The translations under genes and the position numbers were made by a program. 57,802 nt of DNA from Campylobacterales bacterium. Lineage in GTDB: Bacteria; Campylobacterota; Campylobacteria; Campylobacterales; QNZT01. The stretch is from contig JAMONX010000003.1 of the NCBI GenBank assembly GCA_027066435.1, forward strand, positions 1-57,802, given 5' to 3'. Below the pieces are notes generated by a model, which saw only the letters and a program-made list of their open reading frames with translations, made no database searches and was not told the DNA's origin. Below, piece after piece: positions 1-57,802 of this stretch. Numbering within the stretch: the stretch's first letter is position 1; each line of letters starts with the position of its first letter.

Positions 1-8
1 TCAACGAT

Positions 9-124
9 TTCTGGTGGCTCTAGAGAGGGGGAAACGCCTTGTTCCATTTCGAACCAAGAAGCTAAGACCCTCATCGCCGATAATACTGCAGCTTACTGTT
101 GTGGGAATGTAGGTCGCTGCCGGA
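9..124 (+). rRNA. rrf: 5S ribosomal RNA (probably the 3' end of an rRNA operon)
   Basis: Complementary ends TCTGGTGGC...GCTGCCGGA; conserved CCATTTCGAAC, GAAGCTAAG and CGCCGATAATACTGC segments; about 116 nt. Confidence 0.93.
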
Positions 125-216
125 TTTTCGTTTTCTTACTTCTTATTTATTACCTTCTTTAATTATAATCATTTAAATATTCTGAAAAATTATAAATATA
201 ATTAAAATACTCTCTA

Positions 217-251
217 TTGTTAATATTGATAAAGACTTTCAATATTAACAA
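217..251. promoter_or_regulatory. Fur-box-like operator inside a perfect 13-bp inverted repeat upstream of feoB
   Basis: TTGTTAATATTGA-9nt-TCAATATTAACAA; the centre TGATAAA-G-ACTTTCA resembles the 7-1-7 Fur box; lies upstream of an Fe(II) uptake operon. Confidence 0.6.
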
Positions 252-303
252 GTATTTAAGTTTACTACTGATAAAATCTCTCTTTAATTGGAGTTAGGTA
301 TGT

Positions 304-2421
304 ATGAATAATATAAATGTTGCACTTGTTGGTCAGCCAAATGTTGGCAAAAGTATGCTTATAAATACTATTAGTAATTCTAAGCTAAAGGTTGGAAATT
401 TTTCTGGTGTTACGGTGGATAAAGCTGAAGTTGATTTTAAATATTGCGACGAGAAAAGTTGCAAAGATTATAATATCCACATCATAGACCTTCCTGGTAC
501 TTACTCTTTGAGTGAATATACAATAGAAGAGAGAGTGACTAAAAATTTTTTACAAAATGGTGAATATGATGTTATTGTAAATGTTATAGATTCTACAAAC
601 TTAGAGAGAAATCTTCTCCTTACTATGCAACTTTTAGAGCTTGGAAAAAAAGTTGTTGTGGCACTAAATATGAGTGATGAAGCTGACCGTGAAGGTATTG
701 AAATTGATGAAAAACAGTTAAGTGCGATTTTGGGTGTGCCTTGTATTAAAACAAGTGCGGTCAAATCTTTGGGTGTGGATGAGTTGAAAAGTGCAATTGT
801 AACAGTTGTGGATAAACACAAAAGTGATTCAAAGGTAGTTTATAGTGATACGATTGAAGAAGAGATAGAAAAAATTGTTTCATTTTTAAGTGAAAAAAAT
901 TATAAATCTGATCTATGTTATGAAAAATTAGCTGTTAAGCTTCTTCAAGAAGATGTAATTATTTACAAAAAAATGCATGATGAACCTATTTGGATTGAGC
1001 TTTTGCCTATCATTCGTGGAGCTTTAACTCATATTTATCTTCATTATGAGACAAAAGACTTAGAAGATATTTTTGCGGAGGAGAGACACTCATTCGCAAG
1101 AGGAGCTACTCTTGAAGTGCAAAAAGTTAAAATCACTATAAAAGAGAATTTGACTCAAAAGATAGACTCTATTTTGATACATAAATTTTTTGGTATTCCT
1201 ATATTTTTATTTTTTATGTGGTCTCTTTTTCAGCTTACATTTGAAGTTGGTTCAATTCCTATGAATCTGATTGATAAATTCTTTGTGGCACTTGGTGATG
1301 GTGCTATAGCTATATTTGGAGATGGAGAGATTGGCTCTTTGATCTCAGATGGTATTATTGCTGGTGTTGGTGCGGTTGTGATGTTTTTGCCAAATATTAT
1401 GATTTTATTTTTAGGAATTGCACTTTTAGAGACTACTGGTTATATGAGTCGAGTTGCATTTTTGCTTGATGGATTTTTTCATAAGTTTGGACTTCATGGA
1501 AAGAGTTTTATACCGCTTGTGACTGGGTTTGGTTGTTCTGTTCCTGCATATATGGCTGCTAGAACTCTTAAAAATGAAAAAGATAGACTTTTGACACTAT
1601 TTATCATAGGTTTTATGAGTTGTGGTGCAAGACTTCCTATCTATGTTCTTTTTGCAGGTGCATTTTTTGCACAAGAGAGTGCTGGAAATATACTATTTTT
1701 GATTTATATCTCAGGTGCACTTTTAGGTCTTGTCGCTGCAAAAGTCTTAAATGTAGTGGTTTTTAAAAGTGAAGATGAACCATTTGTGATGGAGATGCCA
1801 AAATACCGTTTGCCATCTATGAAATTAGTTTGGCACACGGTTTGGAATAATGCTTGGATGTATCTAAAAAAAGCAGGTACTTATATACTTGCAGCTTCTA
1901 TGCTTATCTGGTTTGCTAGTAGTTATCCAAAATATCCTCTAATAGAAGAGAGTTATCAAACAAAAATAAAGCTTGCATCTAATCAAGAGTCTAAAAAAGT
2001 TTTAGAAAATGAGATGAATTTAGAGCTTTTGGAAAATAGTTATCTTGGGATTATTGGTAAGGCTAGTGAACCTCTTTTTGCTCCACTTGGTTTTGATTGG
2101 AAAATGACTGTGGCACTACAAACAGGATTGGCAGCAAAAGAGGTTGTTGTATCAACTTTGGGGGTTTTATATGCACTTGGTGATGAAGTGAGTGAAGAAG
2201 ATAACTTTCTTGTTGAGCAGATAAGAAAGAATATACCATTTGCATCTGGTGTAGCATTTATAGTTTTTGTTATGATATATCTTCCTTGCCTCGCTGCTTC
2301 TATGGTTTTTGTTAAAGAGGCTGGTGGATGGAAATATTTAGGATATCTGTTTGTATTTACGACGGTGACTGCTTGGATACTTAGTTTTATAGCTTATAAT
2401 ATCGTAAAAGGATTTTCTTGA
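304..2421 (+). CDS. feoB: Ferrous iron transport protein B
   Basis: GQPNVGKS, GNFSGVTV, DLPGTYS G-domain motifs; membrane domain with GFGCSVPA and CGARLP. Confidence 0.97.
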   Translation: MNNINVALVGQPNVGKSMLINTISNSKLKVGNFSGVTVDKAEVDFKYCDEKSCKDYNIHIIDLPGTYSLSEYTIEERVTKNFLQNGEYDVIVNVIDSTNLERNLLLTMQLLELGKKVVVALNMSDEADREGIEIDEKQLSAILGVPCIKTSAVKSLGVDELKSAIVTVVDKHKSDSKVVYSDTIEEEIEKIVSFLSEKNYKSDLCYEKLAVKLLQEDVIIYKKMHDEPIWIELLPIIRGALTHIYLHYETKDLEDIFAEERHSFARGATLEVQKVKITIKENLTQKIDSILIHKFFGIPIFLFFMWSLFQLTFEVGSIPMNLIDKFFVALGDGAIAIFGDGEIGSLISDGIIAGVGAVVMFLPNIMILFLGIALLETTGYMSRVAFLLDGFFHKFGLHGKSFIPLVTGFGCSVPAYMAARTLKNEKDRLLTLFIIGFMSCGARLPIYVLFAGAFFAQESAGNILFLIYISGALLGLVAAKVLNVVVFKSEDEPFVMEMPKYRLPSMKLVWHTVWNNAWMYLKKAGTYILAASMLIWFASSYPKYPLIEESYQTKIKLASNQESKKVLENEMNLELLENSYLGIIGKASEPLFAPLGFDWKMTVALQTGLAAKEVVVSTLGVLYALGDEVSEEDNFLVEQIRKNIPFASGVAFIVFVMIYLPCLAASMVFVKEAGGWKYLGYLFVFTTVTAWILSFIAYNIVKGFS

Positions 2422-2642
2422 ATTTAGCTGAACTTGAAAAAGGAACAATTGGCACAATATTAAAGATTAATGCTGGAAAAGATTTAAAACAGAGACTATC
2501 TTCTTTTGGCATCTATAAGGGGACAAAATTTGAGCTTAAAGCTATCTCTTTGGGTGGGAATACTTTAGAATTAAAAGTAGGAAATTCACTCATAGCCTTA
2601 AGAAAAGGGGAAGCACAAAAGATAGAGGTTGAGTATAACTAA
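2418..2642 (+). CDS. feoA: Ferrous iron transport protein A
   Basis: 74 aa, RLSSFGI...IALRKGEAQKIEV FeoA pattern; overlaps the feoB stop. Confidence 0.9.
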   Translation: MNLAELEKGTIGTILKINAGKDLKQRLSSFGIYKGTKFELKAISLGGNTLELKVGNSLIALRKGEAQKIEVEYN

Positions 2643-2657
2643 ATAAGGAAAAAATCC

Positions 2658-3152
2658 TTATTTAGTAGCTTGGATTTTGATAGATTCTATTTTATCATTT
2701 CCTTCTAAGCTATCTAGTACTGCTAAGCTTTGGCTATCATCAGATGCAATTCCTCCAAAAACTGTATGCACACCATCTAAATGAGGACATGGTACAAAGC
2801 AGATAAAAAACTGACTTCCTCCTGTATTTGGCCCAGCATGTGCCATTGAGATTGTTCCTTTTTCATGTTTATGTACATTTTTGTTACATTCACACTCAAT
2901 AGCCCAACCTGGACCTCCAGTTCCAGTTCCACTTGGACAACCGCCTTGAGCCATAAAGCCTGGAATTACTCTATGAAAACTTAGATTATCATAATATCCA
3001 TCGTTTGATAAACTTGCAAAATTTGCTACAGTATTTGGAGCTTCATCTTTATATAGTTCTAGTGTAATAACACCTTTATTTGTTGTTACAACAGCATAGT
3101 TAAAGTCTTTTAGTGCTTCGTCTGAGCAGTCGTATTGTTTCAAATCTTTCAT
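2658..3152 (-). CDS. ppi: Cyclophilin-type peptidyl-prolyl isomerase
   Basis: APNTVANF, FHRVIPGFMAQGG, SMAHAG, GSQFFI, LDGVHTVFG. Confidence 0.95.
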   Translation of the reverse strand: MKDLKQYDCSDEALKDFNYAVVTTNKGVITLELYKDEAPNTVANFASLSNDGYYDNLSFHRVIPGFMAQGGCPSGTGTGGPGWAIECECNKNVHKHEKGTISMAHAGPNTGGSQFFICFVPCPHLDGVHTVFGGIASDDSQSLAVLDSLEGNDKIESIKIQATK

Positions 3153-3240
3153 TAAAATTTCCTTTTTATATTTGTAAAAAGGGATTATAGCACAAGAATT
3201 ATAAGCACTGCTATTGTAGAATCAAGTGGAAGGATGTCTA

Positions 3241-4491
3241 ATGTTGCTTATTAAAAATTGTATTGTAGTTTCAGAAGTTGGTGAGAGAAATGTTGATGTT
3301 AAAATCAAAGATGGAATGATTGAAAAAGTTGATAATGTTATTTCAGATGCAAATGGTTATAAGCTTTTAGATGCAAAAGGACTTTATCTGTTGCCTTCAA
3401 TTATTGATTTAAATATTCGCATCTTAGATGATACTTTTAACATGCCAAATTTGAAAAAACTTTATGAGAGTATGAAAAAGGGTGGAGTTGGTTCTTTTGT
3501 ACTATCTCCTCGTTTCTTTCCACTAGTTGAAAATCAAACCTTTATGCAACTTCTTGGTTTTGAATTAAATAAAAATTATCAACAGTTAGTACCTGCTATA
3601 AAAGCACTTAAAAATATAGAGTTAACAAAATTAAATGATATAGCAACACTTAGCAAATATGGTATAAATATAATTCAAGAAAACTCCAACATAAATGGAA
3701 ATTTAATTAGACGAATTATGCAGTATGCAAAAATGAATGATAGTATATTTTTTACATTTTGTCAAAATCAAGATCTTAATGATAGTGGGGTTATGAATGA
3801 GGGGGAGGTTTCATTTAAACTTGGTATTCCTGGAATTTCAAAAATTGGAGAGATAAGTGAAGTTGCTAAGATGGTGCAATTTAGTCAATATTATAGGGTA
3901 AAAACACATTTTCAGGCACTTTCAACTAAAGAGGCTTTAGATATTGTACATATTGCTAAAGAGAAATTTAAATCTATTTCTAGTGAGGTTTCAATTCATC
4001 ATCTTATCTTGGATGATACCTATTGTGATGATTATAATACCTATGCAAAGATAAATCCACCTCTTAGAGAAAACTCTCAAAAAGAGGCACTATTAACTGC
4101 TCTAAAAGAGGGTAAGATTGACACTATAACATCTTTACACTCTCCTAAATCTGTGCTTTTTAAAGATGTAGCGTTTGCAGAGGCAATGTTTGGTATAGAT
4201 GTAATAGAAGATTTTATGGCACTTTGTTATACATATTTGGTTAAAGATGGAGTCATTTCACTTTATGAACTTACAAAACTCATAAGCCTAAATCCAGCAA
4301 AAATTTTAGGATTTGAAAAAGTTGGTGTTGTAGAGGAAGGGTATGAAGCAAACTTTATGATTTTTAATCCAAATAGTTTAAAAACTATAGAAAACTTACA
4401 AACTCCATATAGTGGGAAAATTATACATGGAAGTGTGGAAACGATAATTAATAAAGGTGAAATTGAAATAAGTTATCAAAATGTGATATAA
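3241..4491 (+). CDS. Dihydroorotase-like amidohydrolase, probably the inactive PyrC'-type
   Basis: KINPPLR, SEVSIHHL, NPAKILG DHOase motifs; the HxH metal site is replaced by IDLNIR; ATG at 3241 follows an AAGGA RBS. Confidence 0.8.
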   Translation: MLLIKNCIVVSEVGERNVDVKIKDGMIEKVDNVISDANGYKLLDAKGLYLLPSIIDLNIRILDDTFNMPNLKKLYESMKKGGVGSFVLSPRFFPLVENQTFMQLLGFELNKNYQQLVPAIKALKNIELTKLNDIATLSKYGINIIQENSNINGNLIRRIMQYAKMNDSIFFTFCQNQDLNDSGVMNEGEVSFKLGIPGISKIGEISEVAKMVQFSQYYRVKTHFQALSTKEALDIVHIAKEKFKSISSEVSIHHLILDDTYCDDYNTYAKINPPLRENSQKEALLTALKEGKIDTITSLHSPKSVLFKDVAFAEAMFGIDVIEDFMALCYTYLVKDGVISLYELTKLISLNPAKILGFEKVGVVEEGYEANFMIFNPNSLKTIENLQTPYSGKIIHGSVETIINKGEIEISYQNVI

Positions 4492-4529
4492 TTATGTTTT
4501 TAAAAAATTAAAATAGAGGGGATTAAAAT

Positions 4530-6473
4530 ATGCACGGGGAAGTATTTCAACCAAATAAAGATTTTGCAAAAAATGCAAGAGTTAAAAGTATGGACGAATA
4601 TAGAGCATTAGTAGCTGAAGCAGATGCAGATTATGAGGGATTTTGGGCAAAAAGAGCTGATGAGAAGATAGCTTGGATAGCACCTTATACAAAAGTATTA
4701 GATGAGAGTAGTGCACCTTTTTACAAGTGGTTTGTTGATGGAAAATTAAATGTTTCAAATCAATGTATAGATAGACATTTGGCAGATAAGGGTGATAAAA
4801 CTGCTATTTTATTTGAGGGTGATAGGGGTGATGTTGAGAAAATTACCTATAATGAACTAAGCCAAAGGGTTAATAAGTTTGCTAATTTATTAAAAAATAG
4901 GTTTGGTGTTACAAAAGGTGATAGAGTAGTTTTATACCTACCTATGATTCCAGAAGCTGCTTATGCAATGTTAGCATGTGCTAGGATTGGGGCAATTCAC
5001 TCTATTGTATTTGGTGGATTTAGTTCAGAAGCTCTGAGGGATAGGATTGAAGATGCTAGTGCAAAGTTAGTTATAACAGCAGATGGGGCATACAGAAAAG
5101 GAAAACCTTATCTGTTAAAACCTGCGGTTGATAAAGCACTTGAAAATGATATAGCTTGTGTTGAAGCTGTTTTAGTGATTCAAAGAAATAAAGAAGATGT
5201 CACTTGGAAAGAAGGAAGAGATTACAGCTACAACGAACTTATAAAAGATGAATCTGATGTTTGTGATTTTGAAGTGATGGATAGTGAAGATCCTCTATTT
5301 TTACTTTATACTTCTGGAAGCACAGGAAAACCAAAAGGTGTACAACACTCAACTGCTGGTTATATTCTTTGGGCTCAAATGACTATGGAGTGGGTTTTTG
5401 ATGTACAAGGAGATGATGTTTTTTGGTGTACAGCTGATATTGGATGGATTACAGGACATACATACATAGTTTATGGGCCATTGGCTGCTGGAACTACAAC
5501 TTTGATGTTTGAGGGTGTTCCTACTTATCCAGATGCAGGACGAGCTTGGAAAATGGTGCAAGACCATAAAGTAACTCAGTTTTATACAGCTCCTACTGCC
5601 ATAAGGGTGCTTCATAAAATGGGTGAAAATGAACCTGAAAAGTACGACCTTAGCTCTTTAAAAGTACTAGGAACTGTTGGTGAACCTATAGACCCTCCTG
5701 CTTGGATGTGGTATCACCAAGTAGTAGGAAATGGAAAATGTCCGATTGTTGATACTTGGTGGCAAACAGAAACTGGAGGACATATGATATCTCCACTTCC
5801 TGGAGCTACTCCTATAAAACCTGCTTGTGCGACATTTGCACTTCCTGGAATCATTGCTGAAGTTATTGAGTCTGATGGAACTCCTAAAAAGATAGGAGAA
5901 ACTGGTCTTTTGTGTATTACAAAACCTTGGCCTAGTATGATTAGGAATATTTGGGGCGACTCAGAGAGATTTAAAAAAGCCTATTTTGGGGATGCAAAAA
6001 AAGATGGTAAACCAGTCTATTTTTCAGGTGATGGTGCTGTGATTGATAAAGATGGATATATCACTATAACTGGTCGTGTAGATGATGTTATCAATGTATC
6101 TGGGCATAGAATGGGAACGGCTGAAATTGAAGCTGCGGTTAAAGAAGATGAGCATGTGGCAGAAGTTGCAGTTGTAGGTCGACCTCACGATATCAAAGGA
6201 GAATCAATTTTTATCTATATCGTTATGAAAGAGGGCAAAGTCAATGATGATATTAAGTCTCATATAAATCAGGTTTTATCAAGTGAGATAGGAAATATTG
6301 CAAAAGCTGATGATATCGTAGCAGTACCAGGACTTCCAAAAACAAGATCGGGAAAGATTATGCGTCGGATTTTAAGATCTATTGCAAAGGGTGAAGAGAT
6401 AACACAAGATATCTCAACACTTGAAGACCCTGATGTTGTTTCTAAAATCAAAGAAGCTGTTAAAAATAGTTAA
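4530..6473 (+). CDS. acs: Acetyl-CoA synthetase
   Basis: [34 protein letters not shown]. Confidence 0.97.
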
Positions 6474-6665
6474 TATGATACTTTTTGTAATTTTGGTGAA
6501 AAATTTTATTTTTTACCAAAATTTATAATCTTTAATCTTTCTTACATCTTATAAAAGAGATTATCAAATTCCCCAATTATTTCACTTTTTTTTATAAATG
6601 AAATTTCTCTATCTTTTTCTATATTGTACGATATTCTTAAAATGTAAAGAATAAAAGGAATAGTA

Positions 6666-7097
6666 TTGGATATCAAAAAATTAAAAAGCATCACAAAAAA
6701 ATTAAATGTAATATATATAGAAGATAGTAGATGCGTAAGTAAAATTAGCATGGAGCTTTTTGAAGATATCTTTAACAGAGTTGATTTAGCTGAAGATGGT
6801 ATGAGTGCATTAAAAAAATATAAAAGTTCAAAATATGATCTTGTAATCTGTGATATAAATTTACCTAAAATAAATGGTTTAGAAGTAATTAAAAAGATTT
6901 TAAAGATTGATGAAAATCAAGCTATAGTCATAATTTCTGCTTATAGCGAACTTGAATATTTTTCAATAATGCAAGAGATGAATATCAAATATTTCCTAAA
7001 AAAACCAGTTAACTCAAAAAGTCTATTTAAGACAATTTATAAAAGTATTGAACATTTGGAGGATAGAGTAGATGACAGGTTAGTCTTAGCTAACTAA
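6666..7097 (+). CDS. Single-domain response regulator (receiver only)
   Basis: YIEDS, VICDINLP (phospho-Asp), ISAY, LKKP; no output domain. Confidence 0.85.
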   Translation: MDIKKLKSITKKLNVIYIEDSRCVSKISMELFEDIFNRVDLAEDGMSALKKYKSSKYDLVICDINLPKINGLEVIKKILKIDENQAIVIISAYSELEYFSIMQEMNIKYFLKKPVNSKSLFKTIYKSIEHLEDRVDDRLVLAN

Positions 7098-7118
7098 CCT
7101 GTTTAAAGTAGAAGTTAT

Positions 7119-8501
7119 TTAGATTGAAACACCTAAAGCTTTTATAACAGCGTGTGTAATACCACCAGTTGCTAAGCCTTTTTTAATTTGATACTCTTTT
7201 ACAGCTGCACGAGTTTGGCTACCTACGATACCATCAATTGGTCCGTGATAATGCCCCTCATTTTTAAGTGCTGTTTGAAGAGCTCTGATTGTACTTGACG
7301 TGATACTTGATTGACAAACAACTCTTTTCCATTCAACTTTACTAGGAGTTATCATCTCTCTTTTTGTAATTGTTCTATAACTCTCAGGAATTGCTGTTCT
7401 TTTAACTTCTGCAGGTTTTACTATAGTTGTTACTTTTATAGTTTTGTATTCTGCTGGAATTTGAATCTCTTTTGTTGATGGAGGAGTATCAACTACAGTT
7501 TTTGTAATTGTTTTATATCTCTCTGGTGTAGAAGTTTTACAGATTTGATGACCTGTATATTTACCTGCACCTTTTTCACCAGATAGTCTCCAGTTAAATG
7601 TTGAATCAGCAACCTTTGCAGTTCTTGTATAAGTAGAAGTTTGCTCAGGAATTGCAACTCTCTCAACTCTTGCAGGCGTAGCTAGTTTTTTAACTTTTAC
7701 TGTTTTATACACTGCTGGAATTTCTACAACTTTTGTAGTAGGTGGGGTTTTTACAACTCTTTTTGTAATAGTACTATATCTTGCAGGTGTAGTAACTAAA
7801 CACATAACACCACAATCATCGTTAGTGCCGTTACATTGTGATTTTTTCCACATTGTTTTTTCAGGCTCAACAAGTACTTTCTCAGTTACTGTACCATAAG
7901 TCGCAGGGACTTTTACCAATCTTGTTGAAGCTTCTTTTACTAAGACTCTCTCTTCTGCATATTCATAAGTTGCAGGAACAATTTTAAGTCTTTCACTTGC
8001 TTCTTTTGAAACAAATGTTACTGTTTCAGTATTATATTTTTCTGGTGTAAAGTATTCTCTATAGCAACTACCATCTGCCATAGCATCTATATTGGCTCCA
8101 CCAGCTTTTGCTGCTGCTAAAATTTCAGCACTTACAGGAATAGAACCTTTTAAGCTTGTTTTCCAGTTTGTTCGTGCATCTCTAATAAGTACTTTCTCAG
8201 TAACTTTTTTAAAAGTTCCTGGAACTATTGTAAGTCTTGAAGAAGCCTCTTTTACAAGTATTTTTTGGTCAGTTGTTCCGTACTGTGCGGGAATTACGGT
8301 AAGTGTCTCTGAAGCTTCTTGTGATAAAACTTTTTCAGTTTTTGTCTCATATTTTGCTGGTGAATGTACCTTTGCATAACATTCCCCTGGTTGTGCATGT
8401 GGTAAAACCACGCTCTCTACTGCATCTGCAGTTAAACTTGATGTTGCTGCAATTAGTGAAGCTGCAACGACTGTTGAAATTTTGTAAACTTTCATAATCA
8501 T
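7119..8501 (-). CDS. Exported repeat protein with C-terminal peptidoglycan-binding domain
   Basis: Signal peptide; repeated (V/I)PAxYxT..VLVKEAS units; C-terminal LQTALKNEGHYHGPIDGIVGSQTRAAVKEYQ (PG_binding_1 pattern). Confidence 0.8.
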   Translation of the reverse strand: MIMKVYKISTVVAASLIAATSSLTADAVESVVLPHAQPGECYAKVHSPAKYETKTEKVLSQEASETLTVIPAQYGTTDQKILVKEASSRLTIVPGTFKKVTEKVLIRDARTNWKTSLKGSIPVSAEILAAAKAGGANIDAMADGSCYREYFTPEKYNTETVTFVSKEASERLKIVPATYEYAEERVLVKEASTRLVKVPATYGTVTEKVLVEPEKTMWKKSQCNGTNDDCGVMCLVTTPARYSTITKRVVKTPPTTKVVEIPAVYKTVKVKKLATPARVERVAIPEQTSTYTRTAKVADSTFNWRLSGEKGAGKYTGHQICKTSTPERYKTITKTVVDTPPSTKEIQIPAEYKTIKVTTIVKPAEVKRTAIPESYRTITKREMITPSKVEWKRVVCQSSITSSTIRALQTALKNEGHYHGPIDGIVGSQTRAAVKEYQIKKGLATGGITHAVIKALGVSI

Positions 8502-8705
8502 TTCTCCTTAGTAAGAATTTTAATTTTTCAATAACTTGCAAATTATACAAATATATATTTCTAATATCAATTAAATTTTATAATACTTGAAATATTTAAA
8601 GTATTATTAATTTATTGATAATTTGTGAAATATACTTTAATTATAGCTTATCTAAAATTTATTGAAAATTAAGCCCTCGTATAATATAGTAAGAGAAAAA
8701 GGTGA

Positions 8706-9191
8706 GTGGTGATTTTAAAGAAAAAATTGATAATTATGTTGTTTATTATTTTTTCATCATTCTCTAAAATATTTGCCATAGAATTAGAAAAAGCAGATAT
8801 ATTATCTGAGAGTTATTTTATTCAAATTGGGGTATTTAAAAAAAATTATAGTGTTAACAAAGCAAGAAAAGACTTATCTAATGAAGATATTTACATTGAG
8901 CAATACAACGGTTTGCATCGTATTTATGTTGTAAATATTTTAAATAAAAATGATCTTAAAAAGAAATTACAAATAGTTAAAAAATATTATCCAGATGCAT
9001 TTGTAGCAAAACGACCAAAATTAACTTTTACTAAAATGAGCACAGAACCAATCATGGAAGAGTCTGTTGAAGATTTAAGGCAATTAGTTGAATTACCAAT
9101 AGAAAAAATCAAGAAGATTAATAATAATCCATTAAATGAACCTAAATTGGATTCAATATCTATTTTAAAAACAAGAAAATCATTCTTGTAA
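8706..9191 (+). CDS. SPOR-domain exported protein
   Basis: Signal peptide; YFIQIGVFK...HRIYV...YPDAFV SPOR pattern. Confidence 0.7.
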   Translation: MVILKKKLIIMLFIIFSSFSKIFAIELEKADILSESYFIQIGVFKKNYSVNKARKDLSNEDIYIEQYNGLHRIYVVNILNKNDLKKKLQIVKKYYPDAFVAKRPKLTFTKMSTEPIMEESVEDLRQLVELPIEKIKKINNNPLNEPKLDSISILKTRKSFL

Positions 9192-9249
9192 CTCTTATAA
9201 AACTTCAAAGTTACATCTATTATTAGAGCAATACCAAAGTTAAGTTTAA

Positions 9250-10308
<1,059 letters not shown>

Positions 10309-10324
10309 AAAAAGGTTTTAATAG

Positions 10325-11125
10325 ATGGGTGAAGTCATAACAGTAACTTCTGGGAAAGGTGGAGTTGGAAAATCAACACTTTCAGCAAACTTAGCAGTAG
10401 GTCTTTCTGAACTTGGAAAAAAAGTAGTAGCTATTGATTTTGATATAGGGCTTAGAAATCTTGATATGATTTTAGGCTTGGAAAATAGAATAGTTTATGA
10501 TGTTGTTGATGTTATGGAAGGAAGATGTAACCTTTCTCAAGCACTTATTAATGATAAAAGGTCTAAAAATCTCTATTTTTTGCCAGCTTCACAGACAAAT
10601 GATAAAGATATCCTTGATAGAGAGAAAGTTAGAGAACTACTTGAAAAACTAAAAAAAGATTTTGATATTATTATTCTTGATTCCCCAGCTGGAATTGAGA
10701 GTGGTTTTGAACACTCTATATTTTTAGCTGATCGAGCTTTGGTTGTTTCTACCCCTGATGTTAGTGCTGTTAGAGATGCAGATAGAGTTATAGGCATTAT
10801 AGATGCAAAAAGCCAAAAAGCCAAAGATGGTGAAGAGGTTAAAAAGTATGTTATTATCAATAGATTAAAGCCTGAAATGGTTGAAACAGGTAGTATGTTA
10901 AGTGTTGATGATGTTTTAAATATACTTGCACTTCCCCTAATAGGTGTTGTTCCAGATGATGAAAAGATTATAACTTCTACTAATGAGGGAGAGCCAATTT
11001 ATTATGATAAAGATTCACAAGCTGCTGAAGCATATCGACGAATTGCTAGACGAATACTTGGAGAAGAGGTAGAGTTTTTAGATCTTAGTGTTAAAAAAGG
11101 TTTCTTTAAAAGGTTATTTGGATGA
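10325..11125 (+). CDS. minD: Septum site-determining ATPase MinD
   Basis: [26 protein letters not shown]-terminal amphipathic GFFKRLFG. Confidence 0.97.
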
Positions 11126-11361
11126 CCCTATTTGAGAAATTTTTTGGGAAAAAAAAGGCTTCAGCAAATGTCGCTAAAGATAGATTAACTGTTATGTTGG
11201 CACATGAAAGAGCTGAATGTGCTGTACCATACATTGATGATCTTAAAAGGGATATTTTAGAAGTTTTAAGAAAATACACAAAAGCTGGTGATGTAAATAT
11301 AAAAACAGAAAAAAACCAAAATATTGATATGTTGGAAATAGAGATACAGTTAGGCAATTGA
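11122..11361 (+). CDS. minE: Cell division topological specificity factor MinE
   Basis: SANVAKDRL...ER motif; follows minD. Confidence 0.93.
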
Positions 11362-12368
11362 TGGGTATACACCCTCCATATTTTAAGATTGTAGTTGCTT
11401 TTTTAATTGTATCTGCAATCTTTATAGGATTATATTTTAATAATTTTGTGGCACATATTTCTCAAAAAGAGATTAATAAGTCAATAGAACATAAAAACAA
11501 ACAAGAAGTAAAAAAAGCATCTATTGTTTCATATGAAGAAAACAAATCTTTAGATGCAAAATACAAAAGTGTAACTTTACAAATTGAAGAGTTTATAAGA
11601 AAGCAAAAAGCAAAAGATTTAAATAAGACTATAGCTATAATTGAAGAGCTAAATCTTTCTAAGATAGAACATCAAAGTAAGATAACCCCTACAAAAAAGA
11701 TCGAAATAAATGAACTCAAAAAGAGACTTCCAAAACTTGCAATAATTATGGATGATATAGGTTATCTTGAGCAGATTGAAAGTATAAAAAAGATTCCTTT
11801 TCCTATAACACCGTCCATTTTTCCTCCAAATGGTCATTATCCAGATACCAAAGAGATTGCTAAAAACTTTAAATATTATATGGTCCATTTGCCAATGGAA
11901 GCTTATGATTATTTAAATGTTAGAGAAAAAGCTATAAAAGTTATAGATACAAAAGAGATAATTGAGCAAAAAATCAAATTAGTAAAGCAAGATTTTCCAA
12001 ATGTGATTGCTATAAATAACCATACTGGTAGTAAATTTACTTGTGATTTAGATGCAATGAATCGTTTTTTTATTGTTTTGAATAGATATAATATAGCGTT
12101 TATAGATAGTCGTACAGATGCTAAATCTAAGTGTTTAGAAGCGGCTAAAATGAATAATAGAGAAGTTATGCAAAGAGATATATTTTTAGATAATATTCCA
12201 GATGAAGAATATATCAAAGAGCAGTTGAAAAAAGCTGTTAGGATTGCCAAAAGAGATGGTCAAGCCATAGCCATTTGTCATCCAAAAGAACTAACTTTTC
12301 AAGTTCTTATGAATGCCAAAAATATTCTTAATGAAGTAGAATTAGTTTTTATAAATGAGCTTATGTGA
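11358..12368 (+). CDS. Divergent polysaccharide deacetylase family protein
   Basis: LAIIMDDIG, HLPME, NNHTGS, FIDSRT, RDIFLDN, AIAICHP. Confidence 0.88.
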   Translation: MMGIHPPYFKIVVAFLIVSAIFIGLYFNNFVAHISQKEINKSIEHKNKQEVKKASIVSYEENKSLDAKYKSVTLQIEEFIRKQKAKDLNKTIAIIEELNLSKIEHQSKITPTKKIEINELKKRLPKLAIIMDDIGYLEQIESIKKIPFPITPSIFPPNGHYPDTKEIAKNFKYYMVHLPMEAYDYLNVREKAIKVIDTKEIIEQKIKLVKQDFPNVIAINNHTGSKFTCDLDAMNRFFIVLNRYNIAFIDSRTDAKSKCLEAAKMNNREVMQRDIFLDNIPDEEYIKEQLKKAVRIAKRDGQAIAICHPKELTFQVLMNAKNILNEVELVFINELM

Positions 12369-13117
12369 TAGAAAAAATTGAGCAATTTAGCTCCCTTAAA
12401 AAACCACCTAAAATACTTTATTCTATCGGTGATAAATCATTACTTGATACTAAAATGGTCTCTATTGTAGGTACTAGAAAGCCTATCTCTTATACCAAAG
12501 AGTCAACATTAAAACTTTCAAAAGCATTCTCTAGTATTGGATATACAGTTGTAAGTGGTGCTGCTATGGGTGTAGACGCTTTAGCACACATTGGTTCACT
12601 TCCTCGTACAATTGCTGTTATGGCAAATTCACTTGATATTTATTATCCTAAAGTAAATCAGAAGCTTATAGAAAAGATTTATAAAGAGGGTTTGGCTATA
12701 AGTGAATATCCAGAATGTACTAAGGCAACTAGATATAGTTTTGTGATTAGAAATCGTATAGTTGTTGCACTTGGAGAAGTACTTATAATTGCTGAAGCAG
12801 ATGAAAATAGTGGAACTATGAGAAGTGCAGAAATTGCGAAAGAGATGGGTAAGAAGATTTTTGTTTTACCTCACCGTTTAGGACAGAGTAAAGGAACTCA
12901 AAAGTTATTGGAAGATGGAGATGCCAAGCTTATAACTGATATCGATAAATTTGTTTCAAGATTTGGAAAAATTGAAGATACTTTGGATGATGAATTTTTA
13001 TTTTTTAAGAATATTCCAACATTAGAAGAGGCACTTGTAAAATTTGGAGATAAATTGTATGAGTATGAGCTTGAAGGAAAAATTGAAATTAGAGATTTGA
13101 AAGTTTATCTTTGTTAA
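12365..13117 (+). CDS. dprA: DNA-processing protein DprA
   Basis: SIVGTR, VSGAAMGVD, RNRIVVAL, SGT motifs. Confidence 0.93.
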   Translation: MIEKIEQFSSLKKPPKILYSIGDKSLLDTKMVSIVGTRKPISYTKESTLKLSKAFSSIGYTVVSGAAMGVDALAHIGSLPRTIAVMANSLDIYYPKVNQKLIEKIYKEGLAISEYPECTKATRYSFVIRNRIVVALGEVLIIAEADENSGTMRSAEIAKEMGKKIFVLPHRLGQSKGTQKLLEDGDAKLITDIDKFVSRFGKIEDTLDDEFLFFKNIPTLEEALVKFGDKLYEYELEGKIEIRDLKVYLC

Positions 13118-13506
13118 AAATTGCATCTATTGATATTGGACTTAAAAGAGTAGGGTGTGCTATTTGTATTGATGAAAATATAGTTTTTCCCAAAGATGCG
13201 ATAATTCGTAAAAATAGAAATCAAGCTGCAAGAGAAGTTGATAATTTTTTAAAAGATAGAGAGATTGATACTTTGATAGTTGGCATCCCAAAAGGTGGAC
13301 AAAGTAGTGATGAGATGCAAAGAAGAATTGAGCATTTTGTTTCACTTTTGAAGTATGATAAAGATATCTTTTTTCAAGATGAATATGGAAGTTCGCAAGA
13401 GGCTAAAGAGCAGATGAAAGGTATCACTAAACAGAAAAAAGATGGTAAAATTGACTCTATGGCCGCTAAAATTATTTTAGAACGATGGCTAGATTCTCTT
13501 CGTTAA
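13111..13506 (+). CDS. ruvX: RuvX/YqgF pre-16S rRNA nuclease / Holliday-junction resolvase-like
   Basis: SIDIGLKRVG, VGIP, QDEYGSS, DSMAAKIIL. Confidence 0.9.
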   Translation: MLKIASIDIGLKRVGCAICIDENIVFPKDAIIRKNRNQAAREVDNFLKDREIDTLIVGIPKGGQSSDEMQRRIEHFVSLLKYDKDIFFQDEYGSSQEAKEQMKGITKQKKDGKIDSMAAKIILERWLDSLR

Positions 13507-13810
13507 ACCCTACAATAACTTCATTGTTATGCTCTATTATTGGTCTTTTTATTAACATGTTTTCTTTTGCAAGCCATTTTGCTTTTTGTTCGTCATCTAA
13601 ATTAAGCTCTTTTAATTTTAATGTTCTATAAGTTGTTCCTCTTGTGTTAAAAAGTTTGTCGATACCGTTTTTTTTTAGCCAAAAGTTTATCTTTTTTTCA
13701 TCAACTGGTGTCTGTTTAAAATCAACAAAATTGTAATCTAAATCTTTGCTTTTTATATATTTTATAGTTTTTCTTACACTATCACAATTTTTTATTCCGT
13801 ATATTGTCAC
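13472..13810 (-). CDS. ArsC/Spx (YffB-like) family protein
   Basis: IYGIKNCDSVRK, LFNTRGTTYR, LIKRPII, VGF. Confidence 0.88.
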   Translation of the reverse strand: MTIYGIKNCDSVRKTIKYIKSKDLDYNFVDFKQTPVDEKKINFWLKKNGIDKLFNTRGTTYRTLKLKELNLDDEQKAKWLAKENMLIKRPIIEHNNEVIVGFNEENLAIVLK

Positions 13811-13820
13811 TGTTATTCCT

Positions 13821-14852
13821 TTATAGTATTAACATCGCATCACCGTATGAGTAGAAGCGATATTTTTTCTTTATAGCTTCACGATAGAGAAAAAGTGCTT
13901 CTTCAACTCCTACAAAACTAGCAACTAACATCAAAAGTGTAGATTTTGGGAGATGAAAATTTGTCAATAGATGATTTACTCTTTGGGGTAGATTTTTTGG
14001 ATGTAAAAAGAGATTTGATTTGCCAGATATTTTTTTTATTCTTTGATAATATTCAATAGTTCTAGTTACTGTTGTTCCAACTGCTAATATACTCTTATTA
14101 GAATCCAAAATCTTTTGCGTATCTTTGGGAATATTGTAAAACTCTTTGTGCATGATGTGGTTATTGATATTTTGATGCTCTACTGGCTTAAAAGTTCCAG
14201 CTCCCACATGAAGGGTTATAAAAGCACTATCATATTGTTCTTGCATCTTAGTTAAAAGTTCTGGTGTAAAGTGAAGAGATGCAGTTGGTGCTGCAACTGC
14301 ACCGATATTTTTTGCAAAAAGTGTTTGGTAGTTTTTTATATCCTCTTTGTTATCTTCTCTTTTTATATATGGTGGGAGAGGGATATGTCCTATGAGTTCT
14401 AAAATATCATTTAACTGTTCAAAATCTATTTCGCTATCTTTTTGATAAAACTTTACTACTCTTGTTCCATCTTCATTTATTTTTAAAATGCTAGCTGTGA
14501 GTTCTTGAGTAAATATAAGTTTAGTATCTTTCTTTACCTTACCTTTTATATAAACTAAAAAATTGTTATCTTTAAGTGGACTGTTTATAAGTAATTCTAT
14601 CTTTGCTCCACTCTCTTTATGTCCAAAGAGTCTTGCTTTTATCACTTTTGTGTCATTCAAAATTATAGAGCTATTCTTTGGAATGTGAGTTAAAATATCT
14701 CTAAATATAGTATGAGTTAGTGATTTGTCTTCACGATTATAGACTAAAAGTTTTGCACTATCTTTTGGGTTTGCAGGAGATGAAGCTATAAGCTCCTGTG
14801 GCAATTCATAATCATATGAATCTACCAAAAGAGGGTTTAAATTACTTCTCAT
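13821..14852 (-). CDS. queA: tRNA preQ1 S-adenosylmethionine ribosyltransferase-isomerase
   Basis: YDYELP, NDTKVIKARL, LPPYI, AAPTASLHF, TNFHLPKSTL, YSYGDAML; ATG at 14852 overlaps the tatC end. Confidence 0.96.
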   Translation of the reverse strand: MRSNLNPLLVDSYDYELPQELIASSPANPKDSAKLLVYNREDKSLTHTIFRDILTHIPKNSSIILNDTKVIKARLFGHKESGAKIELLINSPLKDNNFLVYIKGKVKKDTKLIFTQELTASILKINEDGTRVVKFYQKDSEIDFEQLNDILELIGHIPLPPYIKREDNKEDIKNYQTLFAKNIGAVAAPTASLHFTPELLTKMQEQYDSAFITLHVGAGTFKPVEHQNINNHIMHKEFYNIPKDTQKILDSNKSILAVGTTVTRTIEYYQRIKKISGKSNLFLHPKNLPQRVNHLLTNFHLPKSTLLMLVASFVGVEEALFLYREAIKKKYRFYSYGDAMLIL

Positions 14853-15573
14853 TTGTAGTTTCGACAACCTCTGGATTAACCTTTTTTGCAATCAGTATAG
14901 AAGCACCATAGAGTAGTATCATAGGACCTGCCATCAAAAACTGTGTTATTAAGTCAGGAGGTGTTAAAAGAGCTGAAAGTAAAAAGATAACAACAATCGC
15001 ATATCTAAAAAAATCAATCATTGTTCTATCTGTTACCAGCCCCATAGAAGCTAGAAAAAATGTAATTACAGGAAGCTCAAATGCTAACCCAAAACCAAGT
15101 AAAAGTTTTGTAAAAAAACCAACATAATCCCCAATACTTGGAAGTGCGGTAAAGAGTTGTGCTCCAAAATTTATAAGAAATTCATATCCAAAAGGAATTA
15201 CAACATAATAACAAAATGCAGAACCCATTAAAAACATAGTAGTTGCACCCACAACAAAAGGTACTACCATCTTTTTCTCATTTTCGTAAAGTCCAGGTGC
15301 TACAAAAAGCCATAATTGCCAAAAAATGATAGGAAGAGCGGCTATAAAACCTGAGAAGAATGCTACCTTTATCGCAGTAAAAAATGGTTCTTGAACTTTT
15401 GTAAATATAACACTGCTTCCTTCTGGCAGTACTTCAATTAGCGGAGCTATCATCCAGTTAAGTATAGGATTCCAAAAGGCAAACATTATAAAGAAAAGAA
15501 CTATGATAGAGCCTACAGATATTGCCAATCTTTTTCTAAGCTCCGCAAGGTGCGGTTTTAACTCCTCAAACAT
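14842..15573 (-). CDS. tatC: Twin-arginine translocase subunit TatC
   Basis: HLAELRKRL, FVAPGLYENE, FELP, LTPPD. Confidence 0.96.
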   Translation of the reverse strand: MFEELKPHLAELRKRLAISVGSIIVLFFIMFAFWNPILNWMIAPLIEVLPEGSSVIFTKVQEPFFTAIKVAFFSGFIAALPIIFWQLWLFVAPGLYENEKKMVVPFVVGATTMFLMGSAFCYYVVIPFGYEFLINFGAQLFTALPSIGDYVGFFTKLLLGFGLAFELPVITFFLASMGLVTDRTMIDFFRYAIVVIFLLSALLTPPDLITQFLMAGPMILLYGASILIAKKVNPEVVETTNEK

Positions 15574-15895
15574 CTTTTTTGTCCTTCTTATCTAGTTTTG
15601 TGACGGACTCTTTTATGTCGCTTATGCCCTCATTTAGGTCATCTATTATATTGACATCTTTTTTTACATCATTGACTGATTTTTCTAGTTCTTCTTTGTA
15701 CTTTATCGCACCATCTTTAAGTTCAGCTAGATGCATCTGGTGTTCGATTGTATCTTTTGCTTCATTGATACTGCTTTTAAAGCTTTTGAAAAATTTGGCA
15801 ATTTTCATCATAGCTTCAGGTAATTTTTCAGGTCCTAAAAATAGTACAGCGATAATTGCTATAACCAATATTTCTGCGAAACTCATTCCAAACAT
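15566..15895 (-). CDS. tatB: Twin-arginine translocase subunit TatB
   Basis: MFGMSFAEILVIAIIAVLFLGPEKLP; lies upstream of tatC. Confidence 0.93.
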   Translation of the reverse strand: MFGMSFAEILVIAIIAVLFLGPEKLPEAMMKIAKFFKSFKSSINEAKDTIEHQMHLAELKDGAIKYKEELEKSVNDVKKDVNIIDDLNEGISDIKESVTKLDKKDKKDV

Positions 15896-16113
15896 ATAGG
15901 TATGTCCTTACAATATTTTGAATAATTGTATCGAAATTTGTTTATTAAAACAGGAGAATTTAGTGAAACTAGTAAAAGAATTTTTAAAAACTGTCGATAT
16001 ACTTTATAATTTGATATGAAAATAAGTAGAATTTTTAATGATTTTGATATAATGTTTTCTAATAATTTGAGTTATAGTCACTCAAAAAATCAATTAATTA
16101 CAAGGGTAGGAAT

Positions 16114-17118
16114 ATGAAATTTGTTGGACTATTATTGACACTAGTTTTAACAGTATCAATAAGTGCAAAAGAGAGTACAAAATTAGTATGGCCTTCTCCT
16201 CCAGACCCCGCTAGAATAGAACTCCAAGGGGTTGTTACAAAGCCTGAAGATTTACAGATAGAGAAAGGACTCTTTACAAAGGTATGGGAATTTTTTGTAG
16301 GGTCTTCAAAAGAGAGTTTGGTTAAGCCATTTGGTCTTCATGTTGATGAGAATAGAAGAGTTTATATCACCGATGTAGGTTTAAGAGCAGTTATTATTTT
16401 AGATCCAACCAGAAATAAAAAATTGATTATAGATGGTTCAAAAGAGTATAAGCTTTTATCTCCTATGGATGTAGATACGGATGCTAGTGGAAATATATTT
16501 ATAGCAGATTCAGAGCAGGGGTTTATACATGTCTATGATAAAAATGGAAAATTTTTAAAAATTATAGGGAAAAAACGACTTCATAGACCAGTTGGTATTG
16601 CAGTTGATTCGAAATCAAATCTAATTTATGTGGTAGATACTTTAAAGAGTAAAATTCAAGTTTATTCAGTAGATGGAAAATATGTAAAAACACTTGGAAA
16701 AGTGGGAGCAGGTGATGGAGAGTTTAATAAGCCTACATATATCGCATTAGATGCGAATGATGGCTATCTTTATGTTAGTGATTCTATGAATCATAGAGTT
16801 CAGGTAATTGATAAAAATGGAAAATTTATTAATAAATTTGGACAATTAGGTAATACAATGGGCTCTTTTGCAAATCCTAGAGGTATAACCATAGATAAAG
16901 AAGGTCATATTTTTGTAACAGATACTACTTTTCATGCTGTACAAATATTTAATAAAAAGGGTCAGCTTCTTTTGGCATTTGGAAGTTATGGAGATCATAA
17001 AGGAGAATTTGCAATTCCTGAAGATATAGTTATTTCAAATGATGGAACTATATATGTTGCAGATTCATATAATATGAGGGTACAAGTTTTTAAATTATTA
17101 GAAGTTAAAACAAAATAG
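16114..17118 (+). CDS. Exported NHL-repeat (6-bladed beta-propeller) protein
   Basis: Signal peptide; WPSPPDPARI; repeated GEFxxPxGIxxD...IYVADSxNxRVQVF units. Confidence 0.9.
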   Translation: MKFVGLLLTLVLTVSISAKESTKLVWPSPPDPARIELQGVVTKPEDLQIEKGLFTKVWEFFVGSSKESLVKPFGLHVDENRRVYITDVGLRAVIILDPTRNKKLIIDGSKEYKLLSPMDVDTDASGNIFIADSEQGFIHVYDKNGKFLKIIGKKRLHRPVGIAVDSKSNLIYVVDTLKSKIQVYSVDGKYVKTLGKVGAGDGEFNKPTYIALDANDGYLYVSDSMNHRVQVIDKNGKFINKFGQLGNTMGSFANPRGITIDKEGHIFVTDTTFHAVQIFNKKGQLLLAFGSYGDHKGEFAIPEDIVISNDGTIYVADSYNMRVQVFKLLEVKTK

Positions 17119-17128
17119 GGGATAGTAG

Positions 17129-19216
17129 ATGAGAGAATTAAATAAAATTATTATATTGCTTTTATTGATACAAAGTGCAATTTTTGCGATAGTTGATAAT
17201 ACAAAGCATAATTTATCTGTAACGGGACCGGGCAGTGTTAAGTCACTTACTGAGACAGAGATTTGTGTGTTTTGTCATATTCCTCACTCTGCTCAATCTG
17301 GACGGCCTTTATGGAATAGAGCAATGCCAAGTGGTTCATATACTATGTATGAAAGTGATTATCTTGACAGATTAAATTATCCAAAACCAGCAGGACTAGG
17401 AGTTGCAAAAGGGACTCCTGGTTCTCTCTCTAGGCAGTGCTTAAGTTGTCATGATGGAACTATTGCAATAGGTTCTGTTTATATGGTTAGAGGAAATATT
17501 TTAGGAAATACACTTATAAATATGAGTGGTGTAAATGCAGGAGGAATGATGCCTGCTGGTAGTGCAGGTGACATAGGTACAGATTTATCAGTTCATCATC
17601 CTGTAGGATATGAATATAATCCAAATGTTACTGTAAATTTTGGTGAAGGAAATAGACCTAGTGAACTTAAACTTTCCCCAGATGCACCAATAAGACTTTA
17701 TCAATTAGGCTCTAAAAAATATGTAGAGTGTTCTACTTGCCATGACCCGCACAGTGAAAATAAAAAGTTTTTAAGAGTGAAATCTGGAGCAAATCATGGT
17801 CAAAATGTTCGTGATACCTGTTTAGCTTGTCATGATAAAAGTGGAGGTGTCCCATGGCCTACTACTCATGAAGTTATAGGTATGCCTTATAGAGATTCTG
17901 AAGTTTTTAGCAAATATGGCACATATAGTCCAAGTGATCTTTTTTGTGTTAATTGTCATACTCCTCACAATGGAGAAGGTAAACCATATCTTTTAAGAAA
18001 AATTGAACAGCAGACTTGTTTTCAAGGGGCCGCTTCGTCAGTTAGTTTATCATCTTGTCATGGATCAGGAGCTCCTACCTCTGCTCCAGATATTGAGTCA
18101 GTACTTTCAAGACCTTATGGACACCCAGTAATGGAGATAGATGGAGTACATACAAATCTTGATGTTTTATATGGAACAGGCGTAGCTAGAAATCCATCTG
18201 GAAGTAAAGGTTTAAGCTGGAGTGATTCAAAACATGCAGAGTGTATGGATTGCCATAATCCACATAAACTAGGGAGTAAAAATCATGTAGCTGATGGTCA
18301 ATGGTACCCTTCAATCCCTACAAATAATGTTTCCCAAGTTTTAAGAGGTGTTTCTGGGGTTGAACCAGATTGGACACCTAGAGGAATTCAGCCAACATCA
18401 TTTACTACACTTGAAACTGCAACTAAAGAGTACCAAATATGTTTAAAGTGCCACTCTTATTGGGCATTAGGTAGTGCTCCAGATGGCGTTTCCTCTCATT
18501 TTCTATCCGAATATGGTATAAATGCAACTGATCAAGCTTGGGAGTTTAATCCAAATAATCGTTCAGCTCATCCTGTTGTAATGCCGTTAAATCAAATGAC
18601 TGGAAATTATGCACCAAAAGCACTCCACTCTTCTCAGATGAAGCCACCGTGGAATACAAATGTAGGAAATCAGACAATGTACTGTTCTGATTGTCATGGT
18701 TCTGATAATGAGATAGGAGGGGATGCAAGAGGCCCTCATGGTTCAAACTATAAGTTTATGTTAAAGGGTGAAAATAATCATTGGCCATTAAAGCCTGATG
18801 GGTCGTATTATACAGTATGGGGTGATGTAGATTGGAGTACAAACAATGTAAATGATGGACTTTTTTGTAGAAATTGTCATAATATATATGTAAATGAACC
18901 AGGTGGTGCTGGCTCTCATAAAATGTTTTTTGGTGGTATGGGTGGACCTTGTGTAAATTGTCATATAGCAGTTCCTCACGGGTCTCCTGTTTCAAATTTA
19001 TTGGGTTATAGAAGTTTTCCTGAACCTTACAATTATAAAGATGAACAAACTGGTGAATTGATGTTAAAAATTGATGGATATAAAAAGATTGGGGCAAATT
19101 ACTCTACGGTAGATGTTAAAAAAGTTTATTCTACTCATCCTAGTTGTAGTGGTGGTAGTACTCACGCAGCTCATTGTCATGTGACGAATACAGGTGGCTA
19201 TGATAGTTATCCATAA
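17129..19216 (+). CDS. Large exported multiheme cytochrome c (10 CxxCH plus 2 atypical motifs) with OmcE-like N-terminal domain
   Basis: CVFCH, CLSCH, CSTCH, CLACH, CVNCH, CMDCH, CLKCH, CSDCH, CRNCH, CVNCH; also CX12CH and CX9CH; signal peptide. Confidence 0.9.
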   Translation: MRELNKIIILLLLIQSAIFAIVDNTKHNLSVTGPGSVKSLTETEICVFCHIPHSAQSGRPLWNRAMPSGSYTMYESDYLDRLNYPKPAGLGVAKGTPGSLSRQCLSCHDGTIAIGSVYMVRGNILGNTLINMSGVNAGGMMPAGSAGDIGTDLSVHHPVGYEYNPNVTVNFGEGNRPSELKLSPDAPIRLYQLGSKKYVECSTCHDPHSENKKFLRVKSGANHGQNVRDTCLACHDKSGGVPWPTTHEVIGMPYRDSEVFSKYGTYSPSDLFCVNCHTPHNGEGKPYLLRKIEQQTCFQGAASSVSLSSCHGSGAPTSAPDIESVLSRPYGHPVMEIDGVHTNLDVLYGTGVARNPSGSKGLSWSDSKHAECMDCHNPHKLGSKNHVADGQWYPSIPTNNVSQVLRGVSGVEPDWTPRGIQPTSFTTLETATKEYQICLKCHSYWALGSAPDGVSSHFLSEYGINATDQAWEFNPNNRSAHPVVMPLNQMTGNYAPKALHSSQMKPPWNTNVGNQTMYCSDCHGSDNEIGGDARGPHGSNYKFMLKGENNHWPLKPDGSYYTVWGDVDWSTNNVNDGLFCRNCHNIYVNEPGGAGSHKMFFGGMGGPCVNCHIAVPHGSPVSNLLGYRSFPEPYNYKDEQTGELMLKIDGYKKIGANYSTVDVKKVYSTHPSCSGGSTHAAHCHVTNTGGYDSYP

Positions 19217-19217
19217 A

Positions 19218-19667
19218 ATGAAATTTTTATTTGTAATTTTACTTGTGCCTTTTTTCTTAAATGCACAAGTTGATAATAGAGATATAAAAAAAGTCATCAT
19301 AAGTTATAATCAAGGTATTATAAAAGCAGCAAAGACAAGCAAAACAGAGCATATGAAAAGCTATGCAAAAGAAGATATAGTAAAAAAATTTCATCTTTGG
19401 ATAAAGTCTTGGCATGATAATAATCTCTTTATGGATGCAAAAATTAAAGATATAAATTTTCAAAAAGTTGAGATAAAAGATGGCAAAGCAAAAGTTACAA
19501 CAAATGAAGTTTGGATATATAGATATATTGATATCAAAACAAGAAAACAAGTTTTAGATGCGACTTTAATGACTTATAATATGAATTATATATTATCAAA
19601 AGAGAATGATAAGTGGATTATTGAAAAAATAGATGTAATATTTGAAAAGAAAGAGAAACTTAAGTGA
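19218..19667 (+). CDS. Exported hypothetical protein, possibly NTF2-like fold
   Basis: ATG at 19218 directly after the cytochrome stop; signal peptide; AKVTTNEVWIY...YILSKENDKWIIEKI pattern. Confidence 0.65.
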   Translation: MKFLFVILLVPFFLNAQVDNRDIKKVIISYNQGIIKAAKTSKTEHMKSYAKEDIVKKFHLWIKSWHDNNLFMDAKIKDINFQKVEIKDGKAKVTTNEVWIYRYIDIKTRKQVLDATLMTYNMNYILSKENDKWIIEKIDVIFEKKEKLK

Positions 19668-19713
19668 AGAATTTTTTTTTTAGTACGATATACAAATAAA
19701 CAGGGAAAATATA

Positions 19714-20439
19714 ATGAGGAATATTTTAAATAGAAAATATATTCTTACTATTTTATTAATGTTACCAATGGTTGCAAATAGCGGTTCTGTAGTTGGTTCA
19801 AAACATGATTTAAGTAATAGTAACTTTTATGGGGCTTTTGCTGGTTCAAGTACTCAAGTGTGTGTTTTTTGTCATACACCTCACTCCTCAAATAGTGGAC
19901 TAGCAGATGCGGGAGGTGCAAATGCTCCAATATGGAATAGAAGACTTACTAATTTAAGTGCATTTACACTATATGATTCAAGTGTAGGAACACCTAGTTC
20001 AATTTCTCTAGCTTGTCTTAGTTGTCATGATGGTGCAAGTGGTATGGGTAGAGTAAGTGCAGTAGGACCAGTAGATGCACATAATGTAATTAATGCATCT
20101 GGTACTGGTTTAGCAGGTGATAGTGGTAATGGTGGTGAGACTCCAAATTGTGCTGCTTGTCATCCATTTGCTCGACCAAGTGGTGGTACTACATATCCTA
20201 GTACTACCTGGCAAATAGGAGCTGATTTAACAGATGATCATCCAATCTCTATAAATTATGCTGCTTCCTTTGCCCATAATCCTGATGAATTTCTTTCTCA
20301 ACCAGCTAATGGGCTTAAGCTTTTTAATGGATTAATAGAGTGTGCAACTTGTCATAATGTACATGATAATGACAATGGACTCTTTTTAAGAACATCAAAT
20401 ATGGGAAGTGGGGTATGTAAATCTTGTCATATTAAGTGA
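19714..20439 (+). CDS. Pentaheme cytochrome c, OmcE-like
   Basis: CVFCH, CLSCH, CAACH, CATCH, CKSCH; motif order KHDLS / PIWNR / DLTDDHPI / FLRTS as recalled for Geobacter OmcE. Confidence 0.85.
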   Translation: MRNILNRKYILTILLMLPMVANSGSVVGSKHDLSNSNFYGAFAGSSTQVCVFCHTPHSSNSGLADAGGANAPIWNRRLTNLSAFTLYDSSVGTPSSISLACLSCHDGASGMGRVSAVGPVDAHNVINASGTGLAGDSGNGGETPNCAACHPFARPSGGTTYPSTTWQIGADLTDDHPISINYAASFAHNPDEFLSQPANGLKLFNGLIECATCHNVHDNDNGLFLRTSNMGSGVCKSCHIK

Positions 20440-21484
20440 TAAATAGAGCTATTTCATCAGATAGAAAATAGTTAGTATTAAAAAAGCGGTCATTTAATTG
20501 AGTTAATTTTTTTTCTTTCAATAGAGTTTCGACATTTTTGTATTCACAAGATGTGAGAATATCTTTTGAAAACCCAACTATACTTCTAAGTCCTAAAAGG
20601 ATTTGTTCACTTTTTATAGCTTCATTATTTAGCATCTCTTCATCAATTAAAAGAGGGTTCTTTATATATGATTCAATATTGTTATCTGTATAAAATCTTC
20701 TATTTTCTAAAAATCCAACTGCACCACTTCCTATGCCTATATAATTTTTATATTGCCAATAGCCAAGATTATGTTTTGATTTTTTTTTGCCAAAATTTGA
20801 AATTTCATATTGTGGGAATCCTTTTTTTTCTATTTCATTTATAAACCAGTAGGCTAAATCTTCATCATCATTTTGAACTTTTGGGGTATTTATAAAGGGA
20901 GTATTATCTTCAAGTGTTAGCGAATATGCACTTATATGATCAATCCTTAGTGAAATAGCTATTGTTAAATCTTTAAATAAAAGTTTTTTAGTATCTTGTG
21001 AAGTTCCATATATTAGATCAAGTGAAATATTTTTAAATCCTATCTTTTTTGCATTATTTATAGCTTCAATTGCCATCTTTTTTCCATGGTTTCTTCCAAG
21101 CATTTTAAGTTTATCTTCATCAAAGCTTTGTACTCCAAAACTGATACGATTGACTCCTAACTTTTGCATCCCTTGAAGCCAAATAGCAGTTGCACTATTT
21201 GGATTGGCTTCGGTTGTGATTTCTGCATTTTTTTTTAGATAAGGTTTAATGAGTGAAAAAAATGGTTCATAAAGTTTTGGTGTAATGGTAGAAGGAGTGC
21301 CACCTCCAATAAAAAAGCTTTCTATGCTATTTTCTAAGAGATTAAATCTTTTAATCTCATTTGAGAGTTGAGTTAAAATAGTTTTCATATATTGCTCTTT
21401 TAATTCAAATTTATCAACATATGAGTTAAAAGCACAATAGTGACACTTACTATCACAAAAAGGGATGTGTAGGTATAAAAGCAT
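20432..21484 (-). CDS. hemW: Radical SAM heme chaperone HemW
   Basis: LYLHIPFCDSKCHYCAF, GGGTPS, YEISNF, HNLGYW. Confidence 0.92.
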   Translation of the reverse strand: MLLYLHIPFCDSKCHYCAFNSYVDKFELKEQYMKTILTQLSNEIKRFNLLENSIESFFIGGGTPSTITPKLYEPFFSLIKPYLKKNAEITTEANPNSATAIWLQGMQKLGVNRISFGVQSFDEDKLKMLGRNHGKKMAIEAINNAKKIGFKNISLDLIYGTSQDTKKLLFKDLTIAISLRIDHISAYSLTLEDNTPFINTPKVQNDDEDLAYWFINEIEKKGFPQYEISNFGKKKSKHNLGYWQYKNYIGIGSGAVGFLENRRFYTDNNIESYIKNPLLIDEEMLNNEAIKSEQILLGLRSIVGFSKDILTSCEYKNVETLLKEKKLTQLNDRFFNTNYFLSDEIALFIT

Positions 21485-21547
21485 ATTTAGAGGTCACCTT
21501 AATCTTTTTTAGATATTATAGCAGGTTATAATAATTAAAGGAAAGAG

Positions 21548-22024
21548 TTGGCAAAGCAAAAGATTTATAGACCAAATGTTGCTGCTGTTGTTTTGTCTGC
21601 AAAATATCCTCATTTCTGTGAAATTTTTATTGCAAATAGAAGTGATATCAAAAGTGCAGTATGGCAATTTCCTCAAGGTGGAATTGATGATGGAGAGACA
21701 CCAGAACAAGCACTATTTCGAGAATTAGAAGAGGAGATAGGAACAAGGTCTGTTGAGATAATTAGTGAGTATCCTGAGTGGCTTAGTTATGATTTCCCAA
21801 ATAAGATATCAAAAAAGATGTATCCATTTGATGGACAGAAACAGAAATATTTTCTAGTAAAATTAAAATCAGATGCAATTATAAATTTAGAAACTAAAGA
21901 GCCTGAATTTGTAGATTATAAGTATGTATCATATAAAAATATATTTGACCATATTGCTCATATGAAAAAGCCGATATATAAAAAAGTATTAGAGTATTTT
22001 AAAAAAAATGGATATATTTCTTAA
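21548..22024 (+). CDS. rppH: RNA pyrophosphohydrolase (Nudix)
   Basis: YRPNV, WQFPQGGID..E..A..RELEEEIG, GQKQKYFL. Confidence 0.93.
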   Translation: MAKQKIYRPNVAAVVLSAKYPHFCEIFIANRSDIKSAVWQFPQGGIDDGETPEQALFRELEEEIGTRSVEIISEYPEWLSYDFPNKISKKMYPFDGQKQKYFLVKLKSDAIINLETKEPEFVDYKYVSYKNIFDHIAHMKKPIYKKVLEYFKKNGYIS

Positions 22025-22040
22025 GGGGATGAGTATATAA

Positions 22041-23249
22041 ATGTTAATTGTACAAAAATTTGGCGGTACTAGTGTTGGCGACTTAGAGCGTATATCAAAT
22101 GTAGCAAAGCGAGTGGCAAAAACAAAAGAGCAGGGCAATGATATAATAGTAGTAGTCTCTGCAATGAGTGGAGAGACAAATAAGCTTATTGAGTATGCTA
22201 AACATTTTAGTAAAACTCCAGCTTTAAAAGAGATGGATATGCTTCTAAGCTCAGGAGAGAGAGTAACAAGTGCATTGCTTGCTATTGCTCTTTGTGATAT
22301 GGGTTATGATGCCATTTCTTTGAGTGGTCGAAAAGCTGGCATCCATACAGACGAGATGCATACAAATGCTAGAATTTCTCATATCAATACAAAAAATATG
22401 AAAAAGTCTCTTAATGAGGGAAAAATTATTATTGTTGCTGGATTTCAAGGAATTAATGAAAATGACGATGTATCAACACTAGGTCGAGGCGGCAGCGACT
22501 TAAGTGCAGTTGCAATTGCTGGGGCTATGGGTGCTGATGTTTGTGAGATATATACAGATGTTGATGGAGTTTATACAACCGATCCTAGAATTGAGAGAAG
22601 GGCTAAAAAGATAGATAAAATTTCTTATGATGAAATGTTAGAATTTGCAAGTCTTGGTGCAAAGGTTCTTCAAAATAGATCAGTTGAGATGGCAAAAAAG
22701 TTAAATGTAAATTTGGTAACAAGAAGTAGTTTTAATGAAAATGAAGGTACATTAATCACAAAGGAAGAGAATATTATGGAAGAGCCGATTGTAAGCGGTA
22801 TAGCATTAGATAAAAATCAAGCTAGAGTAACCTTGAGAAATGTTAAAGATGAACCAGGAATTGCTGCACATATCTTTTCAACGCTTGCAGATAATAATAT
22901 AATAGTTGATATGATTATCCAAAATGTAGGGCATGATGGCTCAGCAAATCTTGGTTTCACTGTAGGTGAAAATGATCTTGAGAGTGCAAAAAATATAATG
23001 CAAAGGCTTAATGCTGCTGAAAATTTAGAGTTTGATAATAATATTTCTAAAGTCTCTATTGTTGGAGTTGGTATGAAAAATCATACAGGAGTTGCAAGTC
23101 TTGCTTTTACAACTATGGCGGATAATAATATAAATATTGAGATGATAAGCACAAGTGAAATTAAAATTTCTATGATTGTTGATGAAAAATATAGTGAGTT
23201 AGCTGTTAGGTCTCTGCATGAGGCTTATAATCTTGGAGATAGAGAGTAG
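22041..23249 (+). CDS. lysC: Aspartate kinase
   Basis: VQKFGGTSV, TLGRGGSD, YTDVDGVYTTDPR, two ACT domains. Confidence 0.97.
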   Translation: MLIVQKFGGTSVGDLERISNVAKRVAKTKEQGNDIIVVVSAMSGETNKLIEYAKHFSKTPALKEMDMLLSSGERVTSALLAIALCDMGYDAISLSGRKAGIHTDEMHTNARISHINTKNMKKSLNEGKIIIVAGFQGINENDDVSTLGRGGSDLSAVAIAGAMGADVCEIYTDVDGVYTTDPRIERRAKKIDKISYDEMLEFASLGAKVLQNRSVEMAKKLNVNLVTRSSFNENEGTLITKEENIMEEPIVSGIALDKNQARVTLRNVKDEPGIAAHIFSTLADNNIIVDMIIQNVGHDGSANLGFTVGENDLESAKNIMQRLNAAENLEFDNNISKVSIVGVGMKNHTGVASLAFTTMADNNINIEMISTSEIKISMIVDEKYSELAVRSLHEAYNLGDRE

Positions 23250-23254
23250 ATAAT

Positions 23255-23812
23255 ATGAGTAAAGATTTTTCCTCATGGACACTTGAAAGAATCCGAGACG
23301 AGGGAAATTCCATGAACTGGATGGAAGAGCGAAGATATGATTGGGTTCCTTTGGCTGCAACTGCAATTGACAGACTCGTTAATGCTCAAACATTTTTAAT
23401 CATAACAGATAGAAGCAGAGAGTGGTTTTCTCGTTATATATTAAGTCGTTTAAATAAGCACGATGGAGATAGACCACTTTTGCCTATTGTATCATTAGGT
23501 ACTGTGTTCCCACATATGGATAAGCTCAAAGATGAAGAGCAGATGAGTATTTTAGAAGATATGCTTAGTTTATCTTTCCCTGCTGGATATACTTTTTTTT
23601 ATATTGGCAAAGGAAGTGATCCAAGAGCTCAAATAGTAAAACGAAAAGAGAATAGTTTTATCTGGCTTCTTGATGAGCAGATGCAAAATAGCTTTTATCT
23701 TAACTCAAAAGATGAAAATCTTGATATCAAACTTATACAGCTTATTACACTTTTTGATAAGAGTATAGATGCTATTTTATTTTCAGAAGTAGATTTACAA
23801 AATGCTTTATGA
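23255..23812 (+). CDS. hobA: DnaA regulator HobA
   Basis: WTLERIR...WMEERRYDWVP; lysC-hobA-holB-folP order typical of Campylobacterota. Confidence 0.85.
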   Translation: MSKDFSSWTLERIRDEGNSMNWMEERRYDWVPLAATAIDRLVNAQTFLIITDRSREWFSRYILSRLNKHDGDRPLLPIVSLGTVFPHMDKLKDEEQMSILEDMLSLSFPAGYTFFYIGKGSDPRAQIVKRKENSFIWLLDEQMQNSFYLNSKDENLDIKLIQLITLFDKSIDAILFSEVDLQNAL

Positions 23813-24426
23813 GACCAATGATTGAATCAACTATTATCGCCTCGCTTGATTTTGAGTTAGCTAAAAGAAAGGTGCTAGGAGAGATTGACTCAAAACTTGT
23901 CAAAACTTTTTATGTTGATGAGTTCAAAGTTGAGGATGCTAGAGAGGTTATAAGAGAGGCTTATATAGCAGAAGAGAAACCGAAATATCTCATATTAGCA
24001 GCGCTTACTTACAATATATATGCACAAAATTCACTTTTAAAATTGCTTGAAGAACCTCCTAGAAATATTGTTTTTATCTTAATTGTAAAATCAAAAACTT
24101 CTCTTTTGCCAACAATCCGTTCAAGAATGAAAATAAGATATGAAAAGAGCCAAAAAGAGTCGTTAGATTTGGGATTGAACTTGTCAAATTTTGGTCTGAA
24201 TGAACTTTTTTTATTTTTAAAAAATCGTAGAAATATCTCAAAAGATGAGTTAAAAGAGATAGTACAAACACTTTTAACAGAGATTGTTAAAAATGATATT
24301 AGACTCTCTGCAACTGAACTTGATATGTTCGATAAAGCGATGGAACTTTCACAATTAAATTCAAGACCACAAAATATACTCTCATATCTTTTACTTACAA
24401 TTCATCAAGCACAAAATCGAAAATGA
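23809..24426 (+). CDS. holB: DNA polymerase III delta' subunit
   Basis: AQNSLLKLLEEPP, LLPTIRSR. Confidence 0.88.
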   Translation: MRPMIESTIIASLDFELAKRKVLGEIDSKLVKTFYVDEFKVEDAREVIREAYIAEEKPKYLILAALTYNIYAQNSLLKLLEEPPRNIVFILIVKSKTSLLPTIRSRMKIRYEKSQKESLDLGLNLSNFGLNELFLFLKNRRNISKDELKEIVQTLLTEIVKNDIRLSATELDMFDKAMELSQLNSRPQNILSYLLLTIHQAQNRK

Positions 24427-25568
24427 AAGTTATTAAGCTAAATTCACAGATAGAAAGAGATTTGATTTTGCAACAGATTGGCTCAACAACTGCTGGTAAT
24501 AAAATTTTAAAAGATAAGATGCAGACAAAACTTTTCTTTTTAAAAGGTATAAAAACACCAGCAGCAAATATCTTAAAACAAGACGCCCTATCAATTGGTG
24601 CTGACTTGGCAGTTCCTAAAAATACGATACTTTGTGCTGATGAGAAGATAGATGCACTTTTGATAGCAAATGATAAACAGATAAAAATATTAAGCAAGAA
24701 AGAGTTAGCACAACCTTTTGGATTAAAAGAGTTTGCATCTGAATTAAATAAATATAAAAAAGTTAATGAATTTTCACGAGAGATTATGGGCGTGTTAAAT
24801 ATCAATGAAGATAGTTTTTATGAAGGGAGTAGATTTATAGCTAAAAACACTCTAGCAAAAATTGAGAATATGATAGAAGAGGGTGCAGATATTATTGATA
24901 TCGGTGCCTTATCATCAAGACCTGGAAGTAAAAAAATTAGTGCCAAAGAGGAATTAGGTCGTATAAAGAGAGTTATTGATGAAATATATAAAAATTCACT
25001 CTATAAAAAAATAGTTTTTAGTATAGATAGTTATGAACCTATAGTTGTTGAGTATGCACTCAATTGTGGCTTTAGCATAATAAATGATATCACAGGGTTA
25101 GATAATGATGAGGTTTGCAAAATTGCATCTAGATACAAAGCTAAAGTTGTCATAATGCATATGAAAGGTACTCCAGAGGATATGCAAAAAAATCCTCACT
25201 ATGAAAATGTTATTTTGGAAGTTGAGGGTTTTTTTAAAGAGAGAATTCAAAAAGCGAAAAAATTTGGCATTGAAGATATTATTTTAGATGTTGGGATTGG
25301 TTTTGGAAAAACATTAGACCATAATTTGATGTTAATTTCCCACCTATCTCACTTTAAAAAGTTTAATCTCCCATTGCTTGTAGGAGCGAGTCGAAAATCT
25401 ATGATTGATAAGATAATACCGTGTGATGTAAAAGATAGGCTTAGCGGTACTTTGGCTTTGCATCTGAAGGCAGAGTCTGAAGGTGCAAGTATGATTCGTT
25501 GTCATGATGTAAAAGAGCATATTCAAGCTTTTAAAGTTGCAGATGCATTAAAAGCGACTACTGTATGA
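24423..25568 (+). CDS. folP: Dihydropteroate synthase with N-terminal extension
   Basis: MGVLNINEDSFY, DIGALSSRPG, DVGIGFGK, GASRKS, RCHDV. Confidence 0.95.
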   Translation: MKVIKLNSQIERDLILQQIGSTTAGNKILKDKMQTKLFFLKGIKTPAANILKQDALSIGADLAVPKNTILCADEKIDALLIANDKQIKILSKKELAQPFGLKEFASELNKYKKVNEFSREIMGVLNINEDSFYEGSRFIAKNTLAKIENMIEEGADIIDIGALSSRPGSKKISAKEELGRIKRVIDEIYKNSLYKKIVFSIDSYEPIVVEYALNCGFSIINDITGLDNDEVCKIASRYKAKVVIMHMKGTPEDMQKNPHYENVILEVEGFFKERIQKAKKFGIEDIILDVGIGFGKTLDHNLMLISHLSHFKKFNLPLLVGASRKSMIDKIIPCDVKDRLSGTLALHLKAESEGASMIRCHDVKEHIQAFKVADALKATTV

Positions 25569-26440
25569 GAGTAGGATTAGTTCAACAAAAGTTTTATGGT
25601 TCTAAGGATTTGACAATAAAAGAGAGTTTGAAGTCTATTAAAAAATTAAAAGAGCATGGTGCTGAGCTTATTGTGTTACAGGAGCTTCATCAAGATAGAT
25701 ATTTTTGCATAAATCAAAATATAGATAATTTTGATTTAGCAAATAGTTGGGAAGATGATTTACTTTTTTGGTCAAACATTGCAAAAGAGAACTCCATTGT
25801 TTTAGTGACATCTCTTTTTGAAAAAAGAGCTAAAGGGATTTATCACAATTGTGTGGTTGTTTTTGAGAAAGATGGACTCATCGCTGGAAAATATAGAAAG
25901 ATGCATATACCAGATGACCCTGGTTTTTATGAAAAGTTTTATTTTACACCTGGTGATTTAGGATTTGAGCCTATTGAAACAAGTGTGGGAAAATTAGGAG
26001 TTCTTATCTGTTGGGATCAGTGGTTTCCAGAAGCTGCACGACTTATGTGTTTAAAGGGTGCTGATATTTTAATTTATCCTACAGCAATTGGTTGGTTTGA
26101 TGAGGATAGTGATGATGAGAAACAAAAGCAATTAGATGCATGGATTACGGTTCAAAGGGCTCACTCAATCTCAAATGGAATTCCTCTCATATCTGTTAAT
26201 CGTGTTGGAAAAGAGTTAGATAACTCTTGTGTAATTGATGGAATACGGTTTTGGGGTAATTCATTTGTTGTGGATGCACAAGGATCTTTTATCTACAGAG
26301 CAGGAGATAAAGAGGAGAGTGTGGTCATAGATATAGATTTAGCTCAAAATGAAAATATCCGAAGAGTTTGGCCATTTTTACGAGATAGACGAATTGAAGA
26401 TTACAGTGAGATAACAAAAAGATTTATTGATAGTGTGTAA
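25565..26440 (+). CDS. aguB: N-carbamoylputrescine amidase (carbon-nitrogen hydrolase)
   Basis: LQEL, YRKMHIPDDPGFYEKFYFTPGD, ICWDQWFPEAAR, WPFLRDRR. Confidence 0.85.
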   Translation: MRVGLVQQKFYGSKDLTIKESLKSIKKLKEHGAELIVLQELHQDRYFCINQNIDNFDLANSWEDDLLFWSNIAKENSIVLVTSLFEKRAKGIYHNCVVVFEKDGLIAGKYRKMHIPDDPGFYEKFYFTPGDLGFEPIETSVGKLGVLICWDQWFPEAARLMCLKGADILIYPTAIGWFDEDSDDEKQKQLDAWITVQRAHSISNGIPLISVNRVGKELDNSCVIDGIRFWGNSFVVDAQGSFIYRAGDKEESVVIDIDLAQNENIRRVWPFLRDRRIEDYSEITKRFIDSV

Positions 26441-26546
26441 AAAACTGACTTTTTAATACTTTTTTATCAAAAAACACTAAAAAGTATATAATTTCTAACC
26501 TTTGTGTCGATTATATGAGTATCTAAAATAATAAAAGGGTACTAAT

Positions 26547-27041
26547 ATGAAAAAGATAATTCCAACAATTTTACTTTGTGGAACAATTTTGGTTGCTTCA
26601 AGTTTTGAAAAAGGAATGAGTGCATTAAATAAAGGAGAAGAACAAAAAGCATATGATGCGTTCTTCTTATCTGCTAAAAGTGGTGATATTGATTCTCAAA
26701 TGATATTGGGAGAGATGTATTTAGATGGTATAGGAGTTGAAGCTGATCACCAAAAAGCTTTTTTTTGGCTCTCAAAATCTGCAGCTGCTGGAGATATGGA
26801 AGCACAATATCTTTTAGGTTTTATGTATGAAAATGGTTTAAATGTTGAAACAGACATCAAAAGAGCAGTTAAGTGGTACACCGAATCTGCTATACAAGGT
26901 GATATATTGTCTCAGTATAATTTAGCAGTTATATATAAAGAGGGTAAAGGTGGGATTGATAAAGATATGAAACAAGCATTTAAATGGTTAAATATGGTTC
27001 AAAAAGCAAGAGAAAATATGGAATTTGTTGCGATAAAATAA
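26547..27041 (+). CDS. Exported Sel1-repeat protein
   Basis: Three AQxxLGxMYxxGxGV...A..W...SA repeats; signal peptide. Confidence 0.9.
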   Translation: MKKIIPTILLCGTILVASSFEKGMSALNKGEEQKAYDAFFLSAKSGDIDSQMILGEMYLDGIGVEADHQKAFFWLSKSAAAGDMEAQYLLGFMYENGLNVETDIKRAVKWYTESAIQGDILSQYNLAVIYKEGKGGIDKDMKQAFKWLNMVQKARENMEFVAIK

Positions 27042-27042
27042 G

Positions 27043-27071
27043 TGATTAGACGAGTCAATATCGTCTAATCA
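27043..27071. terminator. Hairpin between the convergent Sel1 gene and ftsZ (likely bidirectional terminator)
   Basis: TGATTAGACGA-7nt-TCGTCTAATCA, perfect 11-bp stem. Confidence 0.6.
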
Positions 27072-27083
27072 GGAGAGGTTAGG

Positions 27084-28220
27084 TTAGTCCATTTGCCGTC
27101 TTAAAAATGTAGGATAATCTAAATCTTCATCTTCTAAAATATATCCTCCACCACTTACTGCTCTTCCAATATTGGGATTTTCTATGTTTGGTCTAAATAT
27201 TGGTTCGGCTGGTTTTGTACTAGGATTGTTTGCTGCGGTATCTTTTGGTATATTTTTGTTGTTTTCTTTAGCAAAACCTGTTGCAACAATTGTAATTTTA
27301 AGCTGATTTATACTCATTTTCTCGTCAGTTGTTGTTCCAAAGATAACATCAGCATCTTCATCGGCACTATCATAAATAATATCCATTGCATTTTGTATTT
27401 GCACAAGAGGAAAGTCAGGATGCAAATTAAAATGTACAAGTACACCCATTGCCCCATTTATTGATAGATTATCAAGAAGTGGTGACTCAATTGCATTTTT
27501 AACAGCTTCTACAGCAGAATCTTCACCTTCAGCTTCTCCTACTCCTAAAATTGCCATACCCCTATGACTCATAATAGTTTGAACATCTGCAAAATCAACA
27601 TTGATATCATTGTCACCGCTTGAAAGTACAACAGCACTCATACCACCAACAGCACGACTTAAAATATCATCTACAAGTTTGAAACTCTCCTTTACTCCTA
27701 AGTCTTTATCCACAATGGAGAGTAATTTGTCGTTTGGAATGATAACAATAGAGTCACTCTCTTTGCTAAGTTCTCCAATACCTACTTCTGCAAGTCTTGA
27801 TCTCTTTCTCCCTTCAAAGCCAAAAGGTTTTGTTACAACTGAAATAGTTAAAGCACCTACCTCTTTAGCAGCTTGAGCGACAATTGGAGCAGCACCAGTA
27901 CCAGTACCTCCTCCAAAGCCAGATGCGATAAATACCATATCAGCCCCCTCTAGGGCCTCTTTGATATTATCAAAACTCTCAAGTGCTGAATCTTTACCAA
28001 TTTCTGGTTTCATTCCTGCACCTAAGCCCTTTGTTTTTCTTTCACCAAGTTGAATTTTTGTAGGTGCTTTTGATGTTGACAATGCTTGTGCATCTGTATT
28101 TGCAACAAGTAGGTCTATCCCGCTGATTCCTTCTGTAATCATATGATTGACCATGTTTCCACCGCCACCACCAACGCCGATAACTTTTATCTTCGCACCT
28201 ATTGTAGTATTATTTGACAT
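27084..28220 (-). CDS. ftsZ: Cell division protein FtsZ
   Basis: [23 protein letters not shown]-terminal DYPTFLRRQ. Confidence 0.98.
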
Positions 28221-28239
28221 TCTCTCTCCTTTTTACTTA

Positions 28240-29616
28240 TTAAAATAGTGTTGTAATTCTGTTCCAAAATTTTTTGAAACCACTCTTGATGTTTTGGTCC
28301 TTTTCAACAAAAATATCGTAATTCTTATCATTTCCAAGATTATTTAGATTTAAATCATCTTTAAGTATAGTTGCATCTTCATCCTCTTCTTGATCAATTA
28401 TATTGTGAATATCTGGGCTTGGGTCAATTCTTTCATCTTTGTATCTTAGTTTTTTATTTGAATCCATTTCATATGGGGTAAAACTCCCAACTCCATATGA
28501 AATAAGACCGATTGCAGTAGAGTACTCTGGACCTTTTAATGTATCAAACATTCCTTCTATCCCAGATTCAATGGGTTTGGCTATGCGTACTGGCATATTG
28601 TTAAAAACAGCAGAAGCTAGTTCCCTTAAACCTTCAAGCCTTGTCATACCTCCAGTTAGTACGACTCCTCCTCCAAGTTGATCTTTGAAGCCACTATTTT
28701 TAATTGATTGAGCAATTATAAGAAGAGTCTCTTCAACTCTTGCATAAATTACATTTGTAACAATCTCTAATGAAACTTCATGTGAGTTCCCTTCATCTCC
28801 AATTGCTGGGAGGTTTATTATTTCATTGCTATTTAACTTTAGAGAACCATGGTCTATTTTTACTCTCTCTGCTGCATTGATTGGGGTATGTAGTGCCATA
28901 GAGAGGTCATTTGTGATATTGTTGCTTCCAATACCTAGAAAATCATTGTATCTGATAGAATTGCCTAGATGAATTGCAATATTTGAAGTTGCACCTCCAA
29001 GGTCTATAACAGCCACACCAAGCTCTTTCTCATCATCTCCAAGAACTGCTATACTAGATGCATAGCTATTTAAAACTATATTATCAATTTCTAAAGAGGC
29101 TGATTTGACAGCTTTTTTGAGGTTATTTAAGCTTGATTTTAAAACGGTAATTATGTGTACTTGCACTTCAAGTCTAGCCCCATTCATTCCAAGTGGATCA
29201 TCTATATGTTCGTGGTCATCAACTTTGAAATTATAAGGAAGGATATGAAGTTTTTCATACTCATTAGGAATATTTGAATTGTGATCTGCCATTTGCATAA
29301 CTCTGTTTATTTCTGTTATGCCTATTTCATTATTTGGAGCGTTTACTACTCCATAACTATCTACACTCTTAGTATATGCTCCTGAAATGGAAACTATAAC
29401 TCGATCAAAATGTGTACCTGCAACTCTTTTTGCATCATTTATGGCATGTTTTATTGAACGAGATGCGAGTTCGATATTTGTAATAATACCTTTTTTGACA
29501 CCTTGTGATTTTGAGATACCAGCTCCGAGTATTTTCGTACCAGAGGAGTCTTTTTGAGCGATAATTGCACAAATCTTTGTCGACCCGATATCCACACCAA
29601 GTATAATAGTACTCAA
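28240..29616 (-). CDS. ftsA: Cell division protein FtsA
   Basis: GVDIGSTKI, DLGGATS, AERVKI, VLTGG; adjacent to ftsZ. Confidence 0.96.
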   Translation of the reverse strand: MSTIILGVDIGSTKICAIIAQKDSSGTKILGAGISKSQGVKKGIITNIELASRSIKHAINDAKRVAGTHFDRVIVSISGAYTKSVDSYGVVNAPNNEIGITEINRVMQMADHNSNIPNEYEKLHILPYNFKVDDHEHIDDPLGMNGARLEVQVHIITVLKSSLNNLKKAVKSASLEIDNIVLNSYASSIAVLGDDEKELGVAVIDLGGATSNIAIHLGNSIRYNDFLGIGSNNITNDLSMALHTPINAAERVKIDHGSLKLNSNEIINLPAIGDEGNSHEVSLEIVTNVIYARVEETLLIIAQSIKNSGFKDQLGGGVVLTGGMTRLEGLRELASAVFNNMPVRIAKPIESGIEGMFDTLKGPEYSTAIGLISYGVGSFTPYEMDSNKKLRYKDERIDPSPDIHNIIDQEEDEDATILKDDLNLNNLGNDKNYDIFVEKDQNIKSGFKKFWNRITTLF

Positions 29617-29619
29617 GTT

Positions 29620-31080
29620 CTATCCTTTATTATATTTTACAATTTTATATTTTTTTTCAAGCTTTTCTATTAACATACTTTGTGCGGTATTGCTTTTTAA
29701 TGCCTCTATGCTTTTTATTAAGTCCTCTTTGTTGGTTTCTAACTCTTTTGTTGATGAGAGTTTTTGGTCTATTATCTCATACACTATCGCTTTATCAGCA
29801 AAAATATAATAACCCTTTTTTTGTGAGCTTAAGAAGAGCTGCTCTAAAAAAACTTTAGCTTCATTTTCGCTAAGCACTGTTACTTTATCTGCATCTTCTC
29901 TTGAGATAAAGTCCAATACTTTTCCATCTTTTAACTCTTTAGCTTCTAGTTTTGCTTTAGCCTCTAAAAGTTCTAGTTTTTTCTCTTTGAAAAGATTGTC
30001 TCTTACATTATCCTTTGCTTCCTCAAACTCAAGAGGCTCTGGTTCATTAATCGCTACAAGTTTTACAGTCATATATCCATCTTCTAATTCAAGTGCTTTG
30101 ATGTATGAGCCAATTTTCAGACCAGCAATTTGCTCTAGTGGAATATCGCTATTTTCTACACCAAGTGTTCTTTTTTCGCTAGGAGCAATTTTACCTTGTT
30201 TGAAAGAGAGATATTTTTTAAGAATCTCTTTTTTTGCTTTTTTAAGTTGTACTTTTGCTTTTACCCGCTCTTTTGCATCTTCAAACTCTAAAATTTTATC
30301 ATCGTCATCTTTGAAAAGATATTTTTTATCTCTATAAAACTCTTCTAGTTCGGCATCTGTAACTTCGATATTTGATGAATTAACTTTAATAAGTTCTATT
30401 TCATAACTTTTATCACTTAAAAAATCTGTTCGATTTTCACTCCAATAAGTTTTCATCGCCTCATCACTGACATTAATATCGCTATTTTGTATATCAATTA
30501 GTTTTACACTTATTTTATCTTGTAAAAATAGTGAAGCGCCGATTGTTTTCAATTCAAGCTCAGTGTATGGTAAGGCAAGGGCATCGTTTAGTTTGTTTAT
30601 AATAATTTCTCGCCTAATATCCCTTTCAAAATCTTTTACTTTTTTATTAACAGCCTTTAGAACTTTGAAATAAGTCTCTTTATTAAATGTGCCATTTTCT
30701 TTAAAGTTGTCGATAGAGTGTATCTTCATAGCAACTTCTTTCTCCGATGCACTAAGACCAAGGTCATCAGCATAATTTAAAAGAAGTGTCTCTTTGATAA
30801 GTTGGTTTAGAGCGACATCTTGAAGTTTCATCTCATCTGCTTTTTCTTGAGTTAGTTTTCCCTCAAGAAGTTGATTGTAGTAGTTATAGATATTATTATA
30901 TGATGATTGCAACTCACCTTGACTTATCTCTCTTTCACCAACTTTGGCAATATTACCTTTTTGACCTCCTCCAAAGCTATATGCTCCCCAGCCTACAAAA
31001 CCAGCTCCTACGAAAGCTATAGTACTAATCCAAATAGTAACGATAAGATATTTTCTGTGTGTTTGCATCCATGAAATCAT
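29620..31080 (-). CDS. PpiD/SurA-like periplasmic chaperone / peptidyl-prolyl isomerase
   Basis: MISWMQ..TIWISTIAFVGAGFVGWG N-terminal anchor; SurA-N-like domain; upstream of ftsA as in Campylobacterota. Confidence 0.82.
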   Translation of the reverse strand: MISWMQTHRKYLIVTIWISTIAFVGAGFVGWGAYSFGGGQKGNIAKVGEREISQGELQSSYNNIYNYYNQLLEGKLTQEKADEMKLQDVALNQLIKETLLLNYADDLGLSASEKEVAMKIHSIDNFKENGTFNKETYFKVLKAVNKKVKDFERDIRREIIINKLNDALALPYTELELKTIGASLFLQDKISVKLIDIQNSDINVSDEAMKTYWSENRTDFLSDKSYEIELIKVNSSNIEVTDAELEEFYRDKKYLFKDDDDKILEFEDAKERVKAKVQLKKAKKEILKKYLSFKQGKIAPSEKRTLGVENSDIPLEQIAGLKIGSYIKALELEDGYMTVKLVAINEPEPLEFEEAKDNVRDNLFKEKKLELLEAKAKLEAKELKDGKVLDFISREDADKVTVLSENEAKVFLEQLFLSSQKKGYYIFADKAIVYEIIDQKLSSTKELETNKEDLIKSIEALKSNTAQSMLIEKLEKKYKIVKYNKG

Positions 31081-31195
31081 TATAAACCTTTTTAATATAC
31101 AATATTAAGACAATTATATTCTAAAAAGGTTAAAAATAATTAAAGTTTCACTGATTGCAACTTGAATTTTATAAATTAAAAAATAAACCCAAAAA

Positions 31196-31798
31196 TTAAT
31201 CAAGGTGAATTGGGAAATTTCTATGTTGATTAATAGTCGAATTATGTAAAAGTTTAGCACTATTTTCTAAAATTGCGATTTTTTTTACCAAAGTAGTAAG
31301 GTCTCTACTATAAGCATAAACTCCATAACCTTTAATAATCATTATATCTGTATCTTGTTCTTTTAAATAACTAAAAATTTCTATATGTGCTCGTTTATAC
31401 CAAGTTTTAAAACTGCCAGGATTGTAAATATTTTTTTCACCAAGAATTATATTGCCAAAATAGTCTTTGGGAGTAATCTTATTATGCTTAAGTGTGTAAG
31501 CTGTTATAAATGGTGGCATTGTATAGCAGACATATTTTGCTTCACTAATATTGTTGTAAATATTTATATGTATATTACAATCTTTGCTTGCACTATTCCA
31601 TCTGTAATCTTTTTTTGTATAAAGTTCTATAAAATCGCTATCTTTTAGTTCATCGAAAATAGAGTCAGCTTTGTTGATTACAAATAGATTGTTTTCTATT
31701 TTTGCAGAGAGTGAACCGTGAAAAATACCCAAAAAGTTTTTTCTAAACATAGACAAGGAGACCGCTTTTAACTCATTTACAAGGTGTTTTTCTAACAC
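31196..31798 (-). CDS. Class II aldolase/adducin family protein
   Basis: GIFHGSLSAK, AS..IH..IY, IKGYGVY; probable GTG start at 31798 after AGGAG; divergent from rsmH. Confidence 0.8.
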   Translation of the reverse strand: MLEKHLVNELKAVSLSMFRKNFLGIFHGSLSAKIENNLFVINKADSIFDELKDSDFIELYTKKDYRWNSASKDCNIHINIYNNISEAKYVCYTMPPFITAYTLKHNKITPKDYFGNIILGEKNIYNPGSFKTWYKRAHIEIFSYLKEQDTDIMIIKGYGVYAYSRDLTTLVKKIAILENSAKLLHNSTINQHRNFPIHLD

Positions 31799-31854
31799 AT
31801 TATCTCCTTTAATCTTTTTCTTAGTATTATATCTTTTATTCATAAAGGATTGAT

Positions 31855-32769
31855 TTGAATATACCTCATATACCAGTTTTACTTGATGAAATTAAAGAGA
31901 TATTTTCGCATGTTAAAGATGGCGTCATAGTTGATTGTACAGTTGGATATGGTGGGCATAGTGAAGTAATTTTGGAGTTAAATCCAGATATAAAAATGAT
32001 TTGTGTTGACCAAGATAAAGAGGCCTTAGCGTTTTCAAAAAAAAGATTACAGAGGTTTAAAAATAGAGTAAAATTTCATCATGGTAGATTTTCTGATGTG
32101 ATTTGTCAAATCGAAGATTTGGGGCAAATTAGAGGAGTTTTAGCCGATATTGGTGTCTCTTCACTCCAGCTCGATAAAAATGATAGAGGATTTGGTTTTG
32201 ACTCACAAACACTCGATATGAGAATGGATCAAAACCGAACTCTTAGTGCAGATGAAGTTGTAAATAGTTATAAAAAAGAGGATTTAGAATATATTTTTAA
32301 AGAGTATGGGGAAGTTAGAGAGTATAAAAAAGCTGCCTCATTGATTTGTCAGCAAAGAGAAATTAAGCCATTTGAAAGTTCTTGTGAGTTAGCAGAGTTT
32401 TTGGCAAAACGACTCTTTTCTAAAAAACTTCATCCTGCAACTTTAATTTTTCAAGCAATCCGAATAGAGGTCAATGACGAGCTTGGTGAATTAAAAAGAT
32501 TATTAAATTCTATAAGAAAATTAAATATAAATAAGTGTTTAGTCGCTATAATCTCTTTTCACTCACTAGAAGATAGGTTAGTTAAGAGCTATTTTAGAGA
32601 TTGGAGCAAGAGTTGCATCTGTCCAAAAGAGATTATGAGATGTATGTGTGGCAACAATAACTCTTTTGGAAAAGCTGTTGTTAAAAAAGTGATAACACCA
32701 ACAAAAAAAGAGATTAATGAAAACCCAAGAAGCCGAAGTTCAAAACTCAGAGTTTTTAGAGTCGATTAA
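31855..32769 (+). CDS. rsmH: 16S rRNA m4C1402 methyltransferase
   Basis: HIPVLL, DCTVGYGGHS, DIGVSSLQLD, FQAIRIEVNDEL, SFHSLEDR, NPRSRSSKLR. Confidence 0.96.
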   Translation: MNIPHIPVLLDEIKEIFSHVKDGVIVDCTVGYGGHSEVILELNPDIKMICVDQDKEALAFSKKRLQRFKNRVKFHHGRFSDVICQIEDLGQIRGVLADIGVSSLQLDKNDRGFGFDSQTLDMRMDQNRTLSADEVVNSYKKEDLEYIFKEYGEVREYKKAASLICQQREIKPFESSCELAEFLAKRLFSKKLHPATLIFQAIRIEVNDELGELKRLLNSIRKLNINKCLVAIISFHSLEDRLVKSYFRDWSKSCICPKEIMRCMCGNNNSFGKAVVKKVITPTKKEINENPRSRSSKLRVFRVD

Positions 32770-33055
32770 AGGCAGACTAAATGCCAGAGATGAACTTTTA
32801 AATGATTATGATGATGAGCAAAATAGACAAAAAGATTTATCTCTAAAAACGCTATTTATAACTTATATCTTTGTTTTTTTAGCACTTTTGGTACTTTTGC
32901 CAAAAGTTTATATAAGCAATCAAATCTACTATAACTCAAAAGAAATAAATAAAATGTATCATAAGTATACAACACTCAAAGAGGAGCAGGCACACCTAAA
33001 AAGAGAGCTTGAGAAGCTAAGGTATCAAACTCTTATTATTGATGATATAGATTAG
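32717..33055 (+). CDS. FtsL-like membrane protein (single TM helix plus coiled coil); start uncertain
   Basis: TM helix then PKVYISNQIYY and a coiled coil; follows rsmH. Confidence 0.65.
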   Translation: MKTQEAEVQNSEFLESIKGRLNARDELLNDYDDEQNRQKDLSLKTLFITYIFVFLALLVLLPKVYISNQIYYNSKEINKMYHKYTTLKEEQAHLKRELEKLRYQTLIIDDID

Positions 33056-33058
33056 GGA

Positions 33059-33412
33059 TTAAAGATTCTTTTTTCTCAAATCTCCATTATAGACTATGTC
33101 TGAAGCTTTGATTGTATCGTCATTAAGCATTGGTGGTACAACGGCACCATTTTCTAGTTTTTTTATTTCTGCGTCTAATTCATCTTCACTGTAGCTCATC
33201 ATCATATCAGCGGCAATTACATGTTGTACACTTTGAATAACTTTTAAATTTCTTATCTCATCATCAACGCTTTCGCCCTCAACTGTAACGATGATTTTAC
33301 CTATATTCTTATCATGAAAGTGATAGTCGCAAAACTCTGCATTTTGTAAAACCTCCAAAACATCATCTATATACTTTGGTAATACTTGTACTACAATACT
33401 TGATATATTCAT
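33059..33412 (-). CDS. napD: Periplasmic nitrate reductase chaperone NapD
   Basis: MNISSIVV...GKIIVTVEG; last gene of the nap operon. Confidence 0.92.
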   Translation of the reverse strand: MNISSIVVQVLPKYIDDVLEVLQNAEFCDYHFHDKNIGKIIVTVEGESVDDEIRNLKVIQSVQHVIAADMMMSYSEDELDAEIKKLENGAVVPPMLNDDTIKASDIVYNGDLRKKNL

Positions 33413-33413
33413 C

Positions 33414-34364
33414 TTATTTTAATCTCCATTTCATTATATAATTGTCATCACTCCCTGAATAGAGAGTATCATCATCATAAAAGATGATGCTATTTAGGGT
33501 GCTTTTTTGTCCTTTTAAATTGAAGATTTTGCTATTTGTCTTCAAGTTAAAAACCGCTATTTCATTATCTGTTCCAAAAGAGAAAGCTACTAATTTTGCA
33601 TCTTTACTAAGTGCAGTTGCATAGACCAAAAATGGTGCATCAAAAGTTTGCACATTGGCATTATTTATATCATAAACCGCACCTTTTCTATCTTGCCCTG
33701 CTGTTGCAACTTTGCCATTTTTAAAATCTACTTTAAAAACATTGTCTTTGTTTGCTCCTTTTAGCTCTTTTATTACTTTACCATTTTTGACATCTACTAG
33801 GTAATTAATACCTGACTCACAAGAGATGACAGCTTGTGTTTTATCCTCATTGAGTGCAAAATCTGAAAATTTTGATTGGCTTAGTTGAAAAAGATAGAGA
33901 GGTTTTTTTGCTTTTAAGTCATATAAAACTATTTCATTTGATAAAAGTCCTAAAAAAACTCTATTTTTATCAATAAATCTTGCTTTTTGCATTACTAATT
34001 TTGCTTCATTTGTAATAATTTTTGTAGTAGTGTTATTTTCGTTGATATAAAGTTCTCTTGCACCTTTTTCTCCTTGTGCGAGAAGAAGCTTTTTATCTCC
34101 TATTACATCGACAGAGTAGACTTTTGGATTCATAAAATCACCCATAAAATCATGAATTTTTTTGAGTTGTATTTTTTCTATGAAAGTATCGTCTTTGATA
34201 TTATAAGTCTCTAATGTGCCTTCATCTGTGCCTATATAGAGTATATCATTGACAATTTTTAAGTCCATGACATTACCTTTAGTTTGTATCTCTTTAATAG
34301 GTGAGATATCACGAGCTATTAAGATGTTAATGAATATCAATGATAATAAAATAAGCCTTTTCAT
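33414..34364 (-). CDS. napL: NapL, periplasmic WD40/beta-propeller accessory protein
   Basis: Signal peptide; WD40-like repeats (LKGQKSTLNSIIF...SGSDD); position between napF and napD. Confidence 0.85.
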   Translation of the reverse strand: MKRLILLSLIFINILIARDISPIKEIQTKGNVMDLKIVNDILYIGTDEGTLETYNIKDDTFIEKIQLKKIHDFMGDFMNPKVYSVDVIGDKKLLLAQGEKGARELYINENNTTTKIITNEAKLVMQKARFIDKNRVFLGLLSNEIVLYDLKAKKPLYLFQLSQSKFSDFALNEDKTQAVISCESGINYLVDVKNGKVIKELKGANKDNVFKVDFKNGKVATAGQDRKGAVYDINNANVQTFDAPFLVYATALSKDAKLVAFSFGTDNEIAVFNLKTNSKIFNLKGQKSTLNSIIFYDDDTLYSGSDDNYIMKWRLK

Positions 34365-34873
34365 TGCCCCTTACCTCCTATTGTAGTTGCAGAGATTGCA
34401 AATGAGGGGCAAACTCCTATGCAAAATCCGCAATTTGTACAGTTCTCATAATTTATTTCAGGTCTAAACATCCCTAGAAACTTAATTGCCTTATCATAAC
34501 ATACATCTGAACATGAAGAACAAACTACATCTTGCCATGCCACGCATTTTGTTATATCTAACTCTATATGCGCGTCAATTAGCTCTAATTTTTCATCAAA
34601 AATAAGTACACCCATTTTACAAGCCTTCACACACTCATCACAGTAGGTGCAACCTCTCTTTGTAAAGTCTAAATAGACTGTATTATCATCTGAAATTTTT
34701 ATAATTTCTTCGTCACAAACACTAACACAAGGCTTCTCTTCACACCTTATACACTCTTTTTGGAAAAGAGACGCATCTTTGTTATATGGTAATCTTATTG
34801 GCTTATACTCTTCTATCTCATCTACAAATGGAGTGGAAAAAGATTTAAAAAATCCTCTTCTACTTTCATCCAT
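34361..34873 (-). CDS. napF: Ferredoxin-type protein NapF
   Basis: SRRGFF; several CxxCxxCxxxCP clusters. Confidence 0.88.
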   Translation of the reverse strand: MDESRRGFFKSFSTPFVDEIEEYKPIRLPYNKDASLFQKECIRCEEKPCVSVCDEEIIKISDDNTVYLDFTKRGCTYCDECVKACKMGVLIFDEKLELIDAHIELDITKCVAWQDVVCSSCSDVCYDKAIKFLGMFRPEINYENCTNCGFCIGVCPSFAISATTIGGKGQ

Positions 34874-34874
34874 A

Positions 34875-35633
34875 TTACTCTACACCATCATTGATAACAT
34901 CAATAAGATTTGACTTTTTAGCACCGTTTTTACTAAAGTCAGGTGTAAATGTATTTCCCACTAATGGAGCTTGAGTTGATTGAGGTGCATGGCATTGTGT
35001 ACAGTTAAACCTTGCAGAGCTTAGTTTAGTAAGTTTGTGTATAACGGTTTTAAAGTCACTTGTATTATTTACTCCTGCTCCCTCTTTTGTTATTCTTCCA
35101 TCAGCCCCAATAGCAGTATTTGGTCTAAATGAAGCAAAATGTGATGCAGGGATAGGTGTTGCTTTCATATCAGCTGCAACTTCAGGTAAGTGGCATCCCG
35201 TACAAGCATTGTTTCCTATTTTGATAGGTAGCATTCCATCTGTATTGTGAGGAATCATTGGAGGTGCATTTTCAAATGCTCTTTCAAATTTTTCTGATTT
35301 TCCAGCTTCTACTTTACTATAGTCTGTTATTTCGCCTGCTGTATCATCTTGTTCGACATAGAGATTAGTTTTTCTAAGTCCTAATGACTCTTCAGTAACT
35401 GTACCAGCTATAGTTGTAACTTCTTCAGGAATACTCTCAGCTACAGGTTTGGTTGCCACTTCTGTTGGAGTTTTAGTAGCTGTAGCCTTGATATCTGGCA
35501 GAGGTAGTGCGATATTTTGACCAGATTTTATCTGTTGTGCTAAAGCATTAACTCTATCCATATCCATAGCATTTAGTGATATATGAGTTAAGAATCCAAC
35601 AAGTATAAGAGTGTATATGTCTTTTTTAACCAT
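34875..35633 (-). CDS. napB: Diheme cytochrome NapB, second copy with N-terminal extension
   Basis: FENAPPMIPH, CTGCH, RFNCTQCHAPQ. Confidence 0.9.
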   Translation of the reverse strand: MVKKDIYTLILVGFLTHISLNAMDMDRVNALAQQIKSGQNIALPLPDIKATATKTPTEVATKPVAESIPEEVTTIAGTVTEESLGLRKTNLYVEQDDTAGEITDYSKVEAGKSEKFERAFENAPPMIPHNTDGMLPIKIGNNACTGCHLPEVAADMKATPIPASHFASFRPNTAIGADGRITKEGAGVNNTSDFKTVIHKLTKLSSARFNCTQCHAPQSTQAPLVGNTFTPDFSKNGAKKSNLIDVINDGVE

Positions 35634-35696
35634 TTTTCAATCCTTAAAGAAAATTTTTTGTAGAGATGCCCTTAGATGTGCCACTCTAAAAAAAAT

Positions 35697-35729
35697 TTAA
35701 AAAGAAGAGAGTTTAAAAGCTCTCTTCAA
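35697..35729 (-). terminator. Intrinsic-terminator-like hairpin between the two napB copies
   Basis: Minus strand GAAGAGAG-CTTTTAAA-CTCTCTTC followed by a T run. Confidence 0.5.
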
Positions 35730-35740
35730 TGTTTATTTAT

Positions 35741-36343
35741 CTATTGAACTCCCTCATTGATAACATCTATGAGGTTCGATCTTTTAGCACCATTTTTGCT
35801 AAAATCCGGTGTAAATGTATTACCTACAACAGGTTCCTGTGTAGATTGTGGTGCATGACATTGAGAACAGTTAAACCTTGCAGAGCTTAGTGTATCAAGC
35901 TTGTGTGTAACAGTCTTAAAGTCACTTGTATTGTCAACCTCTTTACCTTCTTTTGTAATCCTTCCATCTGCAGCAATAGCTGTCTTTGGTCTAAATGAAG
36001 CAAAATGCGATGCAGGGATAGGTGTTGCTTTCATATCAGCTGCAACTTCAGGCATATGACATCCTGTGCAAGCATTGTTTCCTATTTTTATAGGTAACAT
36101 TCCATCTGTATTGTGAGGAATCATTGGAGGTGCATTTTCAAATGCTCTCTCAAATTTTGTTGATTTCCCAGCTTCTGCTTTATTATAATTTGTTGCATCA
36201 CCAGTAGTACTTGTTTCAGTGTATAGATTGGTTTTTCTTAATCCCAGCGACTCTTCACTTACTGTGCCAGCACCTGTGGCACAACCCGCAACGATAATCG
36301 CTGCTAAAGAGATTAAGCCAACCCATGATTTTTTAATTCTCAT
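35741..36343 (-). CDS. napB: Diheme cytochrome NapB, first copy with lipoprotein-type signal
   Basis: IVAGC lipobox; FENAPPMIPH, CTGCH, RFNCSQCHAPQ. Confidence 0.93.
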   Translation of the reverse strand: MRIKKSWVGLISLAAIIVAGCATGAGTVSEESLGLRKTNLYTETSTTGDATNYNKAEAGKSTKFERAFENAPPMIPHNTDGMLPIKIGNNACTGCHMPEVAADMKATPIPASHFASFRPKTAIAADGRITKEGKEVDNTSDFKTVTHKLDTLSSARFNCSQCHAPQSTQEPVVGNTFTPDFSKNGAKRSNLIDVINEGVQ

Positions 36344-37152
36344 TGTTGCTCTCCTTTAACTTTTAAATTTTTTATACTAAATCCAAGTGCATTGTCATCA
36401 CATACTTCAATGCACCGCCCACAGTTGGTGCATTCTGCATCCAACACTTTTATACTTTTTTTGCCAATCATATGAAGTACCTGACTCTCTGGACAGATAT
36501 CTTTACATTTCATACAAAGGGTACAGTTTGGCTCATTGTGCAATACACTCAATGGTGCATATTTACCAAGCAAACTATGAAATCCGCCAAGAGGACAGAC
36601 ATGTCCACACCAGCCATTTTTTAGTACAAACAGATCAAAAAAGAGTATAGCAACTACAAGTGCCATACTCATTCCCATTCCAAACACGACTCCTCGGTTT
36701 AAAATGGTTATAGGTGAGATAAATTCAAATGCCGCAACACCTGTAATGATTGAAACAACAAAGGTTAATCCCAATACCCAGTAGCGAACATTTCTACTCA
36801 TCCACACTTTTCTTTCTATATCATTTAGATACAGCTTTCTTCTCAACCAATTTGCAAAATCTGTTACCATATTTATAGGACAAACCCAAGAACAAAATGC
36901 TCTTCCTCCAACAATGCCGTAAAATAGCATTATTAAAACTGCACCTATCAAAACATCAATACCCAAAATTGCACCTGCTGCAAACATTTGAAGCACAGCA
37001 AAAGGGTCAGCTAATGGTACAATACCAAATAGTGTTGATGAACTTAGAGTTCCTGTTAAAATAGTCCAGCCATAAGCATTTGCACCAAAGTAGAGAAGAA
37101 GCAATGAAATCTGCGTAAATCGTCTAGCAATCAGAAATCTATATTTACTCAT
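36340..37152 (-). CDS. napH: Quinol dehydrogenase membrane subunit NapH
   Basis: GGRAFCSWVCP, GWCGHVCPLG, two 4Fe-4S motifs. Confidence 0.95.
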   Translation of the reverse strand: MSKYRFLIARRFTQISLLLLYFGANAYGWTILTGTLSSSTLFGIVPLADPFAVLQMFAAGAILGIDVLIGAVLIMLFYGIVGGRAFCSWVCPINMVTDFANWLRRKLYLNDIERKVWMSRNVRYWVLGLTFVVSIITGVAAFEFISPITILNRGVVFGMGMSMALVVAILFFDLFVLKNGWCGHVCPLGGFHSLLGKYAPLSVLHNEPNCTLCMKCKDICPESQVLHMIGKKSIKVLDAECTNCGRCIEVCDDNALGFSIKNLKVKGEQQ

Positions 37153-37972
37153 ACGAGATTCCTTCATTTAAATAATCAGCAGGTTTTTGCTTGCTTCTTT
37201 CTGTCCTAGTTCTTGTATCGGTTGAAACTCCTTCTAATCTACTCTCATCTTTTTCATCCCAGCCTCTAATATAGTGGCTACCAACATCACCTTGTGCTAC
37301 CTCATTTGGCAATACATAGATTGCTGGTTTTTTTGTAATGCAAGCAAGTTCGCACAAGCCACAACCTGTACAAAAATCACTATGTACCACTGGTATCAAA
37401 AAGGCATGTTTACCAGTCCTTTGATTCCTTCGATACTCTAAAGTAATTGCTTCATCCAAAAGTGGACAAGCTCTATGACAAGCATCGCATTGGATACCCC
37501 AAAACGCAACACAAGACTCTTCATCAACGACGGCAAGTCCCATCTTTGCTCTGTTTATATCTAGCTCTTCTTTCTCATTTTGTACCAGTTTTTTATCCAA
37601 AGCACCAGTAGGGCAAACAGGTACACAAGGTATATCTTCACACATATAGCAAGGTACATCCCGTGGTATAAAATAGGGTGTACCAATAGGCATATTATCT
37701 CCAGCTTTTGCCATAAGTAGTGTAGATTTGCTAGGATTAGGATTTATATCCCTATTCTTGCAAGCCTCTGCACACTGTCCACACTTAATGCACATCTTTA
37801 AAAAGTCATCTTCATTTACAGCACCTGGAGGACGAAGGATAAGAGGAGCTGCTTTTGCTTCTTGTACATATCCTGTCCACACAAGTCCGCCTAGTGCAGT
37901 TATACCTACACTTTGTGCCATCAGAGAAATAAACTTCCTTCTCTCACTGATGACTACTTTTGACTTTTTCAT
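37145..37972 (-). CDS. napG: Ferredoxin-type quinol dehydrogenase subunit NapG
   Basis: Twin-arginine ERRKF, LRPPGA, CIKCGQC, PCYMCEDIPC, CTGCGLCE. Confidence 0.95.
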   Translation of the reverse strand: MKKSKVVISERRKFISLMAQSVGITALGGLVWTGYVQEAKAAPLILRPPGAVNEDDFLKMCIKCGQCAEACKNRDINPNPSKSTLLMAKAGDNMPIGTPYFIPRDVPCYMCEDIPCVPVCPTGALDKKLVQNEKEELDINRAKMGLAVVDEESCVAFWGIQCDACHRACPLLDEAITLEYRRNQRTGKHAFLIPVVHSDFCTGCGLCELACITKKPAIYVLPNEVAQGDVGSHYIRGWDEKDESRLEGVSTDTRTRTERSKQKPADYLNEGISYE

Positions 37973-37984
37973 CTATATCTCTAT

Positions 37985-40798
37985 CTATGCTTTATAAATT
38001 TTTACAGCACATTTTTTAAAGTCTGTTTGTTTTGACATAGGACATGTCGCATCTAAACATACTTTATTGATAAATACTTTTTCATCAAACCATGGTACAA
38101 AAACAAGACCTTCTGGAGTTCTATTTCTTCCTCTAGTTTCAACTCTAGCTTTTACTTTACCACGACGACTCTCAACCCAAGCCAATTGTCCCTGTTTTAG
38201 TCCTAGTTTTTTAGCATTGTTTGGATGCATATAACATAGAGCTTCAGGAACCGCACGATAGAGTTCTGGAACTCTCATAGTCATTGTACCACTATGCCAG
38301 TGTTCTAACACACGACCAGTACATAACCATATAGGATATTTGCTATCTGGCATCTCTGGTGGATCCATATATGGTCTAGCAAATATTTTAGCTTTATTTT
38401 TAAGAGCTTTTTTACCAAGAGATTTATCAGGACCACTTAAATCACCTTGAAGAAGATTTTTAGCTAGTTTACCATAAAACGCAAAGTCACCAGTATTTGC
38501 TTTTTTTGCATATGGGTCATATTTAGCGTTGAATCTCCACTGTGTCTCTTTACCATCGACTACAGGCCATTTAAGTCCTCTAACTTTATGATAAACATCA
38601 AACGGTGCCAAATCATGTCCGTGTCCTCTTCCAAAGTCTGCATACTCTTCAAATAGGTATTTATGAATAAAAAAGCCATAACCTTTCCATTCTTTACCAT
38701 CTGAACCGATAACTTTTCTGCTATCTCCATTTGTATCACTATCATCAAAACCTGCACCAATTGGATCATTTGCTTTGTATGATTTTGCTCTATCATTTGC
38801 AAATAGGATGTCATACATAGTTGTGTTTTCAGTATATCCCATCTCTTTTGCTTTTGCTACAACATCAGGAAGTCCTTTAGGAGTACCATCTTTGTTTTTA
38901 CCTCTTAATGGTTGTGCACCCCAGACATCTTTAACTGTAAATCTTTTTGATAGTTCAACCCATTGCCAAGTATCACTCATAGAATCACCTACAGGTAGTA
39001 CTTGTTGTCTCCAGTGTTGAGTTCTTCTTTCAGCATTTCCATATGCTCCCCATTTCTCATAAATCATCGCTGAAGGGAGAATAAGATCAGCAACTTTTGC
39101 TGAAATTCCAGGATATCCATCAGAGCAGACGATGAAGTTATCCATCTCTCTTGCCGCTTTTATCCAGTGATTTGCAGATGCAGAATCTTGATATGGATTA
39201 CATACATTTACCCAAGCAAATTTAACAACACCATCTTCAATATCTCTATGAATTTTCATGATATGTTGATTTCCTACTGGGTTTAGAGTACCACTAGGTA
39301 CTTTCCATACATTTTCAACGATTTTTCTATGTTTTCCACTTTTGACCATCATATCAGCTGGAAGTCTATGACAAAATGTTCCAACTTCTCTTGCAGTTCC
39401 ACAAGCACTTGGTTGTCCAGTTAGTGAAAATGCTCCACTACCAGGTCTTGCTTGTTTATTTAGCATAAAGTGAACATTATATGCAAGTGTATTTACCCAA
39501 GTACCACGAGTATGTTGGTTCATACCCATTGTCCAAAAGCTTACAACTTTTCTATTTTTTTCTATATAGAGATTAGCTAATGCTTGTAGTTTTTTCTTAA
39601 AACTATCAATGCTTTCATTTGGATCACCTTTAGAAATCTTTGCTACATAATCAAGTGTATATGGAGCTAAAGATTTTTTATACTCCTCAAATGATATATG
39701 CCAGTGTTTTAATCCAGCAGGTTTTTGAACCATTTTGTCGCCAGCTTTGTATCCATAAGGAGCAAGTGCTGGACCCTCTTTTTCAGAGACAGTTATCTCC
39801 ATCTCTTTGTTTATAATCTCCATCTCAGCAGCACTATATTTGCCATCTTTGAGTGATTTCTCACCTTTTCTTCTCATACCATAACCCATATTCACAGGAC
39901 TTGCACAAAAAACGATATGTTTTTTTATAAAATCCCAATCAATAGCTTCAGGATGATTATAAACTATCTCTCTAGCGATGTAGTTCCAAAGAGCTAAATC
40001 AGTATTTGGTGAGAATATAATCTCAATATCAGCAATATCAGAAGTCCTATGAGTATAAGTTGAGATATTTACAACTTTAACACGATCTGGGTTTGATAAT
40101 TTTCTATCTGTAACTCTTGACCACAAAATAGGATGCATCTCTGCCATATTTGAACCCCAAGATACAACGGTGTCTGTAAGCTCTATATCATCATAACAAC
40201 CAGATGGTTCATCAATACCAAATGTTTGGTAAAAACCAACAACAGCAGATGCCATACAGTGTCTAGCATTTGGATCAATTGCATTTGATCTAAATCCACC
40301 TTTCATCATCTTTTGTGCAGCATAGCCCTCCATAACAGTATATTGACCAGATGCAAATACAGCTACACCTTCAGGTCCACTAGCTTTTAGTGCTTTTTTG
40401 ATATTGACTTCCATCTCATCAAAAGCTCTCTCCCAGCTAACAGGTGCAAATTTACCTTTTTTATCAAATTTGCCATCAGCACCAACTCTTAAAAGTGGCT
40501 GAGTTAGTCTATCTTCACCGTACATAATCTTGGCATTAAAATAACCTTTAATACAGTTAAGACCTCTATTTACTGGAGCAGCAGGGTCACCTTTAACAGC
40601 AACAATCTTACCACCTTTAGTAGCTAACATGATACCACAGCCAGTACCACAAAATCTACACGCAGCTTTATCCCATCTCCACTCTTTCTGACCAGCAACC
40701 GCTGCTGCTTCAGCCTCTTTAGGAATGGATATACCAACAGCCGCTGCCGCAGTTGCCGCCGCCGTCGTCTTCAAAAAATTTCGTCTTGAAATTGACAT
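37985..40798 (-). CDS. napA: Periplasmic nitrate reductase catalytic subunit
   Basis: Tat signal SRRNFLK; [26 protein letters not shown]; ATG at 40798 after GGAGG. Confidence 0.98.
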
Positions 40799-40841
40799 TT
40801 TTCCTCCTTGTCCAATTTTATCGCTATTATGCAATACTAAA

Positions 40842-40883
40842 ATTGTAACATTTTATAAGCAAAAACAAGTTGATATAAGTCAA
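40842..40883 (-). promoter_or_regulatory. Crp/Fnr-family (Nss-type) box and -10 element upstream of napA
   Basis: TTGATATAAGTCAA (TTGA-N6-TCAA) at 40870-40883, 22 nt from TACAAT (40842-40847, minus strand). Confidence 0.65.
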
Positions 40884-40901
40884 TTTAATAAGAAATATTA
40901 G

Positions 40902-41510
40902 TTAAATCACTTCTATTCTTATAAGTTCGGGATAGTTTTGATAGTTAATTAGTATCTCTTCTACTCTTGATTGCCACAAAGTTCCAAAGAGTTTTTTCTC
41001 CTCTTTATCAGCACTATTTTGCATCATCTTTTGCATTAATGGCATCATTGATGGATCCCCAGATACTACGGAAGGGTTATAAAAAACATCTACGCTTTTG
41101 TTTGAATCAGTTCTTGTAAATCTTGCATTTGCTGATATATCAGCTTCAAAATCCATCAAAGAGTGTCTGGCAAATTTACCACCAAGCCCTTTAAAACCAC
41201 TCTTATCAGTTGCTCCAGTAATATTTGATATAACATTTGAAATCACTCCAGCAACTCCATCTTCTAACTGTTCTTTAAACTCTACCTTTATCTCTCCTCG
41301 AACAGGTAATGAGTCTCGATAGAGAGCTTGAAGTGCTTTTAAAGTCATAAGATATGCACCACCTACAGTAGGACAGCTATGTCCAGAAAATTGTACAATT
41401 TGCATATAAGAAAAGGTAATTTCACCATTTTGGAAACTTCCTAAAAACTCAGCTAACGGGTCATAAAGTGTGATATTCTCAACTTTGTCATAAAAAAGTG
41501 GATATTTCAT
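40902..41510 (-). CDS. FmdE-like metal-binding protein
   Basis: FSGHSCPTVGGAY motif (H-x-C-P of the FmdE family). Confidence 0.65.
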   Translation of the reverse strand: MKYPLFYDKVENITLYDPLAEFLGSFQNGEITFSYMQIVQFSGHSCPTVGGAYLMTLKALQALYRDSLPVRGEIKVEFKEQLEDGVAGVISNVISNITGATDKSGFKGLGGKFARHSLMDFEADISANARFTRTDSNKSVDVFYNPSVVSGDPSMMPLMQKMMQNSADKEEKKLFGTLWQSRVEEILINYQNYPELIRIEVI

Positions 41511-41512
41511 AA

Positions 41513-41818
41513 TTATACTCCTCCTAATTTCTTTTTTACATCATCATTTGCCATATTTGGAGTCCAAGGTGGGTCAAATGTAAGATTAACTTCAACAGTT
41601 TTTACACCATCTACTTTGAGTACTGCTTCTTTCGTCCAATTTAGCATCATCTCATGTAGTGGACATGATGGGGTAGAGAGAGTCATCGTGACTTGAACAT
41701 TATCATCCTCTTTTAGTTCTACTCCATATATGAGTCCCATTTCCACGAGGTTAAATCCAACCTCAGGGTCTATCACTGTGCTAATTGCGTCATAAATATC
41801 TTGCTCGGTATAAGCCAT
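41513..41818 (-). CDS. Metal-sulfur cluster assembly factor (PaaD/SufT/DUF59)
   Basis: VIDPEVGFNLVEMGLIY, TLSTPSCP, FDPPWTP. Confidence 0.92.
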   Translation of the reverse strand: MAYTEQDIYDAISTVIDPEVGFNLVEMGLIYGVELKEDDNVQVTMTLSTPSCPLHEMMLNWTKEAVLKVDGVKTVEVNLTFDPPWTPNMANDDVKKKLGGV

Positions 41819-41820
41819 TT

Positions 41821-43035
41821 TTATCCTTTGTACTTAAATATATATATTACATTTCCTGCTACTAAAAGTGAGTTTATTATAAATAATATTTTTCCTAATA
41901 TAATTAGAATATCACTATGAAAAAGTATACCAATCGTTAAAAAAACAATAGTTGCTAACTTGGTGTAAAACTCTATCAAGCTTCCTTTTTTGTGAACCAT
42001 ATCGGAGAGCATTGGTACTTGTTGCTCTCCTACAAGTGGTGCAAACTTTTTGTTCCAGACTAAGAAGGGGACAATTTTATAGATATGACCTACGATAAAA
42101 GAGCTTATAAATCCTAAAATCAAAAAGACCATAAATAGTTTTAATACTTTTTCATCATGCAAAAAAGGTATCAATAGTGCTAATAGTATTAAAAATATAC
42201 CACTTGTTATCATATCTAGTGCATAAACATCGAGATATTTTCTCATCCGTTTTGTAAAGATGTCATATAGTTGAAAACTAAATGCCAAAATTGTAGCAAT
42301 CATAAGCATCTGTGCTAATGAAAACCATCCAAATACTGTACTTATGGTTGTTGCAATTATGCCAAAAAGTAGATAATTGCTTATTTTTTTATTGAAATTG
42401 TGAGAAAGCATAAACATAGGAAGAAGTACTGTTGCCATAATGGCAATCAAACCTCCTGTAAATCCAAAAAGAACTAAAATAATATGTTTATGAGCTAGAT
42501 TTATGCTATTAAATCCCAAACTATTATGTACTAATCCTAAAGATGTCAGAAGTCCATAAGTGACGCCAATAAATAAAATTATATGAGATGTGATGACAAA
42601 ATATGCTTTTATATCTTTTTTCTCTACTTTTTTAACTGAAAAAAAGATATTTGTTAGGTAGAGCATAAATGATAGATATAGTAAGATTGAGCCATATCCT
42701 AAAAATTCAAAACTATTACCATTTAAAAATGAACCTAAAAATGGTATCAAACTTACAACAAAAAGCCCTAGATGCATATAAGCTATTTGATTTGAGTAGA
42801 GTGGAATTTCTAAAACTACTGAGATGAGTTGATACATTGCACCAAAAATCACACTCATCATAAAACCTAGTAAAAATATATGGATAAATCCTACAATCTT
42901 TGGATCTAAATAGTGCATGTTTAAAAAATCAATATTAAAAAAAGCAATGGATGCGATAAGGTAAAAAAATGCACCTACAATAAAAAAAGATGTTACAAGT
43001 TTTGAAGGAGGTGCAAAAGTAAAGTTTAATGCCAA
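41821..43035 (-). CDS. Polytopic membrane protein with conserved intramembrane His residues
   Basis: About 12 TM segments; HIFLLGF..GAMYQL, HIILVLFG, GHIYKIVPFLVW motifs. Confidence 0.7.
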   Translation of the reverse strand: MALNFTFAPPSKLVTSFFIVGAFFYLIASIAFFNIDFLNMHYLDPKIVGFIHIFLLGFMMSVIFGAMYQLISVVLEIPLYSNQIAYMHLGLFVVSLIPFLGSFLNGNSFEFLGYGSILLYLSFMLYLTNIFFSVKKVEKKDIKAYFVITSHIILFIGVTYGLLTSLGLVHNSLGFNSINLAHKHIILVLFGFTGGLIAIMATVLLPMFMLSHNFNKKISNYLLFGIIATTISTVFGWFSLAQMLMIATILAFSFQLYDIFTKRMRKYLDVYALDMITSGIFLILLALLIPFLHDEKVLKLFMVFLILGFISSFIVGHIYKIVPFLVWNKKFAPLVGEQQVPMLSDMVHKKGSLIEFYTKLATIVFLTIGILFHSDILIILGKILFIINSLLVAGNVIYIFKYKG

Positions 43036-43044
43036 ATTTATACC

Positions 43045-43377
43045 TTATCCGCTACATTTGTTATCGTCAAAGTTTGTTGAAGTTTCACCTTCATCTTTGC
43101 GAGAAAAAATTAGCTTTATTTTTCCATCTTCCATCTGCTCTTCTTCCCATTCAAAGTCATCTCTTATTTTTGGAAAAAGTCCCATAGGCATTTTCATATT
43201 TATCATGACAAGTTTTTTATTTGGTGAGTCAATTAGTTTAAGCCCACACATTGCATTTACCATAGGTCCTGGAGGTGTGCAGAGACTAGAGTCAAATTCA
43301 TAATATGTTATTTCATCTTTTTTATAAGTGAAAAATGGCTCAGTAGCACCCATCACTTCTATTTGTTCTTTATTCAT
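43045..43377 (-). CDS. DUF2249/TusA-like small protein
   Basis: FDSSLCTPPGPMVNA...MINMKMPMGLFP pattern. Confidence 0.55.
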   Translation of the reverse strand: MNKEQIEVMGATEPFFTYKKDEITYYEFDSSLCTPPGPMVNAMCGLKLIDSPNKKLVMINMKMPMGLFPKIRDDFEWEEEQMEDGKIKLIFSRKDEGETSTNFDDNKCSG

Positions 43378-43386
43378 TTTTTATCC

Positions 43387-43761
43387 TTAATTTTGAAAAT
43401 CTACTAAACATCTTGATGTATGAAAACCTCTTTCATAATCATCAGAGACAAAGATGTCATTTTCAATCCGCCAATTTTTACTTTTTTCAATTAAAATGGT
43501 TCGTGACATTTTTCTCATTGCTCTACTTTCACAAATGATAACTTTGTTATTTTCAAAAGCTTCTTGTACAGTTTGCATTCGTTTAGTAGTCACATAATAA
43601 TGCAAGGCAATACCAAGTGCTAAAAATACAAATACTACTGGAAAGATTTTTTTGAAAGTTCCTTTACTCATAAATGATCGAGTTGTCACAAAAGCAGTGA
43701 TAATAAGAAAAAAAGCAGCAATGGCAAGAAAACCGCCTTCTAGTGTTAAAAAATTATCCAT
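43387..43761 (-). CDS. Hypothetical membrane protein (2 TM helices)
   Basis: Two hydrophobic helices, a Cys pair, GAGG RBS; first gene of the operon. Confidence 0.7.
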   Translation of the reverse strand: MDNFLTLEGGFLAIAAFFLIITAFVTTRSFMSKGTFKKIFPVVFVFLALGIALHYYVTTKRMQTVQEAFENNKVIICESRAMRKMSRTILIEKSKNWRIENDIFVSDDYERGFHTSRCLVDFQN

Positions 43762-43791
43762 ATAGTATCCTCTAAACTTTTTGATAACTAA

Positions 43792-43834
43792 ATTATACCA
43801 AATATTACTATTTAATAGTATTGACTCTTATCAA
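43792..43834 (-). promoter_or_regulatory. Crp/Fnr-family (Nss-type) box and extended -10 element
   Basis: TTGACTCTTATCAA at 43821-43834, 23 nt from TATAAT (43792-43797, preceded by TGG on the minus strand). Confidence 0.6.
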
Positions 43835-44973
43835 TCTTGTATCTTAAATATCTTTCTTGTAAGTGTAATAAATTTTGATAATCTTTTTTCTTTGAGTTGT
43901 AGTTTCTTGGCGATTTGTGGGTTTACGATATGGTATCCAAATCTTACAGTGACTATATCTCCACTTTTAAGCTCCTTATTAAATTTTAACTCTCTTTTTT
44001 CAAAAGCTTTGATAGTTTTGTCTGTGATAATTTCATCAGCTATCCAAGGCATAGTTGGCTTACCATCTTTTCCTATAACTTTTATAAAGATTACATCTTT
44101 TAGTTCTATGATTTTATCTTCTCTTTGTAAAGAGACTTTGAGTTTTGATAATCTTAAAGGGTGAGGTGTTAGAGTATGGTTTGAACCATTTTTTACAGTT
44201 ATTACAAAATTCTTGTTTCCCTTTTCTAAAGAAAGCTTGACATGTTTTGATAGTAAAAATGGTTTATCTATGAGTGCCGTTGCCCCGTGAAATGCATGTG
44301 TTTTAGTATCTTTATGATTTACAAAAGATCCTGAAACTTGAGGCATATGACAGGTGATACAGTTCTCTTTAAAATCACTTTTACCTTTTTTGATTTCAAA
44401 ATCACACACTTTGAAGCCATGATCATTTTGTTTATGAGAATGGCAACCTAGACACATATTGCCGTTGTAGTAGTTTTCATTTGAATAATTTATATCATGA
44501 TAGGGAGAGCCAACCATCTTTGTTAAGCTACTTTGCGGTTTAAACTCTAGCATTTGCCCTTTTTTATCAATATTTCTTGCAAAAATTGTCTTCTTTTGGG
44601 TAATTTGAATATTTGTATTGCTTTTTGCATGTTCTTCTATGCTTTTTATTTGATGGCAGTATTGACAAGAGATAGGTTCGTGTAGTTGGATGCTATTTTT
44701 TGACAATTTTGTTTCACCGCTTATGAGTTTTTTATCTGATGGTGTGTGACACTTTGCACATTTGAAGTTATTGGTTTTAGAGAGTGGGTGTTTTTCCCAA
44801 ACTGCACGAAAGATTTCATTTTTGTAAATAGACGCTTTTGCATGCATCGAACTTTGGTACTCTTTGTAAATTTTGGGATGACAAGCCTGACATATGTGAG
44901 TCTTTAACTCCTTACTTGCATAAGTGTTAAGTGTCGTAAATAATAGTATGCCTAAAGTGATAAATATCTTCAT
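43831..44973 (-). CDS. Periplasmic pentaheme cytochrome c (c554-like N-terminus)
   Basis: Signal peptide; CQACH, CAKCH, CQYCH, CLGCH, CITCH. Confidence 0.88.
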   Translation of the reverse strand: MKIFITLGILLFTTLNTYASKELKTHICQACHPKIYKEYQSSMHAKASIYKNEIFRAVWEKHPLSKTNNFKCAKCHTPSDKKLISGETKLSKNSIQLHEPISCQYCHQIKSIEEHAKSNTNIQITQKKTIFARNIDKKGQMLEFKPQSSLTKMVGSPYHDINYSNENYYNGNMCLGCHSHKQNDHGFKVCDFEIKKGKSDFKENCITCHMPQVSGSFVNHKDTKTHAFHGATALIDKPFLLSKHVKLSLEKGNKNFVITVKNGSNHTLTPHPLRLSKLKVSLQREDKIIELKDVIFIKVIGKDGKPTMPWIADEIITDKTIKAFEKRELKFNKELKSGDIVTVRFGYHIVNPQIAKKLQLKEKRLSKFITLTRKIFKIQD

Positions 44974-44998
44974 GATGCTTCCTCCTAGCTAGTTTAAA

Positions 44999-45040
44999 AT
45001 TGTAACTAAATAGGAGTAAAGCTATCTTGACTTATGTCAA
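44999..45040 (-). promoter_or_regulatory. Crp/Fnr-family (Nss-type) box and -10 element upstream of the pentaheme cytochrome
   Basis: TTGACTTATGTCAA at 45027-45040, 22 nt from TACAAT (44999-45004, minus strand). Confidence 0.65.
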
Positions 45041-45046
45041 TAATCT

Positions 45047-46735
45047 TTAGCTCTTTGTTGTAACAATATCCTTCTGTTTCTGTTTTCTCATCTGATCTTT
45101 TTCTACAAATAGAGGCTTTCTACTCCACGGATCCATCTCTGTATAGTACATAAGTGTTGAGTATGTTGAAGGTGTGGGGATAAAAACTTGAACTTGTTCA
45201 GGGTTTAGTCTTAGCTCTTTATTGGCAAAATCTTTTAAGCTACTCATATCTTCCATCTGGCTTCCTGGGTGTGCTGCTATGAGGTAGTAAGTTAGGAACT
45301 GTTTTTTTCCTGCTTTTTTGTTAAGAGTGTCAAAGTTTGATTTGAAGTTTAGAAGAGTTTGTTTGTCTGGTTTTCCCATCAGTTTTAGTATCTTGTCCTC
45401 GGTATGTTCGGGGGCTATTTTCATCTGCCCTGATATGTGGTGATTTACTAATGTTTTTAGATACTCTTGTCCATGTTTTTTATCTTCGTTTATTAAATCA
45501 TATCGGATGCCACTGTTTACAAAGGCTTTTTTAACATGAGGCATATCTCTTATCTCTTTTAGCATCTCTATTTGAGGTTTGTGGTCGGGTTTCAAAGCTG
45601 GACAGACAGTTGAACTTGTACATACAATGTCTGTGCAAACTCCACTTTTTAGTTTTTTGTTACACTCATATCCGTACATGTTTGCAGTCGCTCCTCCTAC
45701 ATCGTTTATGATTCCTTTGAAGTCTTTATGATTTTTAAACTTATCTATCTCATCAACGATAGACTTTTGACTGCGACTTCTGATAGTTCGTCCTTGGTGT
45801 ACAGATATTGCACAAAAGTTACACTCTCCATAACATCCGTGATGGGTAGTGACTGAAAATTGGATAGTTTGCAGTGCTTTTACTTCTCCTTGTGATTTAT
45901 AGTATGGATGCACATCTCTCTCATATTTGAGATCATAAACTTTGTCTATCTCTTCCTCTTTCATATAATCTTGAGGAGGATTTTGGATAAGCCATCTAGT
46001 ATCGTGAAGTTGGCAAAGCCCCTTTGAAATCATAGGCTCATTGTTGTTATAAAACTGATGAAACATATTGATAAATTGTTTTTTATCATCTTTGCACTCT
46101 TGAAATGTCGGTAGTTGTATAAAACCCTCTTTTGGTTCTTTTGCGATGTAACAGAGTCCTTGTATATCTTCTATAGGTTTTTTATCTCGATATGCATCTG
46201 CTAACTCTATGATAGTAATTTCTGCCATCCCATAAACCAAAACATCAGCTTTTGCATCAAAAAGAAGTGATTTCCTAATCTTATTTGACCAATAATCATA
46301 ATGAACAACTCGCCTCAAACTTGCCTCTATGCCACCAAGCACGATTGGAACAGTGTTTTTAAAGTTTTTTCGTATGATATTTGCATACTTTATACTCGCT
46401 CGGTCTGGTCGGCGATTGTTTATCACTCCTGGTGTAAAATCATCACTTTTTCTAAATTTTTTGGTTGCTGTATAGTTTGCCACCATGCTATCAACTAACC
46501 CAGCACTAACTCCCCAAAAAAGTTTTGGTTCTCCAAGTCTTTTTATGTCATCATCATTGTCCAAATTTGGTTGAGCTATAACTCCAACTTTATAACCTGC
46601 ATCTATGAGTATCTTACCGACAATTGCGATTCCGTTGTAGGGAGTGTCTATGTATGTATCGCCACTTATGAGTATGACATCAAGTTGTTGCCAGCCAAGA
46701 TTTTTTAACTCTTTTTTGGTTGTTGGTATGAACAC
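45047..46735 (-). CDS. YgiQ (UPF0313) family radical SAM protein
   Basis: DVILISGDTYID, GGIEASLRR, GCYGECNFC, DVGGATANMYG, APEH, AAHPG. Confidence 0.92.
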   Translation of the reverse strand: MFIPTTKKELKNLGWQQLDVILISGDTYIDTPYNGIAIVGKILIDAGYKVGVIAQPNLDNDDDIKRLGEPKLFWGVSAGLVDSMVANYTATKKFRKSDDFTPGVINNRRPDRASIKYANIIRKNFKNTVPIVLGGIEASLRRVVHYDYWSNKIRKSLLFDAKADVLVYGMAEITIIELADAYRDKKPIEDIQGLCYIAKEPKEGFIQLPTFQECKDDKKQFINMFHQFYNNNEPMISKGLCQLHDTRWLIQNPPQDYMKEEEIDKVYDLKYERDVHPYYKSQGEVKALQTIQFSVTTHHGCYGECNFCAISVHQGRTIRSRSQKSIVDEIDKFKNHKDFKGIINDVGGATANMYGYECNKKLKSGVCTDIVCTSSTVCPALKPDHKPQIEMLKEIRDMPHVKKAFVNSGIRYDLINEDKKHGQEYLKTLVNHHISGQMKIAPEHTEDKILKLMGKPDKQTLLNFKSNFDTLNKKAGKKQFLTYYLIAAHPGSQMEDMSSLKDFANKELRLNPEQVQVFIPTPSTYSTLMYYTEMDPWSRKPLFVEKDQMRKQKQKDIVTTKS

Positions 46736-46883
46736 TAAAATCCTTTGGGTTTAATTTTGTTATAGTATCTAAAAATTATTCAAGGTATAATGCACCCCAA
46801 AATTCAAACCAATAAAACCAGTATTTATATTCCAAAATGTTAAAATAAAAATAGAGAAGAAGGGATAGAAGGGAGAGTACAAC

Positions 46884-47091
46884 ATGTTTACCTACAATTT
46901 CAAAAGATTACTAAACCTTATAGGGATAGTTCTGTTTAAAAAACTAATAATAGCCATAAAAAATAACAATTTAAGCCAAATAAGAGAAGAAATAGAAGCA
47001 TATATCTTGCTATCTAAGCTTTATATGACTTATTTTTTAGAGAGAAAATTGAGTGTGAAATTACCTTATTTGGGATTAAGTTCACAGTCTC
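46884..47091 (+). pseudogene. Possible C-terminal remnant and right end of an IS1182-family transposase
   Basis: MFTYNFKRLLNLIG resembles the YNxKR motif of IS1182/IS5-type DDE transposases; ends at TTCACAGTCTC. Confidence 0.45.
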
Positions 47092-47106
47092 CCTGTTTTG
47101 TTATAT
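47050..47106 (-). other. attC-like remnant (R'' arm) directly after the toxin stop
   Basis: Minus strand TAG-ATATAAC-AAAACAGGGAGAC; no intact R' GTTRRRY partner seen. Confidence 0.45.
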
Positions 47107-47386
47107 CTAAGGTTTTTTTCGGTTAAAGATATCCAAGATTTCGATAACTTTTTCATCAGGTTTTATCTCATAAATAATTGTATATTTTTTAAAAGTCATA
47201 TCTCTGACATCGCTATCTTTAAAATAATATGAAGGAGGACACATGTAAGGATTATCAGGTAGTTTTTTTTATCTTCTCTTTAAGTTTTTCTTTGAAATTT
47301 AAACTCGCTATTGGTTTATCATTTGCAATATATTTTAGAGTTTGCTTCAATGCTTTATAAAAAGTAGGATTATGGATTATTTTCAT
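47107..47386 (-). pseudogene. RelE/ParE family toxin with a +1 frameshift in an A8 tract
   Basis: MKIIHNPTF...IANDKPIASLNF...KIKK | LPDNPY...RDMTFKKYTIIY...ILDIFNRKKP*; paralogue of 49254..49532; frameshift at 47263-47270. Confidence 0.8.
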
Positions 47387-47628
47387 TTTTGTAAAGTGTC
47401 AACATAAGCATCTATATCTTCCCAAAACTCTACATCTTCAATCATTTTAGTTTTACCATTTTTACTGTCAGTTCTAATTTTTTGTAATCTATCTCTTCTC
47501 TCATAAAAATATGGATCATACTCTAAATTTTTATCTTTTTGAATTGTTATATTGTCTTTAGCTGTTTCAATAAACTTTATAACTTCATTCATGAAATCAT
47601 CTTTGACATTGATGGTTAATGTTTGCAT
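47383..47628 (-). CDS. Putative antitoxin of a RelE/ParE-type TA pair
   Basis: 81 aa; stop overlaps the toxin start (ATGA); paralogue of 49532..49768. Confidence 0.8.
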   Translation of the reverse strand: MQTLTINVKDDFMNEVIKFIETAKDNITIQKDKNLEYDPYFYERRDRLQKIRTDSKNGKTKMIEDVEFWEDIDAYVDTLQK

Positions 47629-47790
47629 AGTTATCTCCCAAGTTTTTATCTTTAGTGATTATAGCAAAAAATTTGATGCTTTTGTTTTTCTTAGAGATTT
47701 TTGTGCAACTTTTTTTAAAAAAGTTGCGGAGAGTGGTAGTAAAAGTTGCGGATTTTAAGTGATAATGTATTATCAAAATTGACTCTCACT
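47621..47790. repeat. Repeated leader (palindrome, extended -10, RBS), copy 1 of 3; others at about 49090-49230 and 49760-49870
   Basis: Shared TTTTATCTTTAGTGATTATAGCAAAAAA; palindrome GCAACTTTTTTTAAAAAAGTTGC at 47705-47727. Confidence 0.8.
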
Positions 47791-47823
47791 TTTTTCTTTA
47801 AAGTGGCTTTGCAGTCTAACACG

Positions 47824-48862
47824 CAGGCTATGTACCCATTAAGTGTGGGTGAATTAATTTCGCCCCACACTATGACCTAATAAATCCTTGGAAGTAATAT
47901 CAGATTCACGATCAAGCATACGCATCCAGCCTAAATAATTTTCCAAATATTTTGTAGAAACACCATGAAAACGAACCATCCATCTTTTTAATCTGCTATC
48001 GTAGGCATTTACATTTTGGATATGATAAGCTCCTTCTACGACATGCTCTCCATCACTTGCGTTTATATATTTATGTGTAAAATCAAACATATTGGCAAAA
48101 CTTTTATAACTGCTTTTACTATCGCTACACAAGAGTACATCATAGTCTAAAATTGGAAGCATTACTTGTGCAATAGAACCATCATCACTATGTTCTAATA
48201 TAAAATCTGCTGTATTGCCGTTTCTATCTCTTGCAATAAGAACAGGAGTATACTCTTTTAGAGATAAACCTTGTTTTGCCCAACCACCACGCTTATGGGG
48301 TTTACGATCAAGATGATGATTTCCTTTTTCTGATTTTAAAAAATAAGTTTCATCGAATTCTACAATTCCTTGTAAATGTTTTGCTTTTATATCTGCTGGT
48401 ATTTTTAAAAACCTATGTCGCCATCTAAAGCTGGTATTCTTTGATATATGACAATGTGTTGCACTATCTCTAACACTTTTACTGTCAATTAAATCTTTGG
48501 AAAAATCATTCCATTTTTCTTTATATCTTAGGTGTGCCATTGGTGTTTTAGTTAGTACATTAAAAGTCTTTTTACAATCCTTACATTTATATCGTTGGAT
48601 ATTTGAATTTAATCCCCATTTAATAAAATTACTGCTACCGCAATAATGACAATGGTCAGTTGTATTTAAAACATCTTCAACTATCTCGGTATTATCCATC
48701 TTTTTAATATTATCTAGTGCTTGTTTTCTCTGTGTTGGTGTAAGTTTGGTAATTTGAGCTAAAAACTGTTGAAATGCTTTGGTTCGCATCTTTCTGCCCT
48801 CCAATTCTGACCGTATTATACTCTAAATTATTTTTACCCACACTTAATGGGTACATAGCCTG
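47824..48862 (-). mobile_element. IS1595-family insertion sequence
   Basis: Perfect 27-bp terminal inverted repeats CAGGCTATGTACCCATTAAGTGTGGGT (47824-47850 and 48836-48862) flanking a transposase. Confidence 0.92.
47854..48789 (-). CDS. IS1595-family (ISXO2-like) transposase
   Basis: Zn ribbon CHYC...CKDC, HTH, VEFDETYF, LCSD, HIQNVNAY, FHGVSTKYLENYLGW. Confidence 0.93.
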   Translation of the reverse strand: MRTKAFQQFLAQITKLTPTQRKQALDNIKKMDNTEIVEDVLNTTDHCHYCGSSNFIKWGLNSNIQRYKCKDCKKTFNVLTKTPMAHLRYKEKWNDFSKDLIDSKSVRDSATHCHISKNTSFRWRHRFLKIPADIKAKHLQGIVEFDETYFLKSEKGNHHLDRKPHKRGGWAKQGLSLKEYTPVLIARDRNGNTADFILEHSDDGSIAQVMLPILDYDVLLCSDSKSSYKSFANMFDFTHKYINASDGEHVVEGAYHIQNVNAYDSRLKRWMVRFHGVSTKYLENYLGWMRMLDRESDITSKDLLGHSVGRN

Positions 48863-48966
48863 ATTCCAAATTATAGCAATAGAGTCTTCTCTTTTGAACA
48901 AAGATATAAATGCACGATTTGTAAAAAAAACCTTTTTTTGATTGATAAATTATGTCCTTTTAGGAG

Positions 48967-49095
48967 TTAACGATTGACTATATCGATTTCTAGATTTTTA
49001 TTTTTTGTGATTTTTACATTATCTTTAAATTTTTCAAGAGCATTCATTACTTCTGCTACTAAATCATCTTTAACTTGTATTGTTATGGTTCGCAT
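48967..49095 (-). pseudogene. Truncated third copy of the antitoxin (42 aa), toxin missing
   Basis: MRTITIQVKDDLVAEVMNALEKFKDNVKITKNKNLEID aligns to the N-half of the two intact antitoxins; same upstream leader. Confidence 0.75.
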
Positions 49096-49253
49096 GATTA
49101 TCTCCAATGCTTTTATCTTTAGTGATTATAGCAAAAAATGTGACACTTTTGTTTTTTTTTAAAGTTGCAGGAATCGGTAGTAAAATATGCGAATTTTTAA
49201 TGATATTTTGTCATCAAAATTAACCTAAATATTTTTTCTCCGTTTTGTTGTAT

Positions 49254-49532
49254 CTAACGCTTGTTTTGGTTAAAGATATCTAATATTTCAATAAGGTTTT
49301 TTTGAATGTTGATTTTATAAACAATAGTATATCCCTTAAAAACCATATCTCTAATATTTTCATCATTAAAATAAATTGATTGTCTATTTTTATATGGGAA
49401 ATTTGGAAGATTGAATATTAGTTTTTCAAGTTCATTAGCAAAGTTTACACTTGCAATAGGCTTGTCTGTCGCGATAAAATCAATAGTGTGAAGTAAGTTA
49501 AACTCAAAAGTTTCTCTATAAATAATTTGCAT
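49254..49532 (-). CDS. RelE/ParE family toxin
   Basis: 92 aa; IATDKPIAS..F..L...LPNFPYKNR...IRDMVFKGYTIVY...ILDIF. Confidence 0.88.
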   Translation of the reverse strand: MQIIYRETFEFNLLHTIDFIATDKPIASVNFANELEKLIFNLPNFPYKNRQSIYFNDENIRDMVFKGYTIVYKINIQKNLIEILDIFNQNKR

Positions 49533-49768
49533 TAATTAGATTGAATTTTTTCAAGATGCTTATGAACATTGTTCCATAATTCATCATGAGTTATCATCTG
49601 CTTATCGTCATCTAGTATTTTTTGTAAACTTTTTTGTCTTTCATAAAAATATGGGTCAAGTTCTAAATTTTTATCTTTTTGAACTACAATGTTGTCTTTT
49701 GCAGTTTCAATAAACTTAATCACTTCACTCATGAAGTCATCTTTGACTTGTATTGTTAATGTTTGCAT
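49532..49768 (-). CDS. Putative antitoxin
   Basis: 78 aa, coupled to the downstream toxin (TAATG overlap). Confidence 0.8.
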   Translation of the reverse strand: MQTLTIQVKDDFMSEVIKFIETAKDNIVVQKDKNLELDPYFYERQKSLQKILDDDKQMITHDELWNNVHKHLEKIQSN

Positions 49769-49889
49769 GATTATCTCCAGTGCTTTTATCTTTAGTGATT
49801 ATAGCAAAAAATATGACACTTTTGTTTTTCTCTAAGATTTTTGTGCAACTTTTTTTAAAAAAATTGCAAAAAAATTGCAAAAAAAAGTG

Positions 49890-50380
49890 TCAGACTGCAA
49901 CTCTTAACTTTTTTAATATCTTGCTAACCCCTGCACCAGTCAATCCTAAAAACTTTGCAATCTCACTTTGCCTAAAACCATCATGATAAGCTTTTAAGAT
50001 AGCTTCATTTCTATTTTTTTTGCTCATATTTTCATCAAAATAATCTTCAAGTTTCAGTTCTTTTTCTACTCTTTTTGGATTTGACTTATAGGTTATGGTA
50101 TCTTTTTGAAACTGTTCTATTTTATCAAACTCTGCTTCACTCATCTTTATACCGACTGCTTTTAAAAGCTCTGTTGTACTGTCATACCACTGTAAAATAA
50201 AACTATTTCTCATGCAAGGTCTGAGAGTATCGTTCACTATATCATGGAGTAAACTGTAGCCATACTCAGCAATTTTTTTAGTCATCTTTGCATCGATAGG
50301 GTTAAATTCAAGATACTTGAAAAGTACAAAAAGATAGTTTTCATCAAAGATATACCATGATTTGAACCGACCTTGCCAAA
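49890..50380 (-). pseudogene. 3' half of a REP-associated tyrosine transposase (RAYT/Y1) with C-terminal HTH
   Basis: In-frame WQGRFKSW...KYLEFNP upstream of the listed ORF; HTH QSEIAKFLGLTGAGVSKI; the N-terminal HUH half is absent. Confidence 0.75.
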
Positions 50381-50406
50381 TTCACAGTCTCTATGTTTTG
50401 TTGTGT

Positions 50407-52323
50407 TCAAACTTTCAAACTTTTAGAACTTGATGTTAGTTTATTACCAACTTGATATTTAGAATTTTCTAATTCAGGATATATACTTCTAGTGGCTATT
50501 ATAATTTGAAATTTACATTTAATTGAATCTGTTTCTTCTTTGATTATTTTTTGAAAATTTCTTGATCTTGCATCAGACATACCGCCATTTTCTATACCAT
50601 CAAGTATAAGTAGTCTTGGAAATCTAATATATTCTTTTTCCGTAGATGCTATTAATATAGCAACATGAAATAAGTTATTAAGCAAGTACATAGAACTTTC
50701 AGAAAATGTAGATTGACCATCAACAATGATTGCATTTGATGCAAAATCATATTCAACTTTTCTTGCAGTTTTAAATTTTTCTTCTAATTCTTCATTTGAT
50801 TCAGCTGTTGTATCTTTTTTCAATAGCCTACACATGATTTCTGAAATTAATAATTTTAATTCATGTTCTCGTGTTTTTGCAATAGCTTCATTTGAAGTTA
50901 CAAGTTTTTTATATTTTTCAACACTTTCTTCTTTTTCTTTTGTTTCTTTTGTTAATCTTTTAACTTCATTATAAAGAGAGTGCAGTTTGCCATATGTTTC
51001 AATTCTTTCTTTATTTTCACCTACTTTTTGATATAAGTCAAAAAGTTCTTTTTCTCTCGAAGTATTAATTGAAGAGTAAGAAGGAGCTAATGATAAAATA
51101 TTTTTTTTCAATTCAGCCTTATACTTTTTTAATATCCTTTTATCTTTTTCTAGATTATCTTCTTTTTTCTCTAATAATATTAGAGACTCTTTTAACTGTA
51201 ATTGTAACTCGTTTTTCATACGAAGTAAATTTATATTTATTTTCTTTTCAGGACTTTTTTTACCACATAAATTACATTCATCTGTAGATATATTTTTTAT
51301 TTTACTAAAACAGCTTGGACATATTTCAAAAGGGATATTTGAAACTATTTGTTTTGTTTCTATTGAATCAATTATATCTCTTAATTTATTTTCTAATTCA
51401 TTTATAAATAGTTTTGAGTCTTCAATTTCATATGTTAAATTATTTATTTCACTTTCTTTTTCAAACAATTGGTGTTTAAGTTCTATATTTTGTTTTGTAA
51501 GAGTATTAATTGTTTCATTTTCTTTGCTATATTCAAGTAATTGATTTTTCTTTATATCATCAATTTGTTTATAAACTTTTTTGTTTTCGTCACTAAGGTC
51601 ATCAAGACAAGCTTGAACATCATCAGAATCATCTATAATATCTGATTTCTTTAATATATTGTGCATTGCACGTAATTCACTATTTAATTTATCAAATTCC
51701 TTTTCAAACTTATTTAATTTAATTTTTGCATCAAATAATTCATCATCATGGATACCAAGTAAATAGTTTCCAATTATTTCTCTTTTTAATGCAGAATCCC
51801 ATGATTCATTATTTAAAATATACTTTGCTGGGTTTGATTGATCACTATAAATAAGTCTAAAAATTTGATGCAATGTTACATTACTACCACTATCATCAAA
51901 TTTTATTTCTGGCATTCCTAATAAATCAAATATTTTTTGTGAAAAGCTTTCTTTTGCTGAACTAATTTTATATGGATACTCTTTCCAATTATCATTACTT
52001 GTATCAATGGCTTGTACAAGTTTCATAAAACAAATTTGTAAGCTTTGTTGTCCTGTGTCTTTAATTTTTCTTCTAAAAGTAATTATAGAGCCATTCAAGT
52101 CTACTTCACAATATACATAGTCACAAGAGACAGCTTCAACTTTCCAATCTTTAACATCATAACCTAAAGCATAAACTAAAAGTTGCATTATTGAAGTTTT
52201 CCCACCTCCATTTGAACCATATAATACATTTAACCCATGATGAAATTCTTCATTATATACAATACTATCTGACTTCATTACTATTAAGTGTTTTACTATA
52301 ATTGTAGGGTTAAACTGAATCAT
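50407..52323 (-). CDS. SMC/Rad50-like ABC ATPase of an ABC-three-component (Lamassu LmuB-like) system
   Basis: Walker A GSNGGGKT; YSDQ Q-loop; long coiled coils with central CPSC..CNLC zinc site; Walker B LLILDGIE; QIIIAT. Confidence 0.85.
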   Translation of the reverse strand: MIQFNPTIIVKHLIVMKSDSIVYNEEFHHGLNVLYGSNGGGKTSIMQLLVYALGYDVKDWKVEAVSCDYVYCEVDLNGSIITFRRKIKDTGQQSLQICFMKLVQAIDTSNDNWKEYPYKISSAKESFSQKIFDLLGMPEIKFDDSGSNVTLHQIFRLIYSDQSNPAKYILNNESWDSALKREIIGNYLLGIHDDELFDAKIKLNKFEKEFDKLNSELRAMHNILKKSDIIDDSDDVQACLDDLSDENKKVYKQIDDIKKNQLLEYSKENETINTLTKQNIELKHQLFEKESEINNLTYEIEDSKLFINELENKLRDIIDSIETKQIVSNIPFEICPSCFSKIKNISTDECNLCGKKSPEKKININLLRMKNELQLQLKESLILLEKKEDNLEKDKRILKKYKAELKKNILSLAPSYSSINTSREKELFDLYQKVGENKERIETYGKLHSLYNEVKRLTKETKEKEESVEKYKKLVTSNEAIAKTREHELKLLISEIMCRLLKKDTTAESNEELEEKFKTARKVEYDFASNAIIVDGQSTFSESSMYLLNNLFHVAILIASTEKEYIRFPRLLILDGIENGGMSDARSRNFQKIIKEETDSIKCKFQIIIATRSIYPELENSKYQVGNKLTSSSKSLKV

Positions 52324-52813
52324 ATTTAGACTCCATTAAATTTGTTCTATTTTTTAATCCATCTTTACCATATAAACTTATATGATTTAATTCATTAGTT
52401 AATAATTGCAAAAGATTTTTATCTAAACTTTTTGCATTTTCAATCAATTTTAAAAAATCACTTGAAATATATATTTTTTGTATTATAAACTCATTCTTAT
52501 TCTCTATTTTTTTTAGAATTGATATTTTTTCTAAATATAAAATGATATTTTCCTGTATTGACTTCATTGTATTAAAAGAGTTTTTAGCATCATATTTATT
52601 ATATTCATTTATATACTTTTTAAAAGTATTTTTTTGTTTTGTTAATGATTTAGGAAGTCTTGAATAACTAATATGTAAAGGAAAAGCTAGGAGAAAATCA
52701 TAAATTCTTAATCTATCATATTCTATTTTTGTATCTTTAGAAAAAAAACAAATAGCTACCATTCTAAATAACATATGGTATGGATCTAAAACTTTATTAT
52801 ACAACAGCATCAT
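52310..52813 (-). CDS. ABC-three-component middle component (LmuC-like)
   Basis: LY...DPYHMLFRM...DRLRIYDFLLAFP...GKDGLKNRTNLMESKYD; overlaps both neighbours. Confidence 0.75.
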   Translation of the reverse strand: MMLLYNKVLDPYHMLFRMVAICFFSKDTKIEYDRLRIYDFLLAFPLHISYSRLPKSLTKQKNTFKKYINEYNKYDAKNSFNTMKSIQENIILYLEKISILKKIENKNEFIIQKIYISSDFLKLIENAKSLDKNLLQLLTNELNHISLYGKDGLKNRTNLMESKYDSV

Positions 52814-53354
52814 TTTTCCATTGAATATGGCAATTACCAGTTAAAAAATACATCATACCATTTATTTGTCTATTATATATTTCTAAAACATTTTCACCTA
52901 GTTGATCTTTAATCTCATTTTCAAGATATATTCTTAATATTTTTTTTAACCTTATTTCATCTTTTATTGTTGGTAGTTTTGGTTTGATTTTACTTATAAA
53001 AATTGATTCAACTTCAGATAAAATATAAGTAATAATTTTTTGAGCTGATCGATAATTTTGATGTTTAATTATCATTTTAGAAATTAGTTCTTTTAACTCT
53101 ATGGCTTCATCAATAATATATTCAAAACCTGCTTCACAAAGTATAGTTGATAAATCTTTTTTACATTTAGTGTTACTATTATAATGATGAAGTTCATCTA
53201 TAACAGTAGTAATCTTGTTGTCATCTATGATTTCTTGTTTATAAAGTTCATTTAATTTATCTATTTGTGTTGGTTTAGGTAAAATATGATTATCTATTTT
53301 ATCATTACCAACAAAATCACGACCAGCAGTTATATTTTCAAATGAAGGAGACAT
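52797..53354 (-). CDS. ABC-three-component CTD protein (LmuA-like) lacking an enzymatic effector; N-terminal AGRD motif
   Basis: 185 aa ending GMMYFLTGNCHIQW; begins MSPSFENITAGRDFVGNDK. Confidence 0.72.
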   Translation of the reverse strand: MSPSFENITAGRDFVGNDKIDNHILPKPTQIDKLNELYKQEIIDDNKITTVIDELHHYNSNTKCKKDLSTILCEAGFEYIIDEAIELKELISKMIIKHQNYRSAQKIITYILSEVESIFISKIKPKLPTIKDEIRLKKILRIYLENEIKDQLGENVLEIYNRQINGMMYFLTGNCHIQWKNDAVV

Positions 53355-53365
53355 AAATAAAAACT

Positions 53366-53539
53366 TTATTTTTTATCTCTGCCAACAACATCACGACCAG
53401 CAGTTATATCTTTAAATGATGAGTTTTGTATATTGGATTTATTAAAAGATTTACAACTAAAAAAACCTCCAACAAGACCTATTATAAGACTGATTATACT
53501 TGCAAGACTTCCGAAATCAGAAAAACTAAAATTATCCAT
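53366..53539 (-). CDS. 57-aa single-TM micro-protein with C-terminal AGRD motif (absent from the ORF track)
   Basis: GAGGAG RBS 5 nt before ATG; MDNFSFSDFGSLASIISLIIGLVGGFFSCKSFNKSNIQNSSFKDITAGRDVVGRDKK*; ends 11 nt before the next start; TATAAT at 53571-53576. Confidence 0.8.
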   Translation of the reverse strand: MDNFSFSDFGSLASIISLIIGLVGGFFSCKSFNKSNIQNSSFKDITAGRDVVGRDKK

Positions 53540-53699
53540 TTATACTCCTCTTAATTAAATAAATTTTTATATTATACATAAAAATTAAATAATTGTTGTA
53601 TTTTTATATAAATTATATTATTTAATCATAATTTTATATTTTGTTTTTGGGCACTTTCTTTAAAAAGGTGTAAGGGCTTTAGGTAAATTTATGAATTTT

Positions 53700-53740
53700 G
53701 AAAAAATCTAAGACTATTGGTCTCCTCGTAGTTGTTAGAC
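53700..53740 (-). other. attC R''/L'' arm of the first integron cassette; distal arm not recognisable
   Basis: GTCTAAC (RYYYAAC) overlaps the gene stop and is the exact complement of GTTAGAC at the cassette start. Confidence 0.65.
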
Positions 53741-55051
53741 AACAAGTGTTTCTATTCGTTGAATCAACTTGTTATTAAACTCTTTATTATATTCAGTTTT
53801 ATCATTAATATGATTTATTACCATATCAACCAAGTCATTTTTATTGTATTTCAAGTTATTTAATTCAATAATATCCCCATTGATTTCAATATTGCTATTG
53901 TTTGAACTAAATATAGTTTCTATAATTTTTGTTGGGTAAAAATACTCAATGCCATTTTTTGACCATACAATTATATTTTCTTTTTCAATTCCCATTTTTT
54001 CAAGTGATTGAGGCAAACTTTTTCCATGTATAGAATCAATAACTGCAAATATTCTATCTCTGTATGGTGACTTTTGTATATCACCAAAAAGATCTTTTGT
54101 TATACTAAATACTTCTCTAATTCTACTATCACTATTAGCCTGAATTATACTAAAACGAGTATTTTTAAATTTTGTATTTAATACTCTTTCTATGTATTTG
54201 TAGTCACACTTACCTTCAACAATTATAATTGCAGATGGCATATATAATGTTTCAAGTCTATTTCCTAATAAAAAAAAGTGTATTTTATTGATATCTGCAA
54301 CTGAAGACGCTTGTTTAATATCAATTATATCACCTTGTTTTTCTGTGAAATAATTATTATTTATATTAATTCTATCCAAAAACACTGTTGAATGTGTTGC
54401 TAAAACTAAAGTTTTTATATGTCCAAAATACTTTTTACGTTTGCTTAAGTCAAAAAGAAAATCAGCAAAGAAGCCTTGTGCTTCAGGGCTAATTCCTAGT
54501 TCTGGTTCATCAATTAAAAATGTATTATAATCTTCATTTAATAACGAAGTTATCAATGTAATAATTAATCTAAAACCTGAACTAGTAAATGAAATATTAT
54601 GCCCATTAACCGAAATGTATTTTTGAGACATTGAGTTATTTGGTACTGTATGTAGTATTTCCATATCTGAATTTAGTAAGTCTTTTACAATAAGCATTAA
54701 ATTTATTCTTTTTTCATCGCTTAACTCAGCAATTGCTTGTTGTAAATTTAATGGAGAATTATCAATGTTCTGTATGCTAGTATCCCATTGCTGCACAAAT
54801 TGACTGAATTTTTGGGAGCGTTGATTCTTTTGAGGAGAATAAGGACTCAGCATATTGAAATTTTGATATCTAGCTGGTCCAAGATATGATGCTGTTTCTC
54901 CAAGTTGTCTTGCTACTAGTTTTAAAAAATATGATTTTCCACAATTATTTCTACCACATATCACTGCATAATTAGACTGAGTTATTGTTGATAATAGTGT
55001 TTGGGATGATTTACTTAATTGTGTAGATGGTTTTTGGTCATATTGATACAA
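53735..55051 (-). CDS. ABC-type ATPase plus TOPRIM (OLD-family-like) putative nuclease, carried as an integron cassette
   Basis: GRNNCGKS, SSG signature, FLIDEPE, LATHS, then IIVEGKCD...AVIDS TOPRIM-like motifs. Confidence 0.75.
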   Translation of the reverse strand: MYQYDQKPSTQLSKSSQTLLSTITQSNYAVICGRNNCGKSYFLKLVARQLGETASYLGPARYQNFNMLSPYSPQKNQRSQKFSQFVQQWDTSIQNIDNSPLNLQQAIAELSDEKRINLMLIVKDLLNSDMEILHTVPNNSMSQKYISVNGHNISFTSSGFRLIITLITSLLNEDYNTFLIDEPELGISPEAQGFFADFLFDLSKRKKYFGHIKTLVLATHSTVFLDRININNNYFTEKQGDIIDIKQASSVADINKIHFFLLGNRLETLYMPSAIIIVEGKCDYKYIERVLNTKFKNTRFSIIQANSDSRIREVFSITKDLFGDIQKSPYRDRIFAVIDSIHGKSLPQSLEKMGIEKENIIVWSKNGIEYFYPTKIIETIFSSNNSNIEINGDIIELNNLKYNKNDLVDMVINHINDKTEYNKEFNNKLIQRIETLVV

Positions 55052-55079
55052 TATATTTACCTTTTAATGTGTTACTGGT

Positions 55080-55106
55080 GTCTAACTATTTATTAAACTA
55101 ACATCA
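55080..55106 (-). other. Integron attI site
   Basis: Minus strand GTTAGTTTAATAAATA-GTTAGAC (GTTRRRY core) between the divergent intI and the first cassette. Confidence 0.65.
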
Positions 55107-55351
55107 TACCACAAACTACTCCGAAATCCAAAGTTAACTAACAGCTAAAATATACATTTAATCATGTCAAAAATAAAATAATATTTCAATTTGAAATATT
55201 ATTGGTATAAAAGTAAAGAATATATTATAATACTCTAAGAATACCTGTTGTCATTTAATACGGAAATTGCCGTTAATTTTGCATGGTGTTAAGTTAATTG
55301 GCATATACGACATTAAATGTACATAGTGTTTGTTTAATTATGGAGATTATT

Positions 55352-55845
55352 ATGAGTGTGAAAAGAAAGCTTTTGGGTGTGGTTTGCCAGAAGATAAGGT
55401 TGAAACATTATAGTATTTCGACAGAAAAAAATACATTATATATCATAATAAAAAACATCCTATAGAGATGGGAAAAGCTGAATTCGAAGATTTTTTAACT
55501 TATCTTGCGGTAGAGAAAAAAGTCTCACCGACAAAGCAAAATCAAGCATTTAGTGCTATTTTGTTTCTTTATACGCAGATTTTAGGTATTCTTCTAAAAG
55601 ATGAAAATATTTAAGCTTTGTGGGCACTAGAGAGAAAACATATACTGGTAATGATGACGCGTCAAGAAGTAAAAAGTGTTGTAGAAAACCTTACGGGGGT
55701 TTATCAGCTTATTGTTTATCTCATGTATGGTTGTGGTTTGCGGATGAGTGAAGCTTTAAAGTTGCGTGTTAAAGATATCGACTTTGGATTTGATAAAGTT
55801 TATATTTGGGATAGCAAAAGTTTAAAAGATAGAGAATTTAGCTAA
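55352..55845 (+). pseudogene. intI: Integron integrase pseudogene (deletion/frameshift, internal stop, 3' truncation)
   Basis: KIRLKHYSISTEK; HNKKHPIEMGK..FLTYLAVEKKVSPTKQNQAFSAILFLY; TAA at 55612; LMYGCGLRMSEALKLRVKDIDF...KSLKDR then ends. Confidence 0.88.
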
Positions 55846-55917
55846 AATTTTCTTTTAAGAAAACTAACTGATTTAGATTCTGTCCAATATGTTATTTTTT
55901 TTTGCTACTTTGAAAAC

Positions 55918-56199
55918 TTAACTAGTTTTTTGAATTAACCTACCTGTAACATACTGGTGCAGAACACTTGAAACCAAAGTTTGATATGGTAATCCAAGTT
56001 CAATAGCGGTAGCCTTTAACATCTCTAAATCTTTTGAAGAGAGTTTTATATTTATTCTCTTATCCTTTTTCATTGTGTTTTTTGCTATTTTTTTATGCTC
56101 TTTTAACTCTTGGTCTAAATTTTCTACAGATTGCCACTCATCGTTTTCTAATGACTTAAGAAGTTCTAACTCTTCATTGTCAAGTTTATCATCAACCAT
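55918..56199 (-). CDS. CopG/BrnA-like RHH antitoxin (orphan)
   Basis: KDKRINIKLSSKDL..LK..A...GLPYQTLVSSVLHQY; GGAGG RBS before ATG at 56199. Confidence 0.82.
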   Translation of the reverse strand: MVDDKLDNEELELLKSLENDEWQSVENLDQELKEHKKIAKNTMKKDKRINIKLSSKDLEMLKATAIELGLPYQTLVSSVLHQYVTGRLIQKTS

Positions 56200-56290
56200 T
56201 GTTACCTCCAAGATATTTTTTAGTATATTTTTTGCTTGGTATGATAGTTTTTAAAAATCTTTCGTTTTTATTTTCAATAAATGGTAGCAC
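56192..56290 (-). pseudogene. C-terminal remnant of the cognate BrnT-like toxin
   Basis: VLPFIENKNERFLKTIIPSKKYTKKYLGG* overlaps the antitoxin start; no N-terminus. Confidence 0.6.
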
Positions 56291-56434
56291 ATTATGTGCT
56301 TTATGTCAATAAAATAGAATTGGACTCATTGGTTACCTTCTTTTTTAACTCACTATATAAAATAGCTTAGGACAACCAGTCGATTTTGATTTGATTGGTT
56401 ATAATAGTCAAAATTTATCCAAGGGAAATAGATA

Positions 56435-57154
56435 TTGGCAAAGGTATATTTGACAGGGGCTGGTCCGGGAGATCTTGAGCTGTTGACGATAAAAGCTCTT
56501 CGTGTGGTGAGAGAGGCGGATGTTATCATCTATGATAGGTTGGCAAATCCTGAGATTTTGAAAGAGGCTAGGGATGATTGTCAATTTATCTATGTGGGTA
56601 AAGAGGATTCAAAACATACACTTCCACAAGAGGAGATAAATGAGCTCATCTATCAATCTGCTTTGAAGTATGAAAATGTCGTTAGGCTCAAAGGTGGGGA
56701 TCCTGTGGTTTTTGGTCGTGGTGGGGAAGAGGGGATTTATCTGAAAAAAAGAGGTATAGAGTTTGAGTTTATACCTGGGGTTACTTCTGCTATCGCTGTG
56801 CCTGAGTGTGCTGGTATTCCTGTGACACATCGTGGTGTTGCTGTCTCATTTCGTGTGGTGACTGGACACGAGAGTAGGGGTAAAAAAGATTCTCAGATAT
56901 CTTGGGAGGATTATACTACGGATGAGACTATCATCTTTTTGATGGGGTTTCATCGTTTGGAGTATATCTGTGAGATGCTTATGAAGGTTGGTAAGAGTAG
57001 AGATACTCCTGTGGCGGTTATCAGTAAGGGGACTACAATTGACGAAAAGGTAGTTGTTAGTACACTGGAAGATATTTTTGAGAGGGCAAAAACTCTCTCT
57101 TCTCCTGCGATTATAGTTGTTGGGGAAGTTGTTAGGTTGAGAGAGGAGTTGTAG
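56435..57154 (+). CDS. cobA: Uroporphyrinogen-III C-methyltransferase
   Basis: VYLTGAGPGD, RLKGGDP..FGRGGEE, PGVTSA, AGIPVTHRG. Confidence 0.95.
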   Translation: MAKVYLTGAGPGDLELLTIKALRVVREADVIIYDRLANPEILKEARDDCQFIYVGKEDSKHTLPQEEINELIYQSALKYENVVRLKGGDPVVFGRGGEEGIYLKKRGIEFEFIPGVTSAIAVPECAGIPVTHRGVAVSFRVVTGHESRGKKDSQISWEDYTTDETIIFLMGFHRLEYICEMLMKVGKSRDTPVAVISKGTTIDEKVVVSTLEDIFERAKTLSSPAIIVVGEVVRLREEL

Positions 57155-57156
57155 AG

Positions 57157-57714
57157 GTGTATTTTCCTGCATTTATAAAGCTTGATGATTTGAAGGTTTT
57201 GATAGTTGGTGGAGGTGCTGTTGCCTCTGATAAGCTTTTGCATATGCTTGATTTTACTAGAGATATTTGTGTGATTGCACCGTGGGTTTCAACTCAGATG
57301 CAAGATATGATAGAGAAAAATGGGCTTTCATATGAGGATAGAGTTTATAGGAATGGTGATATTGACGGTTTTGGGATAGTTATCGTGGCGGTTGATGATA
57401 TGAGAGTGCAAAGAAGTATCTATGATGAAGCGAAGATAAAAAAGGTACTTTGTAACTGTGTTGATTTAGTTGAGTATTGTGATTTTATCTTTCCTTCATA
57501 TATTAAAAACGGAGATTTGACAATCGCTGTTTCTACCTCTGGGGCTTCTCCTGCGGTTGCTAAATATTTGAGAAGATTTTTGGAGAAAGTTATACCAAAT
57601 TCTATAGCAGAATTTCTTGAAGAAATGAAAATTTTAAGAACTACTATACCAAAAGGTAAAAATAGAATGAAATTTTTAGATGAGAAAGCTAAGAACTATT
57701 TTGATGACAAATAA
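57157..57714 (+). CDS. Precorrin-2 dehydrogenase / sirohydrochlorin ferrochelatase (CysG N-terminal/Met8-like)
   Basis: LIVGGGAVA, NCVD...CDFIFP, IAVSTSGASP. Confidence 0.9.
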   Translation: MYFPAFIKLDDLKVLIVGGGAVASDKLLHMLDFTRDICVIAPWVSTQMQDMIEKNGLSYEDRVYRNGDIDGFGIVIVAVDDMRVQRSIYDEAKIKKVLCNCVDLVEYCDFIFPSYIKNGDLTIAVSTSGASPAVAKYLRRFLEKVIPNSIAEFLEEMKILRTTIPKGKNRMKFLDEKAKNYFDDK

Positions 57715-57802
57715 TTAATTTATTAAAATATTATGTTAATATAGTAAATAGATTAATTATTAAGGGCATATATTGAAAAATAGAAAAACTATAATTACAT
57801 AT

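Follow-up and report, generated by a model that had tools for sequence, protein, structure and literature searches.

Described OmcE- and Uet-type systems

OmcE of Geobacter sulfurreducens is a tetrahaem cytochrome that forms filaments (7TFS). In the accessible portions of an mBio 2026 study, putative OmcE homologues are named for five phyla, Campylobacterota included. The same portions describe five-haem OmcE-like proteins, of similar length and with five CxxCH motifs, the majority from uncultured members of many phyla, and model them as stacks resembling OmcE in which the extra haem is exposed (PMC13712944). Likely nanowire subunits were counted there only if genes for a barrel and a propeller lipoprotein lie nearby. 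One solvent-exposed haem per subunit, as predicted for the five-haem proteins (PMC13712944), is also found in OmcZ, the 'leaky' nanowire of G. sulfurreducens. This resemblance is functional only; OmcZ is unrelated to OmcE in sequence and fold and lacks His ligation between subunits (PMC9473688).

The uet (undecahaem electron transfer) cluster, uetABCDEFGHIJ-ccsAB, stems from Ca. Tenderia electrophaga (10.1101/2022.05.06.490989) and is reported also in some Gallionella (10.1101/2022.05.06.490989; PMC10734462). It was proposed for electron uptake. In the accessible text of the preprint, the model of UetJ is a bar-shaped haem wire outside the cell, and that of Uet a porin-cytochrome complex. Similar by description alone are DFE_448-451 and DFE_461-465 of Desulfovibrio ferrophilus IS5, where outer-membrane multihaem cytochromes lie beside NHL-repeat propellers that were proposed to stabilise the cytochrome complex (accessible part of PMC5815863).

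Machinery of the OmcE and Uet type is already known, and according to the same part of PMC13712944 both OmcE homologues in Campylobacterota and five-haem forms are previously published. An earlier note on the DNA studied here had proposed extracellular electron transfer by cytochrome filaments in a lineage not known for it. The latter point is out of date, given PMC13712944 and the discussion of extracellular electron transfer in Sulfurimonas in the accessible part of PMC11748539.

A four-gene block between tatB and hemW

The window, i.e. the whole stretch of DNA that was analysed, comprises 57,802 nt of a Campylobacterales genome. The ORF list shows four genes in a row on the + strand at 16114-20439, in the order NHL propeller, 695-aa multihaem cytochrome, small exported protein and 241-aa cytochrome with five CxxCH motifs. 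The genes are separated by 10, about 1 and 46 bp. All four proteins carry an ordinary Sec signal peptide, as judged by eye from the translations. The flanking ORFs, tatB (15566-15895) and a hemW-like radical-SAM gene (20432-21484), are both located on the - strand, which confirms the opposite orientation of the block already described in the earlier note. hemW and the 241-aa gene are convergent and overlap by 8 bp, stop to stop.

Orthologues of hemW (60-70% identity) were found in all five relatives searched. In three of the four hemW loci examined (G028, G029 and G019) the gene order is queA-tatC-tatB-hemW-rppH-lysC, with tatB directly adjoining hemW at a spacing of only 38-122 bp; the upstream context differs in the fourth (G027). 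Moreover, contigs of an independent metagenome (run X3) bridge both junctions, one spanning positions 14800-18568 of the window and another 18544-21466. Hence both junctions are real and no assembly artefact. The contigs differ from the block in 35 of 3769 and 30 of 2923 bases, with no insertions or deletions listed. Judged by gene order and these contigs, the block is confirmed as an insertion between tatB and hemW, which is how it had been read before. Within the family the system is distributed patchily, with a five-haem orthologue in 3 and the 695-aa family in 4 of the 31 other genomes.

The 241-aa protein is a five-haem OmcE homologue

The 241-aa cytochrome (19714-20439, + strand) has a signal peptide, with G24 as the likely mature start. 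Using phmmer, it matches 7tfs_A (G. sulfurreducens OmcE) over its whole length with E 6.7e-26, so the likeness is not due to chance. It is also end-to-end homologous to 9YUQ (9yuq_N, E 6.1e-18). That entry is titled simply 'putative multiheme cytochrome c' and probably represents the OmcE bundle of Desulfuromonas soudanensis from PMC13712944. It shares with OmcE the order of four CxxCH motifs and four distal His, falls in the same length class, and likewise has a signal peptide and an associated beta-propeller gene. When aligned residue by residue with 7tfs_A, it shows every motif that the earlier note had listed, and all eight haem-ligand His of OmcE are kept, including all four distal ones. 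By its sequence, the protein is a true OmcE homologue and a five-haem member of the OmcE family.

Unlike OmcE, it possesses an insert with a fifth CxxCH and a tenth conserved His (H123). The motif, CAACH at 146-150, lies in a stretch without OmcE counterpart; the earlier note had placed it in a loop. Nine His (31, 54, 57, 105, 150, 176, 214, 217 and 239) do not vary among 31 five-haem relatives, and at least 90% of these also have H123. These ten residues provide two His per haem for five haems, and H123 seemingly serves the extra one. Five CxxCH motifs occur in 91 of the best 120 homologues. In the tree the protein belongs to a 47-row group holding 43 of 45 five-haem proteins (SH-aLRT 96); Geobacter-type tetrahaem proteins fall in a different group. 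The five-haem form of OmcE-like proteins is thus a family, and the 241-aa protein fits the five-haem proteins described in the accessible part of PMC13712944.

The AlphaFold2 model of the monomer without haems was poor (pLDDT 57.6), with 7tfs as its sole PDB fold match. Unlike in OmcE systems, barrel or glycosylation genes are not found near the 241-aa gene. We infer filament formation from the homology to OmcE; many OmcE homologues may be monomeric.

The 695-aa cytochrome carries an OmcE-like module

Besides ten CxxCH motifs, the 695-aa cytochrome (17129-19216, + strand) contains a CX12CH at residues 297-311 and a CX9CH at 673-684. It therefore probably binds 12 haems, and '10+' haems, as previously noted, was right. 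The ten CxxCH, C297/C310-H311 and C683-H684 are kept in an alignment of 20 family members, in which the invariant His are sufficient for bis-His ligation. In phmmer, residues 9-237 align with residues 13-232 of OmcE (7tfs_A, E 2.6e-25). The N-terminus (about residues 21-240) is a full OmcE-like tetrahaem module, beyond which the protein continues with an extension of about 455 aa. For the C-terminal part 1228 homologues were found at E ≤ 1e-10. Large cytochromes with 10-11 CxxCH and an OmcE-like part are found 23 times among the 78 OmcE-like loci. The earlier note had missed this module, and likewise that the NHL and 695-aa genes correspond to the uetI-uetJ pair.

The mature 241-aa protein and residues 21-240 of the 695-aa protein were predicted as a complex with a score of 0.62, compared to 0.33 for the best control. 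Of 157 solved complexes, 116 attain this mark, compared to 2 of 215 mismatched pairs. The runs share at least 97% of contacts, with a partner pLDDT of at least 87. The predicted interface (residues 165-176 and 213-241 of the 241-aa protein against 21-32, 43-56, 61, 119-124 and 208 of the 695-aa protein) is head to tail. The high score may stem from the model having learned the solved OmcE filament, and as such shows likeness, not binding. Pairing of a five-haem protein with a UetJ-type cytochrome bearing its own OmcE-like module was not found in the accessible text of PMC13712944.

The NHL propeller, the small protein and the likeness to uet

The first gene of the block (16114-17118, + strand) encodes an exported NHL-repeat beta-propeller of 334 aa with a signal peptide and no lipobox Cys (Pfam NHL, E 1.5e-35; 6-bladed propeller family, E 3.3e-20). 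For comparison with Uet a Ca. Tenderia sp. contig was used, which reproduces the uetA-J/ccs order given in the accessible part of the preprint (10.1101/2022.05.06.490989). As in this block, an NHL propeller is located directly upstream of a large multihaem cytochrome (UetI-UetJ) in uet, and the proteins at these positions are the best BLASTP matches: UetI for the propeller (31% over 346 aa, E 6.5e-57; weaker for UetH, E 6e-16) and UetJ for the cytochrome (29% over 836 columns, E 1.9e-65). The latter is shorter here, with 695 aa and 10 canonical motifs versus 905 aa on the Tenderia sp. contig. Relative to uet, the block has two extra genes, for a five-haem and an NTF2-like protein. NHL homologues lie less than 8 kb from the OmcE-like gene in 65 of 78 loci from many phyla, and UetI-type propellers precede UetJ-type cytochromes in many phyla.

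The ORF of the small exported protein spans 19194-19667 (157 aa) from a GTG, with ATG 19218 as the likely start (19218-19667, + strand, 149 aa). No Pfam or NCBIfam family scored above threshold (ARC6-like_IMS only E 0.034), and only 14 homologues were found at E ≤ 0.001. Its AlphaFold2 model (pLDDT 91.8, pTM 0.83) best matches PARC6/ARC6 IMS domains in Foldseek (TM 0.71, E 4e-6). The predicted fold is NTF2-like, of the ARC6/PARC6 intermembrane-space-domain type. A homologue is present in 3 of the 78 OmcE-like loci.

Further components in the genome and in relatives

An outer-membrane barrel, a prolyl isomerase and a cytochrome synthase are encoded on another contig (C60) and not in the block; three tandem tetrahaem omcE-like genes are found on C59. 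The isomerase is SurA-like and the synthase a fused ResB-CcsA haem lyase (CcsBA); the genome also encodes a lipoprotein NHL propeller and an operon of a NapC/NirT-type cytochrome with three multihaem cytochromes. The likeness to uet extends to C59/C60, where tetrahaem proteins resembling UetA, an isomerase resembling UetB, a large barrel and the haem lyase are encoded. Unlike in uet, however, the set is spread over at least three contigs. The C59 tetrahaem proteins are nearer to UetA (E 1e-32) than the 241-aa protein is (1e-23). Triheme c7 (UetD/E/G) and cupredoxin (UetF) had no match among the 18 proteins compared. TIGR03016-type outer-membrane barrels are the closest match of the 583-aa C60 protein (feature score 0.98, TM 0.78-0.79). 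This protein also matches a 585-aa protein of Sulfurimonas sp. STA_8 (E 2.6e-61); it has no BLASTP match to the UetC-position protein at E 1e-3.

Of the suggested OmcE-like nanowire cluster the homology to OmcE stands, but the block is not self-contained, with barrel, isomerase and cytochrome synthase on C60 and tetrahaem genes on C59. By the counting rule in the accessible part of PMC13712944, the location of the barrel on another contig and the missing lipobox of the block propeller speak against a nanowire.

In Sulfurimonas sp. STA_8 (MAG) a single cluster encodes, in this order, an 11-haem and an 8-haem cytochrome, a tetrahaem omcE-like one, NHL, isomerase, barrel, NHL, the 695-aa homologue, the small protein directly after it, and CcsBA. 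The best match of each of these proteins in the present genome lies on contigs C125, C59/C60 or C3; the 334-aa propeller shares 51% identity with the one immediately preceding the 695-aa homologue. Two genomes of another genus (G016, G014) show the large cytochrome paired with a five-haem protein and no adjoining NHL or small-protein gene, so the four genes are no obligate unit.

Possible function of the block

A role in extracellular electron transfer, as put forward in the earlier note, is the best reading and is supported. On balance, the four genes probably form a displaced sub-module of a system for extracellular electron transfer of the OmcE/Uet type, carried by a Sulfurimonas-like member of the Campylobacterota from a hydrothermal vent. 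All four products would be exported by Sec, the cytochromes matured by the single CcsBA and their passage through the outer membrane aided by the barrel, propeller and isomerase that C60 encodes. Once outside, the five-haem protein would stack head to tail like OmcE, such that a His of each subunit ligates the haem of its neighbour, and the fifth haem, probably surface-exposed, would act as a side contact. Through the OmcE-like face at its N-terminus, the 695-aa cytochrome might dock on the C-terminal face of a five-haem subunit and prolong the haem chain as end piece or anchor. Electrons could flow outwards, to Mn/Fe oxides or to partner cells, or inwards from solids.

Possible, yet clearly less probable, is a Uet-type porin-cytochrome conduit without filaments. 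Here the 695-aa protein would be a single long haem wire at or through the barrel, helped by the propeller, and the five-haem protein a monomeric or short-oligomer surface cytochrome trading electrons with substrates. The first two block genes indeed match the uetI-uetJ positions best, the Tenderiales preprint treats UetJ as an extracellular haem wire within a porin-cytochrome complex, and a filament of any five-haem OmcE-like or Uet protein is absent from the accessible literature on both (e.g. PMC13712944, 10.1101/2022.05.06.490989). However, the four distal His of OmcE, including the residues needed for the inter-subunit ligand, are invariant in the five-haem family, and the predicted heterodimer is joined head to tail. 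Moreover, at least three tandem tetrahaem omcE-like genes lie beside the barrel set, as expected of an abundant structural subunit.

It is improbable that the block is a periplasmic module unrelated to extracellular transfer, e.g. carriers that feed a periplasmic enzyme reducing or oxidising sulfur or nitrogen compounds. The ordinary signal peptides, the lack of a secretion or barrel gene in the block itself and the wealth of other multihaem cytochromes in the genome (21 ORFs with three or more CxxCH) would fit such a module. However, no gene for a catalytic subunit is present in the block or beside it, where tatB and hemW are found; the nearest relatives of solved structure are extracellular filaments, and the same genes adjoin an outer-membrane barrel in other genomes. 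Recently acquired, silent or decaying DNA without contribution to the cell would agree with the insertion and its patchy distribution but is very improbable, given four intact reading frames, retention of every haem motif and ligand His, operon-like spacing and the same block, with no insertion or deletion listed, in run X3 from an independent study.

Region upstream of the block

The intergenic region of 218 bp upstream of the NHL gene (15896-16113, + strand), read directly from the sequence, contains an extended -10-like TGATATAAT at 16045-16053. A consensus scan of 15800-20700 found 25 promoter-like sites versus 25.4 expected from shuffles; hence this site is without statistical support. 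Terminator-like sites within the four-gene block were not found in the scan. An AGG resembling a ribosome-binding site precedes the ATG of the NHL gene at 16114.

Organization and genomic context of the four-gene block

The block consists of four ORFs on the plus strand. They encode an NHL propeller (16114-17118, 334 aa), a multihaem cytochrome of 695 aa (17129-19216), a small exported protein (19194-19667, 157 aa, or 149 aa from the likely start ATG at 19218) and a cytochrome of 241 aa with five CxxCH motifs (19714-20439). The genes are separated by 10, about 1 and 46 bp, respectively. Both flanking genes are located on the minus strand, tatB to the left (15566-15895) and a hemW-like gene to the right (20432-21484), whose stop end overlaps the 241-aa cytochrome gene by 8 bp. 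The first gene product matches the Pfam family NHL (E 1.5e-35) and carries a signal peptide with no lipobox Cys, as read by eye. None of the four block proteins exceeded the curated cut-offs of NCBIfam. A consensus scan returned no terminator-like sites within the block, and promoter-like sites were not in excess (25 vs 25.4 in shuffles). TGATATAAT is readable at 16045-16053, 5' of gene 1, as a sequence reading and not as evidence of function.

The earlier note had proposed that the block is an insertion between tatB and hemW, and comparison with relatives bears this out. hemW was found in all five same-family relatives searched. Four of these loci were compared (G028, G029, G019 and G027), G001 being left out as its hemW is split over two contigs. 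Two genomes of the same genus (G028, G029) and one of another genus (G019) show the order queA-tatC-tatB-hemW-rppH-lysC-x-holB with a tatB-hemW spacing of 38-122 bp; the upstream context of hemW differs in G027. The two genes hence adjoin in three of the four loci. Moreover, the junctions are bridged by contigs of metagenome run X3, and this run and the possible source sample come from different studies. Window positions 14800-18568 are spanned by one contig (35 differences) and positions 18544-21466 by another (30 differences), and therefore both junctions exist in nature. Datasets matching the stretch are, where labelled by organism, hydrothermal-vent metagenomes; none of those listed is an RNA dataset. 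As to signs of a mobile element, no notable direct or inverted repeats flank the block, the repeat families being CxxCH-coding words, and the GC content (0.28-0.41 in the block vs 0.27-0.34 in the flanks) is not decisive on a foreign origin.

One low-depth contig of metagenome run X2 has an extra G at position 17124, within the 10-bp spacer of the NHL and 695-aa genes, probably reflecting strain variation or else an error. A further protein with five CxxCH, bearing no relation to the block, is encoded at 43831-44973 on the minus strand (380 aa, weak cytochrome c554-like Pfam match, E 7.8e-07).

The 241-aa protein is a five-haem relative of OmcE

The 241-aa protein was compared to all PDB chains using phmmer. 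Only two of 177,635 distinct sequences matched, both OmcE-type: the OmcE filament of Geobacter sulfurreducens (7tfs_A, E 6.7e-26) and a second such chain (9yuq_N, E 6.1e-18). The alignment to 7tfs_A falls into two stretches (query 9-116 and 162-241 vs OmcE 9-118 and 135-232) and contains every one of the OmcE motifs that had been listed in the earlier note.

Conservation of His residues was evaluated in an alignment with 30 five-haem relatives (31 sequences in total, picked for having five motifs). No substitution occurs at His 31, 54, 57, 105, 150, 176, 214, 217 or 239, and at least 90% of the sequences retain H123. The OmcE-type distal ligands (H31, H57, H176 and H217) and the His of the corresponding CxxCH motifs (H54, H105, H214 and H239) are all among the invariant positions. 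A loss of ligand His, which the earlier note had named as an argument against its reading, is thus not seen, since all four distal ones are retained. The extra CxxCH corresponds to C146-H150, with C146, C149 and H150 invariant in the 31 sequences, and H123 is likely the sixth ligand of the extra haem. The ten conserved His are therefore enough for five bis-His haems.

OmcE proper is a tetrahaem subunit, whereas the 241-aa protein carries five CxxCH and is for this reason assigned to a five-haem OmcE-like subfamily instead of OmcE proper. According to the available text of PMC13712944 there are "many" five-CxxCH OmcE-like proteins, whose AlphaFold3 models in that paper leave the extra haem exposed and the chain insulated; the 241-aa protein is like those in length, OmcE-like sequence and a fifth CxxCH at a favoured position. 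Homologues were numerous (2003 at E <= 1e-5 among 2756 candidates), and the best 120 of the 2003 have five CxxCH in 91 cases, four in 28 and three in one. The nearest named relatives are proteins of Sulfurimonas/Sulfurimonadaceae MAGs with ~47-54% identity. Based on these protein relatives and on synteny we call the organism Sulfurimonas-like.

The AlphaFold2 model, built without haems, is of such low confidence (pLDDT 57.6) that it gives no position for the fifth haem. Foldseek with this poor model gave a single match, 7tfs (E 5.5e-5, TMq 0.38). We consider it nearly certain that the 241-aa protein is homologous to OmcE and a member of an OmcE/Uet-type system.

The 695-aa cytochrome begins with an OmcE-like module

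The 695-aa protein has ten CxxCH motifs, one CX12CH (297-311) and one CX9CH (673-684). Its initial description as a cytochrome with ten or more haems holds for the motif count, yet overlooked that residues 9-237 match the whole of OmcE (E 2.6e-25, phmmer). This N-terminal module retains all eight ligand His.

A 20-member alignment covering several phyla shows the family to be conserved end to end, including the ten CxxCH, C297...C310-H311 and the terminal C683-H684. The invariant His of this alignment suffice for about 12 bis-His haems. Relatives with 11 CxxCH have a plain CxxCH in place of CX12CH. The CX12CH and CX9CH motifs stand where relatives carry CxxCH and CX3CH. In the genome, tblastn finds one CcsBA-type haem lyase only. 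Wolinella requires a dedicated lyase for its CX15CH motif. A search with the C-terminal part retrieved 1228 homologues (E <= 1e-10), almost all of which are 660-740 aa long; named ones come from Nitrosophilus alvini, Persephonella hydrogeniphila and Sulfurimonas sp. and are annotated merely as "cytochrome c3 family".

The idea that the protein consists of three OmcE-like tetrahaem modules in tandem was addressed using hhalign. The five-haem profile matched residues 241-470 with a probability of 97.3% (E 2.5e-11, 137 columns) and residues 471-695 with 83.7% (70 columns); as single sequences, the two parts gave 95.9% and 3.2%. Among the controls, an unrelated 8-haem cytochrome on contig C125 reached 96.5% over 125 columns, the others 82-93% on ~30-column stretches of paired CxxCH. 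Two neurotoxin light-chain entries also appeared as matches of the 695-aa protein (E 1.6-1.7) and were dismissed as chance.

The small exported protein has a predicted NTF2-like fold

The small protein has no family match and only 14 homologues. Its AlphaFold2 model has a pLDDT of 91.8. The best PDB fold matches are the intermembrane-space domains of PARC6/ARC6 (TM 0.71, E 4e-6), with C-terminal domains of Tim44 and NTF2-like enzymes ranking next. Judging by the predicted fold, we read it as an NTF2-like binding module. The PARC6 domain binds the C-terminal peptide of a partner.

Similarity to the Uet cluster

The available part of 10.1101/2022.05.06.490989 describes the uet cluster of Ca. Tenderia electrophaga as tetrahaem UetA, isomerase UetB, barrel UetC, triheme UetD/E/G and cupredoxin UetF, followed by the NHL proteins UetH and UetI, undecahaem UetJ and then ccsAB. 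It is present in six Gallionella genomes as far as the available text of PMC10734462 reports. We found the published gene order reproduced on a contig of Ca. Tenderia sp., on which UetI and UetJ are identified by position and not by accession.

In BLASTP comparisons the NHL protein of the window matched the UetI position (31%, E 6.5e-57) and the UetH position (E 6e-16), and the 695-aa protein matched the UetJ position with 29% identity over 836 columns (E 1.9e-65). The 241-aa protein matched the UetA position (E 1.2e-23) and also residues 35-272 of the UetJ-position protein (E 1.4e-20), hence UetJ-type proteins in general carry an OmcE-like module. None of the 18 own proteins compared matched the UetD/E/F/G positions.

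As in Uet, a UetI-like NHL propeller is encoded directly 5' of a large, UetJ-like multihaem cytochrome. UetJ has eleven CxxCH, whereas the 695-aa protein has ten canonical ones besides its CX12CH and CX9CH. Uet moreover is one contiguous cluster, in contrast to the block, which is devoid of isomerase, barrel, c7, cupredoxin and lyase genes.

Further components elsewhere in the genome

Eight places in the genome match the 241-aa protein and 21 ORFs contain three or more CxxCH. Contig C59 carries three tandem omcE-like genes for tetrahaem proteins of 239 aa (15328-17837, locus L010), the third one cut by the contig end. Their products match the UetA position with 36% identity (E 1.2e-32). Contig C60 (1-11802, locus L012) starts with the C-terminal piece of another omcE-like gene, followed by genes for an NHL lipoprotein, a SurA-like isomerase, a 583-aa protein and a fused ResB-CcsA. 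A convergent operon on the opposite strand encodes four cytochromes, the first of NapC/NirT type and the next with 3, 11 and 7 CxxCH. The end of C59 and the start of C60 are probably one locus broken by the repeat.

The isomerase on C60 matches the UetB position (E 4e-32). The 583-aa protein has no Pfam family and no BLASTP match to the UetC position; it is nearest to TIGR03016-type outer-membrane barrels (feature score 0.98, TM 0.78-0.79). In the text available from PMC13712944, a likely nanowire subunit is recognized by nearby genes for a large outer-membrane barrel and a beta-propeller lipoprotein. Here the barrel and the lipoprotein propeller are found on C60 and not in the block, where the propeller is devoid of a lipobox.

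A 667-aa paralogue of the 695-aa protein (59% identical) is encoded on contig C154 (717-5398, locus L009) directly behind an FG-GAP-repeat lipoprotein of 889 aa, with no NHL propeller. On contig C125 (459-5951, locus L011) genes for a rhodanese and a 214-aa tetrahaem OmcE-like protein are divergent from those for two Sel1-repeat proteins and two cytochromes, one having 11 CxxCH and the other 8. Other multihaem cytochromes, with 8, 8, 8 and 10 CxxCH, are encoded at C128 22104-25086, C143 6708-8702 and C121 20858-21904; one of these has an IPT/TIG domain.

A one-cluster form exists in Sulfurimonas sp. STA_8 (locus L071). Its genes run in one direction and encode an 11-haem and an 8-haem cytochrome, a tetrahaem OmcE-like protein, an NHL protein, an isomerase, a 585-aa barrel, a second NHL protein, a 695-aa cytochrome, a small protein of 164 aa and CcsBA. 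Every gene of this cluster has its best match in our genome on C125, C59/C60 or C3, the contig of the block. Identities are 66% and 49% for the two leading cytochromes (with those of C125), 51% for the second NHL protein, 53% for the 695-aa cytochrome, 35% for the small protein and 27% for the barrel (E 2.6e-61). On C60, CcsBA directly follows the barrel gene, and the block therefore corresponds to what STA_8 carries between its barrel and CcsBA genes, with the five-haem gene added.

Predicted docking and a possible filament end piece

A complex of residues 21-240 of the 695-aa protein with the mature five-haem protein (residues 24-241) was predicted from our own alignments. The docking score is 0.62 vs 0.33 for the best of three controls. 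Of 157 solved complexes 116 attained the mark applied, as did two of 215 mismatched pairs; these counts hold only roughly here because own alignments were supplied. Contact agreement between runs is at least 97% and the partner pLDDT at least 87.

On the side of the smaller, 241-aa partner the predicted interface occupies the C-terminal face (residues 165-176 including His176, 213, 223, 229-235 and 240-241). On the 695-aa side it occupies the N-terminal face (residues 21-23, 30, 32, 43-47, 50, 52-56, 61, 119, 121-124 and 208). The predicted pair is arranged head to tail and leaves the eight-haem extension free. Since OmcE filaments are solved, the docking pass may be a memory of the OmcE interface, and as a prediction it shows likeness, not binding. 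The predicted heterotypic head-to-tail contact is compatible with OmcE-type inter-subunit His ligation but may derive from 7TFS.

Whether the five-haem protein forms a filament is, in our estimate, about evenly balanced. If it does, the N-terminal OmcE-like module of the 695-aa protein could dock, head to tail, on the C-terminal face of a subunit in the filament. The subunit capped here would be the five-haem protein encoded two genes downstream, and the eight-haem extension might serve as a tip or as an anchor to the barrel. That the 695-aa protein is such an end piece is a tentative proposal, which we think rather improbable as it stands. Similarly speculative, with the odds against it, is the wider reading that UetJ-type cytochromes of ~12 haems are the missing end pieces of OmcE-type nanowires, making the Uet and OmcE systems one machine. 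Of the OmcE operons examined in PMC13712944, none encodes an OmcE-like candidate for a tip carrying additional exposed haems, as far as its available text goes. Among the papers searched, none names UetJ together with OmcE, and a single review has both uet and OmcE. The five-haem subunit and the fused OmcE-module cytochrome offer a compact, testable pair for how filaments start, end and are attached, a point left open by the structural papers.

Putative function and relation to described systems

A role of the block in extracellular electron transfer is likely, and electrons may flow out or in. Uet was proposed for electron uptake (10.1101/2022.05.06.490989, available part), and the accessible portion of PMC11748539 discusses electron transfer from Sulfurimonas to Mn(IV) oxide as well as its association with cable bacteria. 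The type of system is already described in print: the available text of PMC13712944 reports putative OmcE homologues in five phyla, Campylobacterota included, and a minimal omcE cluster coding for OmcE, a large barrel and two each of multihaem cytochromes and propeller lipoproteins. No published account came to our notice of an equivalence between the Uet and OmcE gene sets, of UetJ-type cytochromes headed by an OmcE-like module or of the NTF2-like companion, although figures and supplements of PMC13712944 may bear on each.

Sulfur-oxidising Campylobacterota dominate hydrothermal vents and redoxclines. If they were wired to the outside in this way, solid Mn/Fe oxides, sulfide minerals and partner cells would be usable as electron sinks or sources, and models of the niche they occupy and of how they take part in metal and sulfur cycling would change.

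Distribution, neighbourhoods and phylogeny

Orthologues of the five-haem protein (E < 1e-100) are patchy, occurring in three of 31 other genomes of the family, and the carriers seen are MAGs only. The 695-aa family (E <= 1e-40) is found in four of the 31. In G031, of the same genus, the five-haem gene is located directly 5' of a ResB-like gene. Two genomes of another genus (G016 and G014) have the large cytochrome and five-haem genes as a pair between PhnA-like and uracil-DNA-glycosylase genes, with no NHL or small-protein gene beside them; their small-protein homologues are on other contigs. The genes of the block move as small blocks.

Neighbourhoods were surveyed in one genome per species, and 78 loci with OmcE-like genes, spread over many phyla, were retained. 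These loci were found with five-haem patterns, so the following shares are biased: 65 of the 78 have an NHL homologue no more than 8 kb away and a small-protein homologue is present in three, the 89 small OmcE-like proteins have four CxxCH in 45 cases and five in 44, and the 23 large OmcE-module proteins have 11 CxxCH in 17 cases and 10 in six.

The phylogeny of 119 modules was calculated as a quick, unrooted maximum-likelihood tree with a short search. All 26 N-terminal modules of large cytochromes form one group (SH-aLRT 96), and 43 of 45 five-haem proteins fall into one group of 47 (SH-aLRT 96). Within this five-haem group, the 241-aa protein pairs with a protein of a Campylobacterales MAG; Geobacter-type tetrahaem proteins are placed elsewhere.

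In about 20 gammaproteobacterial loci, as well as in Ca. Tenderia sp. (L058), an NHL gene directly follows a five-haem OmcE-like gene on its 3' side, often with a gene for another five-CxxCH protein (about 335 aa) after it. This recurrent pair seems to be the "secondary cluster" of pentahaem and NHL proteins mentioned in the available part of 10.1101/2022.05.06.490989.
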